A stretch of 64,000 nucleotides of DNA from assembly GCA_023334545.1 (NCBI GenBank), contig JAADVB010000011.1, forward strand, positions 83,609-147,608. The letters run 5' to 3'. Below the pieces are notes generated by a model. The model searched no databases. It saw only the letters and a program-made list of their open reading frames with translations, and was not told the origin of the DNA. This document shows positions 1-64,000 of the stretch, piece by piece (the first letter of the stretch is position 1; the number at the start of each line of letters is the position of its first letter). Source of the DNA: Salisapilia sapeloensis CBS 127946 (lineage: Eukaryota > Protista > Oomycota). Both the position numbers and the translations under genes were made by a program.

Positions 1-1269
1 ACAGGAACGCATGCAAATTGTAGAAGAGAAGCTGATGCAGCAGTATCGGTGAATAGCTTTTTAAAAAAAGTTACTACAGCTACAGTCTAACGGTAACTTG
101 GTAGCGAAAGCTGCGATGATCTTCGTGTCGATATATCGAAGAAGAGGCAAGCTCTCATTTTGAGCGACCGTGATAAGCAGCTAGAGGAGCGCAAGGCTAT
201 ACTAGAACACGAAGTATATTCCGTGATTATGTTAGCAAAATCATCAGGTCTAACACAAAGTAGAAAAAGCTAGAGGAGGAGATGGCAAGACTATGGGAAG
301 AAGATCGATTAAAGAAAGAAGAACGAGATCGCCGTGATGTTGCTGAAGCTGAGAAACGGAACACAGAGATGAAGAATATACTAGATCTTCAGGTAAACTT
401 GGTGCAGAAAAGGAGGGACGAAGAAGAGCAAAAGCGACGTGAGGAGGAGCAAGCTCAATTGCGTGAATGGAAGCGACATAAGCAAATGGACATGGAGCTG
501 GAGGAAGATGCAAGACGTAAAGAAATAGCAGTATGACCTTACTTTAAGCTCTTTTCCGATGTATCTGCTCATCAAACTGTAGCGAGCGACGGACGTGAAG
601 CGATTTAATCTTGAACGAAGTGCAGTTGCTCATGCCACCGCTGAAAGAGAGAAGCAGCACGATTTAAACTTGTTGCATGAAGCTATAGCAAGAGAGACCG
701 AAGCGGAACGGCGTGAGCGAGAGCTTCAAGAGAAGTTTAAACAGGAAAAGCTCGAGTACCAACGCATGTTAAAGAGCCAAATGGAAATTGAAGCTGAGGA
801 TACCTCGCACTTGGATAAAATTCGACAAGCGATGGAAGAATCTGTTTGGGCGAAGCGTGATGCTCAGCATAATGCAGAGGCAGCGGCTCGAGAGGAATTA
901 TTGCGCCGAGTGTTAGAGTCTCGAGAGGAACAGATGAAGCGCAAGAAGGAAGAAGCAGAGCGACGGACATCAGAGGATCGCAAGTACATGGAAGCGTTAG
1001 AGCGCGAATCGGAAGAAGCTTTGCAACGAGAGTTGCGAGAGCAGGAAAGTCGAAAGGAGCAGATGAAGAAGGCGCAGATGGATCTGTTGCAGCAAAAGCA
1101 GGAGAAGGCAAAAAAGTTGGAGCATCTGGAACAAGCGAATTTCTTGGAATTGAAGCGGATGCAGCTAGCGGAGAAACGGCATAAAGAGCGCGTGCAACAA
1201 TTGACGAATCAACAGGAACCATCAACAAATTTCCGTCGAAAGGCAGCGCAATGGTACTTTGATGCTTGA
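1..1269 (+). CDS. CFAP53: Cilia- and flagella-associated protein 53-like (trichoplein/TPH coiled-coil), 5' partial, 3 introns (49-104, 214-263, 531-582)
   Basis: Splicing at GT-AG sites joins the frames into ...EEKLMQQYR-ESCDDLRVD...; the E/K/R/Q-rich coil ends in TNFRRKAAQWYFDA. These motifs resemble CFAP53/CCDC11. Confidence 0.7.
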
Positions 1270-1295
1270 AACCACGTAGGTATGATTGGAATATA

Positions 1296-2347
1296 TCATT
1301 GCATTACACTAGTTCTTGCCTTGTTTTCGAGATGGATGTGTTGAGTGCATACATTGGATAGTTCCACGAGTGACATGCGACCACTTTGACGAATGGATGT
1401 GGCAATGGACTGAATTGCATCCGGAGTCACGCGGATAAAAAGGCCATTGTCGTCGAGGATGCCAGGTAGACGACGGCTTTGTTGAAGATTTTGGAGAAGA
1501 TCTCGTGTCTGGTAGAGCGGGATGTGGCATCCAGCGGCGATATCCTCGATATTGACCTCATCACGGTTCTATAGTCAAAATTCAGATGCAAGCGGCAAAT
1601 GGAAGTGGTTCATCCTTACCGAAATATACTGGAGGATGTCGGATTGTAGTGTCTGAACATCTCGTTGGTCCTTTTCATCCTGAGTGGAGGTTTTCCACAG
1701 ACCCCATCCAATCAACGAGGCACTGTCATTCTGGGAAACTCGCTTCTCAAGCTCTCTTTCGTACTTGTCTTCCGCTTGTCGTTTCACTTGCAATGCCTAG
1801 TGTATAGCAATAAGCATGTAGCTTGGCAGGGTGATTTAGGATCGATGGATACTCGTTGCTGAGCTTCATCTCTTCGTCGTTGTTCCGCTCTCCATGCCTC
1901 GTTTGCCTGTTTCCGGTATAATTAGCATGCTTGATTAAGTGCTTGAGTTCATATGCAGCTCATACACGTCGAATCTCTTCCTTCTCTCGTCGCTTCATCT
2001 CCTTCTTTAACTCTCGTCGTGTCATTTGTCTCCTATTCATGAATTAGCAAAGCCACGACACTCAAATTGTTCATCTATATGTTTACGGTGCATTGCCATC
2101 CTCATTCTGCGGTACATTTCGGCGACGTAGACGCGCTTGCCGGTCTGGATTCTGCTCAGGATGTGGTGGGATGTCTTCATCGTCCACCTTTCAAAAGGTA
2201 TTAGCCTTCAAAATGATATTCATAGCAACGCAAGCTGCTGCACGTTACCTCTTGATGTCGAAAGTATCCACCGGCGTACAAGATCGTGTACAAGATGCTG
2301 CCCAGGCCGCACAAGGAGATGACGAGCAGAAGGGTGTCAAAGCTCAT
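1296..2347 (-). CDS. DDRGK1: DDRGK domain-containing protein 1-like (UFBP1, ER UFMylation adaptor), multi-exon
   Basis: Manual splicing gives an N-terminal TM segment (MSFDTLLLVISLCGLGSILYTILYAGG), a charged coil (RQMTRRELKKEMKRREKEEIRR) and a C-terminal winged-helix segment LPGILDDNGLFIRVTPDAIQSIATSIRQSGRMSLVELS, matching the DDRGK1 pattern GVIDDRGKFIYIT..FIRQRGRVSIAEL. Confidence 0.8.
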
Positions 2348-3166
2348 TTTGTGTCCAAAGCAGGTGGTTTATGTGCAATTCTAACTTCAAATTCCCATCG
2401 TCATGGCTGAACCAGATTCCAATTCGCCGAGACGGATATCCTAATTCCCCTATTTGTCTGATCTGATGTGGAAACTAATGGCCTTGTTGTGCATTGTGGC
2501 TTCAGGTGGTCGCAAGTAGTGTATGGCATGTGAACGGATCGTAGAAAAAAGTAGATGATGAACAGTTCAGTTTGTCCCTTCCATTTCGCGTCTGATGTGT
2601 CAAAGCCACTGTTAAACAACCATGTGCATTTCGATGGAGTACTTCCGAATGTGCTGCATCATGAATACCATCTCTTTAACTATCCTATACGACACGATCT
2701 GCTACCAAAGCTTTAATTTGAGATATCAAAGGTACATATAGCAAGTAACGCTGCAACATGTCTGTTTGATTATTTATATTGTCTCCTCTGACTCTTTGTG
2801 ATGCCTCAAGTTGAATGATCAAGGTTCCTATACAGGTTACTTCCATGGAGTGATTTAGGTATAAGAGAAGCTGATGAACTAGGTATGCAACACAAACCAA
2901 TAGTTCAGTATGCCCCTTGCCTTCTTATTACTCTCCAGGTTTCTATTTTTGGAATTCTGATCGGGCCAGTACCTGCGGTATACCTTAGGAGTCATCCTCC
3001 GACATGTCCAGGGTATCTGTTCATCTGAATATCATTAACCGTCGGACCAGAGGTCGAGGCACCTGATAACCTTTTTGCTCTCTCTCTTATTATTCAAGTA
3101 TCGCTACCGCAGCGAATACCTCTCCTGCCTGCAAGCAGACTTCGCTTCGATCCACGGGTAGCAAGT

Positions 3167-5281
3167 ATGGCCTCACTCTTTCCGTTCGTCGAGAAGAACT
3201 TCAAGCCAACGATTAATGCCACCATCGAGAGAGAACTTCGCTTCCTTGGACAGTCTCGTATCGATGCACTCACGGCGGACTACGATATGGCTCTCGTAAA
3301 AGAGAAAAAGGGTCTACAGGTATACGAACATGATGAAGATGAGCTTCTTACCTTGAAAAGCGTCGTGATCGTACCTGGCCAAGTCTCGGACGTTATGGAA
3401 ATGCTCAAGATGAGTACTTCTCAGGCCCTTCGGGATACCATGGGTGAAATATTCGGCGCTCTGTTTCTCGATGGAAGTGTCCTCCACTCGTCCAAAGATG
3501 GTTCCTTCCGACGAAACGAATGCCTTTCAGTGAATTGGATCGCTCTTCAGTCAGCTAAGCCTCATCTTCCGCACCGCGACTACGTGTTTTTGCAATATGG
3601 AGATTCCTTCCGTCGCAATTCGGACGCTGGACGAGGGCAGCTTACGGGTGCTCTTATCTGGGAATCCATCGAGCTAGACACTTGCGTTCCATTACCTCCC
3701 TCTCAAAACGTTGCTCGACTCAAGTTCCGTCGTTCTGGATTTGTCGTCGAAGAGCTTCCTAACAATGATGAAAGTTGCCGAGTATCTTTCATCTTGTCGG
3801 AGGCTCATCCTGGTAGATTGACTGTCTCGAACGTCACGAAGACTTGGATGCTGAAAATGGTCAGCAGTGTGGTCGAAATGGAAAGCGCGATTGTTGGACG
3901 TGCACTAGCTTCCCAAAATTTGCTCACGAAAAAGCAGTTTACTAAGGACAGTGACATCTGCACGCTGTGCAACAAGTCGTTCTCCGTGTTCCGTCGTAAG
4001 CACCACTGTCGTGTTTGTGGCGAAGTTTGCTGCAGCAAATGCAGTGAGCTGAAAGTTGTCAAGAAGCAAGGATTGTCTAACGAAGTGCGTGTGTGCTGCC
4101 AATGCCGCTCCAGCTCCATGTCTAGTAGTCTACGCTCTTCCAGCAGCAAATCGAGCGTTGATGCTCCATACAAGATGTCAGGATCCGCCTATTCGACTGG
4201 TAGTGCAAGTCAATCCTACTCTTATGATGATAACTCAAGGGAACACCTCCATCACGCAAGTATGGGAAGCTCGTACTCCAGCGACCACGCGCGAGTGAAG
4301 GCACACCCTCCACCGATGCAAGGGCATTCTGTATCGTCGGCATCTTCCAGCAAGATGAGGCAAACACCCGAGGCCTATCACCCCTTGACCAAGTCCAGCG
4401 TTTCAACCTCATCTTCTACTTCCTCTGACATGATCTTACTGAATTCGTCGAAGCATGAATCGTTCGACGACACCTATGGTGACGGCCAGGGTGAATACGA
4501 CCTTGCAGCCGTTGCGGAAGATCGTGCGTCTCAGGAACACCCTCATGTATTTGAAAACACAGGCTTCAGCTATGCGCTGAACTACTCTAGCCGTCAGGAT
4601 TGGCCACGTGCTCCATTGCCATTAAATGAGCCCGCTCGATTGCACAAAGTGAAGGAGTTGCATCTAGCTGATCCCGGCAAGCAGTTCCAGGACATGTGCG
4701 AGTATGTAGCAGCTGAAATGGGATGCTCGATGGCAAGTCTGACGTTTGTCGGTGAAAAATGTGGATTCCTTATGGCCTCCATCGGCGTGGGAAAGAAGGA
4801 AATGTCGCGAGACTTACTACTTGAAGCCCACGTCATCATGGACGAATCTCCAACCATTGTGCTCGATGCGTCGGAAGAGGTTCGCTTTGTCAACAACCCA
4901 GCCGTGAAGAGCGGTCAAATCCGATTCTTTGCTGGATTTCCACTTGTGACGGCAGATGGCTTCATCGTCGGTTCATTAAGCGTGGCGGATCCGTTTGCGC
5001 GAGAGAATTTGGACGGAGAGAAAGTGACCTTCTTGAAAAAGCTTTCGGAAGCAGCTATCAAGGCCGTGGAGCAAAACACGAATGCGCAGATTCAGCAGAG
5101 TCAGGCGCTAACCGTTACTGGGCAAGGAAGCAACATTGTCAACACTGACACCGGGATGCCTCCGCCACCACCATCGCCGGATTACTCTTACGTCGATGCG
5201 CAACAAAGAATGCAGCAGTTACTCCAGACTGCTTACTCAACCCAATGTCAGGTGCGCATGCAAGTGAATCCGCTCATCTAA
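3167..5281 (+). CDS. START-like + FYVE zinc finger + GAF domain protein (oomycete-type), intronless, 704 aa
   Basis: FYVE motif CTLCNKSFSVFRRKHHCRVCGEVCCSKC...RVCCQC (about 3958-4105). GAF motif PLPLNEPARL...RFFAGFPLVTADGFIVGSLSVAD (about 4610-4990). N-terminal START-like region includes RDYVFLQY. Confidence 0.85.
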   Translation: MASLFPFVEKNFKPTINATIERELRFLGQSRIDALTADYDMALVKEKKGLQVYEHDEDELLTLKSVVIVPGQVSDVMEMLKMSTSQALRDTMGEIFGALFLDGSVLHSSKDGSFRRNECLSVNWIALQSAKPHLPHRDYVFLQYGDSFRRNSDAGRGQLTGALIWESIELDTCVPLPPSQNVARLKFRRSGFVVEELPNNDESCRVSFILSEAHPGRLTVSNVTKTWMLKMVSSVVEMESAIVGRALASQNLLTKKQFTKDSDICTLCNKSFSVFRRKHHCRVCGEVCCSKCSELKVVKKQGLSNEVRVCCQCRSSSMSSSLRSSSSKSSVDAPYKMSGSAYSTGSASQSYSYDDNSREHLHHASMGSSYSSDHARVKAHPPPMQGHSVSSASSSKMRQTPEAYHPLTKSSVSTSSSTSSDMILLNSSKHESFDDTYGDGQGEYDLAAVAEDRASQEHPHVFENTGFSYALNYSSRQDWPRAPLPLNEPARLHKVKELHLADPGKQFQDMCEYVAAEMGCSMASLTFVGEKCGFLMASIGVGKKEMSRDLLLEAHVIMDESPTIVLDASEEVRFVNNPAVKSGQIRFFAGFPLVTADGFIVGSLSVADPFARENLDGEKVTFLKKLSEAAIKAVEQNTNAQIQQSQALTVTGQGSNIVNTDTGMPPPPPSPDYSYVDAQQRMQQLLQTAYSTQCQVRMQVNPLI

Positions 5282-5669
5282 CTCTAGAGACGTTCATGTT
5301 TTCTTTTTGAGTTTGGATTTTGCTTTCAATTAGATGCATATCGGTCCATGAAGGTGATAGTGGACCTCGTAGATATACAAAAATGTATTTGATGATGATC
5401 CTTCAAATTGGTTCACTTTTTTACCTTCATACCTCTTTCGATCTGCTGCGAGGCTGATGCTTATTCTCCACACTTGCAGACGCATAAGAGATGACTAGGA
5501 ATAGTACAGAATGAATTTCGTGGTCAGTAAGGGTGAAGTAGCTGAGGCAAACCGAGTAGAAGCCGGAAGACACGTAACAAGCGGTAGTATCTGGTCTAGT
5601 CAATGCTGCTTATCAAATCGATTTTAAAACCACTATAACGCTAGAGAGCAAGTGCAAAGTAAACACGAT

Positions 5670-6059
5670 TTAGATTTTATCATCGTCGTCGTCATCAATG
5701 CCAGCCAAGAACTTCTCGAGCTCTTCGTCTCCACCAGCAGGTTCCTCCTTCTCCTGTCTGCGAAGTTCGGCACCAGCATTGAGCAACTCGTCCAAGTGAG
5801 CCTTCTGCTTCCACATCATGAGAGTTTCTTCCAACTCCATGTTGGCCTTCTGGATGAGCATGTCGACGACACGCGGGTCATTCACCTCGGCATGCTGACG
5901 GAATAATGCCTGGACATTCAGTCGAGCCTCTCGTGGCTCCACGGGTAGATCATAGAGGGTTAACAAACGAGGGATCTGTTTCGTGACAGCCCGGTACAGG
6001 GCCACCGCCGGACTCGACACGTGGTCCACAGACTTCTTCGCACTCACGCGCAACGCCAT
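5670..6059 (-). CDS. NDUFA6: NADH dehydrogenase (ubiquinone) 1 alpha subcomplex subunit 6 (LYR family, B14)
   Basis: LYR motif VALYRAVTKQIP and FRQHAEVNDPRVVDMLIQKANMELEETLMMWKQKAH match the NDUFA6 pattern. Likely start is MALRV at 6059. Confidence 0.85.
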   Translation of the reverse strand: MALRVSAKKSVDHVSSPAVALYRAVTKQIPRLLTLYDLPVEPREARLNVQALFRQHAEVNDPRVVDMLIQKANMELEETLMMWKQKAHLDELLNAGAELRRQEKEEPAGGDEELEKFLAGIDDDDDDKI

Positions 6060-7189
6060 GGCTCCTTGGTTTTGATTTCGGCGGTTCGTGTTCACATATT
6101 TTCGTACCTAGTGGTGTCTACTATTGTCCCAAATGATTCGAGACGATGTGGAGTTTTTCTAGACCACAATATAGTGACATGGTCACAGAAGTCAGGGTTT
6201 TCTGCTAGCCCACGTGTTTGTATCGGAGACTAAGTTACTATGTATCTTGAACGTGCGGGAGCTTGTCGACACTTAATAGGATGCGGTGAGTCTCGGACCC
6301 AGCGTGAGGGCGAGCTCCCTTCTCAATCTGAGCTGCTTTCGATTCTGTCGTGGCTCAATATTTGCAACATAGAAGGGCAAAATAGCCATCAGTCTCAGTT
6401 TAGGGCTGAATAGTAACCTTTTCTAATTACACACAAAATGCCATAGTGATATTTTAGACACGAAAGGAACTTGGCTCACCAAGTTGTGTCTATGGAGAAG
6501 CCATTTCTGAAAAGCTACATTCATTGTAATGATCTTGGCGAATGTTATTTATGGTTATTATCATCTATTTTTTTCGCTACGCAGTATGTTGCTGTGCTTA
6601 TTATAATCCAGATCTACTTTACCGCATTATGTGAATGTGCAACTTGAAGTTTTGTCGTCTACAACTTACTCTTCGTCTTCTTCCTCATCTATAGTAATAT
6701 GCGCATTACATTTGTACTTTCGCGACAGTCTAATCTTTGAAAGAATCCTCCAATTCGCTGGCGTTCTTCTCAATTCTAACTTAGTCGTCTCTGCTTCGTC
6801 CAATATCCATTTCTATCCTGGATAGAAACATCCGCAACGATGTGTAGACGGCAGGATACTTTTTAATCCAGTGCGCTATCCGATTGTAGCATCGTGTCTT
6901 CGATTGCTTTATCGTCAAGTACTAAACTGTCATACTTACTGATATGGTCACCGCTCTCTCCAAGAACGGATAATGTACCCACATGAAATGAAAAGTATAG
7001 TGATCACCTAGGTTACTATCTAAGCCAGACACTCGGATCTTCATCTTGTAAAGATACTACATATCCACATTGAGAAGATAAATATAACTCTAATCTACTC
7101 TTCATTCGTCAGACCTTGTTTATCCATTACTAGCCGAGTATGCAAATAGAAAGTGTATTGCAAGTCCGATTTCGATCTTTATTCTCGTT

Positions 7190-10100
7190 CTATGCATCCA
7201 TCGACACGGGTGACTCCGATCTCCTATCCGATGACGATGAATCCTTCACGTCCTCCGACTCGTCACTTTCCTCCTTCTTGTCTTTTGTACTCGTCGTTGG
7301 CTGCCTCGATATCGTCACCTCCACTTTCTCCAACTGATCACTCAAACTCTGCTGCAGTTTCTTCATCTCATCTCGGAACGTCTCGCTGTCTCGCATCAAC
7401 TTGCCGCCATTCTCGACAAACGACGACAACGGCGTGCCTTCATCCGTCATCGTCAAATCATGACTCTGCGCTCGGTCCTTGGACGCACGAACGCCGCCAA
7501 ACGATGGTCGAGGCTGGAACGACGGCTCATCGTAGCTATGATTCCGCACGCGCTCTTCTTCCGACACCTTGGGGACTTTCGGAAGACTCTCAATCTTCTC
7601 CTTCGCGAGCTCATGCACATCCGCCGGCGCCTTCTCCTCTTCTGCACTAGCCTCTTGCTCCGATTCGGAGAATTGCTGTCCTTGACTCACTTCCTGCGTC
7701 TCCGTCTCCTTCGTCTGAGAGGTCTGAGACGCACTCGGTGACGACTGAGGACGTAGTTCCGACACGAGATGCGGTACTTGGACGAGCGCATCCGGGTCTT
7801 CGCAGTAGTACGTAAAGTCCTTAAACGTCGGGTCTTGCACTGGTGGCGTAGACCCTTGCATCCGACTGCCAACAAGAGACAAGAAACCCTTCGAGCGATT
7901 AGCTGAACGTTCCGTCGGTGACTGCACTTCCCGATGGACATCCAAATCCGTGAACTCTGCATCGACATACTGGACATCGACCGACGAATTCAGCTTGGGT
8001 TTCCATGGTGGCGTCGCTTTCTTTAGTAGCAACTTATCCCAGTCGACGCTCTTAAAGTACGGATGCGACAGAATGTCACTGATGTTCGTACCCAGTCTCT
8101 TCGTCGGGTCTTTCTGTAAAAAGTTATGCAGAATGTCCTTCAAGTCAGAAGACAGCTCTGGTTTATCTGGGAATTGCAGTGGTTCCTTTTGAATGCGACT
8201 GTACATCTTCTCAATGTTATGATCATAGAACGGAGACTTGCCGACGCTCATTTCGTACAACAAGATACCGAGACTCCACCAGTCCGCTGCTTTGCCGTAC
8301 GACCGCTTGGCCTTTGGGAGCAAGAGCTCGGGTGCAGTGTACTGGGGAGACCCCGCCATGGTCTTGGCGCCACGAAAGTCCGACACGTGCAGCTTGGCTA
8401 AACCAAAGTCGACGAGTGCGATGTGCCCGTCGGCATCGATCATCACATTCTCTGGCTTAATGTCTCGGTACAAGATATCATGCTGATGCAAGTGGTGGAT
8501 GGCGAGGACGAGTTCGGCCGTGTAAAAGTGCGCTCGATCCGACGGGATGCGACAGGATGCACCTTTGCTCATGTGGTGGAAGAGGTCCCCACCGCTATAG
8601 TAGCTCATACCTAAAAAGAGTTTCGTGCGCGACTGGAAAGCGATGCGTAGACCAGCAATGAACGGATGGTGGACGTTCTGCGCCACACGCATCTCCGTGA
8701 AGGAGCTTTCAATGTCGTACTTGGTCATTTTGCCCTTCTCCAAGATCTTGAGCGCGTAGATCTGACCGTCGCTCTTTTTTACGGCGTTCACGACCGTACC
8801 AAAGCCTCCCTTGCCAATCACATTGTACACGGTAAAGTCCTTGAGAGAAATCGACAGCGATCGAGTGGATCGGAAGGCGGCGTCCGACATCTCGCTGTAC
8901 GGATTGCGCGCATCTAACGGCCGCCACGTGCCCGTCGCCATCTTCTGATCGACATCGACACGAAGACGGAGGATACGTCCGTACGGTCCAAGGCGAATGC
9001 GATGGCTGAAGGGATGGTAGACGGTCGTGCCAGTGAGTTTGCTCTTCACCTTTTCATGTCCTTTGACAAAGATCTGCTTTCCCTCTGCGTCCTTCGTCAC
9101 GTCGTTCACGGAGAACTCTAAAAGCTCAAAGTTTTGCGTAAAAGCGCCGAGGAAATGCATCAAACCTTCTCGACCAAAGTAGTCGCCTGTGAATTGCATC
9201 GCTTTCGGGTAATTCGACGTGAAGACGAGATCTTTGTTAAAGTAAGCAAAGAGCTCGTACAGAGCAGACTTGTCGCCGTTCATCAGACGCTTGTACACGT
9301 CATAAGCAGTCGTCGTGCGCATGTCTGGCTTAGCGTCGTAGCGATACCGGTTGTAGAGCGGTTTGCTGTTATTCCGCATGTTGCTCGCATCGACACCGGC
9401 TTCGAGGAAGTAAACCCACGCGAGCTGGTCCACTTCCGTAGGGACAGAACAGTGGAAGACCTTGCCTTCGGTTGTTTCGAAGCGAAAGTCAAAGGCATTG
9501 CTACTACGTTGCTCTTCCTTCTTGACACTCGCGACGTTCACGCGTCCTTTAAGATGACTCCGGTTCTGTGCGTCCACCTTGTGTTCATAATCTACGTCTA
9601 CGATAAGTACAAGATAGATCGAGGTAGTCCAAGAAGCTTACAGGAAAGAAGATTGCCTTCCAACGTGAAGAACCTCGCTTTCCAATTACGCACGAGGTGT
9701 CCTCGCTTCGTCACGTAGCCTTCCCACTCGACGATCGGGAGATCAAATGCCTCCAACGCGTTTTCGTCGCTGCTCGTGGGTGTGCTCGTGCCGTCCTTGT
9801 CATGACGTGCTTGTCGCTGACTGTTGCGGGCACTCTGATGTCCGTTCGTAGAGTTTCTAGCGGACAATTGGCGTAATGAATTCACGAAAGCGTTGCCACG
9901 TTGTCCGAACTGTGGCTTGTTCTTCTGTCCGAAGCGCCCACTGAACGAATTCGTTCGTTTATGCGCGTTTTGCTTGGCCTGACTCGCAGGTGAGTTCGGA
10001 CTGATTTTGCCCAAACTGACCGTCGACCGCTGCTTTGCACTTTCATCTTCTTCCGAGGGAGACGGTAGCGACGTAAATTTCTTTTCGTTTTCAGCCTTCT

Positions 10101-10284
10101 GCGCGTCTTGCTTGGCCATGGTGCTCAAGGACGTCGCGGACGCTGACGTAGGAAAATTAGGCGCCTCGTTTAACTTTTTGTGCGCAACGTGGCCCTGCTG
10201 GTCGACGGCTCCACTGCTTTCGACGCGCCGCATGCCATTTTCAGGGTCTTTCGGGTCTTCCTCTCGGCTAATTTCGGCACCCAT
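7190..10284 (-). CDS. AGC-family Ser/Thr kinase with N-myristoylation motif, PH domain and SnoaL/NTF2-like domain; one 50-nt intron (9592-9641)
   Basis: MGAEIS start. PH domain WEGYVTKRGHLVRNWKARFFTLEGNLLS|YY...DQLAWVYFL is joined across a GT-AG intron. Kinase motifs: IGKGGFGTV, YALKIL, YRDIKPEN, DFG, APE. The AGC tail has PPWKP and the hydrophobic motif FKDFTY. Confidence 0.9.
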
Positions 10285-10594
10285 GTTCGTGGTCGGTCGC
10301 AAGAGTTCGGTGCACGGAAGAAAGGAAGAGAGTGGGTGTACGAATTATATGTGAGAGACGTAGCGAGAATAAATGTGTGACTTTGTAGAGCAAAGGCAGG
10401 TGGTCTCGGTGACGTATCGTAAATCCTTTTGCTTGCTCACGATGATCGATTACACGCCCCCAGTCCGGAGCTCGAGGAACGGTCTAACGTTATGCTACTG
10501 CAGGTGCACACGTCTTTTCTGCCAATCATGCGCTCGTTTTTCGATTTTCGACCAATACAACACAGACTAAGATCCAGTCTGCACACTACGAGGC

Positions 10595-10918
10595 ATGTCG
10601 AAGCGATCGTATTTTGTTGGTGCCGCGCTCGCTGGTATTGCCGGCACGTCTCTCGCGAGCGTGTCCGTACTCATGTATATCAGGTTTGCCGATCCGCAAG
10701 AGTTTGCGGACGGAACGATCCGAGCTTCCAATCCGGAAGTCACGGACGCTTTTAATCGCAAATGGGGCGTCTACGGCACGGGCATCTTTGACTCGATCCC
10801 ACAATCGATTAAAGACTTTTTCGTGATCCCGGACATGGCGGAGAAAATCAAGGAACAGAACCGCAAGCGGGAGCAACAGATACAACAAACGATTGAAGAT
10901 CTTCGACCCAAGAAATAA
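10595..10918 (+). CDS. Small hypothetical single-pass membrane protein, 107 aa
   Basis: ATG-started ORF with an N-terminal hydrophobic helix (YFVGAALAGIAGTSLASVSVLMYI) and a C-terminal coil. It has protein-like composition and lies divergent from the AGC kinase. No family recognised. Confidence 0.6.
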   Translation: MSKRSYFVGAALAGIAGTSLASVSVLMYIRFADPQEFADGTIRASNPEVTDAFNRKWGVYGTGIFDSIPQSIKDFFVIPDMAEKIKEQNRKREQQIQQTIEDLRPKK

Positions 10919-12021
10919 ATCCGTTGCAGTACTAGTGTTGCTATTCTTACGTCACATGCATATACGGATTGTGCTATTAATCCTGATCCATTACATGGAG
11001 CAGCTATGATGATGCCACTGACAAGTCTCATTGCTCCTCGCATTTGAATGGTCGGAACAAGTGAGACCGTCGTGCCTTCGCAACATTCTCGGAACGCCGG
11101 ATACTTCGTAGAATCAGATCTCCATACCTACTCGGAAAGAGTGTCCATGTGATGCACTTGTATCTTCCATTGTTGACTGTTCTGCATGATGTGAACGTGC
11201 CTTATAAACACCTTTCTTTACAGGAGGTATCCTGGAAGAGGTGGACGTTGAAGCATTTGATCTAGATACGTATGCTAGACACGAACTAGCATCCGAGTAT
11301 CGAATTTGTTTTCTATAAATCTCTTCCGATGTTTATCCCTGCGAAAGCAAAATAGCTCTTATTGCTATAGCAATTACATCCCTACAGGCAGTACACCTTT
11401 CCCATTCATGCAGCTCTTGGTAGCATCTGCAGATGGTTGAAGCTTAAAAGCGGTCGTTGATTTATCTGTAGCATAGCCTTAGTAAACACTTCTTAATTGC
11501 CAAGAAAACAAATATAAAATCGAAAGCTGCATTAATTACGGGTTATATGAGAGTAGATTTTCTGCTGTAGTGCTTATTGGATATGCTTTTCGACATTGTA
11601 AATGTATTAAAGCTTCTTAAAGGATGAATATGTATCTGTTTGTCATGTTGGTGCCCTCCTATCAAGTCTACCTGGCGGTAATCGAAACGCCTTCAAAATA
11701 TGGCAAACGATATGTTCAGAGCCCTTTGAGTTTTGAAAGTCATTACAAGTGCTTGCAATTAGGCTTGGCTGCCGATAGAAATGGATGACCAAGACCAGGT
11801 CGGTTTGACTTGTTAGAGATCTTGTCGTGTGGAAAGAGCTCTGCTGAATTACAGCACAGAGTTTCCATGCCGATCATGTATTCCTGCGTACACCGTGGTT
11901 TAAACGTATACGATTTGGCTGATAAACTCTTCGTTTAATGACATTGCTCGATGTCATAAGTGTAGCCGAACTCGACAAGTCACCAGTCGAGCAACACTAT
12001 GATCGGATAATAAACTTCTTG

Positions 12022-15000
12022 TTAACGAGAAGAACCCTGAGATTTCGATACAAGAGAGTAAAAGATGGCAGGCACATTGTTGGGGTCTTTTGAACTTTCA
12101 GAAGGATCATCGGAGTATAGTGATTCTCCGTTTCGCACTTCGCCAACTTTTAAAATTGGTCCATCACGTTGCTGAGCAGATTTTACATTATTCTCTTGCT
12201 TCGCTTTATGATACTCCTTTAGCCTTTGTCCCAACTTTCCAGTCGTTCTTGCGAATTGTCTGTCTTGGGATTCTTCCTGTCTCTCCACGGACTCATGATT
12301 AGTCTCCCCCTTTGAAACACCATTATTTCTTTCCATGCGCTGGAAAAACATTTCTAAAAGTTCAGCTTTCTCTTGTTCCACTAACGTTCGACCACTTCCA
12401 GGACGGGCGTTTCCATACACTCGATCGTCTACATGAGCAGGCTTTTGAGGTATTTGATGCATCCTGCTCTTATTTTTTTGTTCAGTTTCCTGTTTAATAA
12501 GACCGCTTTCATTGCGTAGCCTTGCCTCTGCGCTCAACAGCAGACGAGTTGTACCGACCTCACCAGGCCCGACGAAAAACGGTGGACACTCTGGCGGGAC
12601 GAGAACATCATTATTGTTGCCCAGCTCATTCGTATGCCGAATAATTTCAGGATCAAACTCCCACTTTGCACTATTTTCGGTTGCCTCCGTGTGACGTCGA
12701 TGGCTCAAAGGATGCTTTAGACACTTTCGTTCATATGCGTTGATATTTACAAATGGCGATGTTTTTAGAGTGCTCCTTCGAATACTCTTACGACTAACCT
12801 CTGCCCCGAGTTGGTTCATCGACCCATGCTCCATCTCAGTCTCGTCTAATTTCTGTGGTAACTTCATCTCCTTTGCTAGGTCTGGGAGTAATATGCGCGA
12901 CGCTTCATTGATCTGCCTTAACAAATTTCCTGGCTTTGCTGATGCAGACATATTCATCGGTAAGTTCAAGGCTGCGACTCGAGTCCTGTCCATTGCTGGG
13001 CTTCGCTGTGGTGCAAGAGTCTGTGATTCTACAGAAATCATGTCGACCGTTGCCTGAATTGCTTTCGTTTCTCGCAAAGACACCATAAGTTCACGATACT
13101 CTACTTCTTTTCGTACGTGAGACAGCAAGTCCTCTTGTGTCATCTGCTGAAGGTCAAACTGCTTCCGTGCATAACGCAAAGTGAGCTCAAGCTCAAAGTT
13201 TTGTCGCATCTCAGCTTCTATCTGTTGTCGAGCAGTATTTAAATCTCGTTCTAGTGCAAGACAGCGATTACGAGCAGTTGCGACAGTGAAGTGCATGTTT
13301 TCATTGTCTGCATTAAGCATTCCGTTGTAGTCCTGCAACTGCTTCATCATTCTACTACTTTCATCATTTCGGTCTTCTAGCAATAGTATTTTGTCACGCT
13401 GTTCACATAAAAGACCTTCCAAGCCTTCTATGTGTTCTCTCTGAGCAACCATATCTTTGTCTAGCTGAATAACTTTCTTCTCCAGTTTTGTTTTCCTGAA
13501 GCGACTTAAGAAAGCGACCTCGGAGGAATTTCGTCGTCTTAAGGTACCCACTGCACGTCCATCGAGATCATTTTCATCATCAAGAGTAGTCGTTCCATCA
13601 GCATCTTTATCTTCTTCACACTTCAAATTTAAATTGCGCCGACTAACTAGCATTTCATTTGGACATTCTTCATCACTAAATGCGTTTGTAAGCTTGTTTG
13701 CTTGCAGCAACTTTCGTTGGCTACGTTGTCTATCTATTAAATCTTCAGACTGTTCACAATTTGCAATATCCTCCGTGTCCACCTCGTCTTCATCGCCTTG
13801 AAGATCTTCTTCGACAACCTCTCGTCGATCTTCTTCATCGAGTAGTTCATTTACATCCAACACAGGGCTAAACGAATCTCCCATCATCTGCAAGAGTTCT
13901 CGAAGTGCTTCATCTAGTGGAAATTCGTCTTGCTTAACCAAAGCCAGCACTTGCTGCGTGGATTCGGCAAATTGGCGAATGGATGCTTGTGCGTATTCCT
14001 GCTGATCCTCAGCAAACTTCTTCTCACGCTGTGCAGACTGATAAGCGTCTTCCAAACGGTTCAACTCTAGATTTTTCTGCTCTATATTAGCCTGTAGCTT
14101 CGCTATCTTCGCTTGCTCAGCTCCAACCTGCTTCCGAAGCTGAGCTGCCAGCTCCGAATTACCAGCGCTTGCCGCACTCGCTTCACGAACCTGGGCCAAT
14201 TTCGTACTAATCTGTACGCCAAGTTCCGCAACCTGCTCCTTTGTTGACTCATCTAATTCCTTATAGCGTTTCCGCATAGTCGACAGATTCTTAGTTGCTT
14301 TGCTGCAAGCTTTCTCTAGCTCTGCAACTTGATTATGCAGTTGCTCATTAACAACTTTGGCATTCGTGAATGCTTGCTGACTAGCCGCGAAAACACGTTT
14401 AGAGTGTTGATACTCCGCATCAAGTGTTTCGAGGGACTGCTTTAAGGATTTAATTTGTTGTTGATCTTTCTCCCGTTGTGAGCGCATCGATTCCAACTGT
14501 GTCTCCAAATTCAACTTTTCTGCAATTAATCGTTCGATGCGCTGTTTAGCTTCGTCATCAGCATTTTGAAATGCCTTCTTCTCCGATTCCCAAAGCTCTC
14601 CTTTTTCTACTAGTGAGCGAGCGTACAAAGTTGATTCCTCCAATTGTTTCTGCAGATGGACAAGTGACAATGCTTGATGTGCATTTTTCTCTCTTTCAGC
14701 ATTATTTTGGGCTTTCAGCAGGCGCATTTGGTCCTCCATTTGAGCTTGTTTTTCGTTCATTGTCTCTAGGACTCTTTCAATTTCTTTCTTCTCACTTACT
14801 GCTCGGTGATGTTGGTGCTGGAACTGTAGTATCTCGTCATTAATAACAGACTTTTCACTTTCCAACTTGGTCTTGTCCATCGTCAATTTGACAGCATTCT
14901 GCTTTAAGCTCTCATTCGCTTTACGGAGTGCCTGGTTCGTGAACATAGCTTCGTGAACTCGTCGTTTTGAAATAGCTTTTTCCTTTGTTGCCTCACTAAG

Positions 15001-16364
15001 AGCATCTTCCAGATTCTGTACCTTTTGTTGCAAATCCTGCGATCTCGTCAAAGCACTTACTCTCTCAAAATTAGCTATTTCAGCGTGCTTTCTAGCTTCA
15101 TCTACTGCATGATTTAATTTTCGGCCTTTATCTTCATGTGCCAACACTTCCAAGCCCAAAAGACGAATATCTTCATTCTGTCGCTCAATCTCGTGCTGCT
15201 GTTCCGTCAGCTTTGTATTCATGGCAATGGCATCTGCAGACAGAGAGGAAATCGTGGCAGTCTTCGATGCATTATCTGCTTTTACGTCTTTTAATTCATT
15301 CTCAGTATCATTTAGCCGTCCTTCCAGCATTTTCTTCAATGCTTCGAAGTCATTTCGATTTTGACGCAGCCACTCATTCGTCATCCTTTTTATCTTTTGC
15401 AACGCTATCTCGTAATGCTTTCCGCCACAACTTTCCAATAAGAAAGCAAAAGCTGCCCATACATTCGTCGCTACGTGGTCTTGAGCTAATGGCGGGCATT
15501 GTGCAGCTACTTCCTTTAAAATTGTATGGAAGCCGCTCGTGTATACGTACAATGCACGATAAAGCCGATCGACTACAACTCGAGGTAGACCCAATTGATA
15601 TAGGGATGCTCTATCGATACCTGCCTTGGATAATGGACTTGTTGAAGTATAGCTCGTACCTTGTGATCCATATATTTCCGTTTGCACCAGTGCGTCATCA
15701 CTTAAGATACCCATCGCATTGTTCGTTTTCTCCAGCAGGGTCTGGATATCGGAAGCGGGAAGTAGATATGAAGTACTGTTCGCCAGATGCATGTTTATCC
15801 ATTCTTCAGCAATCAGTGAATCGCGGTGCGAGTTATCAAGAAACTCAAAATTCATTTCAATCGCACGAACCTCATTTCGATTTACTGTGCAAGTAGGACC
15901 TTCCATGGTACTTTTGATTCGATTCAAGTCAGTAGACTGTTCGTCTTTAGAGCTAGAGACAGCTTTGGATGATTGCTGCTTTCGATTACCAGCAATTGCG
16001 TATAAGGATTGGCGATTTATTCGAGTGATCTCACCTTCCGCAGGTGGAATTTGCGAAGTTAATCGAGCACTCATAGAAGGTAAGGAGTCGTAAGGATCTA
16101 TACGGTATCAACATTAAATTAGGATGCAGTTCCTGCAGCATATGAATGTATTCTTCCAGTATACTGACCGATGTTGAGATCAGCTTCGATAGCTTTAATC
16201 AACGCCTGCTTTGCATCTTCCGCATAGCCCATTTCTTGGGTATCTTTGAGTGGCGAGTCTATCCTTGATCCGTTGTCCACGTTATCCGAAGTTTCAAGTG
16301 TAGGCACCACGACAGGATCTTCGATTGCTCCATCCACTTGAGAATGGCTATCCATTTCCTCCAT
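12022..16364 (-). CDS. Large hypothetical coiled-coil protein (about 1420 aa), one intron near 16.10-16.17 kb
   Basis: The 1350-aa ORF joins an upstream exon (MEEMDSHSQ...DLNI|DPYDSLPSMSAR) through a GT-AG intron. A helical N-terminal region (LYRALYVYTSGFHTIL) precedes long heptad coils. Confidence 0.75.
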
Positions 16365-16431
16365 TTCGACACAAAACCACCTCGAGTCGAAAGGCTCGAC
16401 GAAATTATATATTTAGAACACGAAGCACTTA

Positions 16432-19400
16432 TCATTTAAACGCCAGAACGTGTTTGACGGAAGTTTTACTAGAATTTCGAGCTTCCGTTGTCCGATTGGC
16501 ATGGCCTCTGCTTGGAACAGGTGATCGCATTAATTTACTTTTTCTTTCGCCTCTCAACCGAGTGGATACTTTCGTTGCCGTCATGGACGGCCTCGTAGCT
16601 TGGGTAACATTGGATACATGTGAACGTTGTGAAGCTGTCGCACTTTTCTGGCGAGCAGTCCTCCGAGTATGACTTGCTTCTTCCGAATCTGTCGTATTCG
16701 ATGTATTATCATCGTTGTAATTGCCTGCTCTATTGACACGAGAGCTCAGTCGTGTCGTGGAAGGCGCAGTAAGCTTTTGACTAGACTTCATTGTACGATT
16801 TCCATTCACTTTTGCTTCGACGCTTACTCGTGGATTCGTGCGATGACGAGACGTAAGTGAATTACGACTAGACAAACCTAATTGTCTTGGAGAGCTTCGA
16901 CTTCGTGGAGGGCTTTGCTTAGGACTTGATACGCCCGATTTCCTCTCATTGCGAATTGACTTTTTGGTTCTAACATCAATGCAACGATTCACGTCGGCTA
17001 ATAAAGACTGCACAGTGGGTTGTGAAGTACTCGTTTCCGCGTCAGTAACTGGTTTGACTGCCTTGTCGGCATTCCTTTTTTCCGTATTTGATAACTTATC
17101 AACATCACAGTGTCTGTGGGTAGTGTAAGCTTCTCCTTTCCAATCACGACTACAGTCAGCATCCGATTCGAGCTGTTGCGTCAGCTGGAATATGCGATGG
17201 TTCTTCTCTTGCACAATCCGCTGCAATTCGTTGCTCCGGACACACTCTTCTTTCCATTTGTCCGTCATCGCGATCTGTTCTCGACGTAATTCTTCCTTTT
17301 CAGACTCGTATGTAAGCTGTTGCTCCGCAATAGCGTCGCAAGTGTTTCGAACGTTGTTTTCATACTCCTGTAGCTGCTCAGTCAACTCATCTCGATCCGA
17401 CTGTTCTTTCGAAAGCTCAGATTGCAGCTCTTCCACCTTTTGTTCCAGCTCTGCTACCGTCTCTCGAGCATTTGTCACCTCTTCTTTGCATCTTTCCGAT
17501 GTTTCCTCCATCTCTTCACGAGCCGTTCTAGACTCATTACGTTCAACTTCAACTTCCTCGTCTAGTTCTTTAATATGCTCACTCAAGTCATCCACTTGCT
17601 CACATAGGACACGGTTTTCTTTCTCCCATTCCGTGTTTTCTTCCTTGACTTTGGCATACTTTTCTTCCAGCTCTGACATACTCATTTGCTTAACATGTCG
17701 CTCTTCTTCTAGTTCCTGTTGCATCTGGTCCAAGGCTTCCTCAAGCGTCCCACATCGTTCTTCACTCTTCATCAGTTGTTGCTGGCACTCGCCCAATTGT
17801 GTCTTTAGGTCGTCAAGTTGATCTGTCAAGGTGCTGACGTCCTGCACAAGTGTTTGACACTCTTCACTGGTGTGTAAAAGGTCTCGTTCCAAATGGCGTT
17901 TACTACCTGCCGCCGTACTCGCCTGCTCTTTTAAGCACAAATTCTGCCGTCGTAATCGCGACAGGTATTGAGTATGCATACCACGCCATCCTCGGGCAAG
18001 CAACGTTTTCTCCATCATCGTCGATAAAATTTTCCCATGACGCTTCGAACAGCGTCGCTGACGTGCGACTAGATGCCATGCTTGAAGTACTTGAGCACCA
18101 CTTCTTCTTCCACAACGAATCCTCAAGTACTCTGCTAATCGACGCTGTTGTCGATGTGTTCGAGCAATCGCTGCCTTGTCTTTTAATGCATGAAAGCAGA
18201 CTTGTAAGACACCAAACTTTTGTTGCCGTCGACATGCTTTGTGATGATTCGTATGTTGCTTCCATCTCCGCCACTGCTGTCGTATTAAGTGCATGTAATA
18301 GTGCTTTAACGCTTTACTGCATCCCTGTACATGCTTTCTCTTGGCACTAGTATAAAAGGACCAGTAGAACCACAACTTTCGTAGTCGCCGACGATGGACG
18401 TACCTCTCAGCTAAACATAAAGAGCGTCTAGATGCAATAACATCCTGAATACTCGTTCTCCATACACTAAAAGCTTTCTTTAGTTGACACTTGGACTGTA
18501 CGAGTGCACTCGTGTGTTCACAATGCACAACCTGAACATACGTTTGCCATGCTTTCCAAAAACGACGTATTCGAAACGTTCGTTGAAAGCGTTTAATGTC
18601 CTTCTGACGTTTCCATCCTATGAACACTTGCCACATCCATCGATCTACTAGCTTTTTGCGAAACGCATTCACTTCCACACTCAACGGTCGAGCGTAGGCA
18701 AGGACATGCATCCTCCAACGACAAAAGACGAGATCGAGTAGACGACGCCCATACTCTGCTAATCTTTGCTTGTGAAAGAAGGATAATTGTCTCGACACAT
18801 GCGTATGCTGTATCCACGCGCGAAAGCATCGATCGCGCATACGTGTAGGCCCGACCACTTGCCGCCATTCGATCTGGTCGTGGATACGATGGCGATCGTC
18901 CTTGTACTGCTTCCAAGCTAACAAAACTCGTTGAACGCATTCAGTCCGTCGGATCGATTGCGCGTGGAGTGCTATAATGGTAATGCGAGCCATGTTTGTC
19001 CACTCGGTAAAATGAGCCGTGATCACTTTTCTCAAGTGGCGAGCATGTAGGCGCCGCAACTGATCTTGTACCCACACTTTCCGTCGCCATCGCCAGAAAA
19101 TATCATACTGAAGTACAAAATGTCGTTTTCGATGAATGTGATGCACTTGCCGACACCAAAGTGCATATCGAATCCATCGAATAAAAAACTTGCGTTGGAT
19201 GATGGGTCCAGACATCTCGTGTATGCGTCGTTCAAACTCTTCTTTTGCTTCATCGTCGTGCGTGTTTTCCAGCGATAGCATCCGATCACGTCTCTCTAAT
19301 TTCCTCGTTAATAAATTAATTTGATTCCGCAAGTCTAATTCTCGTTGTTCAGATGCGATGAGAGCACTCAAATATTTTTCTTCTCTTTCTTCCCTCAAAT

Positions 19401-21426
19401 TATCACTGCCATCTCTTTGTCCGTCTTCATAACGGTGTAGAGGTACAGCCATGTCCTCTGGGGAATCAGGGGACTCCGAAGCATCCAACTGAGATGACTT
19501 TGCAGTGGTCTCGTAAACGTTATCATGAGCATTACGATCATCTGCTTCATTTTTACCGTGCTTTCTCATCAATAGCATTGCATGATCCTCTTGCTTCTGG
19601 TGTTGCGAGAGATAGCTGTTGCTAGTACCGGTTTTACTTTGTATATGCGCATTTCTCTCTCGTTCTAATATCGCCTGAAAAGAATTTTTTGCTCGTTTTT
19701 CAGCTAGCAATTTGGACATGGAGTTTTGCTTTGGTAGACTAAGACCATCATCATGAGCTACCTTGTCCTTAGTTGTACTCTGTATATTACACGATGCCTG
19801 TTCTTTTGGTTTAATGTCTAACTCTTTCGAAGATAATTTGCCAGGACTTTTTGGTGCTGGTGTCACAGATAGCTCTCGCTGCGGATCTTTTGATCGTTGC
19901 ATCCCATATGAACGCACCCTACCTGTTGTCGTCTTCACTTTACTACTTGGCGTATGTGCTTTCGGTGGTATGTGCGTAAACAATTCATTGCCATGACTTT
20001 CCAACGTCCGCATCGGGTCAAAGTTCAGTGTCTCTAATATGTCCATCATCTCTGCTTGATCCAAGTCATTCCACTCTTCTTTCTCCACATCCTCATGCGT
20101 CTCTCTTTCATGACAAGTACTGCCGACGGGAGATGTAGGCCTACTGACTTCCTTTTTACGTACCGCTTGCTCTGTTTCAGGATCTGTTTGTTCCGGTGGA
20201 AGACTAGCGTTCTGTACTTGAGCAAAACCTGATGAAGCGCGTAAAGCTGATGCATTGGGATGGAAGTCTAGCTTCCAACACTCTTTCGCCATGGCTTCTA
20301 ATAGCGGTTTTCGTTCTGGATATCGCCCGCAACGTTTACCTGGAATAAACCCGACTAAACGTCTTCGTTCGACTAACTCCATCGTCAACACTTTCCTCAA
20401 CGCATGCACACCGTCCTTTAGATGTTTATCACACTCTCCTCGTAGCGATACAATCGTCTGTTGTTGTAGAGCAATGACATTTGCATACGCTTCCTCCCAC
20501 GCATTCCATTCTTCCTTTACATCATGTGGTACATCACGACGTTGCATGCTTTTCGTATTCGCTGCTCCACCCATTTTTAAAAGTAGCTCTTTGGCACGTT
20601 CTCGAGGTTGATGCTTCATCTTCGCGCGTGTCCGGACGACAATTGCTGCCATCTGAAGCTTTAATTCCTCCAAAGAAGACAAGGATAGATTCGAGCCAAG
20701 TTGCCACACTTGTAGTACTTTTGATACGTTTATCGCCATGACATCCGGTGTCGGGACCTTGTCGAACTGGCCAGGAAAGAAACCAGCTAAGACTAACGTG
20801 TTAAACTCACGGTGGAGCTTGAGCAAAGAGCCTATTCGACGCAAAGCCATAATCGTCAAGTGGTTAGCCACTAGCATATCTCTCCTCGCTCGATCTTGTG
20901 ACGCAATGGAGGCACTGAGTGCTTTGTCATTCGCACGAATATCCTTGTTATCTAGTACCTGCAAGCTGGGGATAAGATCGATGAGTCGAAAACGATAATT
21001 GGGTTGATTCGAGACCGGGTTTCCTGTCAGATTTAAATGTCGAAGACGTGGTAACTGAGATAGATACGCGAGTGCATCGAAACTCGCGATTCGGTTATTT
21101 CCGAGTGAAAGGAGACGTAAATGGGGAAACTGATGAATTCCTTCAAGGCTTTCAAACTCATTCTGACTTAAATACAGTGCCTGAACTGCAGATGCGACGG
21201 ATTGCGGGACGGGTCCGAGTACTTTTAACTTCTTTCCAACAGCGTTTAGTTTGGAGCCATCTGCCCAACGAGCTTTCTTGCTTTCAAGTGCTTCTGAAAG
21301 ACTTTCTGGTGGCAATGACGCAGTCGTACGATTGCTAGTCGCTTTTTTCTCTTGTGCTTTTAAAGGTGCAGATGGTCGACTATACGATCCTTTCCAACGT
21401 GATCCCTTTGCACCATTTGGACGCAT
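16432..21426 (-). CDS. Leucine-rich-repeat + Sfi1-like (centrin-binding) repeat + coiled-coil protein, intronless, 1664 aa
   Basis: LRRs LYLSQNEFESL, LSLGNNRIASF and LNLTGNPV are followed by an LRRcap (NYRFRLIDLIPSLQVLD). About 14 [F/L/W]xxW repeats lie at about 17975-19210, then an acidic coil and an S/R-rich tail. Confidence 0.8.
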   Translation of the reverse strand: MRPNGAKGSRWKGSYSRPSAPLKAQEKKATSNRTTASLPPESLSEALESKKARWADGSKLNAVGKKLKVLGPVPQSVASAVQALYLSQNEFESLEGIHQFPHLRLLSLGNNRIASFDALAYLSQLPRLRHLNLTGNPVSNQPNYRFRLIDLIPSLQVLDNKDIRANDKALSASIASQDRARRDMLVANHLTIMALRRIGSLLKLHREFNTLVLAGFFPGQFDKVPTPDVMAINVSKVLQVWQLGSNLSLSSLEELKLQMAAIVVRTRAKMKHQPRERAKELLLKMGGAANTKSMQRRDVPHDVKEEWNAWEEAYANVIALQQQTIVSLRGECDKHLKDGVHALRKVLTMELVERRRLVGFIPGKRCGRYPERKPLLEAMAKECWKLDFHPNASALRASSGFAQVQNASLPPEQTDPETEQAVRKKEVSRPTSPVGSTCHERETHEDVEKEEWNDLDQAEMMDILETLNFDPMRTLESHGNELFTHIPPKAHTPSSKVKTTTGRVRSYGMQRSKDPQRELSVTPAPKSPGKLSSKELDIKPKEQASCNIQSTTKDKVAHDDGLSLPKQNSMSKLLAEKRAKNSFQAILERERNAHIQSKTGTSNSYLSQHQKQEDHAMLLMRKHGKNEADDRNAHDNVYETTAKSSQLDASESPDSPEDMAVPLHRYEDGQRDGSDNLREEREEKYLSALIASEQRELDLRNQINLLTRKLERRDRMLSLENTHDDEAKEEFERRIHEMSGPIIQRKFFIRWIRYALWCRQVHHIHRKRHFVLQYDIFWRWRRKVWVQDQLRRLHARHLRKVITAHFTEWTNMARITIIALHAQSIRRTECVQRVLLAWKQYKDDRHRIHDQIEWRQVVGPTRMRDRCFRAWIQHTHVSRQLSFFHKQRLAEYGRRLLDLVFCRWRMHVLAYARPLSVEVNAFRKKLVDRWMWQVFIGWKRQKDIKRFQRTFRIRRFWKAWQTYVQVVHCEHTSALVQSKCQLKKAFSVWRTSIQDVIASRRSLCLAERYVHRRRLRKLWFYWSFYTSAKRKHVQGCSKALKHYYMHLIRQQWRRWKQHTNHHKACRRQQKFGVLQVCFHALKDKAAIARTHRQQRRLAEYLRIRCGRRSGAQVLQAWHLVARQRRCSKRHGKILSTMMEKTLLARGWRGMHTQYLSRLRRQNLCLKEQASTAAGSKRHLERDLLHTSEECQTLVQDVSTLTDQLDDLKTQLGECQQQLMKSEERCGTLEEALDQMQQELEEERHVKQMSMSELEEKYAKVKEENTEWEKENRVLCEQVDDLSEHIKELDEEVEVERNESRTAREEMEETSERCKEEVTNARETVAELEQKVEELQSELSKEQSDRDELTEQLQEYENNVRNTCDAIAEQQLTYESEKEELRREQIAMTDKWKEECVRSNELQRIVQEKNHRIFQLTQQLESDADCSRDWKGEAYTTHRHCDVDKLSNTEKRNADKAVKPVTDAETSTSQPTVQSLLADVNRCIDVRTKKSIRNERKSGVSSPKQSPPRSRSSPRQLGLSSRNSLTSRHRTNPRVSVEAKVNGNRTMKSSQKLTAPSTTRLSSRVNRAGNYNDDNTSNTTDSEEASHTRRTARQKSATASQRSHVSNVTQATRPSMTATKVSTRLRGERKSKLMRSPVPSRGHANRTTEARNSSKTSVKHVLAFK

Positions 21427-21620
21427 ACTATCAAACTAGAGACCACGATTGGCAAGACTGCCGTGGTATAGCCTTCACGACGAAATGATAGTGCGTTCTG
21501 TTGGAATGACTCGTTTGGCTAAACCAAGCGTCCTTCCAAGTACTTGTCATGCAGCGTGAAACGCCTCGCATAAAGTAACAACTTGGTACAATCTCATACT
21601 AGCGAATCATTCGTCCCACC

Positions 21621-21635
21621 TCATTCTAAAGTATC
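21621..21635 (+). promoter_or_regulatory. INR/FPR-like core promoter motif upstream of the CDK
   Basis: TCATTCTAAAGTATC resembles the oomycete INR+FPR consensus (TCATTYYNCAWTTT) and is 13/15 identical to the motif at 47711. Confidence 0.35.
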
Positions 21636-21784
21636 AATACTAGTTATGACACTCATGTACTCCCTGTGGTAGTCCAATCCAAATCTCCTTGTTGTCAAAT
21701 GGTACAGTGTACCGCATCCGTACCGCATAATTCGCGCCTTTTTCCATCTCATTTCGAAACGTAGTACGAAAGGCACGAGACGTT

Positions 21785-22892
21785 ATGGACAGGTACGAGC
21801 GGATTGAAAAAGGAGCGTCACTTGGCGAAGGCACGTATGGCGTCGTCTACAAGTGCCACGATCGAAAGACGAAAGAGATGGTGGCTTTGAAGCGCATTCG
21901 ACTCGAAACAGAGGACGATGGCGTGCCATCCACTGCACTTCGAGAGATTGCTGTACTTCGTGAACTTGAACATCCGAACATTGTCCAGTAAGATACAGTA
22001 TCATTGTAGTACATGACTATTTACTCATGCAATTGTTATAGGTTGAAAGACTGCATTCAGGAAGATAATAAGCTCTATCTGGTATTTGAAATTATGGAAA
22101 GAGACTTGAAAAAGTACATGGAGCGACACATTGGACAGCTTGATATGCCGACTGCAAAGGTATATAAGATTCATACGTCCACACAAATACGCTCCTTGCT
22201 TAATGAGACATTACCAGATCTTTTTGTATCAATTAATTAAAGGCGTGGCCTTTGCTCATGCTCGTGGTGTCATGCACCGGGATTTGAAGCCTCAAAACCT
22301 GCTCGTGAACGCTCAGAAGCAACTGAAGATTGCCGACTTTGGCCTCGCGAGGAATTATAGCTTACCTGCCGATGCATACACACACGAAGTAGTGACGCTA
22401 TGGTACCGTGCACCGGAAGTGCTACTTGGACAAGAAGTGTACACACCAGCCATGGACATTTGGTCCATCGGTGTCATCTTTGCAGAGATGCTGACGAAAA
22501 AAGCATTATTCCCAGGCGACTCGGAGATCGATCAACTCTATCGCATCTTTCGGTAAACTTTACTAGAGAAAGGATGATAGTGCTTTTATCAACGGACTCG
22601 ATAGGATGCTTGGTACACCTGAGGATGAAGTCTGGCCTGGCGTGACGAATCTAAAGGACTATGCAACGACGTTTCCCAAGTGGCGCAAACGTGACTTCTT
22701 TACTGCCTTCCCTCGTCTCGACCCGACTGGAATTGAACTGCTCGAGGTACTCACATTACGATGTATAAGTTGTTGTGTGAACTTATGGTTGACGTATAGG
22801 GCATGCTTCGGTACAATCCAGCAGAGAGAATTACTGCGAAGGAAGCTCTACGACATCCATTCTTTGAAGACTTGGATTCCGACTTTCTCTAA
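21785..22892 (+). CDS. CDK1: Cyclin-dependent kinase, CDK1/CDKA-like with PSTALRE motif; 4 introns (21988-22041, 22160-22217, 22553-22604, 22747-22799)
   Basis: [56 protein letters not shown] and [10 protein letters not shown] are all restored in frame by GT-AG introns. Confidence 0.92.
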
Positions 22893-23274
22893 GCTACTTT
22901 GAATCACGCTTTATTTCTGTCTTTGCTCTTGTATGTTGCTTTCAATGCCATCGAACTGGATTATATAGTACTTATATACTCAATTGCCTCTTTCTTACTT
23001 TCTTCATGTAGACGAATAGAAGATAAGGCAATGAGCCGATCGAGATCGTAGGTGACGTAAGATGGTTAGTTTAAACACCTATATAGCTATTCGACTGTAA
23101 ATCCATGTATTGACCATAAAAGGATTTGTATCGGCGAGGTAGGCATACATGAAGTCGCTATAAAGTAGCTCCTACTCTGTCTCATTTTCTTCGAGAAGGC
23201 GTAATCAACAAATATTCTAGAATCGGACCTGATTCCATGAAGAAAAGAAAACACAAAAAAACTTTAGGAGAGCG

Positions 23275-24985
23275 ATGGAAACCATGGAAGCGATATACGT
23301 GCATTATAAAGGCAAAACAAGCAAACTGGATGCAATAGCTAGTGGTGCAAGCCTTTACGACTTGCAAAAGCGTGTTGAAGATCAATTGCACGTCCCAGTA
23401 GACACCCAACGGCTATTTCATAATAAGCGAAGAATATCTGCATCCCAATCAACACCACTTGCAGACGTGTGCGACTTGACGCAAGATGTGCACTTCCATT
23501 TGGTTGCAGGGGCATCCAAGAGGCAAATTGAGCAGATGAACTCAACACAGGAAGAAACACGTCGAGAAGAGCACATTCGGTAGCTACTGGCATGCTGACT
23601 CCTATCTAGCGTATGAATGACTCATGTTATGTATGTAGAGCAAATCGTAAAGTAGTGAGTCTTGCGGACCGAAATGAAGTCTTTGGGGCTCGAGAAGCTG
23701 TTAAATCCAACTATCGCTTCCACAATATTGAGGTGCAAGTATACTCGATTACTGTAGAAAGCTATTAGACTCATGTTTGTTGTAAACAGCCTCTAGAAGG
23801 ATTTTCGGACACGCACAAAGCTCGTGAGATCTTGGAACAATTGGCTAATGACCGTGGTGTCCTTGCTGTTCTTCATAAACACAAGTACATACGCTATAAG
23901 TTCGCATTGTATCGATATACTAAGCATATACGGGCACAGATGGAGCGTAGGAAGTTTAGCAGAAATGAAGCCGGATGGTAAGGTCGGCGTAGACCCAGTC
24001 TGCGTTCTAGGACTGAACCAGAACAGCGGTCAGAAGATCCTGCTACGATTACGAACGGATGACCTACAGGGCTTTCGTAAAATCCTCAGCATTAAAAAAG
24101 TGTTGTACCATGAACTTGCCCACAACGTACGTACATGATCCAGTGTCTTTTAAGCCTATACTAACCGTCGTGTGGAAATAATAGAAATTTTCAGAGCACA
24201 ACAACGACTTTTACATGCTCATGAGGCAAGTGGAGAAGGAGGCAAATGAGCTAGATTGGACGCAAGCGTCAGGTCGAGCGCTCGGCGGTGGCTCTTCTGT
24301 CGCCCGCATCCCAGAATCTGGTCCTAAGGCAAGAGACGGACATCGACTTGGCGGTAACAGTAAGCAGCAAAGTCGATTGCTCCAAACTCCTGCCACAGAG
24401 ACAGCAAACACCAGAGACCAGGTTGAAAGTGTTGAGTCTATTGATGACGATACCAAGCAAGCAACAAACGACGACAATTCCGTCGCCAACGGAGCCGAGG
24501 ATCCTGTCGCAAGTGAAGCCAAGCACTCTATGTCCAATGAAGCCGTCAACGCCGTGTCTAATAAAGCTGTCATCGAGGATGCAACTACCAATGTGGTACT
24601 AGCGCCGGTTGACATGTCATCTGTACAGGAGGAAGTGATGGATTTTGATGATTTGCCCATTAGCGATCGAGAACGGCGTATCCATACTGCCGTGGCACAG
24701 TTACGTGCTCAGTATGGTAGTCAAGTTGTGAGCAAAGCCGTGCAACTTCTCCATAAGATCGTATCGAACATTTTGGCTCACCCGGGAGACGACAAGTTTA
24801 AATCGCTACGAAAGTCGACGCGGGTATTCAGTGGAAATCTGGCTATCGTTCCAGCTTGTCTGGAATTCTTGATCGCTTTGGGATTTGAAGATCAATCCGA
24901 TCGATTTGTTCTGCAAAGAGAAGACCCAGCATTGCTTTGGATCGGCCGCTCCTCATTAGAAATGATCTTCGCCGCATCGGACTAA
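23275..24985 (+). CDS. WSS1: Ubiquitin-like + WLM (Wss1-type zinc metalloprotease) + PUB domain protein, multi-exon
   Basis: N-terminal UBL (VPVDTQRLFHNKRRI). WLM motifs LGLNQNSGQKILLRLRTDDLQGFR and the HELAHN zinc-binding site. C-terminal PUB (KIVSNILAHPGDDKFKSLR...LEFLIALGF). Confidence 0.85.
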
Positions 24986-25677
24986 TCAGAACAATTCCAA
25001 AATGAATAGAGAACCAATACTTAGACCAGAGAGAGGAATTACGTATAACATTTTTCTTGTCTTTGCGAATACAAGTAGTCAATTGAATCAGAATATAGCG
25101 AAGGTTAATAGATAGAAAGGCGAAAGTGGGTGGGTGAGGCCGAAACTGACACGTGGATAGAAGCACGAGTGAGCAGTAGAGTTTAGATCATGAATCCACG
25201 TTAGAATAATAAACGACGTGGAACGAGTGCTTTACTCTACATGAACGTGAACTCGTGAATGATAGTAATTCGTAGATGGTTTATCATCTGGGTGGCATCC
25301 ACTAGGAAAAAATCGGACTGTCTTTGATGATCGAGTCCAAGGGGTCATCTAGAAGGTACAAAATGACTCGACTTGACTAAGTACAGATAGTACAGTTGAT
25401 TGAGGATCTTAACGCCCATAGCGAACCAATATGACGGTAGCTATAGCGGTACTTTGTACTTGAGTTGCCAGTTAAGCAATGTCAGACGAGGCATCAGTGC
25501 CGTAGACGTGGCATGTCAACTTTCCCTCTTTGATTGGATCTCGTCCATTTGTAGCAGCACGCCTGTGCCAAAGCTGTTTATCGTTCTCGCTTTTGCTTAT
25601 GTATGGACGAAACCACTTTCGCTTTGACGCAAGCCAAAACCGGCTTCTGACTGACGTGAATTGCCCACTTTTCTAGA

Positions 25678-25693
25678 GCTCATTCAGGAATTT
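25678..25693 (+). promoter_or_regulatory. Oomycete-type INR+FPR core promoter
   Basis: GCTCATTCAGGAATTT matches GCTCATTYYNCAWTTT at 14/16 positions and lies about 75 nt upstream of the acyl-CoA synthetase ATG at 25768. Confidence 0.55.
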
Positions 25694-25767
25694 GCGCCAA
25701 AGCTACCACAACGCCATCCAAGCATACTACTTCTGTGCAGTCGCATCTCTTCCTACTAAGATAAATA

Positions 25768-27776
25768 ATGGCTCAGTTTCGAGTATGTTACCGTTCTACA
25801 TGACGAACACTATACTTGAGCTATTAAAATCTACGTACTAAACCAAATGTCTATAGACATCGAAGGTTACGGATGAAGTAGAGCTTCGAGACGATGATAC
25901 TGCCCAAGCGCCCGAGACGATCATTTCGATGTGGGATCGAGCCATCAAGCGATTTGGAGACAAGGAGGCTCTCCACGTCAAGCGTGGCGAAAATTGGTCG
26001 GCTATCACTTTTAACGAGTACTACGATCGTTGCCGCGACTTTGCCAAATCGCTCATAAGCGTTGGTCTTAAGCGCTATGACGGTGTCAGTATCATCGGCT
26101 TCAACTCTCCCGAGTGGCTAGTGGCCGACTATGGATGCATCTTCGCTGGTGGTGTCGCCGCCGGAGTCTACCCCACGAACGGACAGGCTACCTGTGAATA
26201 CATTGCTGAGCACTCCGAATCCGCGGTTGCAGTCTGTGATGGGTATCTCCAGCTCAAGAAATACCTTGGCGGTACTTCCAAAATGCCCAACTTGAAGGCT
26301 CTGGTCATCTATAATGAGCCTGTGCCAGAGGACATCAATGTTGACGTGCCTGTCTACACATTTGACCAGTTCATGAAGCTTGGTGCCAACGTTCCTGACG
26401 ACGAATTGGAACAGCGTATGCGCTCTCAGAAACCGAACCAATGTTGTGCTATTATCTACACGTCCGGAACGACGGGCGAACCCAAGGGTGCTATGCTTCA
26501 CCATGACAACATGGTCTGGCAGGTGAAGGGTGTGCTTTCGAAGCTAGAGAAGAACGTTGATCACAAAGTTGACAACGGGTGGAGCAATGTCAGCTACTTG
26601 CCCATGTCCCACGTTGCAGCGCAAGTGCTCGACCTCCTTGCTCCGGTCTGCCGTGGTATGCAGATTTGGTTTGCCCAACCTGACGCACTCAAGGGTACGA
26701 TTTTAAACACCTTAAAAGAGGTTCGTCCGACACTTTTCATCGGTGTGCCTCGTGTCTGGGAGAAATTTGCAGCCAAACTTCAGGCTATGTCGAATGAACG
26801 GACGGGGACTAAGAAAGCCATTGCCGAATGGGCACAGAAGCTTGGATCCAAAAAGTCTCGTCGTGCTCAATTCGATGGTGATGGAAAGGAGCCCTTCGGC
26901 ATGTCCATTGCCGGTAAGCTTGCGCTGCGCAAGGTAAAGGAGGCTATTGGTCTGGACAAGGCCATCACGTGTATTACGGCTGCTGCGCCCATTTCCAAGG
27001 ATGCCATTGATCTCTTCGCGTCGCTCGATATCCCCTTGTACGATCTGTACGGCGCCAGTGAAGCTTCTGGTGCGCAGGCTTTCTGCATACAAAAGGAGTG
27101 GAAGACAGGAAGCATTGGTCGTACGCTTGAAGGCTCCCGTGTGCGGACGGACCCACAGACGAACGAATTGCTCATTTACGGGCGCAACGTCATGATGGGG
27201 TACCTGAAAAACGAAGAAGGTACGAAAGAAGCCATTGACGACGATGGATGGCTTCACACAGGTGATTGTGCTCGCATTGACGAAGACGGCTTTATCTCCA
27301 TCATCGGACGAATTAAAGAACTGATCATTACGGCCGGTGGTGAAAACATTCCTCCACTTCGTATTGAAGCGACAATCTTGGAGGAAATTCCACTCCTGTC
27401 CGCCGCAATGGTCGTTGGTGATCGTCGAAAGTTCTTGTCGGCACTGTTCACACTACCGTCGAAGCCTGATCCTCAGACTGGTCGCCCGACTAACGAGTTG
27501 GATGACGGTGCTGTCAAGATCCTTCGATCCATTGGAAGCGACGCAACAACAGTGCAGGAGGCACAAGTGGATGTGAAGGTGAAGGCCTACTTGGATGAAG
27601 GTCTAAAGCGTATCAACCAGCGCGCTATCTCCCATGCCCAACGAGTCAATAAGTTCGCCATCTTGGATCAGGACTTTTCGCTGCCAGGCGGTGAGTTGAC
27701 CCCAACGCTCAAGCTCAAGCGTCGGGTGGTCCTCAACAAGTACGCCGACTTGATTGAAGAAATGTACAACGTGTAA
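25768..27776 (+). CDS. ACSBG: Long-chain fatty acyl-CoA synthetase, bubblegum (ACSBG) type, paralog 1; intron 25783-25856
   Basis: MAQFR|TSKVTDEVELR start. AMP-binding motif IIYTSGTTGEPKG, YLPMSHVAAQ, GWLHTGD, GRIKELIITAGGENIPP and GGELTPTLKLKR. Confidence 0.92.
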
Positions 27777-28148
27777 GTAGCGTCGTTCGAAGTTTGATGT
27801 TCTCGAACGAGTGAAAGCAAGAGGCTAGTCTCGTTCAATTTTGCATAGATCGTTGACAAGCGATACCAAATACAATCGTAGTTTCCATGATCCATTTCTC
27901 GTACCATCATTTTATCAGACGCGAACTACGTTGCTGTATCTTAAGTTTCCACAGCAGTTATTACTATTCCAGCAAGAAACTCGTGATAGACTTAAGTGAG
28001 AACTATAGCTAATGGTCGCAATTGAAGCTTGAGCAGGAAACATGGAAACATGAAAACCTGGAAACGGCCTCCTTAATTCGTTTCAGTATGCATACCTGGG
28101 AAGCAGCAAGTCGAGGAATAAAACGACATAAAGCATAATCGCATTGAT

Positions 28149-31100
28149 ATGCCAAAGTCGCCGAAAAAAACGCCCAAAAAGAAGAAGGGAGGCGAAGAGG
28201 CTGAACTAGAAGAAGATGCGTTAGAGGAATGGCTATCTCGTGGATTCAATAAAGAAGATTTTACTTTAGATAAAATGCTGCGTAGGCTCAACTACCTCTC
28301 ATTCTAGCTTACCAGCACTTAAAACTATCTTTTACACAGGTATATGGATGCTCGATGATCAGGCAAATGGAATTGATGAAGATGACGAGGATAATGAAGC
28401 CTCGTTGGAAGCCAAGCTGGAGCTGATGCAAAGCTACTACTTGCTAAATCCAATCCTGCAACGAGGTAGAGAAAAGAAAAAGCAACTACAAAACACGCTT
28501 CGTACCGAAGTACTGCATTTACTCTTTATATCAAAAGCCGTTGAGTAAGAATACAATGAGTAGCTTCAAAAAGCCGATAAAGCTTGGACAGCCTTCAAAG
28601 ATTATGTCGAGCTACCTCCCTTGAAGCGTCGACGCCTCATTCGTGAGTATGCACAACGGGTGAAGCGAGCAAAAGAGCAAGCGAAACAAGATGCAGATCT
28701 TAAAAAGCAGCTACAAGAGCAAATGGATGAAGAGTTACGTGCTGAACGTGAGCTCAAGCGGTCATTAAGAAAGAGATACAAGAGCAAATCATTGCATTTA
28801 AATCGACTACGTGAGCTCAAAGAAATAGCCGATCGTAAAGTTCGTGAGGACGAGTATGAGATGCTAAGACTTCAGAAACAGGCTCGATTAGACGAGAAAC
28901 AAGATTTAAAGGCGAATGCACTACAGAAACAGAACCAAATAAAGATTCGGCAGGAAGTCGAACGTCGACAGCAAAATGATAAGTTTTGGGAAAAAGAAAA
29001 GCAAGTAGCAAGGCGTCATGCTAATGAACAGATTTTTGATGAAACTCGACATCAAGCATTGGAGGCGGATGTTATGGCAGTGAAGGATGAAGTCCGGCTG
29101 ATGGGTGAGGGAGAGTCGAACAATGTAGATGACACCCCGAATCGACCACCGAGCTATATGCCTACAGGCATTTTTGGAACGGACTTTACTGCTGGTGAGT
29201 GGAAATCTGCGATAGAAGGTGGACATAAGTCTGGACTAGGTACATCAAATTGCTTCTCAGTAAATGCTTCATCGAGTCTAATTTGTTTATGAAAGACGAG
29301 CACACGATAGGTGTGTTTTCAGGTCGTAGCTTTCGTCCAGAAGTCGAGTCTCTTCGTCACAAAGTGATCGTTGCAGAGTCAAAAGTCACGCAAGCAAAGC
29401 AAGCACTGGACGGAGTTGCGCGTACAAAAGTGTACATTCAAGAGGAGCGTAAAAAAAGAAGCAAAGAAGCAGAGAAACTAAAGAACGAACTCAATCAAAT
29501 TGCTGTGCAATACGCGAAAGTGGCGGACAGCTTATCGGGCCCACCTCGACGGGACGCAGAGGAAACCAACAAAGTAGAGTTTCACGAATTAGCAAGAAGA
29601 AGGCAAAAATGCAGACAGTCTTTACGTGACCTAGAAGAGGAGGATTTGGAGCTACAGCGACAAATGGAGAAAGCGAGCTCAAAAGAAACAAGTGTAATAG
29701 CTACATTAGAATCGCGTCAGGTCGAATACTCAAAGTTAGCAAAACGTTTGGAAGACATGGATGGTAATGTGAAGACACTTCCTGTAGTCATGGGTAAAGG
29801 GATCCTTGCTCCCAACCTTCCACACGGCGAGCCTCCGTCAGAGTTAGAGAAGATTACAATGATTCATCAAGATCCAACATCAATGTATCGGCAGGTAACA
29901 ATGAGCAGTAAACTAGAGATCTTTAAGGTGCAAGCAGAGCCAGCAAAAAACTATTACAAAGATGTTAAACGAACAAACGTTGCAGCGTGGAAAGCAAATG
30001 AAGAGCGAGATGCATCGAGATATGAATTGGAAGGTGCTGCAACGCGTTTAGCCAATTTACGCAATAGCATAGTCGAGCAGCGGCAAACTAGTTTACGAGC
30101 GGATCTCACACAAGCGATATTACGTTTCCATGTGAATGATCTTTCATTTATAATTTCGAGAACGACGATTTTTAACTATCTGCATAGAATGGTCCTCACA
30201 AGCTCCGCGAGCGCCGAGCTCCTCAGTGTGGTATAAAATCCTGGAAAGACAGTATCAGTCGTACAAGGACGTTCAACATTTGCTTTCCTTCCAATACCAA
30301 CATCTTCCACGTTGAGAATGTAATGGAGACAGCTCAACTACGAGGAAGATTGGAGCTACCAAAACTATGTGCATACAAAGTTACTCTGGCGACTTCGATC
30401 ATGCGACTTGATTTGGATACGGGTGCCATGACAAAGATAGATCAGACTAAAGTGAACGGCGTACATTTGGTACATGACATGGTTCTATACACCGGTACAA
30501 GTGATGATTCTATTTGGAAGCAAGATTTAAAAACAGATATTAATGAGGTATAGCAATAATAAATTTTAAGTGGATAGCATCCAGGTTTTACGAGAACTAA
30601 TTTTTGGAACAAAGGCTAGCGATGGATACAGCAAGACGTTTGAATTTCGAGGAGCGCGATTGTATTTTTGTTTTGCTTTTACTCCTCAAAAAGCAATGCA
30701 AAAAGATAAGGAACTGTATTGTCTAGTCGTAGATGATTCATTTTCCTACAAAGAGCTTGTAGAAGACTTTCGATTGGAAGAAGCAAGGACAAGAGCACTT
30801 CAACAAGAGTCGCATATTGTATCGGAAATGGTAAAGACACTACGTGCCCAATTTGCTCGTTCCAACAGTGAGCGATGTGGCAAGCTTATTAAGGAGCTCG
30901 TGAACGTTGAGGAAAGCAAAGCAAAAACTTGTGATTCCAAAGTCTTACATGGCCATCTCCAGCGATTCAAACGATCCGAATATACCAAGTTACTACGTGT
31001 GGAAATCAAAAAGGAAATTGCTATGCAAATAGATCAAGATATAGCAACAAGAAAGAAGCAATTGGGAAACATAGCCAGTGATGGAAACAAAGCTGATAGC

Positions 31101-34100
31101 ACGGCCCACAAGAACCAGAGTATAGACACATCCAGGTACCGTGTCGTCTTCCATAAATAAATAATCAACTAATGTATTCGACTTAGAACGAAATACCAGG
31201 AAAGGAGGGTCGAGCGCATCCAACCTACTATTCAGCAGGCAGTTGATGCATTGGGGCAGTATTGTACTTTTAAATCTGCTGCAGCGAATGCACCTGCAGC
31301 ACAACCTTCTTTCTTCGCTGAGTGCTCTATAGTAAGTGGTGTGCGACTGGAATGGCGTCAAGGAAGAACTGATTTAAAAGTAGCGCACCAATTAATTTCT
31401 GTCGCAAGTACCAGTCGAATGAAATCTCAGATGCTGTGGACCTCCTTGGAAAAGTCGAACAGTGTTCTTATATCGAGTGAATTTAATAAGCTTCTCCAGT
31501 TAGAACGATCAAAGAAGCGGCAAGATGAGGCAATTGATGCAGAAAAGCTAGCCCAACTTGCCGAGGTAGAAAACGAACGTGAAGTAGTATTAAAGCAACA
31601 CGAGCGAATTGCTCGAAGCAGATTTCTCCACGACATAAACGATCAAACTTATAGACAGCAAGAACTGCATCGACGTCGATGGCTATTCTATATGGAAGCT
31701 ATGCGCCTGACAACGTACAATGAAAGGATCTCATCTCAAATCGATTTCCGAGTGAATCGGATGTTAAAGGCTCTTAAAAGCGATGATTCTACCCCAGAGG
31801 TAGCTGATCGCGTGACGCAAAAAGTAAAAGAAGATTTCGCAAATCAATACGTCACGGGTAAAATGGCATTTATCAATAAAACGTGGGATCGGAAGAAACA
31901 TCGGGCAGCCGAGGACCGTTTACGGCTGAATAATAAGCATCGCGCAGAGCTGAATGCACTGGACCAAAGAGTGTTGGAGATCGAACTCAAGGCTGACAAG
32001 GAGAAGCAAAGGCTACAAAAAGAAAGCCAAGCTCAACTTAAACAAAAACTTCAAATACCTGACTTTGAACGCGCTATTGGTGGAAGGTTTTCCTGTGAGC
32101 ATCGCCATGTGCGAGCATGGGGGAACATGTATGGGTCAGGTAGTATATGCCGATCTTGTGGAAAGGAAATGTCAAAGTCTTTTGACGATCCAGACCATGG
32201 TCGTGGTGCTGATCCACAGTTGGACGAAGACGTTCTAGTCCATCGTGCTCAAGCGACGAGTGGTCTAGGCTTCCATTTTCAAAATGCAGGCCATTTGAAG
32301 CGTGTAGAGGACGAGCGACTTCGCTTGGAGAAAGAGTGGCGAGAAATGGAGCTTTCCGAAACCATGCTGTACGACTGGCACGATGCCAAAGCCATTGTTG
32401 ATTTCAACTTCAGACACAACATTGCCCGAAATGATGAAGTTGACCATGTTAGTAGTGCGCATCCGTTGTATACCCGTTATGTTCGCGAAATGCACCAAGC
32501 AGCTTTTAAAGACGATATGCTGTTTTTTGGTCGACTCTATAGCTTCTGCCATCGTATCGAGCGAATTAAGCAAGAGCTTGAAAGCTGCAAAATCCAGCTC
32601 ATCATACAGGTATATAAGCTTTATGTGTTATGCTCCTTGTATACTAAATAGATTAACTTAATCTTCTACATGATGAAAGTAGAAAGACTTTCTTTGTGCT
32701 GTCCAACGAGAAAGCGATATCATCGATACGGTCTTACCAGTAGTCGAGTACGATCGAGCAAGAGCTCAACGACTTGTGCATGAAGATAAAGCAGCACGCA
32801 AAAACCTGAAGATAGCTCGAGAGCAGCTTCCTATCGCTAAAATAGAATACTCCGCCGCAAAGGCTGGCATACAGGGTGTTGAAGAAGATGCGGAACATGC
32901 AGAACGATATGTTCCAGCAATCGTCCAGAGCAGCGAAGAAATGAAAAAGCTACTGGAACGAAGTAAAACGGAGTTAGAATGTGTCAAGACGAATATTACC
33001 AAGCATACCGAAGCACTTGGTGAAGCTCGGTTGCAGAATGAAAATAACAGTAAGTTGTTGTGTCAGCTGGGCTGCCGAATACCAAATGCCATCTTCCAAA
33101 CACCTTTCGGGATTGCGAAAGTGAACTATTACAGATCAGAAGACACGTGTGTTGTGATGAACTGTTTGGAATGGCAAGCAACTTTTGTCATACCCATGGA
33201 AGAGCTATTAGCGATCGAAGCAATGCGGCAGGAAGAAGCGCAAATTGCAATGGAGTACGAGGACAAGTTATCCCTTAGCTTTCTTCAGTACGAGCGAAGA
33301 ATAGCCGAAGAAACGCGCGTAAGCATGGAGAAAGATGAAAAAGAGATTCGATATTATCGATCGTGGAAAGAGAGCAAAGATGAAGAAGATGCCGTTGTAT
33401 TGAAAGCGGTATGCGAAGAAGAGCTGAAAGTGTACTTTCAATATCAAAATGATCCTGAGTTTCGCAAGTCACTACATTGTAAAGCCAAAGAGAAGGCAAA
33501 GGCAGCTCGGAAAGAGGAGTTAGAAGGGAAACCTAAAACGATAAAAGTTCGACTTACCCCAGCTCCACTTGCGATCATGTGGCTGACGAAGACATGGGAA
33601 AAACAGCTTGTTCTAGACCTCATTAGTGAGCGATGTTCCAGTAAGACGAAAGAAATTCGGGATACATATCGTAGATCTCGCGATGATAAACTCGCAGCAA
33701 CCTTGCAGCAAAATTTATATCATGATGTAGTTCACAGTGTTGTCTTAAACCTAGTCATCGAGACCACAGACAAGTACCAAGAGAGTGTGATGCAATCATT
33801 AAGGCTCAGCTCGAGCGCAGCAGTGACATTAAATGGTGGAGAAGACATAACTTATGATCGCAGCATATATTTAGGCCGGTTGTGGATGGCAAAGAGTAAA
33901 GCTGCCCAAATATTGTATACAGCTTGGAAAACCGAACATGATAAGTTGGATGTACTTAGGATGGAAATCCAGCGTAGAGAAGAAGTTGCGCGGAAGGCAG
34001 AAGAGGAACGCCAACGAATTGAAGCAATGCAGAGGGAAATGCAGCGTGAAGAGCGCTATTGTCAAGCGTTTTATCTAGAAGAAATGATGTTTATGATGCG

Positions 34101-35781
34101 TGAGCGAAAGGCGATGGCCCAAGCGGAAGAGGAAATGCGCTTTTACATCCGGCAACTTGAAATCGAAGCTATGAAAACCAAATACGCTCAGTTGGTCGAC
34201 GATCGCAATCGACCGAACAGTAAAATTGCACGGCGACTAGAAATTAAGCATGGTAAAAATGAGCAGCATCGTCTGCATAAAGAGTGGGCTTTCATGAAAG
34301 AAGAAGACGATTTATCATCCGAAGTTCGGGAGTTGGAACGAAAGGAAGCCGAGGAACTAGCACAGCGAGAGCTTCATGAAAGGTACATGGCGCACCAAGC
34401 TGTAAAAGGCCAAATGTCTGCCTCCATGGTAGCATTCGAACTGGATGAGCATTTAAAAGAGATGCAGCGACGGGAAGTTGAAAGGAAGGTCCGCTTTGAA
34501 GAAAAACTTCTACAGGAACGAATGATTGCAACTGTCGAAACATACTTTGCTATTAGTCGAAATGAATTAGCAGTACTCAAGGAAAAAGAAAGGATGGCCT
34601 TTTGGACACGTCAGTTAGAGCCACTGTCAAGCAATGTTGAAAAGATGAATGAAGAGCTCGAGCTTCTCATGAAAGAACGTCAGCACGTTGAAGAGAATGC
34701 GCGAGCAAAGCGAGAGCATGCTACTATCTGTCAGAAACGCTATACGGAAGCTCGTGAAAAGTTGTCTGAAGCAGTGAAGTTGGAGGAGCACTGCTCTGAG
34801 ATATACGCAAAGGTGCATAAGACGAACAGTATCACGGACTCCGAAGTACTTCACGGTCGACCGCAGAGATTCCGGACAAAGTATCTTTTAGAACAACTTC
34901 ATGCTCGGTACTTTTCGCTAATAACAGAGTCTATCATCCGACGAGCTATTGCAATTTCGACCGAAAAAGAGAAGACCATGTTGGAAGGTAAAATATCGAG
35001 TTTATTACGTGAAAGCAGCGTTAAACGAGGACAGCTTCACGTGCTTCAACGAAAACGGCGACGGAGTTACTATATGCGAACGAAGCGATCTGAGTTGGGC
35101 AAGATTATGTTCAGAAGCTCTCAGAGAAAGCTCATGGAGGAAAAGTTTAAGAGGTGGGTGGAAATCTGGTCTACGCGCGTGACAGTGCGAGCATCTTTTG
35201 ACGTCAAATTTGGTCAAGCCATCCAGCGGCAACGCTTGCTGTCCGAAACAGTTCAGGCTTCGGAAGAGCAATGCACAAGGCTCACGGTGCTGCAAAAACA
35301 TCACAAGCGGAAGATCCGCTGTAGAATGTGCCAAAGCGTCTACACTGAAGAGCAAAATCATCGCTTCTCATGCACTTACCACCCTGGTACGTACGAAATG
35401 GCTTGTATCAAGTCGTGTCAAAGCCGACAAGCAGGTAGCTGCGAAAGTAATAAACTGAAGGAGGAGTGCATGATGCATCGCGCAAAGCGCTGGCTTTGTT
35501 GTGATAATACTCAGGAAGGTCGATTTGGCAGTTCCGGATGCCGCTATAGGCACCATCTACCACAACGAGCAGATCCGAGTTTGGAAGAAATGGTTATTAA
35601 GAAGAGTGTAATAGAGCAAGAACGTATGGCGAAGATGGAACAAGAGCTGACACAACTGAAAGAGAGGAATGTAGCTGGTCGACTGAAGTCCATCACCAAG
35701 ACCAGTATCGCTAGTGTCGCAAGAAGTTTGGCAGACAAACGGGCTGTAGCATCCAAGTATCATGTATTAGATAAGAGATAA
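28149..35781 (+). CDS. Very large coiled-coil protein (about 2400 aa, 8 exons) with a C-terminal CHORD-like zinc motif
   Basis: Seven GT-AG introns join the consecutive ORFs in frame (for example 28510-28563 and 30548-30584). The C-terminus has CRMC..N...CTYHPG...RWLCCD and an internal CEH...CRSC motif. Confidence 0.7.
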
Positions 35782-35818
35782 CTACCGTAGTATCTTTAGC
35801 CTAATGCCAAATTCCTCC

Positions 35819-37788
35819 TCAGCAACGTCGAAGCTCCTACAACCAAGAATGCATTGATAAAAGCCCATATATACACGAAATAGTAACTTACATCATCAAT
35901 ACAAGTGTGAAGAAGCTCATATGGAACACGGCAGTTCGCAGCAAGTTGATGTAGTAGGTCGATGTAATCTTCTCCTTCTCTGTCATAAATCCATTGGCCA
36001 GTTAGCAACCTTGCCGTCTTTGTAAATGCACTTTGTTGAGACTCTCCACAACAGACATGTACATCCTCTATGCCGGGAGGAAGAACGAACGGATATCGCT
36101 TTGCTCGATCAGCGACAAAAGCTGCGATCTTGGTAACTTCGCGAGCTTTGATGATAGTTGGGGCAGGATATATCTTCCAGAGTTTTCTAAAGTTGAAAAA
36201 TTCAGGACTGCCCTCATAATCCTTTAAAAATGGATGTTTGAGGGCATCATGGGCTGCTAGCCTTTCATCCGGATCTCGTGTCATGAGTTTGCTTACAAAA
36301 TCTCGCAGGTCTGTCGAGAATCTGTTTGGTAAAGGAGGTAACGGGTCGTACATGATCGATTCTTCCAGTCCAAAGAAGCCATCACTAGCCTTGAATGGAT
36401 ACGCACCCGTGGCAAATTTATACAGAGAAACTCCTAGCGACCAAGTATCACTAACATAGCTATACTCCTGGCCGTGGAGTCGCTCTGGTGACATGTACAT
36501 GACGGTGCCTTGAAACTCCGACGAAGTAGGTTCTGACTTAGCCAGGGTCATCGCCAGACCAAAATCAGCCACCTGAAAATAAATTGCATTTAGAATCGTA
36601 CGAGACTAATATAGAAAATGAAGATTACCTTAAACTGGCCTGCACGATTGATCAGGATATTCGCTGGCTTAATGTCTCGGTGCATCATTCTACCACAGCA
36701 AAAAATAGAACTCTTGAACCACCTATGATCATAACATCAACGCCAACTTACCTGTTGGAATGCATATACGCTAAAGCTTTCATGCAGCAGAATGCACAGT
36801 GGCGTAACACAGCTTCGGGTGCTACAAAATGACCGTTGATCAGGTCCTCCATGCTTCCCATGTCCATATACTCCATCACAACGGATAAACTATTTCTGGA
36901 GGGCGTCACATAAGCTCCGTAAAAGCCCACTAAGTACGGGCTTGTCACGCTTCTTCCTATGAGTCTTTTAAAGTTTGAACGCACGTGGTGCCATGAGCCC
37001 GTAGTGTGGCTAGCGTAGTTTCTGTTCATATCAATTCTTGCTAGATTTTTATGTAGCGCTTGTAACTCGTTTTTCAACATTTCGCGATCGTTTTCATTAA
37101 ACACGTAGACGTCTTTGATTGCTACTAGCTTCATTGATGGAGCATAGAATCCCAATCTGACTGTTCCACCAGCTCCTTTGCCTAACATTCGCAGTCGAAT
37201 CGTGTGCTTTCCTAAGTTCGAAGGTCCGTCGCGAGCGACTGTATGAAAATCGACATCCTTCATCGCCTTGACACTCAGCTTAACGCTTGATTGGCGTCTT
37301 CGGGGAGCTGTGCTGTCAACCATCTCATAGTAACTTGTGGACAACTGGTCAGGCTGAATGATGTCGTCGCTACCTTCGGGTGGTCTGATCATCACATCAT
37401 CTTCCTCAATCGGGGACAGATCATTCATTGACATACTATCGATATTAATCTGTAGATTCAATTTCGGTCTGCTTCTTCCAGGCATGCTTGGAGCCGGGGC
37501 TGGAGAAATGGATTCGTTTGTTTCGAGAGGATACACAGGCGCCATTGTCTCCATATCGTCGTTAGATTTGTACAAGTCGTGGCGGTTCATCAGATGGGAA
37601 ATGTATTTCAATTTCGTACGTTGGTCCTTCATACGCTGTGTATACTTATTTACTTTGGAATGAAGTTTCTCTCTCATCTGAGCACGATGCGAAATGCCCT
37701 CACTTTTCGACAGAGGACCTACGTAGCCATCGTATTCAATGTCGGAAGTAGGAGCGATAGTTCGAATGTTAGGATTAACCAAAGACAT
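35819..37788 (-). CDS. MAP kinase kinase (STE7 family), 3 introns
   Basis: LGKGAGGTV, VAIKDV, LVGFYGAY, MEYMDMGS, spliced MMHRDIKPANILIN...FK|VADFG and FQGTVMYMSPERL..QEYSYVSDTWSLG. The last intron gives IDD|ELRRC*. The 5' start is uncertain. Confidence 0.85.
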
Positions 37789-38106
37789 CTCTGTGCTGAC
37801 CTTGGCCACCACTTCTTGATATAATGAAATGACTTTAAATAAACTAGAGGTCCGTTCGACAGAATGTCGTTTCAAGTTTCCAATTTACAAGATTACCATT
37901 TCCACCAGTCTAATTCTTTTATCCGCTCGCAGTGCCGAGCACTGTCCAGAAAACTAAACTTTGCCCTACTATTGCCATACCGTGGACACTAGATGAACGT
38001 CTCCCTCGCAAGACTAGGGATGACGTGAACAAAAGCACTGTTCGCTTAGAGTTTCCTCGTATGCGTTTTTATTCGTTTCTTACGCGATTTCCCGCCATTT
38101 AAAGTC

Positions 38107-39367
38107 ATGTCGGACCGACAGCCTCGGACTCGATACTATCTTCACCTCGCCTATTATGGCACCGGTTATCACGGATGGCAACGACAAGGCGGACATGGAA
38201 ATCCTGTCGAAGATGGAAAGTTTGTAAGCGTTCAAGAAGGTGTCGAGGAAGCTGTGACGGCTGCGCTCGAAGCGAATAGCCATGTGAACGTCACATGTGT
38301 TAGCCGCACCGATGCTGGGACGCACGCTCTTAGCGTACGTTTCTGTCGTCTTATAGTACACAATATATGAACACTAAGGTCCCGTATTTATGTACAATAT
38401 CGACAGCAATATGGCGTCATCCAATTGACATATCCTCCGACCATGTCTTTGCCTGAGCTACGTGACCGCATCAACTCCAAGTACAGTCACAATTACCTTT
38501 AGTCGTCATCCGTCTCGAGTCACCAATCGACTGTGTTATTAAATGTATTTCATGGACATCTAGATTAGATGAAAGGATCAAGGTACATGCGATTGGTCGC
38601 ATGCCCGTAACTAGCTTCCCAAAGCGCATTCGATCCTACTGCAAAAAGTATATCTATTATATACAGCAAGGGCTTCGTCCAGATCTCGATCAGGGCAAGT
38701 ACTCGTCCTACATCGGTCGAACGCTCGACGTCTCCAAGATGCGCGAAGCTCTTGGGTGCGTAGCATTAAGAGTTAAATTCTACGCTCATACTCACCAAAT
38801 TTGCTTTGTAGATACTTGCAAGGAACTCATGATTTTGGAGCATTCGCTAAAAGCTCTCAACTACCAGAAGGAACGTACATCTCGACGGTTCGTACCATTA
38901 AGGCACTGGACATCAACGTCAAAAGGTAGCTTCCTTTCTATCGAGCAACTTCCATCGTCAAAATGACGTCATGTTACTATAGAAAAGTAAATTTCACATT
39001 GGACTTGGACACGTGCGGAAGCGGAGAGAGCATGGATGAGAGCGATATATCCACTGAACCTTCGTCTCCGGCGTCAAAACGCCAGAAATTACGCGATGGA
39101 GTGGACTGGAAACAATCTACCTACTTCATATGCATCGAGCTCACGGCGAATGGTTTCCTTCGTCACATGGTACGAAGGATAGTCGGTACTTTGCGTTTCA
39201 TTGGCGAAGGAACACATCCGCCAAGTCGAATGAAGCAGATACTCGACGGAGAAATAAAGACAGACGCAGTCGCGTCTGCACGCGGACTATGGTTGCATCG
39301 TACGTGGCTTACGGAAGAGGACTGGGAGGCCTATGCGAATGAAAATAACATACAGACATTCGAGTAA
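38107..39367 (+). CDS. truA: tRNA pseudouridine synthase, TruA family, multi-exon
   Basis: LAYYGTGYHGWQRQ, catalytic SRTDAGTHA and ANGFLRHMVRRIVGTL. Confidence 0.88.
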
Positions 39368-39490
39368 GAAGCGTTCTGTCTGTCCAAACGACGTGTGCAA
39401 GCGTATCGACGTAATGCTGAAATTTGGTTCAATTCATGATTATGCAGTGTGAAATTTTAAATCTAACTACTCACTTGCCCCGAATACCGC

Positions 39491-41712
39491 TTACTGATAG
39501 ATCTGTTCAATGAGGGTCGAAAAGTTTTTCAGAACAACTTTCCGCTGCAGTTTAAACACTGACGTCAGTTCTCCTCGGCCGACTGAGAATGCTCGGTCGA
39601 GAATGACGTACTTGTTGACACGCTGGGCGTTGGATAAAGCTCGTTCGTTCGCGCGTGCGAGTCCGTCGTCTATATACTGCCGAATCATCGGACACGTCTG
39701 TGCTTCTTGAATTGTCGTGGCGGAACTGCCAATTTCCACCAAAATATTCCTCGCGACATCATTCAGCAGTGTTGTTGGCTCCCTAGTCGTCGGGTTATAC
39801 TTCACTGGGAGCGTGAGTAGGACAGACAGGAACCGGCGCTTGTCACCCACGAGCATGATGGTCGAAAGCAATGGCATTTCTTCCTTCAGTCTGTTTTCAA
39901 TTGGATTTGGAGCGATGTTCTCACCGCCAGACGTCACAATCAGCTCTTTCAACCGTCCAGTGATCGTCACAAAGCCGTCTCGGTCGATATGTGCGAGGTC
40001 TCCCGTTCGATACCATCCGTCGTCACTTATTGCTCTCTCTGTTCCTTCTTCATCATCCAAATAGCCCATCATGACGTTCCGTCCGTTCACCATCAACTCG
40101 CCAGTGCGTTTGTCTGTCTTGATGTCCGATCCAAGCACTGTCGTGCCAACACTTCCGTACTTCCACTCATTTTTCGTACAAGTAGTCTGTGCTCCGCTCA
40201 ATTCGCTGCTGCCATATATATCAAAGATCGGTAGTCCCATGCCCGCAAAGACATGGACCGCATCGGAAGAAGCAGGTGCCGAAGATGTGAGACAGGTTAT
40301 CGCATTGTCAAGTCCAAGCTGCTTCTTTACGCGCCGTAGCACAATGCTTTCGGCGACGGCCTTGCTCCAAAGGCTCCTCTCCTGTTGGCCGTACTGGGCT
40401 CGACGACACATTTCCTCGCCAACGCCTTTTGCCCATTTAATCACCTTCTTCTCCGCAGAAGAAGCACCGTCGATGATCGTTTCTATCTTGTCCGCAAGCT
40501 TTTCCCATACGCGAGGCACACCAAGAAAGAATACTGGACGCACTTCCAGCATCGTATCCAAGAAAGTTCCAGATAGTGCATCAGGCTGTGCAAAGTACAC
40601 TTGCATGCCTCGGCAAAGAGGAATGTATATGTCGAGGATTTGAGCGGCAATATGCGAGAGAGGTAAGTAGCTCATGGATGTCCATGTGGAGTCGATCTGG
40701 CGTTGTGACAATGGCCTGTCGAGTTTCTCGACCAAAGCACGCACTTGCCACGTGACTGTGTCATGCGCAAGCATTGCGCCTTTCGGAGCTCCCGTGGTGC
40801 CTGAAGTGTACATGACCATACAACACTGTGTTGGTTTCTGTTCCCTCATGCGCGCTGTGATCGCACGGTCGTCGTCGGATGTACCGAGTCTCATGAACTC
40901 TTCATATGTAAATACTGGTGTGTTGAAAACGATATCTTGTGGAGGACTGCCATTGTACACGACAATGGCTTTCAACCTCGGAATGTTGTCCTTGATTTCG
41001 GCAATCTTGCGTACTTGATCCGGCCCGTCACAGACGAGTACCTCACAGTTGGAATGGTTCATGATATATTCACACGCATGTGGCCGGTTCGTATGGTAAC
41101 TAGCACGCAGATGAGTCAACAGATGGATTTACGGTATGTGTAGAGTATGCGTACATGCCAACGGCGACACCTCCGGCGAAGATCGCGCCAATGTCCGAGA
41201 TAAGCCACTCGGGCGCGTTGAAGCCAATGATGTGGACACCGCCGAAGCGTGATAGTCCGATGTGCAGGAGAGATTTGCCGAATGCGACACAATTGTCATA
41301 ATACTGTCGAAACGTTATTGACGACCTATTACATCCGTCAGTAAGCTGTGCATCTCGCAGCAAGAAATCTAGCAAGAAACCATTGTCCGTCTCGCTTTGC
41401 ATGGAGCGCGGGCTTGGGCCCATACATCCGAACACGCTCTTCGAACATTTCAATGACCGTCTGTGCCTTCCACGACGTGTTGACCTCCCGAAGGGTTATC
41501 TCTTCATCGATTTTCCAAGTCTGTTTCCCGAAATGATCAGTACAAGGTGCGATTGATGAGACCCGAGTACGAGTTTGGATAGAAGATACCTTTAGCTTAC
41601 GCCCAGCGGTGGGTCCTTCGTAGTACCCCATCTTGGTGAATCCGCTTTGTCCCTTGCCAGCAAATTCACTTGTGTGGTGACAGGTAGAGGAGGAGGAACG
41701 ATGTATTGACAT
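39491..41712 (-). CDS. ACSBG: Long-chain fatty acyl-CoA synthetase, ACSBG type, paralog 2, with N-terminal extension; 2 introns
   Basis: Spliced GQW|SSITFRQYY and VGI|YHTNRPHACEY. Motifs VMYTSGTTGAPKG, GWYRTGD and GRLKELIVTSGGENI. The start is either 41712 (MSIHR) or 41631 (MGYYE). Confidence 0.88.
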
Positions 41713-43029
41713 AGTCAATGGCGTGCTACAATTGGTAGTATACTAATGAGTTCTAATCAGGGTAATTTTAAACACAGTGCGCTCGCCGAACTTTTTTTGT
41801 CAGAAATCAGCACAAGCATATAGCACTTTGCTATCCCTCGCGTACATGGCGCGCGAAAGTTTTTCCACAAGATACAGAACCCCATGAATCTAGAAGGCAG
41901 AGGAGCTACATTCGACAAGGCACACGTCGAGACGAACCTTCAATAAAAGATCCTCATGCGTACTTGCCTTGTCTCGTGCAAATGCCTCGTCTGCACCCGT
42001 GTCAGGTCGAAAATCAACACGAGCTTCTTTCCGTGCCCTCAGAAGTGGAATCAGTCGTGTTGATTACAGCACGCAGACATCACAGTGACTCAACAAGTCA
42101 AGCAAGGATCAGAAAAAGAAGAACAAAAGCAATCGCGGAAGGCATGTGCTGTGGACCTAGCATAGAGACAATTCCAAGGAACCTTGCTGGACTCTAGTAT
42201 CTTCTGTACAGGAAGCAGTCAGTCGCGATTCGCGATACACTGAAACTTATGTCGAGCTAGCTTCTTCAATGAACTGGTGCTTTTACGAGCATCTGAGCGG
42301 ATACCCATGTCATCTCGGTTCAGCAACTACGCAAGATGTGACAGGCTGCTGGAGAAAGTGGTGAGTCCCCAGTATCTTCCACCTTGAAGTCTGTCCTAGG
42401 TTACCATAGTGTACTCCCATACTAAATGCAGTATTGTTGCTGTTTCTTGTAGTTTATATACTTATTCCTACCTCAAATGACTTCCAACGATAGGCTTAGG
42501 CTAAAAGAACGTCAAAATACCTCTACCTTTGCAACAAGAATAAACCTTATGCACTGATTCCGCCCAGGGTGGAGCATGGAGTGAAGCACGTACCTCAAAG
42601 TGGTAATTGATCGGTCTAGTTGTGTTCGGTAGCAACCTCTAACAAAATCAGTTTGTCTTTCCTGCAATATGTATGGGCACCCTTCTATCTACACGTTGTG
42701 TGGGATAGAAAGCAAACACTCCATGTCTACGATTCACCGAGCTTGCTTCAACACGACCACTCGAGCACAGCCCAACTTGACATCATTTTACATTTCTATT
42801 CGAATCGAATATAAGTCTCCATTTGCATACTTTTGAATGGATAAGCGAACCCACTTGGCGATGGGTTCACTTTTCCCGTGATCTCGCAACCACTCTATAT
42901 CGGACACATCCATACCCTCAATGTGCAACCCTTGCATACAAAAATCAAGCCACTATAAAACCCAGGAAAAATCCACTAGAGAATTTCATTCTTTAATCAC
43001 GACGGCATTCCCCACAACTTGTCTTGCAC

Positions 43030-44169
43030 ATGGGCTGCTGGGACACTCTCACTGCTTGCCTCCGTGGCCAACGCCACTCGGACGGTAAAGATGAGCATGA
43101 CTCCACCGATAATGTCAATCCGGAAGATGTGACGGTCGCGAAAATCCGATCGGGCAAGACGAATGCCAAGCGCAGTCAAAAGAAACCAGCCAAAGTCACG
43201 GATGCTTACTCTCTCGGGAAAGTCATCGGCTCTGGATCATACTCGGTCGTGCGTGAAAGTGTGGACATTCGGACGAAAGAGAAAGTTGCGATCAAATGCA
43301 TGAAACGCGCCGAATTAACACAAGAGGATGAGGATGCCATTCAGATGGAAGTCTCGATTTTGAAGCAAATGGACCATCCGAATGTCATGCGACTCTTGGA
43401 TTTCTTCACTGAGGATGACTACTATTACCTCGTGACGGAATTTATATCTGGTGGAGAACTGTTTGACCGGATCGTTGCGAAAACATTCTACACGGAAAAG
43501 GAAGCGAGGGACCTCGTGCAAGTCTTATTGAAAGCACTCAAGTACTGTCATGACCGAGAGATTGTCCACCGTGATTTAAAACCAGAGAATCTACTTCTGA
43601 CAAACAGCGACGATGACTCTACGATTAAACTCGCAGACTTTGGCTTTGCGAAGCAAGTCGAGAAGGATGCCAATGGCCTTGTCACGACGTGTGGAACGCC
43701 AGGATACGTTGCTCCTGAAATTCTTAGAGGAGAAAAGTATGGGAAAGCAGTGGACGTCTGGAGTTCTGGTGTTATCACATACATTCTACTGGCCGGATAC
43801 CCTCCTTTCCACGATGATGCGCAGCCAATCCTTTTCCGAAAGATCAAAAAGGGTAAATATCACTTTGACAGTCCCTACTGGGACGATGTATCGGACGACG
43901 CAAAGGACTTTGTGTCCAAGATGCTTGTGGTCGATCCCAGCGAACGTGCAACCGTCAACGATTTGCTAGAGCACAAGTGGATCAAGGGCGACGAAGTGGC
44001 TGAGGTACCGCTCACGAGCACACTTGTGGAGCTACGTCGCTTCCACGCGAGAAAGAAGTTCAAAGCAGCGGTGCATTCCGTACAGGCGACGATTGGTATG
44101 AACAAACTGTCGAGTGGCTTGAGTAAAAGCACTGACTTGTCCGAACCGGATCAAGAAGCGGATCTATAG
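43030..44169 (+). CDS. Ca2+/calmodulin-dependent protein kinase (CaMK1-like), N-terminal MGC acylation motif, intronless
   Basis: IGSGSYSVV, VAIKCM, HRDLKPENLL, DFGFAK, TTCGTPGYVAPE, C-terminal CaM-binding segment LRRFHARKKFKAAVHSV and an MGCWDTLTAC start. Confidence 0.9.
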   Translation: MGCWDTLTACLRGQRHSDGKDEHDSTDNVNPEDVTVAKIRSGKTNAKRSQKKPAKVTDAYSLGKVIGSGSYSVVRESVDIRTKEKVAIKCMKRAELTQEDEDAIQMEVSILKQMDHPNVMRLLDFFTEDDYYYLVTEFISGGELFDRIVAKTFYTEKEARDLVQVLLKALKYCHDREIVHRDLKPENLLLTNSDDDSTIKLADFGFAKQVEKDANGLVTTCGTPGYVAPEILRGEKYGKAVDVWSSGVITYILLAGYPPFHDDAQPILFRKIKKGKYHFDSPYWDDVSDDAKDFVSKMLVVDPSERATVNDLLEHKWIKGDEVAEVPLTSTLVELRRFHARKKFKAAVHSVQATIGMNKLSSGLSKSTDLSEPDQEADL

Positions 44170-44239
44170 ATTCTAACGAAACGAATGTGATGCTTTTTTC
44201 ATTTTGCGAAACTTTTTTTTAAACAACTTGAAATGCATT

Positions 44240-46232
44240 TTACGCGTAGATTTCGTCAATCAAAGACGCGTACTTATCCGACACAGACTGACGTCGGAGC
44301 TTGAGCGTAGGTGTAAGCTCTCCACCTGCAGGACTAAAGTCCGAGTCGAGAATGAGGTACTTTCGAACTGTCTGGGCATGAGAAATGGCTTTCGCATTAG
44401 CCGCAGCGATGCCTTCCTCAAGATACTGCTTCACCTTGGGACATTCCTTTGCTTCCTGCACAGTGGTAGCAGACGACCCGATTTCTTGTAAGATGTGGAG
44501 AACACGGTCGTCCAACTCGGTCGTTGGCTGTTTCGTGTTTGGATCCATCTTCACAGGGAACGTGATCAGCGTTGACAGAAACCTTCGGCGATCTCCCACC
44601 AGCATGACATTGGAAACCAGCGGCATGGCTTCCTTCAATGCTGCTTCAATAAGAAGTGGAGGAATGTTCTCACCTCCGGCAGTGATGATAATTTCTTTCA
44701 ATCGACCTGTGATTTGGACAAACCCGTCCTGATCGATGTGAGCACAGTCGCCAGTGTGGAAGTATCCGTCCTCATCAATCGCCTGCTTCGTCTGCTCTTC
44801 ACTCTTCAGATACCCCATCATGACATTTCGACCGTATATGCATAGCTCATTCGTGTGCGGATCCGTCTTGATCAGACTGCCTTCCATAGTCGTGCCAACG
44901 GTCCCAACTTTCCAGCTACCTGGCATGCACAGAGTCTGCGCGCCACTGGCTTCACTCGATCCGTAGATGTCATAGACTGGTATCCCGATGGAAGAGAAGA
45001 CATCCCCTAGCTCTTTCGACATCGGAGCTGCCGAGGATACGCAGAGAAGTGCTTCATCAAGTCCAATTGCTTTCTTATACTCGTTGAGCACGAGCGCGTT
45101 GGCCAGCGCTGTTCCCCATGGTTCACTTCCTTCATTGCCATATTGCATACGTCGGCACTTTTCGATACCAATGTTTTGAGCCCATGGGAGCAAAGCTGCT
45201 TGGGTACCAGTGGCATCTTTAAACAATTGACGCACCTTTTCTGTCAACTTCTCCCACGTACGTGGCACGGCAATAATCCATGTCGGTCGTACATCCAAGA
45301 TGGTCTGTTGGAGAGAGCCTTGCAGTGCATCTTTCTGAGCAAAGTAGACCCGTTCGCCGGTTTGAACTGGTACATAGAGGTCGAGAAGTTGGGCGGCAAT
45401 GTGAGATAGCGGTAGGTAGCTGATACTGCGCCACGAGTTGTCGATCTTCATGCCATTGTCCAAATGCTTTTCGATCTTTGCAACAAAGGTGCGGACTTGC
45501 CAAGTACATGCATCATGCGAGATCATGACACCTTTGGGGTTTCCAGTCGTACCGGAAGTGTAGATGAGCGTACAGCATTCTCCAGGCTTTTGCTCTTTCA
45601 TTCGCGCTTGGATGACCTCGTCTTCCACTTTTTCTCCAAGTTTCAAAAAATCATCGAAAGCATAGATCGGGACATTGCATTCGATGTCTTCTGGAACAGG
45701 TTCATTGTAAACAACGATCGCTTTCAGTTTCGGCAAGTTATGGTGGATGCTGATAATCTTTTTTAGCTGCGCAACGCCGTCACAGACAACGATTCCGGCA
45801 TCCGAATGCTCGATAATGTACTCGCAGGCTGCCGGCGAGTTGGTCGCGTAAATGCCTGCAGATACAGCTCCAGCAAAGATGGTACCAAAGTTTGTTATGA
45901 GGTACTCTGGTGCATTGGAGCCGATCATGCAGACACCTTGGAAGCGGTTGAGACCGATGGCAAGGACCGACTTGGCGAACTGAACACATTTAGCATAGTA
46001 CTCGTTAAACGTGATGGCAGTCCAAGCGTCATTTTTCTTGACATGAAGTGCCTTTTTGTCGCCGAAACGAGTGAGACTGTCTTCAAAGAGTTGACTGACT
46101 GTCATGGGCTCGAAATCCGTATCATCGGAGCGAAGATCGACTTCTTGCGTGATGTCAGACGTCTACAGGAACGCACGATCAGAGTTGCCAATATGAATAG
46201 AATGAAAAAGAGCGTACAGTAAGCTTGGGCAT
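44240..46232 (-). CDS. ACSBG: Long-chain fatty acyl-CoA synthetase, ACSBG type, paralog 3; intron after codon 5
   Basis: MPKLT|TSDITQEVDLR start, LIYTSGTTGNPKG, YLPLSHIAAQ, GYFHTGD and GRLKEIIITAGGENIPP. Confidence 0.92.
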
Positions 46233-46403
46233 GGTTGTTCGAGCAAGGCGAATTGAATAATGGCCGGTACGAGGGAGACCAGTGTCAGACGAGGCACCGC
46301 ATTTCTGCAGCTGAGGCGGTATTAGGAATCACATGCGACGTACGGGCCTTTACTTGACCAGTTTATGATGATAACATGATCAAGTTACGACAACGCAGCA
46401 GCT

Positions 46404-46490
46404 CATGAATCAGAGCATGGAGGTTCATCACGGATCTATTTGTGCTTTACACTATAGACCTACTAGGACGGAACATGAATCAGAGCATGG
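46404..46490. repeat. Perfect 17-bp direct repeat CATGAATCAGAGCATGG, two copies with a 70-bp period
   Basis: Identical copies at 46404-46420 and 46474-46490. A partial core AATCAGAGC recurs at about 46633. Confidence 0.8.
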
Positions 46491-46898
46491 GATCTGCGGT
46501 AGATGCTTTTTAACAGAGGCGCCTCAGCCGCGGATCATCCCCCTGATCAGCCACCGTCTCCGTACATATTGGGAGGCTTCAGTAGGCTACAAAAGAGTAT
46601 TCAATGTACAAATTCTCTATCACAACATCCAAAATCAGAGCCCACAAGCCGACTACGACGGAACTGTAGCTCGGTCGTGATAGCTGATCAATCTTGAAGA
46701 GGTGGATATGAGGTCTACTGTAACGCATGAGGACACAAACTGTATCAGCACGATTTTACAACATCCCACGGAGAATGCATGGGTAAATTTCATTGTTTTT
46801 TGGTTTCGGCAATTGGTCTACATCGTCCTACATGGTCCAAAGAAAAGACCGGGCATTGCTCCGAGATTTCTTCGGTCTTTTAGACGAAAAAGACAAGT

Positions 46899-47590
46899 CT
46901 AGGTAGCGTACTGCTTCGTCCATTCGGCCGCCGTTTTGTCAAATGCAGCGCGATCTTCCTGGAGTTGCTTTGCGATCTCCGGTTCTAGCGGGTTGTCACT
47001 ATCAGGTTGTTCCAGCATCGTCTTGAGCGCATTCAGGCAGTACAAGACGTTGAGCGTTGGACCCCAGTTCTAATATGTTATCAATAAATAAACCGCACGA
47101 TCTTTTGCGTTCAAAATAAAAAAGTATCTACCTCGCTGATGACATCGGCACAAATCTCACCCGAGTCCGATTTAATGTTCGGGTGATAGACCCGAGTAAG
47201 AAATTTGATCTACACAGTCGTTAGGCGTCGCCACTCGGGTGCTCATATAGGATCGTACCTTGGGCGCCTTGAAAGGGTATTCAGTGGGGAATTGAAGATC
47301 GAGACTGAAGACGCCGCCGGCGTACGGTGTGTTCTCCTACTCATTCGGTCATAAGCATGCTGTGAATTCTAGCCCCAAAATGAATCATACTGGCCCAGCG
47401 ACCATCGCACTCCAATGCATCAGATCGTCATTGACAGCGCCCACAGTGCACCATTCGGGCGAGTTTTTCTCAAATTCAGCCAGTTCCTAGATGTAGAGAA
47501 AAAGATACAAGTGTCAGGCATTGACGTCCAGTACCATTTCGACTGTCGTAGAGGATCGGAATAACATACTTTCGTAAGACGTCGAGCCAT
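46899..47590 (-). CDS. Ubiquitin-conjugating enzyme E2 (UBE2D/UBE2L3-like), 5 exons
   Basis: Spliced MARRLTK|ELAEF...[11 protein letters not shown]|[10 protein letters not shown]...[11 protein letters not shown]|[26 protein letters not shown]|NWGPTL..., with the HPN motif and catalytic Cys. The ORF track misses it because the exons are short. Confidence 0.9.
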
Positions 47591-47710
47591 GATCGCTTAA
47601 CAAAGTCACGAGTTGGTAGATCGACTTGTGTCGTGATGCTAAAAAAAGGTTGTGAGAAGTATTCGTTCGATGACTTTCGTGACTTTAAAATTGTATCTCC
47701 ATAGTAAGTG

Positions 47711-47725
47711 TCAGTCAAAAGTATC
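47711..47725 (+). promoter_or_regulatory. INR/FPR-like core promoter motif upstream of the GT4 gene
   Basis: TCAGTCAAAAGTATC ends 18 nt before the ATG at 47743 and has the same layout as the motif at 21621. Confidence 0.35.
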
Positions 47726-47742
47726 ATTGACAAGAATACGAC

Positions 47743-49314
47743 ATGCGAATGTATCTCTTTTTCTTGCTGGGGATCCAATATGTACTTGCCACATCTTCCT
47801 TTCCAGCACAAAACCCTGCTGTCGTATGGTATGCTCCATTCCTGAGTGGAGGTGGGTATTGCAGTGAAGCACATGCATACGTCTTGGGATTGGACGAGAG
47901 AATGCAGTCCAAGTTCGATCTTACCTTGACACCTGTCCACGATGATACGAGTAGTGCCATACCAGAGTTTGATCTGCTCATGATACAGCATGGTGATTCC
48001 GTCAATGGAAAGTTTGTACGCGATTTGCCCACTGCTGCACATAACCTTTTACAAAGCGTATGTCAAATTCTATAATGGTCTACTGCATACCGCTGACGTA
48101 TCTAGTAGCATTGGGTAGAAGAGCGTGATATCGACCGAAGACTACGTCGTCGACCTAGCGTTGTTGCGATTTGCCATTCTGAGCCGGGTGCATGGCATCC
48201 AGCCAAGTATAGGACATCCAAGTGTCCACCGTCTCAAGCTGACTATGCTATTGGTCGCACCATGTTCGAGACGGATCGACTTCCGGACGGGTGGAGTGAT
48301 CGAATGAATGAAATGGATGAGCTATGGGTTCCTACCAAGTATAATCACCTTCAGCACTTCCATATGTAGAATCTTACAATCAATTGAATAGGTTTCAAGC
48401 AAAGGTGTTTGAAGATGGAGGAGTGGAACCATCTAAAATCATTGTCCTTCCTGAATCGGTCGATGTGAGCTTTTTCGATCCTTCAAATGTCCGTCAACCA
48501 TTCCCTCTTTCTAACTATGTCTCATCCATATCAAAAGACACAACTGTCTTCCTTTCAATTTTTAAATGGGAAGAACGAAAAGGCTGGCGTATCCTACTCC
48601 AGTCCTACCTCCAAACATTTACAAAAGATGAAAATGTTCTCTTAGTCGTACTTACGAATGGATATCACTCGGAAGCTAAATCGGAACATGACTTCACTAC
48701 GTTTATGGACAAGTTTGCAAGAGAGACGATGGACAAAGCGTTGGATGAATTACCAAAGATTCTAGTGCTACCACCACACTTGCCACAGAGTGACATGCCA
48801 GCTTTATATAAGGCAGCCTCTGCTTTCGTTCTACCCTCCAAAGGAGAAGGATGGGGAAGGCCTCATGTCGAGGCAATGGCAATGGAACTGCCGATTATTG
48901 CAACCTACTGGAGCGGACCAACAGAATACATGACGGAAGACAATTCCTATCCTTTACGCATCGATGGCTTATCAGAGGTACTAGAGACATTGTGCAAAGT
49001 AGAGTATAGATGACTTAAGAGATACATAGATAGGAGAGGGAGCCTTTCGTGGGCATCAATGGGCTGAACCATCTATCGCGCATTTAATGGAATTAATGCA
49101 AAGGATCAAAGACTATCCTGATGTACGCAACTTCGGATGCTGCTGTCATGGTAATTTGACTGAATGTTGTCTATAGGAAGCAAGAGAGCGAGGAAAGCAA
49201 GCTCGGCAAGATATGATAAAGCACTATGCACCAGATCCTATCGCGCGGACAGTTTTCGATCATCTTGGACGCATTTTGGATCACATCGAGGAGCAAAAAC
49301 GAGATGAACTATAA
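47743..49314 (+). CDS. Family GT4 (GT-B) glycosyltransferase with signal peptide and C-terminal RDEL, multi-exon
   Basis: Hydrophobic N-terminus MRMYLFFLLGIQYVLA, WYAPFLSGGGYCSEA, FLSIFKWEERKGW and the E-x7-E motif EGWGRPHVEAMAM. The last exon ends ...EEQKRDEL*. Confidence 0.85.
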
Positions 49315-50112
49315 TACATTGTCTGAATTTATCTAATCGAGTGCGTAAGCTTTACTGTTCTTTATAAAATTTCCCTTTTGGAAATATAGCCTTCAACTAC
49401 GAGAGACACGAAGTACGTTTGACACACTTGTTTAGATGCGTAATACCCCTTCGTATGGCGCTTCTAGATTACTTCGTTCTTTAACTAGACGATGATCCGA
49501 TGGATAGTCGAATCAACTATACAACACAAATTTACTCAAGATAGCTCTACATCATGTAAACGCAAGAAGAAAATGAACGATTTAAAGATATACAACAAGC
49601 TCCTCTCCGTCGTAATCTGTAGATCTTGATGTATGATATATCACATGCTGTAATCGAAGCCTGAACTACCATACACCGCTAGGTTTTCATCTATATGAGC
49701 GGTAGAAAAAGGTTTTGCAGCACTTGACATTGTGAATAAAGACAAATAAACCCGCATATAGGATTGCCATCTTTCTAGAGGCATGAAGTGTACATATCGA
49801 TGAAATTGTACCTGTTCTTCCTACAATCACAGATTACAATCCGGCAGATGTATCCAAAATATAACGCAAGCAACTAGTATTACTTCAAGTAACCATCGTA
49901 CTCGTAAACTACTTCATAAAGATAGCCTAGGAGCATGCTTACTCTAAATATATACATCCTACACACTCTTCATCTTAGGCGTACGTGCCATGTGTTCTTA
50001 TCGGAATCCACGTTCCATAATACGTGTCGTGCGTCAGTGACAGCGAAGCCATCCAATTGGTGAGCATAATTTGAACGTGTATAGGTCGACATCAAGTTCA
50101 TTCCAAAGCGTC

Positions 50113-51018
50113 ATGTCCGACTCGAACTCGTCCAGCATGCTCGATCTCGAGGTGCGAGAGATCTCCAGGTGGACGGCTGCATGGAACAGAGTCAAGTGGC
50201 CTCTCCTCCTGGCCTCGTTCATTCTTTTGATCATCGCGATCACACAACTTCCTATCGCTCCCTACCTAGTCGACTGGAGCGCTTGGATCCATGAACATCC
50301 TCTTTACGGAACCGTTCTCGCCCTCTTAGCGTTTTTCATCACGATCCCGCTCTGTCTTCCAGCGACACTTTTAGAAGCAGCTGCTGGCTCGCTATTTGGT
50401 ATCGCGTTTGGCGTGCTCATCATCTGCATTGGGAAGACTGGCGGATCGTTAATCGCCTTCTTACTAGGAAGGCACATGGGCAAATCAGTCATCGGCGGGT
50501 ACCTTGACGCCCGATTCCCTACTTTCCGAGCTCTAGCTCGTGTATTCAGCAGTACCTCGAGCTGGAAACCCTTGATGCTGTTCCAAATGTCCTCCATTCC
50601 AAACCTCATCAAGTGCTACGGACTAGCGATCACGGACGTTACACCTTATCGGTTCACCGTATCATCCTTGGTCGCTAGTGTCCCCCACGCATTGCTGTGG
50701 GCGTATATCGGTAGCCAAGCTAGTGACATTGCATTACTTTTATCTGGAAAAGGTCAGAACGGTGCGTCTGAGGGACTCGGAACGACACGAATCGTGATAT
50801 TGGTGATCGGGTCACTCGTAACGGCTTTAGCGATTGGTGCTCTAGTCGCGTATACTCGAAAGCAGATGCAAGAGTTACAGAGGAGAGAGCATTCGAGTGA
50901 TGAAGAGGATGCTTTGGTCGATGTCGTGGTGGAAGATCCTAATTGTTCCTCTGATGACAACTCCATCGTACGACACGATAGCGATGAAATCCTAAAACCT
51001 CGGATCACGCGTCATTGA
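50113..51018 (+). CDS. VTT domain / TVP38-TMEM64 (SNARE-associated Golgi, DedA superfamily) membrane protein
   Basis: Multiple TM helices with LEAAAGSLFGIAFG..GKTGGSLIAFLLGRH and IPNLIKCYGLAITDV..F.VSSLVASVP. Confidence 0.85.
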   Translation: MSDSNSSSMLDLEVREISRWTAAWNRVKWPLLLASFILLIIAITQLPIAPYLVDWSAWIHEHPLYGTVLALLAFFITIPLCLPATLLEAAAGSLFGIAFGVLIICIGKTGGSLIAFLLGRHMGKSVIGGYLDARFPTFRALARVFSSTSSWKPLMLFQMSSIPNLIKCYGLAITDVTPYRFTVSSLVASVPHALLWAYIGSQASDIALLLSGKGQNGASEGLGTTRIVILVIGSLVTALAIGALVAYTRKQMQELQRREHSSDEEDALVDVVVEDPNCSSDDNSIVRHDSDEILKPRITRH

Positions 51019-51068
51019 AACTACGTTGTATTTAAAGCGATAGAAAGACCTTTTCAAGTGATAACAAA

Positions 51069-51584
51069 TCAATTCTTTTTGGCAGTCGCTGTCTTTGCGG
51101 TCGTTTCTCGTGATACGGAATGCGCAGCAGCATTTCTAGTCTTATTCTTTTGACGCAACAGTGATTTTCGCTTTAACGCCATGCGATGCATGTGCAACGA
51201 ACTTCGCGCTGGTCGTGCCTGTCCGCCTTGAGTGCGATTATTCGTTTGTGCGCGATTGTTCGCGCCCACGAGCGAGATTCCATAGTTTTTATTCAACGCC
51301 ATTTGCAAATCCTTTGCTTCCAAGACAGTAGAACGACGGTGTTTGGCGGCATGGCTCGAGAACTGGACAACATCTTGGACGAAATCCGACGCCATCTCCA
51401 ATAACAGCTCTTCCACAGACGCTTCGAGTGCAAAGCGAGAGTCGATCTTACGCAGGAGATCACCGAGTTGTCTGTTGGGTGTTAAAGCTCTAGATGTAGT
51501 TGAGGATAGAGCATAGGAATTATGCGGTGGCCTCGTCGGTGGAGAAGCGTCCGAGTCGCCATTCATGGCACTCGCTTCTTCCAT
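51069..51584 (-). CDS. TAF12: Transcription initiation factor TFIID subunit 12 (histone fold)
   Basis: LGDLLRKID...LEASVEELLLEMASDFVQDVVQFSSHAAKHRRSTVLEAKDLQMALNKNYGI matches the TAF12 histone-fold pattern. Confidence 0.88.
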   Translation of the reverse strand: MEEASAMNGDSDASPPTRPPHNSYALSSTTSRALTPNRQLGDLLRKIDSRFALEASVEELLLEMASDFVQDVVQFSSHAAKHRRSTVLEAKDLQMALNKNYGISLVGANNRAQTNNRTQGGQARPARSSLHMHRMALKRKSLLRQKNKTRNAAAHSVSRETTAKTATAKKN

Positions 51585-51677
51585 TTTTGGTGCGTTTAGT
51601 ATTTTTAACAGTTAATGGCTTTCTAGCTGTTAAGTTGTCTCAGATACCATCAAAGAAAAAGAAAATTATAAAATAAA

Positions 51678-52130
51678 ATGGACGCAACGATCGACCGCTT
51701 CGGAGCGTTGCGTCTCCAAGAAGATGGTCGACAGAATGATGCTGAGAATGCAGCAAACTCTGTAAATGACGGACAGGAATATACACCGCAAGTCTCAAAT
51801 AGCAACACGGTGTTTCAAAATGATGCCGATGAAATGGAGAAATTCCGACAAGAATGCGACCACCGGCTGCAACAGGCACAACACGAGAATGAGCTCATGT
51901 ACAAGCGGCTGCAAGAGGTGGAAAAACAGAATGCGTTGATGCGGCAGGCTCTGAATAGTATGGATTCATATCGGAAGCAAGTGGACGATCAGAATATGCA
52001 CATTGAACAACTGCAGCAACAAGTGAAGCAATTACGTTCGAACAACGTTCAACTGCAATATATGCTCCAGCAGAGTGATGCGAATACCCAGGATAAATTT
52101 CTACCACCTCGACCGCCAGACATTTTCTAG
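51678..52130 (+). CDS. Small coiled-coil protein, 150 aa, ending in RPPDIF
   Basis: ATG-started ORF with a Q/E-rich coil and the terminal LRSNNVQLQYMLQQS...PPDIF, reminiscent of the C-termini of plant CUE-domain coiled-coil proteins. Confidence 0.65.
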   Translation: MDATIDRFGALRLQEDGRQNDAENAANSVNDGQEYTPQVSNSNTVFQNDADEMEKFRQECDHRLQQAQHENELMYKRLQEVEKQNALMRQALNSMDSYRKQVDDQNMHIEQLQQQVKQLRSNNVQLQYMLQQSDANTQDKFLPPRPPDIF

Positions 52131-52392
52131 ACGTTCGATGTGGACCAGACTGGTTTTGGCTGTGAATATGAAGCAAAGCAGCATTTTGCGCAAGGTCGAC
52201 CCACGTCGCGAGTATATAAATTTATAATAATGCAACGAAATTGGAATGATTCGATTCTTGTCGGGAGTAGTTGGAGCAATTTGTGTTTAATACAGGCTCA
52301 AAATTTCTGTAGAGACGTTTGAACTGTGATTCTTGTACTGGTGACAAGTGCCTATATATGATTGTCGTCATGGAAACGTTAATGAGAGATCG

Positions 52393-52407
52393 GAGAGAGA
52401 GAGAGAG
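52393..52407. repeat. (GA)n microsatellite, 15 nt
   Basis: GAGAGAGAGAGAGAG read directly from the sequence. Confidence 0.7.
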
Positions 52408-53342
52408 CAACATTTAATATATATAGGACAAAATGGAAATGCTTCGAATGATCAAGGAGTACGTTGATACGGCATGTACGATCCATCGGGTCGATCTCTA
52501 GATCAATCAAAGTCGACTCTTAGAACACTTTGATTTTCTACTTTGTTGCCACTATTGTTGCCACTCTCTGCGCTTTGATATAGCGATCATTACCACGAGC
52601 CATTTCCTTCTGGTTGGTACACTTGAGTTTTCATACAATTCGAAATGGTTTCAATATGCAAACTACTGGCATCTTAGGATCAATTTCCAGACTTGCTATT
52701 GAAGAGTCTAGTTCTCATATGCTTTCCTAAATCTCAATTTTTCAATCATTTTACATAAAGGTTAACGAAGTAATAGTCGAGACTCAAGTCCTATCGATTC
52801 AACGTCATCTCCTATGATATTCGTGGTAATGTACAATTACAAAATATCCTCAGCCGCACTTCAACTTGATCAATTGACGAGACGGAGTCGAGAGATTGTT
52901 GGCTGGGTACTTCAGATATGACCTGGAAATAGCTGAAGAAGAGTTTGGTCTTCAATTAACGTATCGCAGTGCTTGATTGAAAAGCGGCATATCATGATGT
53001 ATTGGGATACCAATACCTACGACATGTTGCCACAAGTCAGTTTTCCTTTCAAAAGTTTCTAGGACTATAGAGACCGACAACTTTTTAATTTCGAAATCTT
53101 TGCTTCCTCAGTTAGCCGACGTACAGTTTTGTCCATATCGATGCGATGGACTGGCAATCGCACACAGATAGAACTTCAAATTCCATGAAAGTCATTCAAT
53201 CAATCGAATCTCACTTAAATAGAAACATTTTAACACCATTCGGTATATTTGACCCATTGAAATAGATACAATATACCTACTCAAGCGCACAATCTACGGA
53301 CAGCCATCAGCGACTCCAGGTAGTGCTCCGAGTACGACGATA

Positions 53343-54624
53343 ATGCTGCCAGTACAGCGTCTTATGCTTCACGGGCGTCGAGCTGCCATCTACCAGCGCA
53401 CGTCCACATCTTCCTACCCACGTTTTTTAAGCTCCAAGTGCGTTATCGATCACAATGGCATTGATAAGTGGGGTCAAGTAGCTCACTTTTATGCTTCTGG
53501 TCACCTAGAGGACCGACACAAGATGATCAAGAAGAGAAGCCGGTAACAAACAAGCAGTTATGGGACAATGTATTGTCGAAACAGGGCAAAGCTGCAAGTG
53601 GAAAGAGTGGGGACTTGCTATACGAAAACCATCGCAAGGTATGTCAAAGTCCAGTCATCCCATCACGCTGTATATACTAGCAGTAAACGACAGGTTGCTC
53701 ATATTAAATCTACTTGCTAGACGTTCTTTGGCTTCACGTCAGCCGGTTCGCTCGCTCACGTACGTAAAGCTTTTTGACTATCGATAGCTATCTCTCATGC
53801 CGTCATTAGATTGCGTTTTGGTCCTGGTTCAAAGGATATGAAGAAAGCATGCTCGAAAGTATACCACTTATTAATGTATTACAGGCCTAGACTTAAATGT
53901 TGCAAATAGTGCTTCCGCAGCTTGGTGAACCAACGACATTTTCATGGCTTACGAACAACTACGGGTCGACACTTGGATTAGGATCTAGTGTCCTCCTTGC
54001 TTTTGTGGTTGCCTTCCACGCTCATGTACACTCTTGTATACGATTCCTGGATATATCATCCATGCTCACGTTTGTTGATAGCGTGCTGTGGCTCGTATCT
54101 CTGTCGTATCCGGCGGAGATAAATTGCGTATCACGACGCACAAGTTCTTTGGTGTATGTCTTTATGGTTTCGTACAGAGTATAGCGTCGTAACATGTTTT
54201 GTAGGACCTTTCGGCGTCACGTGATGTTCCTGCCACTCAAGTGTCTGCGAACCCGAACACAAAGAACTACTTGATTATGAAGCTTGGGAATGACCGAGGC
54301 TTTTATCTTGTCGATGTCAACGGGACGTTTTACAATCGTCCGAAATTGGAGAGCATGATTACCTTCCGCACAGACTTTGTAAGAATTGCTGCTGACGATA
54401 TCTTTTACGTCGATGCTAATGGTATGATCTAGACGGAGCATGAGAAAATGATGAAGACAAAGGATAACACGATCGAAGTACGAACGGACTTGCCTCGCAC
54501 AAATCTTTCGTCAGAGAATGCTACTAAAAAGCAGCATCCAAAGAAGGTGAATCCCAATAAGAAGAATGGAAAAGGAGGTAAACATCCGCCGAAAGGCAAA
54601 GGTAGGAAGCAACAGAAAAAATAG
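53343..54624 (+). CDS. TMEM223: TMEM223-like mitochondrial inner-membrane protein, multi-exon, with Lys-rich tail
   Basis: Arg/Ser-rich presequence. Spliced LLYENHRK|TFFGFTSAGSLAH|IAFWSW, a second TM helix, RAVARISVVSGGDKLRITTHKFFG and FYLVDVNGTFYN follow the TMEM223 pattern. Intron 54379-54432 links to the final K-rich exon. Confidence 0.65.
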
Positions 54625-54945
54625 AAGATCGTAGTTTTGCACCATCTACAATGGTCATTCACATGCAAGCGTATATGTGTTTACTTCCGAGGCAATACAC
54701 ATCAAATCTATAGCTTTTGTACTGTAGAATAGGATGTATGCTGTGTCATTCATTATCAAGACGCGTAAATGTCCACCTACGTATGATGCGAATAAAGCGA
54801 ATACTACCAATGCATGCTGTTAGACCAAAAACCTAGAGGATGATATAAGATTTACCTAGAATCCATGCAAATAGTATAACGAATTGTATTTGAAACGATA
54901 TTAGCTTTGCGACCTTTAGCAAGGGTGCACTACTATTCCGCAGTG

Positions 54946-56141
54946 ATGGTGCAGAGTGAATTGCTCCCGACTGTATTAGAGCGTTTCCGCCTCGGAGTGG
55001 ATGGTATGGATATGCGAAATGCTCTCGCTGAAATTGCAATGAGAGTGACTCAGCATGAAGATCGTAAAGTGTTTCGCAAAGCCGATGGGGCAACGACTAT
55101 GCGTAAGTTCCCGATGATCAATTCTCATGAAAATTGGTTTCTATAGCAACTTGACTCATGGTGGCAATAGTTGACCATTTATGCAGGATCATGGAGGAGC
55201 AATCGACGATGCAGAATAAGTATGAGTGCTCAGAGGTATTCGGATCCACGTGCGTAGTTTCATCAACATCTTATGCAAAGTTCGAAGTAAGCCATATCTT
55301 GCATCACAGATGGACGATGGATGAAGTACAAGACTCATTGCAGTTCACATGTACGTATGGTTCAGTTTTGTGTTGGTCATTGTGAATAAACATATTAGCA
55401 ACCCTCGATGTAGTAATTGGACTGTGTCACGCATCTTTGGATATCAAGATGTGTCTCCAGCTCCTCGACCAACAAGCGATGGATGCTTTAATCACTCTGT
55501 ATCAAAACTTGCCTTCCACTAGTGCAGCTTGCAAATGCTACAGTTTGGAAACAATTCGTAATTTATGCTATCCAAGTCCTATCGAGTCGAAGCTCCCGAC
55601 AGAAGCTGTTCCACTACTGTGGCAAGTCCTCTTGCATGACTCAAAGGTATTTCTCGTGTTACAATAAAGAATACAAACTGCCATATTCTAAATGATTATT
55701 ATTAACAAGAATGCGGAACGAGTTGCTGCTGCAGATGCGTTATGCAACCTCGCATTCCATTCTCCTCAGTTAGTATTTCCATCAGCGTCTCAAGTTAGCT
55801 CAGCTATAGAAGTATTCTTCGGAAGTGACGACGCAGCACTAAAGACATCAGTTGCCGACTTATTGGCTAATCTTTGTGCTGATACCTCTATCTGTTTACT
55901 CATGCTATACGATCTGGATGAACGCAAACCGACCCGGCGGTATAAGCATTCGGGAGCAGTATATTTGATCGAACTTATACAGAAGGTGGAAAATGTCTCT
56001 TTAAAAACATCCATGGAAACTTGGGCACATAACCTATCGTGGAGTGATCCAGAGTCCAAGCGTTTTATTCAAAAAGTGTGCTTAAGCAGCTTCATGGAAA
56101 GGTTTGCTGTCGGTCAGGATATAGAGAATAATAACAACTAA
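54946..56141 (+). CDS. Armadillo/HEAT-repeat protein, multi-exon, 5' end uncertain
   Basis: Helical repeats CYSLETIRNLCY, RVAAADALCNLAF, KTSVADLLANLCAD and KTSMETWAHNLSW lie in successive short ORFs separated by intron-sized gaps. Confidence 0.55.
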
Positions 56142-56161
56142 ATAAGGCAAGTAAAACTGCT

Positions 56162-59100
56162 TTAAAAATCAGTATCAAATTCATCGTTGTCGTCGTTATC
56201 CTGGATCGTGTCCTTCATACTCCCACTACTAAAGACATCATTTTTCTTGCCTAGTGAAGCATCTTTTCCTCCAACTATGCTTCCGAGATCCACGTCGTCA
56301 TCATCCGTCTCAAACAAGTTTCGCATCTTTCCTCCCGATAGTAACTACATGCGCGATTGGATTGTTAAATATTCAAGCTACCATACATTTATATGTATAA
56401 ATATATATGTGCACGACATTACTTTCGCTCCGAGTCCGTATTGAGGACTTCGCGTAGGTCGGTGGACATTTTCAACAGCGCTTTTCTTTCCACTGTAAAG
56501 TATAATAAGCTCCCCGCAAGACGTAGAAATATATCGTGACAGTCGAATATACATACCTAGCAGAGAAAGTGGATGTAGTTTGTGTAAGGAATGCATTTTG
56601 AAGTAAGCTTGGCATTGTCGACGACTTGGATAATTCCTTTTCCTTAGATTTGGATTCTTCAAATGTGTCTGCCGACTTAGATCCCGCGAGCTGTCCTTTG
56701 TCCTTTGACTCATTTGGAATAGATGAATCTTTTAAAGGAAGAGTCAAGCCTGATCGAGTCGGACTGCTTAAAGGTGCTCCGCATACCCCAGCTAAGAACT
56801 CTCGTAGCTTTCGCTTCATCCTGTTGTCGCAGTTGCCGTTTTGGCGTAGGAGTTCATCTGTATATATCTCAATGACTTTGTCTGTCTTCATGGCTTTCTT
56901 GGCCAGTTGTCTCATATGCGCAGACAATATTTTCCAAGTGTCTACTTCATATTCTTTATTCGAGCGATGAAGCTCGTTTAGTCTGTTTTCACTCATTCGT
57001 CCTTCAAAGGCTCGAGGTGGAAAGATGTATGGGCCACACTCACTTACTACGTCCAAAAGAGCTTGCAGTACAGTTGTTGCAGACTCAAATGCTAGTCCAG
57101 ATTGACTATTCCGAATCGCCATTTTAATCAGTTCTCGCTTTTTGTCGTCCGAAGCTGTAGTTTCTACCAATACTTCCTCTTCATTTTCGATCGCATCATC
57201 TAGCCGGCTTGTAAGTCCACGAACAGCAGCAAGTCGATCTTTCCCAGACAAACTGCTAGTGAAAGAAGCGGTATCTGTGGGTAGTACTTCTTTAAGCCCA
57301 TCATCATCTGCCTGTGGTGCGGATTCTAATGGCTTAGCTTCGAAACTATCCTTTTCTTTTAGTTGAATAGTAGGCTCTACCGCAGATGGATGCGTTGCAA
57401 CTTCTGTTTCGCTATTCACTTCTACTTCTATTGATAGCTTACTCTCGCTCTTGTCTTGCTTCATTGGTTTTACAGGACTAGAGTTCGTGGAACTGAGTGG
57501 CGATAATGACAGTCTATCGAAATCTAATGGGTTGTCATCCGACAAAGTTTCTTCCTTCAAGCTAGAAGAAGCCAATTCTTCCTTCTTAACATCTTCGTCA
57601 ATCTGCAGAGATTCATCTTTTGTTTGCAGATTTTCCTCTTTGACTTCGTCAGATACTGCATCAAGCGGTACCACTATATCGCTTACAATCAAACTATCTC
57701 CATTCTTCTTGCCATCAAAAGGCACATTGGTAGCTCCCGTTTGCTCTGTTGCTTTAAATTCTTCTTGTGACGCACCAGCTTTCTCCTCTTCATGGTGCTC
57801 GTCCGCTTTATCATCGAAACTTCCTTTCGTAGTAATTTGGAATGCGTTTTTGTCTTGATTTTGCTTTTCCGTCGAAATATCTTCATCCGATTGATGCTTT
57901 GTTTGACAGTTTGGCTTGTTTTGTACTATTATCGCATCGAGCAAAGAATTGGTGCTCTCCCCCTGAAGACTTGACTGGAAGGGCTGCCCAACATTATAAC
58001 AATTATCTGTCACTTTAGATCCTTTATCCAACTCAAGTGAAGCTGACGTCTGATCGGTTCTAGATACACCAGTAGGTTTTTCATATTTGTCTTGTGCTTT
58101 TCCCTTTAAATCTTCGAGCTGGTTTCTATCTGTCACGATAGAAAGAGTTGATGCTAGCGGATGCTTTGATGGAGAAATGCTAATCGCATCAACAGACTCG
58201 GGAGTATTGTCTAAACCTGTGCCTGTGACGAAAATGGATGAGGATTCATCTTGTTCCGGTTCTTCCAAAACGGTTGGCAGCAGACCGTGACTTGGATGTA
58301 GGTTACCGCTACTTGATATTCCACCATACAAATCTGTCGCTGGGTGTACACTGGTATTGTTCTTACCATTTCCATCCGAAGTGTGTAAAGGTTGCGGGGT
58401 GGACGCTGGGTGGTGCTTCGGAGGATTGTTTGAATACGAAATTAAGCTAATGAATGTACATTTAGCAATTGGTTCGTAGTGATTGAAAGTTATACATGCG
58501 TATGCGTACACTTGGTTTCGTCCTGTTAGCGCCTTGAGTGCACTGCGCGGAGACAGTGCATCAAGAAATTCATCTAACAACACAGGACAATCAAAGTGTT
58601 AGTGAGTCGATCATCTCTCTACGTTTATCATAAAAAACCTTGTCTCTCTTTGCATTCAGAAGCTGATTTATCTTGAGCTGCAACTTCCGATTCCAAATTT
58701 GATCGTGCTGTTGCCGCTTGGACTCGAACCGCGTCTCGAAACTTTTGCTCTACTTTCGCGTCAACCTTTAAGCAATATTTAATTTCTAGACAGATTGATG
58801 TAGTGACCTTGGAGAGTTGAGTGCGATTGCAATACTTGGTGCTCATACACTTGATTTTGGGCCAAGTGCTCTTCCAGTTCAATTTCTTGTCGCTATTTAT
58901 AAGACAGGTGAGTACTCTATCCGACAGATTGAGTAGAATATCAATAGTTACCAGTGTCCGGATGCGTTCTTCTATATCCCGTTCCTGAGCAAAGCCCTGT
59001 ATCGACTCAGCTTTTTGAATTGAAGAAAAGGCGGTGATATGAAAAGTACTTTTGTAGCAACACGGCGTCTTTGTTCCATGCTTTGCTTCTTCGCTTCCAA

Positions 59101-59562
59101 ACGTCGAAGTCGTTCAAGTCGCTTACGTCTTAATTTCTTTTGCCATGCAGGGTACCCTCGTACCACTTTCTCGATATACATTTTCTTCTCATACTCCAAG
59201 GAAGTTCGTGTTCGAGATATATCATTCTTGCTCTGGATATAATTATCTCGAACACGCTGATGAGCTTCATGAATAGATCGAATAAACTCTTCATTCCTTT
59301 TCTCTGCTGATCTCGCTGCAGCCTTTAATGTCTTTGCCTTTGCTTTCTTACTCTCCAATGTGATACAATGAAACTCAGCGGCCGTCGACTCCCGTAAGTG
59401 GATACTCTTCTCCAGCTCCTCACGCCGTACAGCTCTAGTACCATAAAGTTAATCATCCGATTTTCTATACGTGTTTGCTTGGAAGAAAAGAATATACAGC
59501 TCTTGACGCTTATCCCGTAGCATTTGCAAACGACTCTCAAAGTCCATCGTGGCATGTGCCAT
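56162..59562 (-). CDS. Coiled-coil plus low-complexity protein with a Kizuna-like N-terminus, multi-exon
   Basis: Spliced MAHATMDFESRLQMLRDKRQEL|AVRREELEKSI...AEKRNEEFIRSIHEAHQRV...SLEYEKK, then a long acidic/Ser-rich exon (56472-58583 ORF) and a final exon ending DEFDTDF*. Internal junctions are only partly resolved. Confidence 0.6.
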
Positions 59563-59661
59563 ATCCAATCCAAAAATGGGATGTACCCATCGCGACGTTT
59601 CACGTGTTAACTTCAACATCTAACCTATCAGTTATTTCACTCTCTGATACAACCACTTCAC

Positions 59662-59669
59662 GCGGGAAA
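59662..59669 (-). promoter_or_regulatory. E2F-type site TTTCCCGC in the divergent promoter of SMC2 and the Kizuna-like gene
   Basis: GCGGGAAA on the + strand, about 60 nt upstream of the SMC2 ATG, matches the canonical E2F element. Confidence 0.35.
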
Positions 59670-59728
59670 TTCGAGTGGCAAAAAGCGTCGGTAAGAGCTA
59701 GAGTAGCTGCGTACTTGCTGCCTTGATC

Positions 59729-62700
59729 ATGCATATACGCGAGATTACGCTCGATGGGTTCAAGTCCTACGCCCAGCGTACGGTCGTTGGGCCTTTTGAT
59801 CGAGACTTTAACGCCATCACAGGTCTGAATGGAAGTGGGAAATCCAACATTTTAGATGCCATTTGCTTCGTCCTAGGTCTTAAGAATTTATCACAAGTAC
59901 GTGCTACGAACCTCCAGGAGCTCGTGTATAAGCAAGGTCAAGCAGGTGTGTCGAAAGCAAGCGTGACGATCGTATTTGACAACTCGGATCGGACCCAACA
60001 GCCCGTCGGATTCGAAGATTGCGATGAAATTGCCGTCACGAGACAAGTGATTATCGGTGGAAAGAACAAGTACTTTATTAACGGGCATGTGAAGCAAGCT
60101 GCTCAAGTCCAGAACCTCTTCCACTCAGTGCAACTGAACGTGAATAATCCCCATTTCCTCATTATGCAAGGACGTATCACGAAAGTCTTAAATATGAAAC
60201 CTACGGAGATTCTTGGTATGGTGGAAGAAGCTGCTGGTACACGCATGTACGAGAATAAAAAGATTGGAGCCTCGAGATTTCTTGAAAAGAACGATAGTCG
60301 AGTCTCGCAGCTAAAAGGTGTCATCAAGGACGAAATCTCACCTACTCTGGAACGATTGCGTCAGGAGAAAGCACAGTTTATGCAGTGGACGGCCAATAAC
60401 ACTGAGCTAGAGCGTCTGAATCGATTCTCCGTCGCGTTGGAGTATCAGCAGGCAGTCGATCAGCTTCAAAATTCCGACGATTTGGTGGCACAAGCACGTC
60501 GCGATCAGCAGCAGCAAGTGGAACGTGAAGAGGAGATTGAAAGTGAGGTTCAGGCAGCGGAAAAAGAGAAAGAGGACCTTCAAGCGCAACGAGATGATCA
60601 GATGGGAAGTGACTTTCAGGCTTTAAAGAGCAAGACGGAGAGCGTTAACAAGGAGCTCGTGCGTCTAAATACCAAATTAACACATGCAGAGAAAGCAGTG
60701 GAGGGTCAGAAGAAGAGTCTATCGTCTCTTCATAAACAAAAGAAAGATGCAGCAGACACGAAAAGCAGGTTGGAACGGAAATTATCTCAAGTCCAATCCA
60801 AAGTCGAATCTCTAGAACAAAAATACAATGAACGAGAGCAGGAACGCAGTGATTGTCAACGACAGATTCAGAATTTACATGCTGGAATGGTGAAGTCCGG
60901 AGACCAAGATGAATCTCTCTCGGAACGTCTAGCACACAAAAAAGCACAGATGCAAGAAGCTCGAACGGCATCCAAACAAGCAAAGATGAAAGCTCAGCAT
61001 CTAGAAAGTAGTTTGCATCGAAAGAAACAAGAACTACAGCATACATCTAGTAGTTCTGAACTCGAGGCTGAGCGATCGCAAAAGATGCGGGAGCTGGAAG
61101 AGATCCAGTCTCACATGCATCATCTCACAAAACGCTTTGATCCGGATGAAGAACGTCGTGTGCGTGACGATATTAAAGAGACGCAGCGTCACTTGAGTCA
61201 GTGTGAACGTCATGTAGATGACTTGTCTTCTTCCTTATCTTCTCGTTTAAACTTCCGTTTTGAAGATCCATATCGGAATTTCGATCGATCGACTGTCCAT
61301 GGTCCTGTCGCCAAGCTCATGGAAGTCCAACAGGATTGGTCTGCCCTGGCGCTTGAGATCGCTGCAGGTGGCAAATTGTATCAGATCGTCGTCGACGACG
61401 AAAAGGTCGCGAAAGACATTCTACAACGAGGTCATCTGCAGTCCCGCGTGACGTTCATCCCATTGAACCGCATCTCCTCTCGTCCGATTGATAAACGCAA
61501 GGTCGATACTGCCCATCGTGTCGCATCTGCTAGTGGAGGGCAAGTGTGGGAACCCTTAGACCTCATCCAGTTTGACCGAAAGGTTCTACCAGCGATGCAG
61601 TATACACTGGGCGGCACATTAGTCTGCGACTCGAGTGACGTGGCGCAGCAAGTGACGTTCCATCGAGACATCAAGTGCCGCACGGTGACGTTGGAAGGAG
61701 ATTCATTCGATCCAGCAGGTACGTTGCAAGGAGGGTCAGCGCCAAACACTGGTAAACCCGTTCTCCTTCGTCTGCATCAACTATTAGAAGCAACTCGGGA
61801 GATGAGAGACGTCCAGCGAAAGTATGGGGAGCAGAAGGACTACCTTGAGAGCGTCCAACATGATGCAGACGAGTACCGACGTCTGCAACAGTCGTATCAG
61901 CTAAAGGAACACGAGCTGCGTCTATTGGAAGAGCGTATTGGCGATAGTTCGTACGCACAGCTCCAGAGGTCGGTGGAAGAAGCGGAAGAGCAGTTAGCTA
62001 GAGAAAAGGAGAACAGTGTAGCGAACGAAGAGACGGCTCGAGCGTTGCGTGCAGAAGTGGAGAGACTCGAGTCGGATGCTGCGAGTATGAATGAATCCCG
62101 TGAGAGTCGTATCCAGGCTTTAGAATCTGAATTGAAACGTTGTAAGAAGTTGGCACAAGAAGCTAAATCGGAGATGAATGAGGCACAGCAAGAGTTGGCA
62201 GAATTGCATTTGGAGAAAGAGACGATGGATCAAGACGCTACTTCGACGTTCGAGAATGAACAGACGATGCAAGAGCAACTTGTGCAAGCGGAGAAGGAAT
62301 TGGAAGCCACTCGATCGAGTCGAGATGATGTGCAGGACAAGTATGAAGAAGCGCATGAGGCGTTGGAAAAGCGACGAGAGGAGTTATCGCAGCAGGATGA
62401 ACAGGTGAAACGTTTGCAAGCAAAGAGAGAGGCATTGGTCCAGGAGAAGACGGCGTTAGAACTAGAACGTAAGAAGGCAGAGCATCGTATTAGTCGTTTG
62501 GAAAAGGACGAAAAGGTAGCGCAAAAGGTCGTGAAGAAGTTGGAAGCGTCGAATCCGTGGATTGAAGAGGATAAGCATCTCTTTGGTGAACGTGGCACAC
62601 CGTACGACTTTGAACGCAACCAGCCGCAGGACGTGCAGAAGAGGTTGTTGGAACTACGTGGGACGCAAGCGGAGTTGGAGAAGAAGTTGAATAAAAAAGT

Positions 62701-63271
62701 CATGACGATGATTGAAAAGGCAGAGGAAGAGCATCAGCAGTTGGAAGCACGACGAGATGAAGTCGAGCGTGATCGGAATCAAATCTCGTCGGTTATCAAT
62801 GAGCTTGATGTGAAAAAGAATGAAGCACTAGAGAATACGTGGGAGCGAGTGAATCAAGACTTTAATAACATCTTTAGTACGTTGCTACCCGGTAGCAACG
62901 CCAAGCTAGAGCCTCCGGAAGGTGGATCGATCCTCGATGGACTGCAAGTATGCGTTGCGTTTGGAGGTGTCTGGAAAGAGAGTTTGACGGAGCTTAGTGG
63001 CGGACAACGGTCTTTGCTGGCATTGTCCCTCATCCTGGCGCTCTTGCTCTTTAAACCTGCGCCCATGTACATTCTCGATGAAGTGGATGCAGCGTTGGAT
63101 TTGAGTCACACGCAGAACATTGGTACGATGATTCGAAAGTACTTTCAAAAGTCCCAGTTCGTCATCGTGTCATTGAAAGAAGGTATGTTCAATAATGCGA
63201 ACGCCTTGTTCAGGACCAAGTTTGTTGACGGCATGTCCACTGTCTCGAGATCTGTGCCTGGAAAAGAGTAA
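59729..63271 (+). CDS. SMC2: Structural maintenance of chromosomes protein 2 (condensin), intronless
   Basis: GFKSYAQRT, Walker A GLNGSGKSNILDAICFVLG, NNPHFLIMQGRITKVLNMKP, hinge domain, signature LSGGQRSL and Walker B MYILDEVDAALD. Confidence 0.97.
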   Translation: MHIREITLDGFKSYAQRTVVGPFDRDFNAITGLNGSGKSNILDAICFVLGLKNLSQVRATNLQELVYKQGQAGVSKASVTIVFDNSDRTQQPVGFEDCDEIAVTRQVIIGGKNKYFINGHVKQAAQVQNLFHSVQLNVNNPHFLIMQGRITKVLNMKPTEILGMVEEAAGTRMYENKKIGASRFLEKNDSRVSQLKGVIKDEISPTLERLRQEKAQFMQWTANNTELERLNRFSVALEYQQAVDQLQNSDDLVAQARRDQQQQVEREEEIESEVQAAEKEKEDLQAQRDDQMGSDFQALKSKTESVNKELVRLNTKLTHAEKAVEGQKKSLSSLHKQKKDAADTKSRLERKLSQVQSKVESLEQKYNEREQERSDCQRQIQNLHAGMVKSGDQDESLSERLAHKKAQMQEARTASKQAKMKAQHLESSLHRKKQELQHTSSSSELEAERSQKMRELEEIQSHMHHLTKRFDPDEERRVRDDIKETQRHLSQCERHVDDLSSSLSSRLNFRFEDPYRNFDRSTVHGPVAKLMEVQQDWSALALEIAAGGKLYQIVVDDEKVAKDILQRGHLQSRVTFIPLNRISSRPIDKRKVDTAHRVASASGGQVWEPLDLIQFDRKVLPAMQYTLGGTLVCDSSDVAQQVTFHRDIKCRTVTLEGDSFDPAGTLQGGSAPNTGKPVLLRLHQLLEATREMRDVQRKYGEQKDYLESVQHDADEYRRLQQSYQLKEHELRLLEERIGDSSYAQLQRSVEEAEEQLAREKENSVANEETARALRAEVERLESDAASMNESRESRIQALESELKRCKKLAQEAKSEMNEAQQELAELHLEKETMDQDATSTFENEQTMQEQLVQAEKELEATRSSRDDVQDKYEEAHEALEKRREELSQQDEQVKRLQAKREALVQEKTALELERKKAEHRISRLEKDEKVAQKVVKKLEASNPWIEEDKHLFGERGTPYDFERNQPQDVQKRLLELRGTQAELEKKLNKKVMTMIEKAEEEHQQLEARRDEVERDRNQISSVINELDVKKNEALENTWERVNQDFNNIFSTLLPGSNAKLEPPEGGSILDGLQVCVAFGGVWKESLTELSGGQRSLLALSLILALLLFKPAPMYILDEVDAALDLSHTQNIGTMIRKYFQKSQFVIVSLKEGMFNNANALFRTKFVDGMSTVSRSVPGKE

Positions 63272-63563
63272 ACGTAATTGAATCTTGGATTTAAACAGGA
63301 GTTGGTGTCGGAAGAGAACTTTTAAGTATAAGTATTCTATCTACTGCTCAGATCAGCACATTTTATAGTTCATACATCTCGTGGACACCTTGGTTCCGCG
63401 TCCAGATATGACGATTTTGTCTTTTCACAGTACGCGCCCTCTGAACAACTACGTAAAGCCATCCGAGTGATGTCTATTTACTGAGAGTGAGCTCACCACA
63501 CGAAAGACTGGCGCCCAAGCGAGATCAGATTCATTGACATAAAACTTATAGTAGTGAATAAGG

Positions 63564-64000
63564 ATGCTGGCATCACTTGGTAGGAGAATTAGCCACAAGA
63601 GTAGCTCTTTTATGCGTATTGATACGAAAAGAATGAGTATTCGATACGCGAGCTCAACAGCAGAAGCAGAGCTGCGTCCGTACCAGTACATTAGCTTTTA
63701 TAAATACGTGCAAATCGAGGAGAGTCGATTGCAGCCTCTGAAGAAGCAGCTTGTCGAGAGATGGCGGGAATTGGATACGCTGGGCAGGATTTATATTTCG
63801 ACAGAAGGCATTAATGCTCAATTGATGCTGCCGGAGGCGAATGTAGACGCGTTGGCTGACTCATTTCCAGAGTTATTGTCCAAGGAAATTATGGTGTTTG
63901 GACAACGGATTGAAATGGGAGCAGCAGACACTTTGGATGGACAGCAAATGGACCATGAACCAAACAATGACAAGAAGGAAGCGCCGTTTACGAAATTGGA
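63564..64000 (+). CDS. trhO: TrhO/YceA (UPF0176) rhodanese-family tRNA hydroxylase-like protein with mitochondrial-type presequence, 3' partial
   Basis: Open frame running to the window end: MLASLGRRISHKSSSFMR... then YISFYKYVQI...LGRIYISTEGINAQL, matching the TrhO N-terminal motif ISFYKY...GRVYLAHEGINAQ. Confidence 0.75.
   Translation, partial: MLASLGRRISHKSSSFMRIDTKRMSIRYASSTAEAELRPYQYISFYKYVQIEESRLQPLKKQLVERWRELDTLGRIYISTEGINAQLMLPEANVDALADSFPELLSKEIMVFGQRIEMGAADTLDGQQMDHEPNNDKKEAPFTKL

What the first reader, a model, noticed from the sequence alone, without database searches (positions are those of the whole stretch)
7190..10284. Akt-like kinase with a SnoaL/NTF2-like pocket domain inserted between PH and kinase domains
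Seen: between the PH domain and the AGC kinase (about 8950-9310) lies a ~120-aa segment, AYDVYKRLMNGDKSALYELFAYFNKDLVF...FTGDYFGREGLMHFLGAFTQNFELLEFSVNDVT...IFVKGHEKVKSKLTGTTVYHPFSHRIRLGPYGRILRLRVDVD. It follows the pattern of bacterial SnoaL/ketosteroid-isomerase-like proteins (G.Y.G..g...F, G...v....TG, H....G.I). The protein also starts with a canonical myristoylation motif (MGAEIS), keeps the AGC hydrophobic motif FKDFTY, and has TMAGSP rather than TFCGTP in the activation loop. Established: Akt/PKB has only a short PH-kinase linker, and NTF2-fold domains bind hydrophobic ligands. Inference: a membrane-tethered kinase gated by both phosphoinositides and a small hydrophobic ligand such as a sterol or host metabolite, possibly built from a bacterial-type domain. 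I do not know of a described kinase with this architecture.
Basis: partly seen in the sequence, partly recalled or inferred. Interest (0 to 1): 0.72.

Follow-up and report, generated by a model that had tools for sequence, protein, structure and literature searches.

The report
Oomycete Akt-like kinase with PH–SnoaL cassette

Summary
The minus strand holds a two-exon gene for a 1014-aa protein. Transcript contigs of three runs skip exactly 9592-9641 (GT..AG). The domain order is MGAEIS myristoylation motif, low-complexity linker, PH, a ~125-aa domain, Akt/SGK-like AGC kinase (T-loop KTMAGSP, hydrophobic motif FKDFTY), and an acidic/Ser-rich tail.

The inserted domain is a SnoaL_2-type NTF2-like cone:
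- An oomycete-only profile finds stand-alone prokaryotic SnoaL_2 / "ketosteroid isomerase-like" proteins (E down to 8e-9 among 1.8 billion proteins).
- hhalign gives probability 99.6%.
- The reverse search, with the bacterial profile, hits the window domain at 2.8e-22.

This is not a one-off insertion. This genome carries the PH–SnoaL_2 cassette on at least two AGC kinases and four MAP kinases. Every named eukaryotic hit is an oomycete, and all oomycete copies lie on one side of a 98%-supported branch. In one MAPK lineage the domain is 89-96% identical across oomycetes, more conserved than the kinase domain.

Gating by a sterol or host metabolite remains untested, and the pocket could not be measured. 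No paper found describes the domain. First readers of this scan flagged it on other pieces of this genome.

The parts
7166..10400 (-). Transcribed region (mRNA about 3.2 kb). The transcript contig runs about 53 nt beyond 10400, to roughly 10453, and its 3' end lies at about 7166.
   Evidence: X1 contig of 3241 nt and X3 contig of 3560 nt lie on 7166/7100..9591 and 9642..10400 with 0-3 differences.
9642..10284 (-). Coding exon 1 (214 codons plus the first base of a split Tyr codon).
10267..10284 (-). N-myristoylation consensus M-G-A-E-I-S at the first AUG.
   Evidence: MGAE[LI]S begins 22 of the 29 retrieved orthologs.
9739..10266 (-). Ser/Ala/Asn/Gln/Lys-rich low-complexity linker of about 176 aa.
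9643..9738 (-). PH domain, N-terminal part. Its beta1-beta2 region reads K-R-G-x6-K-x-R, the basic motif typical of 3-phosphoinositide binders.
   Evidence: For the complete PH domain of an ortholog, the closest solved PH domains are DAPP1, myosin X, TAPP1, Akt and Grp1.
9592..9641 (-). 50-nt GT..AG intron.
   Evidence: The joint is present in contigs of 3 runs and the spliced reading is colinear with orthologs.
7190..9591 (-). Coding exon 2, including the stop codon at 7190-7192.
9386..9591 (-). PH domain, C-terminal part, ending …WVYFLEAGVDA.
8942..9316 (-). SnoaL_2-type NTF2-like domain (exon-2 residues 88-212). The modelled and searched stretch was 8933-9322.
8837..8941 (-). Conserved linker of about 35 aa between the SnoaL_2 domain and the kinase.
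   Evidence: 60-75% identity to orthologs (54% to Albugo).
8045..8836 (-). AGC protein kinase catalytic domain. The Gly loop GKGGFG, the Lys of YALK, YRDIKPEN and DFG are all intact.
   Evidence: Akt2 1.3e-79, then Akt1, SGK1, S6K..
8327..8365 (-). Activation segment KTMAGSPQYTAPE. The Thr codon at 8360-8362 aligns with the position of the PDK1-site Thr of Akt.
   Evidence: The equivalence to Akt Thr308 rests on motif position, which is an inference.
7808..7825 (-). AGC hydrophobic motif F-K-D-F-T-Y.
7193..7807 (-). Ser/Glu/Lys/Asp-rich C-terminal tail, poorly conserved.
   Evidence: 21-27% identity to orthologs.

Best explanation
The locus encodes an expressed, catalytically intact oomycete Akt/SGK-like AGC kinase of 1014 aa. 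Its regulatory half is a myristoylation signal followed by a PH–SnoaL_2 cassette. Shown here: the 125-aa domain is a genuine SnoaL_2-type NTF2-like cone; its nearest non-oomycete relatives are stand-alone prokaryotic SnoaL_2 proteins; all oomycete copies lie on one side of a well-supported branch, which fits a single origin; the domain always directly follows a PH domain; and the cassette precedes both AGC and MAP kinases. Inferred: myristate plus the PH domain hold the kinase at a phosphoinositide-bearing membrane. The SnoaL_2 domain acts as a cis-regulatory pocket domain. Either occupancy of its conserved polar-lined pocket (Y7, D31, E90, W/F105, H107, D125 in domain numbering) by a small hydrophobic molecule, or its docking against the PH or kinase lobes, decides whether the activation-loop Thr and the FKDFTY motif can be phosphorylated. 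A fused SnoaL_2 domain controls ECF41-type sigma factors in a comparable way.
For: Gene model and expression.
Akt-like kinase. Conserved MGAE[LI]S, T-loop and hydrophobic motif.
PH domain nearest to 3-phosphoinositide-binding PH domains.
SnoaL_2 identity:
- An oomycete-only profile found 88 hits at E<=1e-3 among 1.84 billion representatives. These include ~130-aa proteins named ketosteroid-isomerase-like or NTF2 family and carrying PF12680 in prokaryotic gene neighbourhoods.
- hhalign probability 99.6%, E 2e-24.
- The bacterial-only profile hits the window domain at 2.8e-22, its best match in the genome.
Family-wide conservation of Y7, D31, E90, H107 and D125 from bacteria to oomycete kinases.
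Cassette on six kinases of this genome.
Strong constraint: in the L005-type MAPK the domain is 89-96% identical across Peronosporales, Albugo and Saprolegniales, above the kinase domain's 82-89%.
A single supported branch (98% SH-aLRT) separates all oomycete copies from the stand-alone proteins.
Against: No cavity could be computed, because model coordinates are not exposed. That the conserved polar residues line the pocket is inferred from the usual NTF2 topology.
The closest solved relatives (3dm8, 3ebt, 3fgy, 3ec9) have no known ligand or function.
In this Akt-type lineage the domain evolves faster (51-60% identity; 43% to Albugo) than the PH domain (60-74%) or the kinase (88-92%; 75% to Albugo).
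The window copy has Q at the near-universal Pro43 and F at Trp105.
A second AGC paralogue (L004) has a strongly degenerate copy.
No interdomain contact was modelled.
Confidence: 0.5

Rival explanations
1. The SnoaL_2 domain is a dimerisation or oligomerisation module. Like the NTF2-fold hub of CaMKII, or the dimers that many bacterial SnoaL-like proteins form, it would bring two kinase molecules together for trans-phosphorylation. The pocket would play no part.
For: An NTF2-fold domain serving as a kinase assembly hub has a precedent in the CaMKII association domain (own knowledge). Many of the top structural matches were deposited with several chains. The cassette works with two unrelated kinase classes, which fits a generic assembly role.
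Against: No positive evidence was obtained here. The polar residues conserved across the family are not explained by an interface on the sheet face.
Confidence: 0.2
2. The domain is a structural extension of the PH domain, forming a PH–NTF2 supramodule. It would shape membrane binding or provide the autoinhibitory surface that the PH domain alone supplies in metazoan Akt, and would bind no small molecule.
For: The domain is never seen in oomycetes without a PH domain immediately upstream. The PH domains of the Akt-type and MAPK-type cassettes are themselves similar (39-43% identity in BLAST pieces), so the pair was duplicated as a unit. The flanking linkers are short and conserved. The Akt-type-specific invariant residues cluster in the beta1-alpha3 loop motif Y-P-K…G-D-Y-F-G-R-E-G..H-F.
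Against: The residues shared with stand-alone bacterial proteins (D31, E90, H107, D125) are retained although those proteins have no PH partner. No interdomain model was made.
Confidence: 0.2
3. The domain is still an enzyme (an isomerase, cyclase, dehydratase or epoxide hydrolase of the SnoaL/KSI/LEH type) fused to kinases.
For: The structural neighbours include enzymes: TerC, KSI, LEH, SdnG and XimE. Conserved Tyr, Asp, Glu and His residues occupy the elements that carry catalytic residues in KSI-like enzymes (the positional analogy is my own inference).
Against: A small-molecule enzyme fused to six signalling kinases has no obvious rationale. The window copy has lost two family-wide residues. 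No match to any characterised enzyme subfamily rises above the matches to proteins of unknown function.
Confidence: 0.05
4. The domain is an artefact: a bacterial contaminant, a mis-assembled contig, or a wrong gene model joining unrelated ORFs.
For: None, beyond the bacterial affinity of the domain.
Against: The domain lies in one uninterrupted 795-codon frame together with the PH C-half and the kinase. Transcript contigs of independent runs cover the whole mRNA. The same colinear architecture occurs in 29 proteins from many oomycete genera.
Confidence: 0.01

Closest known systems
Metazoan Akt/PKB (and SGK) AGC kinases
   Same: An N-terminal PH domain with the K-x-G…K/R-x-R basic motif. A kinase domain that matches Akt2 best (1.3e-79). 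An activation-loop Thr and the F-x-x-F-S/T-Y hydrophobic motif.
   Different: A myristoylation motif and a 176-aa low-complexity leader. A folded 125-aa SnoaL_2 domain plus linkers lie between the PH domain and the kinase, where Akt has a short linker. The T-loop reads TMAGSP rather than TFCGTP. There is a ~200-aa acidic/Ser-rich tail. Orthology to metazoan Akt was not tested.
Stand-alone prokaryotic SnoaL_2 (PF12680) / 'ketosteroid isomerase-like' NTF2-family proteins, e.g. PDB 3fgy, 3ebt, 3ec9, 3grd, 3dm8; TerC
   Different: Those are single-domain proteins of ~130 aa in bacterial operon-like contexts, mostly of unknown function. Here the domain is embedded in eukaryotic signalling kinases and always lies downstream of a PH domain.
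CaMKII association (hub) domain
   Same: An NTF2-fold domain covalently attached to a Ser/Thr kinase (own knowledge).
   Different: The CaMKII hub is C-terminal, belongs to another NTF2 family, and forms 12-14-mers. Here the domain is N-terminal to the kinase and of the SnoaL_2 type, and its oligomeric state is unknown.
ECF41/SigJ-type sigma factors with a fused SnoaL_2 extension
   Same: A SnoaL_2 domain fused in cis to a signalling protein, where it regulates activity by intramolecular contact (own knowledge, not checked here).
   Different: Those are bacterial, C-terminal fusions that regulate a sigma factor, with no PH domain and no kinase.
PH + lipid-pocket proteins (OSBP PH–ORD, CERT PH–START)
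   Same: A phosphoinositide-binding PH domain followed by a hydrophobic-pocket domain. That logic is the basis of the dual-input reading.
   Different: Those use different pocket folds, are lipid-transfer proteins rather than kinases, and no homology is implied.
Oomycete PH-bearing MAP kinases (the 'novel group' that includes PsSAK1 of Phytophthora sojae)
   Same: The same PH–SnoaL_2 cassette is found in this genome's MAPK paralogues and their orthologues. PMC3386981 calls PsSAK1 a novel group of MAPKs.
   Different: These have a CMGC/MAPK catalytic domain with a C2-like middle region instead of an AGC kinase. That PsSAK1 itself is one of these proteins rests on my memory of its PH domain and was not verified here.

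Membership tests
NTF2-like superfamily, SnoaL_2-type (Pfam PF12680 neighbourhood) | Alpha+beta cone fold: three helices packed on a curved 5-6-stranded sheet. | tested here: met
NTF2-like superfamily, SnoaL_2-type (Pfam PF12680 neighbourhood) | Significant sequence-profile similarity to recognised family members. | tested here: met
   The oomycete-only profile hits stand-alone proteins at 8e-9 to 1e-4 in a library of 1.84 billion. These are named KSI-like or NTF2 family and carry PF12680. hhalign probability 99.6%. The reverse search gives 2.8e-22.
NTF2-like superfamily, SnoaL_2-type (Pfam PF12680 neighbourhood) | A direct hit of the Pfam SnoaL_2 model on the protein itself. | tested here: inconclusive
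   The precomputed Pfam lists of the 29 Akt-type and 54 MAPK-type oomycete proteins show only PH and kinase families, so the domain lies below Pfam's own threshold. Pfam could not be run on the window sequence with these tools.
NTF2-like superfamily, SnoaL_2-type (Pfam PF12680 neighbourhood) | An open hydrophobic cavity lined by a few polar residues. | not testable with these tools
Only the conservation of Y7, D31, E90, H107 and D125 is known.
Akt/PKB-type AGC kinase | An AGC catalytic domain closest to Akt, with intact catalytic motifs. | tested here: met
   Top PDB hits are Akt2 at 1.3e-79, then Akt1, SGK1 and S6K. GKGGFG, the Lys of YALK, YRDIKPEN and DFG are present.
Akt/PKB-type AGC kinase | An N-terminal PH domain of the 3-phosphoinositide-binding type. 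| tested here: met
   The K-R-G-x6-K-x-R motif is present. The orthologue's PH domain is closest to DAPP1, TAPP1, Akt and Grp1. Lipid binding itself was not tested.
Akt/PKB-type AGC kinase | An activation-loop Thr and the C-terminal hydrophobic motif F-x-x-F-S/T-Y. | tested here: met
   KTMAGSPQYTAPE and FKDFTY are present in the window and conserved in the orthologues.
Akt/PKB-type AGC kinase | A short unstructured PH-to-kinase linker. | tested here: not met
   About 180 residues, including a folded SnoaL_2 domain, separate the PH domain from the kinase.
Akt/PKB-type AGC kinase | Orthology to metazoan Akt in a kinase tree. | not tested
   No AGC phylogeny was built. Sources label the orthologues 'AGC/AKT' or 'RAC family'.
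N-myristoylated proteins | M-G-x-x-x-S/T at the true N-terminus. | tested here: met
   MGAEIS sits at the first AUG of the transcript, and MGAE[LI]S begins 22 of the 29 retrieved orthologues. The modification itself cannot be tested here.
CaMKII-hub-like oligomerising NTF2 domains | Self-association of the domain. | tested here: inconclusive
   The self-association prediction returned no verdict. It is not evidence either way.

The most novel reading that the evidence does not exclude
The PH–SnoaL_2 cassette is an oomycete-wide, lineage-specific coincidence detector. The PH domain reads a phosphoinositide and the SnoaL_2 pocket reads a small hydrophobic molecule, such as a sterol or another lipid cue. 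Many Peronosporales cannot make sterols yet need them for reproduction (own knowledge). The joint signal would feed directly into both Akt-like and MAPK pathways, making these proteins intracellular small-molecule receptor kinases of a kind not described in any eukaryote.
Probability: 0.15. Interest if true: 0.85.

Novelty: new variant of a known kind. Interest (0 to 1): 0.6.

Why it matters
Oomycetes include major crop and fish pathogens, and little is known about how their kinases are switched. The principal kinome survey (PMC3019232) lists their unusual accessory domains but not this one. Pfam leaves about 125 residues unannotated in at least six kinases per genome. One MAPK lineage keeps the domain at 89-96% identity from Saprolegnia to Phytophthora, tighter than its catalytic domain. 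That level of conservation argues for an essential function that nobody has examined. A defined, lineage-restricted pocket domain on signalling kinases can be tested directly by ligand screening, pocket mutants and structure determination. It would also be a selective handle for studying or inhibiting oomycete signalling.

Tried and rejected
- Single-sequence AF2 of the domain gave a poor model (pLDDT 55). It was replaced by the alignment-based model.
- phmmer of the domain against the PDB gave only a marginal match to the NTF2-like C-terminal domain of orange carotenoid protein (E 1.3).
- The oomycete-only profile against the PDB gave only chance hits on repeated TEL-SAM fusion constructs.
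- NCBIfam has no model that matches the domain.
- The TerC structural paper is not in the held library.
- A self-association prediction for two copies of the domain returned 'no answer' (score 0.01). I do not count it for or against dimerisation.
- Contamination or a gene-model artefact was considered and rejected.
- Exon 2 was searched by reference, and the complete PH domain was examined through an orthologue (P0002).
Full report
**Gene model and expression**

The minus strand between about 10453 and 7166 carries one gene. A 795-codon open frame (7190-9577) and an upstream frame ending at 9598 are joined by a 50-nt GT..AG intron, 9641..9592. I first derived the splice from the reading frames. 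Two observations then confirmed it:
- The spliced reading …FFTLEGNLLS-YYEHKVDAQNRSHLKGRV… is colinear, residue for residue, with oomycete orthologues (…LSYYESKVDARNRSHLKGRV…).
- Assembled contigs from three public runs, two of one organism and one of a ~96%-identical relative, lie on 7166/7100..9591 and 9642..10400. Each has a joint that 'skips 50' with ends CT..AC on the plus strand.

The run type is only guessed as RNA. A 3.2-3.6-kb contig that lacks the intron and stops 24 nt past the stop codon is nevertheless what an mRNA looks like. The first AUG of that transcript is at 10284, with no upstream ATG. The protein has 1014 residues. Exon 2 was used by reference, and an orthologue stood in where a complete PH domain was needed.

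- The protein begins MGAEIS, which fits the N-myristoylation consensus. MGAE[LI]S begins 22 of the 29 retrieved orthologues.
- A 176-aa low-complexity leader follows. The PH domain comes next, and its beta1-beta2 region reads KRGHLVRNWKARFF.
- The complete PH domain of orthologue P0002 is closest to the PH domains of DAPP1, myosin X, TAPP1, Akt3/Akt1 and Grp1. To my knowledge those are the classical 3-phosphoinositide binders. Lipid specificity here is therefore an inference.
- The kinase domain (exon-2 residues 248-511) matches Akt2 best (1.3e-79), then Akt1, SGK1, S6K, PKC and PKA. All catalytic motifs are intact.
- KTMAGSPQYTAPE is present in 24 of the 29 retrieved orthologues and FKDFTY in 27 of 29.
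- The tail is Ser/Glu-rich and poorly conserved.

**Identity of the inserted segment**

The segment covers exon-2 residues ~88-212 (window 8942-9316). Direct sequence tests were weak:
- phmmer against the PDB gave only E 1.3 to the NTF2-like C-terminal domain of orange carotenoid protein.
- NCBIfam found nothing.
- The precomputed Pfam annotation of its orthologues lists only PH and kinase families.

A word-indexed search scored on the segment alone returned 29 proteins at 43-63% identity. The 25 that carry a source name are all oomycete (Globisporangium, Lagenidium, Phytophthora, Plasmopara, Hyaloperonospora, Bremia, Peronospora, Peronosclerospora, Albugo). Where named by function, they are called AGC/AKT or RAC-family kinases.

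I built a profile from 19 of these (A1) and ran it against 1.84 billion representative proteins. It gave 88 hits at E<=1e-3. Besides oomycete kinases, these include many stand-alone proteins of ~130 aa at E 8e-9 to 1e-4. Their properties are:
- Those with source names are called 'ketosteroid isomerase-like protein' or 'nuclear transport factor 2 family protein'.
- Two that I looked up carry Pfam PF12680 (SnoaL_2). They sit among compact prokaryote-type genes: DNA methyltransferase, Hjc, TauE, an RND pump, EthD, and a flavin monooxygenase.
- Profile-profile comparison of the oomycete-only alignment with an alignment of 23 stand-alone proteins gives probability 99.6%, E 2e-24, over 117 columns.
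- The reverse test also holds. The stand-alone-only profile, run against this genome, finds the window domain as its best match (2.8e-22).

A mixed 83-sequence profile hits PDB NTF2-like proteins: 3fgy (8e-24), 3ebt, 3grd, 3ec9, TerC, a SnoaL-like KSI, and limonene epoxide hydrolases. A protein-language-model search independently returned only SnoaL_2/NTF2 clusters.

**Fold**

**A cassette, not a private insertion**

The domain occurs at least six times in this 22-Mb assembly. Every copy sits directly downstream of a PH domain:
- the window gene;
- a second AGC kinase with a degenerate copy (L004);
- four MAP kinases with a C2-like middle region: L005 and L006 (the latter with a WW-like C-terminus) with TEY loops, L010 with TEY, and L009 with SEY, split by an intron.

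First readers of this scan had flagged two of the MAPKs on other pieces of this genome. I reached them independently through the genome search. Every named eukaryotic hit of both searches is an oomycete, including Saprolegnia, Achlya and Aphanomyces for the MAPK type. A small clade (P0115, P0151, P0159) has the PH and SnoaL_2 domains but no detectable kinase.

In a maximum-likelihood tree of 83 domain sequences, a branch with 98% SH-aLRT support separates all stand-alone (prokaryote-type) proteins from all oomycete PH-linked copies. The Akt-type copies form a 95% clade. The tree has few columns and no root. It is compatible with one acquisition followed by duplication, but it does not prove the direction of transfer. 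The PH domains of the Akt-type and MAPK-type cassettes also resemble each other (39-43% identity in BLAST pieces). This suggests the pair moved as a unit.

**Constraint**

- In the window's lineage the domain is 51-60% identical to orthologues (43% to Albugo). That is less than the PH domain (60-74%) or the kinase (88-92%, 75% to Albugo).
- In the L005-type MAPK it is the most conserved part of the protein: 89-96% from Saprolegnia to Phytophthora, against 82-89% for the catalytic domain.
- Positions conserved from bacteria through all oomycete copies are Y7, D31, G46, G50, G53, G88, E90, W105, H107, G115 and D125, plus P43.
- The window copy has Q43 and F105.
- Tyr on helix 1, Asp on strand 1 and polar residues on the later strands are where KSI-like proteins carry their pocket residues. 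That positional analogy is my inference, not a measurement.

**Mechanism**

Shown here: a membrane-targeting N-terminus (by motif), a PH domain of the phosphoinositide-binding type (by similarity), a folded SnoaL_2 domain, and an intact AGC kinase with both regulatory phospho-sites.

Inferred: the SnoaL_2 domain is a cis-regulatory element of the PH–kinase switch. It may act through occupancy of its pocket or through docking. I give this general reading about 0.5, and the specific small-molecule version about 0.15-0.2.

Rivals are a dimerisation module (0.2; the single prediction job gave no verdict), a PH-extension or autoinhibitory surface with no ligand (0.2), a still-active enzyme (0.05) and an artefact (0.01).

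**Comparison with the known, and novelty**

The kinase is Akt-like in its catalytic domain, PH domain and phospho-motifs. It fails the 'short linker' feature, and its orthology to metazoan Akt is untested. The domain belongs to the SnoaL_2 neighbourhood of the NTF2-like superfamily by profile and fold, although it lies below Pfam's own threshold. Precedents for an NTF2-fold domain on a signalling protein exist, namely the CaMKII hub and the SnoaL_2 extensions of ECF41/SigJ sigma factors (own knowledge). Their position, partners and lineage differ.

In the held literature:
- The P. infestans kinome paper enumerates novel accessory domains and notes that only six of its 20 AKT-group kinases have a recognisable PH or PX domain. 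It mentions neither NTF2 nor SnoaL.
- Searches combining SnoaL or NTF2-like with Phytophthora/oomycete, kinase and PH domain found no paper holding the SnoaL or NTF2-like term together with the oomycete term.
[quoted passage not shown] That this group is the PH–SnoaL_2 MAPK is my recollection and is unverified.

I therefore class the finding as a new variant of a known kind. The architecture is widespread in public oomycete proteomes but is unannotated, and I found no description of it.

Noticed in passing
L005:2319-5513 (-), L006:2650-6597 (-), L010:2721-6413 (+), L009:247-2989 (-): Four MAP kinases of the same genome carry the same PH–SnoaL_2 cassette, followed by a C2-like middle region. 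Three have TEY activation loops and one has SEY (that gene is split by an intron). L006 ends in a WW-like motif.
   Followed up: partly
L005:4572-4982 (-) and orthologues P0030-P0083: In this MAPK lineage the SnoaL_2 domain is 89-96% identical from Saprolegniales to Peronosporales. That exceeds the MAPK catalytic domain (82-89%) and makes it the most constrained part of the protein.
   Followed up: yes
L004:583-3132 (+): A second PH–SnoaL_2–AGC kinase paralogue (849 aa). Its SnoaL_2 copy is highly diverged, with an acidic insertion and a very long branch in the tree. It may be a degenerate pocket.
   Followed up: partly
proteins P0115, P0151, P0159 (Aphanomyces stellatus and unnamed sources): A clade of 835-1011-aa proteins with a PH domain plus the SnoaL_2-type domain but no detectable kinase domain. 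The function of the C-terminal part is unknown.
   Followed up: no
window 3167-5281 (+): A 704-aa single-exon ORF with a clear FYVE zinc-finger signature (RRKHHCRVCG…) between two other globular regions. I did not test its domains.
   Followed up: no
window 7100-10400, runs X5 and X6: Runs of a second organism (coded B) hold a ~96%-identical relative of the gene. Most differences are transitions, and the same 50-nt intron is removed in X6.
   Followed up: partly
proteins P0094 (973 aa, Leptolyngbyaceae cyanobacterium) and P0111 (2284 aa, unnamed): Large prokaryote-type or unassigned proteins with two to four copies of the same SnoaL_2 subfamily domain. The domain is therefore also used in multidomain proteins outside oomycetes.
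   Followed up: no
window 10595-10918 (+): A 107-aa ORF lying about 310 nt from the kinase start codon on the opposite strand. The kinase transcript's 5' end (about 10453) leaves only ~140 nt between the two.
   Followed up: no
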